Positions 1 through 15,610 of a stretch of DNA of 15,610 bases are shown here, piece by piece. Source of the stretch: Bugula neritina. Taxonomy: Eukaryota; Animalia; Bryozoa. The notes beneath the pieces were generated by a model. The model ran no database searches, was not told where the DNA came from, and saw only the letters and a program-made list of their open reading frames with translations. A program made the position numbers and the translations under genes. The stretch spans positions 1-15,610 of the forward strand of contig CAXIUT010000044.1 of NCBI GenBank assembly GCA_964035545.1, given 5' to 3'. Position 1 is the first letter of the stretch. Each line of letters starts with the position of its first letter.

Positions 1-75
1 CCCAACCCCAACCCCAACCCCAACCCCAACCCCAACCCCAACCCCAACCCCAACCCCAACCCCAACCCCAACCCC
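1..75 (+). repeat. Left telomere, (CCCCAA)n, Tetrahymena-type C4A2 repeat
   Basis: Perfect CCCCAA tandem array from base 1, ending CCCC|TAAAA at 75/76. Confidence 0.98.
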
Positions 76-146
76 TAAAAATTCAAATTCTAATCAGTTA
101 TTATTATAACATCCCTATAAAATAATTCAATATCATAATAATCAAA

Positions 147-1393
147 ATGTAACAAAACCCAACAATATTCCTCTTCTTCAACCCAGGCTCTGGTTCTGGC
201 ATCGGAAAAGCTCTAAACGATCAATAAGTAAAAACCATTTAACCAAGATCTCCCGCATAGATTTCAACATCGACTAAACAATCTCTCACACATATTTCTA
301 TAACCTACGTACTCAAAAAGAACAAGGATTTCATCACTTAAAAACCTAAGCAGACAGCAATCAATAACCTATAGTTGCTATTTGCGGTGGCGATGGGACA
401 GTGATGTGGGTAGTAAGCGAACTATCACATTATAAAATAAATCCAAATCCTGTCAATTTATGCATAATACCTTTAGGAACAGGCAACGACTTCTCAATAA
501 ACTTAGGCTGGGGAGGCAGCAAAGACAACCTAACTGACAATTCATTTAAATAGCTAAGAAATTTAATAAGAAGATGGAAAACATCAAAAAGATAATATTT
601 AGATTTATGGTAAGTATAAATTTAAACCTATAAATCTGGTAGTTTCTAAAAAATATAAAACCAAGAATAAGTAACAATCTAACTGAATAAAATAAGCAAA
701 CATTTTTGTAATTATTTTAGTTTTGGCATCGATGCAGCCATTGGTTTCTAATTCGATAAACATAGAACCAATACTAGATTGGGCAACTTTGCTGTCTACG
801 GCATGATGGGTCTAAAAAACAGTATATCTAAATCTAAAAATCTAGGATAACTTATTGAAGTCATGTCAATCGGATAGTAATAGACTATATTTGAAGGAAA
901 TAACAAGACTTTTATAGAGCATATGGGTAATAATTTATTTTAATTCAATTTTGATGATTTAGTGAAAGGAGTGAAAAAAGTAAATAGTTTTCATAATAAT
1001 CAAAATTTACTAGCCTTGAATATCAATAGCTTTATGGGTGGAGCTACAGATATTTGGAAAAAAGCCAAATAAAATACAATTATAAAACAAAAATAGTAAA
1101 TCAAAGAACATAGCCACTCAGATGGTAAAATATAATTTGTCAGTTTTAGTGATACTGGCTCAATCGGTCTTTAAAAAACATTCGGCAGTTGGTAAGTTGG
1201 ATTCGCATAAAGAATCGTGCAAGGATCAGGACCATTTGTCATAAAGTTTAGATAGTATCCCTAAGACAAAGATCATAAAACTTTTATGCAAATCGATGGA
1301 TAGTTTATCAAAGTTTATCAACCTAAAGTTGTTATTATCAAGAAATCTACCTTATTTGTTTAATCTAAAATTAGAGTACTCAATAATAAATGA
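147..1393 (+). CDS. Diacylglycerol kinase (catalytic + accessory domains), join(147..227,248..1393), ~408 aa with UAR=Glu
   Basis: Translation shows IFLFFNPGSG, VAICGGDGTVMWV, IIPLGTGNDFSINLGWG, CNYFSFGIDA, LNINSFMGG, DGKIEFV and MQIDGEF, which are DGK family motifs. One 20-nt intron joins the two frames. Ends at TGA 1391-1393. Confidence 0.93.
228..247 (+). other. 20-nt spliceosomal intron in DGK
   Basis: gtaaaaaccatttaaccaag. Removal joins the NPGSG frame to the GGDG frame. Confidence 0.85.
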
Positions 1394-1414
1394 TCATAAA
1401 TACGTTAAATAAAA

Positions 1415-2373
1415 TCAATCTTGATATATATCTGTCTCGTTAAATTCTTAATCCTTGTTCTAGAAAGTATCATTGCTCTGATAGTTTGTATTTACTTACT
1501 ATTTCTTTAAGTTATTATTCATATTAGCTCCAGATAATTCTGTCTATCTCGTCTAGTTCAATGGTCTCACCTAGTGATGCAGATATTGAATCAATTTGCC
1601 ATGAAGGGCTAGACTAGATACCTCACTCAGATCCACATTTGATAATCCAAACATCAACCTTATATATCTTTTAAATGTAATCAAATGCTCACCTAGTTGA
1701 GTAGAACTCAATAAAATAGGCATAAGTTTTTTAACTTATTCTCTAGTAATAGATCTAACATTTCTAAAACAATTTTATTTCAAAAAACTTTATAACTTCT
1801 TTAAAGCCTGATTCACTATCACGCCTATCATCGTTTTGTATTAATCATAACTCAAATTACAATTCATTTTGCCTTTCCTCAGCTAATCTTTAACTTCCCT
1901 CAAAGGATCATAATTTTTATTACATCTATTTTGTAAACGATACCCCTTAGCAACAAAATCCTTCGCTATCAACCTCTTCTCCTTATACTTCGTTTGCTAC
2001 TGCATAGAACCAAAATTAGTCCTAGTCAACTACTACTTAGTATACGATATCTATATATTGCTCTCTTGAACCATCTCTGGCACTACCTATGTTGCTGTTT
2101 GAAATATTTCACTATCTGGTAACTTCTGGCATAACTTTTGATGAAGGACCTTTACAACTTGCTAGATTGAACAATGTGGCAGCAACTAGTATATCAACTT
2201 TACCACGCCACTCAATACCTATATTAGTTTATATTTACATCCTAGTTGATATCGAGAGAGGATTCTTTGGGAATAAGATCTGCCAGTTATAGCTAGTTAT
2301 AGTGTTAATCATCATTCTCAACATCCATGTTCTCTATATTCTATTGCTTAACTTCCATATCGATCGACTACAT
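1415..2373 (-). CDS. Hypothetical protein, complement(join(1415..2218,2239..2373)), ~312 aa
   Basis: MESIDMEVKQENIENMDVENDDE... then 804 nt open to TGA after a 20-nt intron. No family recognised. Confidence 0.75.
2219..2238 (-). other. 20-nt intron
   Basis: gtaaatataaactaatatag on the minus strand. Without splicing, the frame hits TGA immediately downstream. Confidence 0.75.
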
Positions 2374-2531
2374 TGATTCTAATAATAAATAGACAAACAA
2401 GGATAGTATAAAGAGTCAAAAGTGTGTTTCTATAAACTAATATCACACATTTTGCACATTTTATCAATATGATTCAATAATATGACTGTTTTAATATTAA
2501 TGCCCTTATTATTAAAATTCAATAGTAACAA

Positions 2532-2954
2532 TCATTCCATTATCAATTTTTCAAGCATGTTTCTAAATTATTTATTACTCATTATCTTCTACCCATACTT
2601 ATGCTCACAAGCCTCATCGATCATCTCTCCAGTCAATTTCCCAGAACCAAAAGATACCACCCCACTATCCACATCCTCTTCGATTATCTTATCCACCTTT
2701 AGATGCCCCTCACTCTCCAAAGTAGAACTACTCTGTCCCAACTTCAACTTCTTATTGAACTCTCTCACCAACAACTACTCCTATAAACTTTTAGCTGACT
2801 GCTTGGACTATCCTTCCTTGATAGATGTTTTGGAACAAAACTTGTTCTATGATGATAAGTTGGTTGAAGTTAAGGTAGAGGGAAGGGTATCATTGCTGGT
2901 GTATTATATGACTTGGATGCTCTAGTTGAATTTAAGGGATAGTTTTCTGTTCAT
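2532..2954 (-). CDS. Hypothetical protein, 140 aa (MNRKLSLKFNESIQVIEY...KLIME)
   Basis: ATG in aatcaaaATG context, open to TGA with UAR=Glu. Contains the supplied ORF 2589..2774. Confidence 0.72.
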
Positions 2955-3324
2955 TTTGATTTGTTTGTTTATTTACATAATAGAATTTAAGTTTAGAAGG
3001 TTTAAATAGCCAGTATTCTATTTTTAATTTGGATAAATATCCTCGAATAAATCAATAGCATCAATGTCAAAAGATTATCTTTGAACTTATTAGGTAAAAT
3101 AATGATTTGAAATATAGGTAAAATTAATGATAAAATAATATGGTTTTTTTATGATAAATGAGGATAAATGATGATATTATAGCTTTTAAGTAGATAAAAT
3201 TTTATTTAAAAATATTTTTTCTTTTGTGATTAATTATGAACTTGAATATTAGATTTGTATTTATTATTTGATGTAAAAATCTAAAGAATCGCGCCAGAAA
3301 AGTCTCGCATAGATATTTTCCTAA

Positions 3325-4995
3325 ATGTCTCAAAAAGGAAAACCAAAACCATAGTCAACTCCCAACAACAAAGATGATTAAATCTTCTAAAGCGGACACT
3401 AATCTCCTGCTTTTGGATAATTTATCCCCAATCAAAAAAAATCAAAAAAAGAATTAACCAAACTACAAATCTTCCTCTCTAAAATAAACTAATAATTCTA
3501 GTAAGAAATGAGTTAATACCTACAAAAGTACAAATAAGAATATAAAAAAAATGCACCTTACTATTCAATAGTCCTCTATGAAGACATCCTTTATATCTGG
3601 TCTTTCAAAAACTCATAAAATGATTTAAACAAAAACAAAAAATAAACTCTAGATAAACTCACTTCAGAACTAAGAGATCTCACCAAGAGAAAAGCAGTGA
3701 CTATTACATAGAGAGTATAAAAGAAGTTAGCTAACCTATCTATAGAACAAATCAAATAACACATGAATAGCAATACTGATTTCACATTCAATAGTCAAAA
3801 ACAACTCATCACTAAATCAAAAACTACTACTAGAAGTAACTTTGTTCAATAAGATGCTGCCTTTAGCATCAATACGCCCAGTAAAATTCAATAAAGTGTT
3901 GTTAAAGAAACCCGAAGTGTAATTAAATAAGAAATAAAAGAGAAAAGAATGGCATAAAGTACCAAGAAAAGTGTATTTGATCAATCTATCTATAACTATG
4001 GTAGTAGAACAGTTAAAGAAAGAATTATGATAAGCTATCGTCATGAAAACAACCTTGTATTTCCTTTTAATTAAAGTCTCATTGATATTCATAGAAAAAA
4101 TCAATAAATAGATGGCTAGAGATAATATATAGATATTTAGTCATTGGGGCCTGAGAAAAGCAAGATGCCTTTATCAACTTTTAATAATATAGTCAAGTAT
4201 CTTTAAAAAGTAAACTAAACCAAAGAACCTTAAAGATACAACTAATATATATAAAAAATAAAAGAATAATCTCTCAAGGCATTGAATTAATTCTAAAAGC
4301 TATAAAAAACATAATAAAATATAAATAAAATGAAAGAACTAATATAAAAACTAACTTAAATCAAAAAACTACAATAATAAATCAAGCATTCAAAATAATA
4401 GAAAAAACCTTAATTTTATGAATAAAACAACTAATCAAAAGATTAAAAACAAAAGATAAAACAAACCTCCACAGCCAAGAAAACAAATCAATAAGAACAA
4501 TAAGAATAATAAGAATAACTTTACCAACAAAAACAATAAAAATCAACTGACTTAAAGCCATAATTAGCAAAATAATAATACACTAGGATGATGAAGATGA
4601 TCTGCAATAACATGACTTATTTGGACATAATAAAATAAGATAACACCAAATGGGACCAATACGCCTGGAAAGATTAATAAGATGACATTCTTTATCGTTT
4701 TAAATTCAGTCCTGATTCATACAGAAATGTTTTAATCTGTCTTCTCAGATATAAAAATATTAACATGGTCTTCGAAAGAATCAAATTCCTCAACATCGAC
4801 CTAGATGAGAAACTAAGACAAGAGCTGGACAGTTTGACCTCAAAAGAAGTCAATCGATCTAAAGATGAGCAAAATAATGAGACAAAAAATGAAATATAGG
4901 GCAATTAGAAAGATAAAATGAAGGAAGAAAGTTCTATTGATATCGACCAGGTAAATCGAGAAATGAATTTGGTTTAAATACTTGACTTGTAATGA
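3325..4995 (+). CDS. 556-aa acidic/low-complexity protein, possibly Rap1-like (Myb-like segment plus Rap1-C-like domain)
   Basis: 1671-nt frame with no TGA until 4993. The C-terminal AWKDEEDDIL...LLRYKNINMVFERIKFL resembles the Rap1 C-terminal motif. The ORF is secure but the product is tentative. Confidence 0.8.
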
Positions 4996-5063
4996 TATCA
5001 TAACCAAATATTAATCTATTTATCAATAATACTCATCAAATTAATTTGAATATAATAATATCT

Positions 5064-6673
5064 ATGAGGCACGTATCACTTTATGACGATGACAACTAAA
5101 TCCTCGCAGGACAGCCACATCGTCCCAGCTATAGAACCTCATCAAAACAAAAAAACAAACCTTTTCCATCACATCTTGTCTATCTTTCAATCATAGCTGT
5201 TTTACTCATGATCATCATCTACTTTCTAGTCAGTCAAAATAAGACAGAAAATACATAGTTGAGTCCTGTTGACAAGAAGTTGCTAGAACTATAAAATGAG
5301 ATGAATAAAATGAAAAATAGTAAATAAAAAAATTAAGATTAAATAAAAAAAATGCAAAAATAAATAGAATAACAAAAAAATAAGAAAGAAACCCCTCCTA
5401 GACCTACACCTAGACCTACACCTGTAGCTCCTCGTGGGAAGATACAACAAGTTGGTAATCTAAATAAGCCATAAAACTTTGAAATACAAAAGAAATACTC
5501 TACAAATAAAAACAAAACATAATATATGACTCCTTAACTATAAGTTATTTCATAAAAAAGATAACAAACTCCAGGAAGATCAAAGACAGCGAGTGGTACT
5601 CCATCTTTAATTAAATTTTTATCAAAAAATTAAAAAGATAAAACGTATTTCATTTAATATTTAGAATAGATGAAGTTCTTTATGATTAAAAAACAAGATA
5701 AAATCGTAAAAAATTTCAAATATAAAGAGTTAACTTTTTAGGTAAAAAAAAAAATCTAATAAGTTTCTTTTTGGCATCTTTTAACAACAAAATCGATGAT
5801 TCAAGAGACAAATAACAGCAATAAAAATAGTTATAATAATACAACAGATAAAACAAAGTATGGAATTTTTAACAATATGACTAACTACCCATGTGCATAG
5901 TAGTTCCAGGCTACAACAACAACGCCAAATTTCGTATCGAGTACAATCTAAACTCAATATTCCAACAAAACTACACAAACTACTTCGCAGTCATCATAAA
6001 CGACGCATCGACTGACAACAGCGACTAACTCTATCGTAAATATTTAGATTTTTATAAAATAGATAGAAAAAGATACGCATACATTGAAAACACCGACAGA
6101 AAGACAGCTTTATAAAATATCTATACTGCTACTCATTAATATTGCAGTAATGATTCGATAGTATTGAATATGGACGCAGATGATGAATTTATAGGCAAAA
6201 ATGTGTTGAAAATATTTAACGCTGCTTATCAACAATATAAAACCGGTGTTGTCTATTCTAATTTCTATTGGTACGATCAGGGGAAGAGTACTATGGTTGG
6301 ATTTACTAGCTAATACTCGCAAAATTAAAAGAAAAATGCATTGTATAGAAGATCACCTCAAAGGTTTTCACATCTCAGGTCATATCGAACATAACTCTTC
6401 AGAAAAATAGATAAATCATATTTCCAAGATTCCAATGGTAAGTTTTGGACCAGTGCTTACGATATGGTCATGTACTTTTCTCTTCTAGAACTATCGTGTG
6501 GCAGACATAAGAAGATTCCAGGTTTTCACTATCTCTACAACATCAACACAGGTCTGAATGACTACGCAGTCGATAGAGGAAAACAGGCACGTATCGACCA
6601 GACAGTTCGAAGAGCCAAAGGGTACAAATGCGATGAAGAGTTCAATGAAAGAATGAATAAATAAACCAGATGA
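5064..6673 (+). CDS. Type II membrane glycosyltransferase family 2 (GT-A fold), join(5064..5644,5665..6673), ~529 aa
   Basis: N-terminal TM helix LVYLSIIAVLLMIIIYFLVS, a coiled/Pro-rich stem, then CIVVPGYNN...SIFQQNYTNY...IINDASTD...LNMDADD (DxD)...SHLRSYR...AYD. TGA at 6671-6673. Confidence 0.9.
5645..5664 (+). other. 20-nt intron in GT2 gene
   Basis: gtatttcatttaatatttag. Removal connects the TM/stem frame to the catalytic-domain frame. Confidence 0.7.
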
Positions 6674-6858
6674 TGTTATGACTATCAATGTTATCAGTTT
6701 TTAATTATAAATCAAATGTATTTATGTTTGTTTTTAACAAAAAGACTGTTTAAAGAAATACCTTTCTATATATTATTTGTATTATTGTAGTTATTGATTA
6801 TTAATTATTTGTATAAGCAAACATCTCTAAACTAAATCGATTTTGCTAGTTATAAAAA

Positions 6859-9102
6859 ATGATGTAGTAGCAAGCGAACAAATATTCCAAAGGAGATCTG
6901 GTATTCGCACATTGCACCTAATAAAAAACATGGCCAGCTAAAGTGATATGCCTCATGGATAAAAGTTCATACAAAGTTGATTTTTATAACGAAGCTGCAC
7001 TAGGAATAGTCGAATAAGACGATCTCTAACCTCTAGAATGGGCATCTATCGATAAATATACAAATAAATTCAAAAATAAAATAGTAAAAAATCAAAAAAC
7101 ACTCCTCTAAGCCATCTCTTTTGCCAAAAAAGATTTCTAAAGAAGGCTAGAAATATAAAACGATTAAGTATAAAAATGGATAGGTTTATAACCTACCAAA
7201 TAATAATCATAAAAATTAAATAAAAGATTGTAGGAATAAAAAAATAGACCCGTCAGAAAACCAAAAAATAAACTAGCTGATCTCATGATAGTAAATTAAA
7301 AAAATAAATCACAAAATAATATAAATGTCGAGTAATAAACAGACAAGTCAAAGAACTAACCTGTAAAAGTACAATATGCAACTAGATCATCAACTCGTCA
7401 GAAATAGAAAGCTGATAAATTGAAAAATAAACAAAAGTATCAACCAGCTAAAACAACAAAGCCCAAATCTAAATCAAAATCTAAATTAAAAAGAAAGCAA
7501 AATAAAAGAAATAAAAGCAAATAATCAAAATAAAGAACAGATACTTTATCAATTCCAAATTAGAAAAATATATAACAAAAATCAATATAATCAAGAAGTC
7601 ATACCTAACAACTATCCAGCGAACAAATATCATAATAAGAATAAATAATATAAAAAGAAGAAGATAAAATTGGATAACAAAAAAATAGTTTAAAAGGCAT
7701 ATCAAATTAAAAAGAATAAAATCTGATGAATCTTACGATCAACACTTCATTTACTTTTGCGTCACAGCAAAAAGAATAAACACTTAAATAGTAAAATATT
7801 ATACAAAATAATTAGAATATGCATTATGCAAATAATTAACCTGATTATAACTACAGTTAGATCAACAATTCAAGTGGAATTTAACAATAAAGTTAGTAAA
7901 TTCCTATTATCAATCAAAAACATGTATAATCTATGTAGTAAAGTGTAATAAGAGGGGAAGATTTAAGTCATGAGAAAATTCATAATTTAAGTCAAGAAAG
8001 AGTTCAAGCTGTAAGTCATGATAAATATTTATCATAAAATCGATAGGATGGTGAGATATCTTTAAGTTCATCATATATTAATCAATTCAATATTTAATAA
8101 ATCGTATAAAAAAAATATATTCCAGATATTGCAAATATTGCAGATATTGCTGCTTTACCTTAAGAAAGTTCAGAAATGGAAAATTAAGATGTGAGTTCTA
8201 ATAGATCTTTTTCAAACTAAGCTTTTTATACTGATAGTTTGAGTAAAAAAAGAATGAAAAATTCATAACTTTTAAAACAAATCAGAAACATGCAATAAAA
8301 TAGTAGTAAATAACACTAAATATCAAATAATATCAATAGAATAAATAGCAGTCAAATGGACATATAAATAAAACAAGAACATCAAATCACAAACTAAAAA
8401 ACAAAACAATAAAACCACGAAAACAACTAGATGGTAGAATCAGCATCATAATCATCATAATATCAAAACCGATTACCAAATCTATCCCCAAACCTTCAAC
8501 AAAACCCTTTCCGCAATCTAATCTAAAGACCCCTCCCAGTAAGCAAACTCTAATCCAATATTTCTATCTAACAAGTCCATAAAGAACTCTAATCTTTGGG
8601 CCCAAAATATTTATAGACAACATTCGGCAACTTCTAGATAAAAAAAGATGACTACTTCACGATGGCAACAGGCATTCCTAAACTCACCCAATAACTATCC
8701 AAAATATAGCCGCTATATCCTGGCCAATTGCTAGCAAAATGTCTAAACAACTATCTATAGAAGTTGATAAAATTTGTACCAGGAAACGGAGGTCATATCA
8801 ATTTGCTAATGTGGTAAAAACAGATGTTTATTGCCATTTTGGAAGGAAACCTCATTCCGCTGGAAATAATTTTTGACTAAGATACTATTATGTTAATGAT
8901 CAATTTTGTCAAAGAGTTCAAGGGAAGTAAAAGTCAAAATAGAGCAGATTGTCATGCGTAATTTCTATATACAGTTACACATGTCAAGTATTATATCAAT
9001 CGTTTCAAATCATAAAAAGATGCGATAAATATCAAAAAGAAACATATGATTTCTCAGTATTAGAAAAAAATAGCATAATATGAAAATACAATAACAGTGT
9101 GA
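6859..9102 (+). CDS. PWWP-domain protein, 747 aa (N-terminal PWWP, long low-complexity middle, helical C-terminal region)
   Basis: YSKGDLVFAHCTEEKTWPAKVI...YKVDFYNEAALGIVEEDDLEPL...LLEAISFA matches the PWWP pattern (GDLVWAK..PWWPAKV..Y.V.FF...V...DL.P). The 2244-nt frame is open to TGA 9100-9102. Confidence 0.85.
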
Positions 9103-9108
9103 TTTATA

Positions 9109-9179
9109 TATCATCTATAATAATAGTATAAAGTATGGTCTATAGTAATAACATAAATTATGGTCTATAATAATAACAT
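9109..9179. repeat. Intergenic 25-bp-period tandem repeat (~3 copies)
   Basis: tatggtctatagtaataacat (9134-9154) and tatggtctataataataacat (9159-9179) differ by 1 nt. A degenerate copy tatcatctataataatagtat lies at 9109-9129. Confidence 0.7.
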
Positions 9180-9211
9180 GATTTATAATAATAATATAAA
9201 TTAGTATTAAA

Positions 9212-10117
9212 ATGTTATCAGAAACAATACTAAACAGATAGAATCTAAAACAATTCGGTTCAACAACTAAAGAAACCTCATCTTTACTACAAAACACAAT
9301 CAAACAACTCAAACAGCAAATCAATACCCTACAAATATAAAAATAACAAATACTCAAAAACAATCATTAAGAAATCTGTGATTTGAAACTATAAATACAA
9401 TAATATAAAAAGAAACTGTCAACTTTGACTGATAAATATCTCCTAGAAACTTATACCAAAGAACAAGGAGCAAGTGATAGTGCTAATGATTAAAAATATG
9501 ACAGGTTATCAAGAGAAAAAGAAGTGATTGTTGCCCAGTAGCGAGAGAAACGGTTCAAATTGGAGTAGCAATGTCGAGTGATGAGGTAGTAGATGGTGGG
9601 ATGGCAGAAGATGTGCTAGCAAATGAAATTATAAAAATAAAAAAATATGTAGATCAGTTTAGTATAAAAATTAGATCTATAGTAAAAAAATCGTTTACTA
9701 GAAGAATAGATAAAATCAAAAAAAAACATAATGAACAATCTAAAATAACAAATAAACAAATTAAATATAAATCGATAAAATGTAAACAAACAATAAAGAA
9801 TTCTCAACCAGAAAAGCAAATAATTATAGATCTACTCTCAGTAAATAGGATAATGCAATAAAATGAATGAAATGAAATTGAACCAACAAATTAATCAACT
9901 TATGAATTAGAATGGATTTTTGAAGAATCATATAAAGAAGTTATAAAATATTAATAAAAATCAATGTAATTGTTAGGTTTTGGAAGATAAACATCGGTAG
10001 TTGTAGTATCAACTGAAAAAGGAGTTAGCTTTGACCAAAGTACAACTAACACAACAATACAGCAATAAAATCAGACATAAATAGGATAATTATGGATCAT
10101 AAAGTAAAAGAAAATGA
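9212..10117 (+). CDS. Hypothetical coiled-coil protein, 301 aa
   Basis: ATG 9212 to TGA 10115-10117. E/K/Q/L-rich heptad-like sequence (IKQLKQQINTLQIEKEQ..., LEEKNRLLEEEIKSK). Confidence 0.8.
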
Positions 10118-10125
10118 TTTGTTTA

Positions 10126-10428
10126 TCATTGTTAAAGTTTAACTTGTAAATTTAACTCATTCAAACCAGGTGCAAACGACTTGCCCTACAATATCGTCGT
10201 CTACTCGTTTACTATCTACTGAACCTTCAAATAACTTGCACTCTTTGTCATATCATGCTAAAGTGCCTTGTAAGGAGAATGATCATCGAATTGAGGCACA
10301 GGCGACATCTACTATTTGTTTGAATTTAAAGTCTATGGCTGTATTGGGGGGTCTGTCTTGGCATTCAGCTCGTTGGTTTTCTTGTCGATGGACTTTGACT
10401 GTGTGTTCTTTGTACCCACGCATCCCAT
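10126..10428 (-). CDS. Small 100-aa protein with an N-terminal MGC dual-acylation motif
   Basis: MGCVGTKNTQSKSIDK... open to TGA at 10128-10126. Gly2/Cys3 is the standard myristoylation/palmitoylation signature. Confidence 0.7.
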
Positions 10429-10586
10429 TGTTTAAATATTTTTATCGAAATCGTTATTAAAGTTAGTTTGATTTAAGTTATATTCTAATCACAAATCTTA
10501 GAATGATATCTATTAAACTAAATGAACAAATATATGAATGAATAGATATATGATATTGATGATATGACAATATGATTCTAGCTCAA

Positions 10587-10657
10587 GGGGTTGGGGTTGG
10601 GGTTGGGGTTGGGGTTGGGGTTGGGGTTGGGGTTGGGGTTGGGGTTGGGGTTGGGTT
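10587..10657 (+). repeat. Internal (GGGGTT)n telomere tract, the right end of the first minichromosome
   Basis: About 12 GGGGTT units ending in a GGGTT variant. Polarity matches the left telomere at 1-75. Confidence 0.97.
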
Positions 10658-11967
10658 ATATTGTCCCCTTCATAATTAAACTGACAAGAAAAGATCTAAT
10701 CCTCATGTCCCTCAAGAACCTGCAACATCTTACAGCTCTAAACATCCCATAACCTCGCAGTCCGATCAAAACCAGCAGATAAAATCTTAGTTCCCTGAGG
10801 ATTAAACACCGCCTTTGATATCTCACCCTCATGACCCTTCAAAACAGCCGTACACTCAAAAGTAGACACATTGTATAACCTCATAGTAGTATCGACACTA
10901 GCTGTAACTAAGTTGGTTCCAATGGCGTTGAAGTTAAAGTCAAGGATCTAATCAGTGTGACCTCTCAATACTGACATGCATTGACCTGATCCAACATCCC
11001 ATATACGACACGTTTTGTCAATCGATGCCGTTCCGCACATATACCCTCCAAATTAAAATTGAGCTGATGATATCTAGCCAGAATGACCACGAAGAAGATG
11101 AATTGGCTCACCTGATTTGGTGTCCCAGATCTAAATAGAAGAAAATGTACGATTGCTGTGCCATCGAATGAACCTGTCAAAATTTTATCACCGTCAGCAT
11201 TGAAATTTAAAGAAACGATTTATCCTTAGTGTCCTCGAAGGGTGGAGTGTTCTTTACCTGTTTACAAATCCCATAGCTTAGCTGTTTGGTCCATAGATCC
11301 AGTCGCACATAAACTTTTATGAGGATCAAAAGCAACAGCAACAACTTAGTTCTGATGTCCAGCAAAAGTAGACAACAACTTACCACTATCAGTATCCCAC
11401 AACTTAGCAGTACAATCAAAACTACCAGTCAATATTTTGTCCCTAACTCTCATGATAAGTACCCAAAAGGAACATTAAAAGCCATGGCGTAGACAGCATT
11501 TTTATGCCCCTATAATTTATGTATCAAATTTCCAGTTTAAGTGTCCCATATCTGGCAAGTTCTATCATAGCTACCAGTTATAAATCTACATTATCATTCG
11601 ATTACTTATCGCCATTCTTATTAAAACAACAATTAGTCAATGGCAGAACATGAGCTTTAAGTGTTTTAAAACATTTAAAATGTTGATCTTTTTTCTACTA
11701 CAATTTCAGTATCAATTCTATATTAGTCATTATTAGTACTCTCTATCAACGACTTCAGTTGAGGTTTTTTGCTCTATGTTATAATTGGCTATTCTGCAGC
11801 TATTTCCTATACAAGCTCATCAACATCAGTTCTTTATAAATCAATGTTTACGAACTTGAGAGGTTAAGTAGGTCGATAGATTTGGTCTAGACCTATCCAT
11901 TATTACGGATATATTCTAGTAGAATGCCTGGAGGATAATATCTTAATAGAAATTTTTTGAGTTTCAT
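10657..11967 (-). CDS. DAW1: Dynein assembly factor with WD40 repeats 1 (DAW1/WDR69/ODA16), 3'-truncated at the telomere tract; 5 introns; 403 codons present
   Basis: N-terminus [19 protein letters not shown]...TKSIDLLNL, then [28 protein letters not shown] and WD40 repeats, ending [20 protein letters not shown] with no stop before the telomere. Confidence 0.92.
11131..11150 (-). other. 20-nt intron in DAW1
   Basis: gtacattttcttctatttag. Splicing restores DGTAI|IWD. Confidence 0.92.
11443..11462 (-). other. 20-nt intron in DAW1
   Basis: gtacttatcatgagagttag. Splicing restores FNVPFG|DKILTGSFD. Confidence 0.92.
11586..11605 (-). other. 20-nt intron in DAW1
   Basis: gtaatcgaatgataatgtag. Splicing restores NKNGDK|FITGSYD. 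Confidence 0.92.
11718..11739 (-). other. 22-nt intron in DAW1
   Basis: gtactaataatgactaatatag. Splicing restores SLIEK|LILKLEEK. Confidence 0.85.
11832..11851 (-). other. 20-nt intron in DAW1
   Basis: gtaaacattgatttataaag. Splicing restores DLLNLSSS|TDVDELVEEI. Confidence 0.9.
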
Positions 11968-12034
11968 TTGATGATTTTGTTTTAATTTACAAATATATGA
12001 TAGTAAATAAATTAATGATTGATATTTGATTATA

Positions 12035-12673
12035 ATGAAAGGACAATAAATTTCACCATGGTCCATCTACAACCCGAACAAAGAATATGATCATTAGTTT
12101 TCAGGATAAATTGGAGAAGATCAACCCAAAATCAACCAAAAAATCATAAAAAAAAGAATAACAGTCAAAAGTCATCGTTCATAACAGCTATCAAAACCAT
12201 AAAAAAAGTATTCATCGACTACTACTGTCACACCAAAAACAACTATTGAAGAAGATCATGTGAAATAGATTGAATAATTGCCAAAAATAAGTCAAAAATA
12301 GTTAGTTTAGTATGGATATGGTCTAAAATAATAATACCAAAAATCATTAATACTGACTCTTTTAACATAATAATTAAGAGCAAATGCAGTAGGTTTTTCT
12401 TTAAGACCATAATCTCCAGAATCACCACAAATTAAACAAAAAATAAATCATAAATAAAAAAAAATAGAATTACCTAAAATAACATCACTCAAAGAATGTA
12501 TCATCAGTAACTATCATTTAGAAGAACAATGTTAAAAAAATAATAATATGGATGAAGAAATAATGTGTAAATTGTTAAAACAAAGAATTTAAAGTATAAT
12601 CAGTCAAAAAATTAAAAATAAGTCTAAAAAATATAGAATACCCAGGCAACCTTCACCGTTTAACTTTGTATGA
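12035..12673 (+). CDS. Hypothetical protein, 212 aa (MKGQEISPWSIYNPN...RIPRQPSPFNFV)
   Basis: Open frame with UAR=Glu from ATG 12035 to TGA 12671-12673. Divergent from DAW1 across 67 nt. Confidence 0.72.
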
Positions 12674-12900
12674 TTTTTTTCTTTCTTATTTCTAACATTT
12701 AATTCTATTGATATCTAAAATATAGCTGATTTTGTCGTTTTATCAAAAGTGACATCTTTTCGAAGGTTTTAAAAATAATTTTAATCATAATACATAGAAA
12801 ATAGAGGATTAATTTCATTATTATGATTTAATATATGATTCAAAAATTGATTATATTGATAGATTAAGTATATTTAGGTAGTATTGATAGTATAATCCGA

Positions 12901-15270
12901 TCAAAAAATAGAATCCCAATTATGATCATAATCTTTCCTATCACAAACAGTTGAATTTTCTTTGAGATAATCTCCAATAGGCTTAGTTTTAGTTTTAAGT
13001 TGACTAATATTGATCAAATGTTCATTCGATAGATTGAATGGAGGACTTACTTTTTTACCCAACAATTAATGCTATATTAATAATTATGTACCCACTCTAT
13101 TTTCTAAAAAATAGCATGTTTCTTCAAATTACTATATGAACCATTCAGCCGAGATTATGGATTTTTGTTTAATAAGGTGCTAATGAAAGAGTTGATAGTT
13201 TTATCTGCCATATGTTTAGGAAATTTCAATGATTTATTGATAATTTATCTATATATTTCTAGAGGATCTTCTGCGTCTTAACCATATGGAACAAAACCAG
13301 CCATAAATTAATAAATAACCACACCTAGTGACCACAAATCAACAGGAAATGAATACCCTTTACCTCCCAAAGTCTAAGGAGCCATATAACTAGGAGTACC
13401 AATCATAGTAAAAGTCTTCTAAGTTCCTTTCAATTTTTTACAAGTACCAAGATCGATCAACTTCAAATAACCATCACTACAAACCATCACATTCTCTGGC
13501 TTAAGATCTCGATAGATAAGAGATTTATCATGTAAACTTTAAAGCATGTGCAGAAGTTGAGCAGCATAGAAAGTAGTTTCTTTTGGATTGAGAAGACCTA
13601 TCATACGAATAGCATCGAATAACTATATTCCGTTTATAAATTCAGTAAGGAAGTAGATATAACTTTTATCTTTATATGACCGAATAAATTCCATAATAAA
13701 TGGTGATGAGACTGCAGTCAGTGCCTCTTTTTCATAAATAAGATGCTTTTCAAGTGATACCTTTAAAGTCTATGCCTTTGATATCGATTTCAAAGCATAA
13801 CAGTTTGATTTGTTTTTGTCTGTTACAAGATATACATGGCCGAATTGTCCCTCTCCCAACTTTTTCATCACTTGGAAATCTTACAACTTCAAATTTTTAG
13901 ATATTTCATGCATATTACTTCTATTATTCTTCTGAGCCTAGATCATCTTATTTATTGAGTCACTATTCTGAATAGCTTCGTTCAAACTGCAACCAAATGA
14001 CTTTACTAGTTAGTCCAAAGTAGTCCAAGCTACCTTTCCTGCTTCTTTCATCCTTATATCGAATTTATAAAGGCTTATGGGATCTTCAAAGGACTGAATT
14101 CCATAAATTCTTGAACGTTTTGAACTGTCAGTAATATGATGTTGTCCTTCGGGAATAAAACAAATCATGTTTTTGCAAAAATCATCTTTTTTAACTACTG
14201 TATCACCCATCTTCACTGCTTTCAATTTGAAACAATCAATAGCTTTTTCTATGTATTAATCTGATAGTTTTTCAAAAATTTTACAGCTTTTAAGAGCCTT
14301 AAGCGCCTAATTTCTTAAAATAATGAGAGGAAGACTTCTTCCCAAAGCATTTTCAATATGCTAAATTCCAAGTGCAATCAATTAGACATCTTCAGCAGCT
14401 TTGATAGTATGTCTTCTGACTCCTCCCTTTGTTAAACTAGCATATTATTAAAGAGATTCTCCCTTTGTGACATTTCCTTTGAACTAATTATGTTTAAAAA
14501 GACTCAATTTACCAGATTTGAGTATATACATCGAAGCAGCCAGCTATCCTTCTTTGCATATCTATTTATTTTTTTCAAAACGTTGGTTAATTGCGATTGA
14601 AGCCAACTTATCTTTCTGACTTGTAGTCAAATAATCTTTATAATCAAATAGATACGAAAGAAAGCATTTTTTTAGATGAAGATTCTATTTTACTTATATC
14701 CTTTAGTTATCATACTTGCCATAGCACTTCTGAAGGTCTAACGATCAATAAACCATAAGAATGATGATTTAGATGCTTTGATCGATGCAGAACGAGGTGC
14801 TGAGTAGAGTAACGCTAGCTCACCAAAACCTTATCCAGCTTAAATATTTCTTTTAGCGACTCCATTGATTTAAACTGATAACTTTCCTTAATGAAGTATG
14901 AAGAAAGAACTGGCATTACTACCTTGTTTCATGAGATATTGTCCTTCAAGAACTTTGCATAATTTGAATTTTTCTAATACAAGTTATCTAAGTTCTTTAT
15001 CTTCAATGAGGTTGGTAAAGGTGAAATGACTTTTAAGACTTTTAAGGATTAGTGCTTTATCAGATGCTGTCTTTTTTTGCATAATTTCCATAAAGTTTTA
15101 ATAGATTTGATTGTCATAGGTTGCCCTTAATGCTCCCAACTTCTTTGATTTCCTTTTACCCTAAATCATATCAAAACTACCTCTTCCTGTTTAGATTCTT
15201 GTTTACCTTACAATTTTAAATCCATGATACTACTAAGTAGTCTATTGTCCTTTCTCTATGAGGTTTCCAT
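12901..15270 (-). CDS. cGMP-dependent protein kinase-like (alveolate PKG type), complement(join(12901..13071,13092..14635,14656..15160,15181..15270)), ~769 aa
   Basis: cNMP-binding domain with GFGELALLYSAPRSASI plus two degenerate cNMP domains. Kinase motifs LGEGQFGHVYLV, YALK, IYRDLKPEN, IDLGT, GTPSYMAPE and DLWSLGV, and a C-terminal WDSIF. Confidence 0.92.
13072..13091 (-). other. 20-nt intron in PKG
   Basis: gtacataattattaatatag. Splicing restores FEKIEW|HELLGKKVSPPF (AGC tail). Confidence 0.9.
14636..14655 (-). other. 20-nt intron in PKG
   Basis: gtatctatttgattataaag. Splicing restores ENRIFIEKNAFFH|YLTTSQKDKLA. Confidence 0.88.
15161..15180 (-). other. 20-nt intron in PKG (5')
   Basis: gtagttttgatatgatttag. 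Joins ATG 15270 in frame; the alternative is a start at Met ~15170 with no splicing. Confidence 0.7.
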
Positions 15271-15529
15271 GATCTAATATAAATTCTTCTAATGAAAGAA
15301 ATCTTTAAATATAAAAAGGAAGGATAAAAATATTGTTTGGTAGATAATAATTAACCTAGAATTGTAATAAACTTGATTTCTGATGATAAAAATAAGAAAG
15401 TAATAAAAATAAGATTTATTAATTTTTTTTTTCTGAGAAGATGATATTCTATTTGATATAAATTGTAGCTCATTAATATTTGATAATAATCAATCCCTTA
15501 TAAATATCAAATGAGTCTATTCATTGGCA

Positions 15530-15610
15530 GGGGTTGGGGTTGGGGTTGGGGTTGGGGTTGGGGTTGGGGGTTGGGGTTGGGGTTGGGGTTGGGGTTGGGT
15601 TGGGGTTGGG
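15530..15610 (+). repeat. Right telomere (GGGGTT)n
   Basis: GGGGTT array to the window end, with single G5 and G3 variants. Confidence 0.98.

Follow-up and report, generated by a model that had tools for sequence, protein, structure and literature searches.

Sequence evidence for the peritrich nuclear code, with UAA and UAG as glutamate codons, in a ciliate mini-chromosome contig of an animal genome assembly

UAA and UAG almost certainly serve as ordinary glutamate codons, and UGA as the only terminator, in the genes of a ciliate contig found inside an animal genome assembly, as judged from codon counts, profiles, orthologues and polymorphisms. These assignments are those of NCBI table 30, the already known nuclear code of peritrichs; no new code is involved. 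The window, i.e. the whole stretch of 15,610 nucleotides analysed, is the complete contig G000:C53 (15.6 kb), and a telomere can be read from the sequence at each end, (CCCCAA)n at 1-75 and (GGGGTT)n at 15530-15610 (both given on the + strand). It is a small telomere-capped macronuclear mini-chromosome contig of a ciliate. Beside it in the assembly are nine chromosome-scale contigs of an animal host, which uses the standard code.

Pfam searches on stop-free pieces of the window detected the domains DAGK_cat, DAGK_acc, Glycos_transf_2, WD40, Pkinase and cNMP_binding. The first two belong to a diacylglycerol kinase (DGK) gene (147-1393, +) that starts at ATG 147, ends at TGA 1391-1393 and has two exons, 147-227 and 248-1390, separated by a 20-nt intron (228-247); its orthologue on L053 is 57% identical and has a TGA stop at the equivalent place. 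A family 2 glycosyltransferase (GT2) domain (5885-6673, +) was recognized on two pieces, and its frame runs without TGA to 6670. The cGMP-dependent protein kinase (PKG) gene (12901-15270, -; Pkinase and cNMP_binding) extends from ATG 15270 to TGA 12903-12901 through four exons (15270-15181, 15160-14656, 14635-13092, 13071-12904) and three introns of exactly 20 nt each. Its orthologues are on L044, L045 and L047, and its best solved-structure matches are apicomplexan PKGs. A DAW1-like WD40 gene (11967-10658, -), delineated by alignment to orthologues L050 and L051, begins at ATG 11967, has one confirmed 20-nt intron (11150-11131, -) and is truncated at 10658. Its 3' end is removed by an internal (GGGGTT)n tract (10587-10657, +) in right-telomere orientation; L050 and L051 have one more WD repeat beyond ..FNYEGD.I, and a single 4862-nt contig from run X1 matches both flanks of the tract. 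DAW1 fragments are 83-93% identical and carry the JGI name "dynein assembly factor with WDR repeat domains 1". Some TAGs that seem to be in frame are the AG ends of the 20-nt introns, e.g. 15161-15163 and 11131-11133.

The coding frames of DGK, GT2, DAW1 and PKG, 1629 codons in all, contain 55 TAA, 24 TAG and no TGA. TGA occurs 686 times on the two strands of the window, so that about 36 would be expected among 1629 random triplets; the pattern goes far beyond chance. TAA and TAG number 23 and 6, respectively, in the second DGK exon (384 codons), 20 and 13 in the 741 PKG codons counted, and GT2 has 6 TAA in 259 codons. Read as glutamate, UAA and UAG make up about 60% of the Glu codons of the four genes. 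The sequence TAA GAA TAA TAA GAA TAA at 4501-4518 (+), singled out in the preliminary description as an acidic run, reads as described and lies in frame with a Lys/Glu-rich ORF (3175-4992). The Glu content of PKG is 8.6% if TAR is counted as Glu and 4.2% if it is not, against 7.3 +/- 0.7% in homologues; by itself this composition leans only weakly towards Glu.

The identity of the amino acid was assessed by a profile test in which column likelihoods were computed against 119 full-length PKGs. Glu was the best amino acid for TAA over 18 columns, with the runner-up 26 nats worse, and also for TAG over 11 columns, where Asp was 6.3 and Lys 7.8 nats worse. The eight other codons checked, GAA, GAG, CAA, CAG, AAA, AAG, GAT and GAC, decoded as expected. 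TAA sits in five conserved-E columns. A TAA in ..IY-E-FM.. (13308-13310, -) occupies a position that is E in 121 of 124 homologues, and the three orthologues all have GAA or GAG there; another, directly ahead of the catalytic loop (13539-13541, -), is E in 111/125 homologues, and in solved structures the piece that follows it starts from PKA residue 157; at a further TAA site, 87 of 105 homologues have E. In the kinase APE motif, the invariant Glu (13374-13376, -), E in 124/124 PKG homologues, is encoded by TAG, and the orthologues have GAA (L047, L044) or TAA (L045) at this site. Opposite the TAG in G-I-E-L-F (13623-13625, -), 19 of 26 close fragments show E and 100 of 127 distant PKGs show D; its counterparts are GAG in L047 and L044 and TAA in L045. 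The codons at 13308-13310, 13374-13376 and 13623-13625, together with the DGK codons at 1133-1135 and 1301-1303 (+), had all been placed correctly in the preliminary description. The former, a TAA in the accessory domain (DGKIE), corresponds to GAG in L053. The latter, a TAG in the motif QIDG-E, is conserved but uninformative alone, since L053 also has TAG there. The DAW1 motifs cited earlier without coordinates, LEGHKN, GHQNEVV and GHEGEIV, were located by alignment to the orthologues.

Comparison of codon pairs at well-aligned columns between DGK, DAW1 and PKG and five related ciliate contigs gave the same assignment. The 65 partners of TAA include 34 GAR, 19 TAR, 4 GAY, 1 CAR and 1 AAR; the 52 partners of TAG include 22 GAR, 20 TAR, 4 GAY, 1 CAR and 2 AAR. 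The share of GAR or TAR partners is thus 82% for TAA (53/65) and 81% for TAG (42/52), close to those of GAA (79%) and GAG (77%), whereas it is 0-12% for CAA, CAG, AAA and AAG. The partner fractions of TAA and TAG do not differ from those of GAA/GAG (p = 0.82 and 0.83), but those of TAA differ from CAA and from AAA, and those of TAG from CAA/CAG and from AAA/AAG, with p values of 1e-11 to 1e-31. Counted by site, 28 of the 41 with TAA and 15 of the 27 with TAG have one or more GAR partners. In the ciliate eRF1 gene (C314), aligned to the host eRF1 exons, TAG lies at four conserved E positions and TAA at one. Where columns are variable, K, D, G or Q is found opposite some TAR sites; the same is seen for true GAA codons, so that this represents ordinary substitution.

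Naturally occurring variants point the same way. Sixteen coding differences were listed in other runs: 13 are synonymous third-position changes, one is S>T, one is TAA>GAA and one is TAG>GAG. The TAA at 14256-14258 (-) is GAA, through 14258 A>C, and the TAG at 14307-14309 (-) is GAG, through 14309 A>C, in contigs from runs X1, X2, X3 and X5.

The common ciliate code (table 6), in which UAA and UAG specify glutamine, can draw on a few TAR sites that align with Q, such as one eRF1 TAA opposite a host Q and the TAA at 13881-13883, which is CAA in L045. It is nonetheless hardly credible here: CAR partners, at 1/65 for TAA and 1/52 for TAG, are no more frequent than for true GAA codons (4/58), the profile test does not place Q among its top four amino acids, TAG or TAA fills invariant Glu columns, that of APE among them, and the polymorphisms are TAR>GAR rather than TAR>CAR. 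The split code of Oligohymenophorea sp. PL0344, UAA=Lys and UAG=Glu, finds some footing at 13245-13247, a TAA aligned with K in most distant PKGs. The orthologue L045, however, has GAA at that site, only one of the 65 TAA partners is AAR, TAA occupies the five conserved-E columns noted above, and TAA>GAA is found among otherwise synonymous changes; a Lys meaning of UAA is scarcely conceivable. Both glutamine and the Lys/Glu split were therefore ruled out for the genes examined, by the profile test, the orthologue partners and the polymorphisms alike. These tests agree with the match to table 30 and with the distinction from these two codes that the preliminary description had drawn.

The in-frame TAA and TAG codons could also be taken for pseudogene decay or assembly errors in an organism with the standard code. 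No point in support of this was found and its probability is negligible, since the equivalent positions are TAR or GAR in orthologues of 50-90% protein identity, 15 of the 16 population differences are synonymous if TAR is Glu, and the window sequence recurs in sequencing runs from three studies, in which all carriers found were DNA contigs.

The role of UGA as sole stop, claimed in the preliminary description, is borne out by the gene ends as far as homology defines them. TGA is found at the homologous C-terminus at all five gene ends examined, including those of PKG, DGK, beta-tubulin and eRF1. PKG closes with ..NWDSIF followed by TGA, and its orthologues with ..NWDEVF or ..NWDQSF followed by TGA; beta-tubulin ends ..EEEEA+TGA, and the eRF1 reading frame likewise closes at TGA. 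In DGK, a TAA precedes the TGA stop by nine codons and the sequence past it is still conserved. An ambiguous or context-dependent code of the Condylostoma type, with UAR mostly Glu but sometimes stop, or UGA sometimes Sec or Trp, is quite improbable in view of that conserved DGK extension, the consistent use of TGA at every gene end examined and the lack of TGA among the 1629 coding codons.

The preliminary description had also predicted tRNAs with CUA and UUA anticodons, and of these the former was found in the assembly. Two tRNA(CUA) genes (L039:1469-1540 and L041:1490-1561) lie on telomere-type contigs, each followed by a Pol III T-run terminator, and a BLAST search of the assembly with tRNA(CUA) returned these two copies and no more. 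A CUA anticodon cannot read UAA. A tRNA(UUA) gene was not found in the 216-Mb assembly with the two patterns used; a relaxed UUA pattern matched only host tRNA-Lys and organelle-like sequences, matches to a T-arm pattern were swamped by a tRNA-like repeat of the host, and the 63 candidates scored in an RF00005 search were mostly of host origin. tRNA(UUA) is, on the other hand, present in nine metagenome contigs of close environmental relatives, one of which is syntenic with contig C256, and is identical to tRNA(CUA) at 61 of 72 positions; one such gene lies at L142:4578-4649. UAA would then be read by a tRNA(UUA) that the partial assembly failed to capture. The body of the suppressor tRNA is of a type common to Glu and Gln, found with TTC, CTC and TTG in a free-anticodon search; comparison with 23 other tRNAs, none of them a ciliate tRNA-Glu or tRNA-Gln, gave no identity signal. 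The suppressor tRNAs are presumably charged with Glu.

All three stop-recognition motifs are changed in the ciliate eRF1 (L035:7039-8373, -): GSV for GTS, SQIKD for SNIKS and YNCDSRF for YLCDNKF. In human eRF1, changes at T32 bias recognition towards UGA (PMC3384315), but eRF1 substitutions and codes follow no simple rule and specificity cannot be read from single changes (PMC4967479). The ciliate eRF1 may no longer recognize UAR.

The code of table 30 was described for Vorticella and Opisthonecta and later for Campanella umbellaria and Carchesium polypinum. In the literature it counts as the only known code with UAR=Glu and as having arisen once, within Peritrichia (PMC10553269, PMC11687900, PMC4967479). 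The window does not differ from it: UAA and UAG are Glu and UGA is the only stop in both. The joint reassignment of the two UAR codons and the use of UGA as sole stop are also features of table 6 (Tetrahymena, Paramecium, Oxytricha), but UAR is Glu here, not Gln; the ciliate has telomeres of the same C4A2/G4T2 type as Tetrahymena. With Oligohymenophorea sp. PL0344, whose code is UAA=Lys and UAG=Glu (PMC10553269), the ciliate shares UAG=Glu, suppressor tRNA(CUA) genes and UGA as stop, but differs in that UAA is also Glu, with the single Lys partner among 65. The organism is probably a peritrich. It is unlikely, though conceivable, that the ciliate and its environmental relatives form a second, non-peritrich lineage in which UAR was reassigned to Glu independently. 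Telomeres of the relatives are G4T2 in some and G4T4 in at least one. Of the sessilid-specific 18S primers from PMC4103560 tried on the assembly, Peri974F had no match at <=3 mismatches and Peri1403R had one 2-mismatch match, no more than its reversed control; ciliate rDNA may be absent from the assembly. Rfam detected no rRNA among the seven loci scanned.

The code marks about 300 small contigs in the animal assembly as ciliate-derived. Annotation with the standard code will fragment these ciliate genes, and the public protein sets of relatives are already broken in this way: their database matches are pieces of 50-180 residues, each ending at a TAA or TAG. The window also offers a clean worked example for code inference, since profile methods, natural TAR/GAR polymorphisms and the codon pairs of orthologues all lead to one answer. 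If the organism were not a peritrich, it would represent a second origin of UAR=Glu, relevant to the cause of the joint reassignment of UAA and UAG.

The window is the whole of contig C53 in an assembly of 216 Mb and 321 contigs. It begins with a (CCCCAA)n telomere (1-75) and ends with (GGGGTT)n (15530-15610), its GC content is 24-38%, and many other small contigs of the assembly likewise have C4A2 at the start and G4T2 at the end. The eRF1 and tubulin exons on the chromosome-scale contigs C1-C9 (10-35 Mb each) have no in-frame stops, and on C1 the eRF1 exons are of the animal type. Window DNA is present in runs from three studies, filed under three coded organisms; many further runs under the first organism's label, guessed to be RNA, are without it. 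From the telomeric ends, the animal contigs C1-C9 and this pattern of occurrence, the window is read as a macronuclear mini-chromosome from an epibiotic, parasitic or contaminating ciliate that accompanied the animal sample. C214:41188-45349 packs 13 tRNA genes into 4 kb at 28% GC and looks organelle-like, and C73 (~21% GC over the examined part) carries two identical odd tRNAs, at 6135 and 17707, whose anticodon loop is short; either contig may be an organelle genome, belonging to the ciliate or to the host. A tRNA-like element with anticodon GCA and a common T arm is present in ~146 copies on host contigs C1-C6, and it is probably a repeat family derived from a tRNA.

Reading with TGA as the sole stop gave long frames, whose gene models were fixed by orthologue alignment; Pfam searches of the stop-free pieces confirmed the domains. 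The forward strand carries DGK (ATG at 147; exons 147-227 and 248-1390; TGA at 1391-1393) and a GT2 domain (5885-6670, start and end not fixed). The reverse strand carries PKG (ATG at 15270; exons 15270-15181, 15160-14656, 14635-13092 and 13071-12904; TGA at 12903-12901), a kinase whose top solved-structure matches are apicomplexan PKGs, and a DAW1-like gene (ATG at 11967) with one confirmed intron, cut at 10658. The five introns fixed by alignment (228-247, forward; 15180-15161, 14655-14636, 13091-13072 and 11150-11131, reverse) are all exactly 20 nt and all GTA..AG, and the PKG orthologue on related-ciliate contig L047 has 20-nt introns at both positions compared. Few known spliceosomal introns are shorter. 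The DAW1 gene loses its final WD repeat, which its orthologues keep, to an internal (GGGGTT)n tract at 10587-10657. Similar tracts occur in C10, C11, C14, C15, C18 and C24, all in right-telomere orientation and all on contigs that begin with C4A2. A 4862-nt contig of run X1 spans both sides of the window tract, so that the join is not confined to this assembly, although X1 may be its source data.

Across four genes, 1629 coding codons include 39 GAA, 14 GAG, 55 TAA, 24 TAG and zero TGA; certain seeming in-frame TAGs are the 3' ends of introns. The preliminary description had read both UAA and UAG as Glu. Its codons are present at all five positions checked, and the DAW1 motifs, cited without coordinates, were located by alignment. 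The ciliate beta-tubulin gene on C10 (L010:1519-2841, reverse strand) has 37 GAA or GAG and no TAA or TAG, compared with ~60% of Glu written as TAA or TAG in the window genes, which suggests that the reassigned codons are avoided in highly expressed genes.

Distant homologues were reached by searching a 48-residue kinase piece against a library of 1.8 billion proteins (29 fragments); a longer match among these, P0019, then retrieved 119 full-length PKGs. The window PKG was aligned to the full-length proteins with each TAA or TAG entered as X. The TAG of the APE motif (13374-13376) faces E in 124/124 sequences. Four TAA codons face E in 121/124 (13308-13310), 111/125 (13539-13541) and 87/105 (14690-14692), and E in 86 and D in 22 of 124 (13278-13280). 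A Codetta-style column-likelihood test on this alignment gave E as the best residue for TAA (18 columns, next best 26 nats worse) and for TAG (11 columns, D 6.3 and K 7.8 nats worse). The control codons GAA and GAG returned E, CAA and CAG Q, AAA and AAG K, and GAT and GAC D.

Closer orthologues lie on related-ciliate contigs reached via fragments 50-93% identical to window proteins: PKG on L044 and L047 (JGI metagenomes) and L045, DAW1 on L050 and L051, and DGK on L052 and L053. L044, L045, L047, L050, L051 and L053 share the code of the window. In well-aligned columns the partners of TAA (n=65) were GAA/GAG 34, TAA/TAG 19, CAA/CAG 1, AAA/AAG 1 and GAT/GAC 4; those of TAG (n=52) were 22, 20, 1, 2 and 4. 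The combined GAA/GAG and TAA/TAG share, 82% for TAA and 81% for TAG, is indistinguishable from that of GAA (79%) and GAG (77%; p=0.8) but differs from those of the Gln and Lys codons (CAA 12%, CAG 0%, AAA 5%, AAG 5%; p 1e-11 to 1e-31); GAT gave 8%. At least one GAA/GAG partner was found at 28/41 TAA and 15/27 TAG sites. In the reverse direction, relatives have TAA or TAG where the window has Glu codons, within kinase-invariant motifs, e.g. LGEGQFG and DLKPEN. When contigs of four other runs were aligned to 9900-15500, many sites differed from the window sequence. The 16 exon differences listed comprise 13 third-position synonymous changes, one S>T and two at the first position, A>C at 14258 (TAA>GAA) and at 14309 (TAG>GAG), both in 4/4 runs. 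Because the gene is under strong constraint, first-position changes at exactly TAA and TAG codons are what synonymy with GAA/GAG predicts. The ciliate eRF1 gene on C314 (L035:7039-8373, reverse strand) also has many in-frame TAA and TAG; aligned to the host exons, four TAGs and one TAA fall at conserved E positions and the rest in variable columns (R, Q, P, A). The likelihood test, orthologue partners, polymorphisms and eRF1 alignment thus agree on Glu for both codons.

UGA appears to be the sole stop, as had been proposed. PKG ends ..NWDSIF before TGA, and its orthologues end ..NWDEVF and ..NWDQSF, also before TGA (..GWDAEF in a standard-code homologue). DGK and its orthologue both end at TGA, at most one residue apart, and conserved sequence in DGK goes on beyond a TAA nine codons before the stop. 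Beta-tubulin has its usual acidic tail, then TGA, and the eRF1 frame closes at TGA directly after an acidic tail. The gene ends examined, read from DNA rather than transcripts, give no sign of TAA or TAG as terminators or of TGA as sense; rare dual use of codons is possible.

Glu-tRNAs with UUA and CUA anticodons had been predicted, and a pattern search of the assembly gave the CUA anticodon. One tRNA(CUA) gene lies on C10 (L039:1469-1540) and another on C256 (L041:1490-1561), both contigs being of the telomere type. Each gene folds into a cloverleaf and is followed by a T run; the search gave no tRNA(UUA), which is seen in relatives only. Scanning metagenomes for the tRNA body turned up 24 AT-rich contigs with a near-identical tRNA(CUA) and 9 with a tRNA(UUA) 61/72 identical to it; both decoders are thus present in the clade. 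Among the 9 is L142, which shares synteny with C256 (kinesin neighbour 65% identical). Its tRNA(UUA) (L142:4578-4649) is the positional counterpart of the reverse-strand tRNA(CUA) on C256, implying a putative change of anticodon (UUA to CUA or the reverse) at a single locus. In this ciliate the decoder of UAA probably sits on a chromosome missing from the partial assembly. The tRNA body type is common to tRNA-Glu and tRNA-Gln, and Glu charging is therefore inferred from the codon evidence. Relative to the host, the GTS loop of the ciliate eRF1 is GSV, the NIKS region SQIKD and YxCxxxF YNCDSRF. T32 substitutions in human eRF1 shift activity towards UGA-only (PMC3384315), and no simple rule ties eRF1 substitutions to codes (Swart et al., PMC4967479).

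Sessilid-specific 18S primers (PMC4103560) had no convincing match in the assembly, which may hold no ciliate rDNA. A peritrich is consistent with, though not proved by, the animal association (one relative occurs in copepod data), the abundance of relatives in environmental metagenomes, a telomere type like that of Tetrahymena, and the tiny introns of narrow length range; three peritrichs have narrow intron length distributions (PMC13685798). The telomere repeat seems to vary within the clade: L047 (65% identical PKG, same code) ends in G4T4 repeats (L047:16551-16578), and the window and relatives L051 and L053 have C4A2/G4T2, with C4A2 starts at L051:2-30 and L053:1-22. L045 (GCA_041192925.1, JBFTWQ010001234.1), from a related same-code ciliate, is an unflagged contig of an NCBI assembly, and the sequence of L045 also occurs in SRR27696250, a read set from the project on the parasitic copepod Ikanecator primus (PMC11196259); L052 comes from a second NCBI assembly, GCA_013565675.1. 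At least one further public NCBI assembly therefore contains same-code ciliate relatives as contigs that carry no flag.

In recent surveys UAR=Glu is limited to peritrichs, with a single origin (PMC10553269, PMC11687900), and an independent origin in this lineage is improbable. Codon meanings and TGA termination together uphold the earlier assignment to NCBI table 30, which has the same UAR=Glu and UGA stop. The window ciliate therefore adds one more case of a code that is already known.
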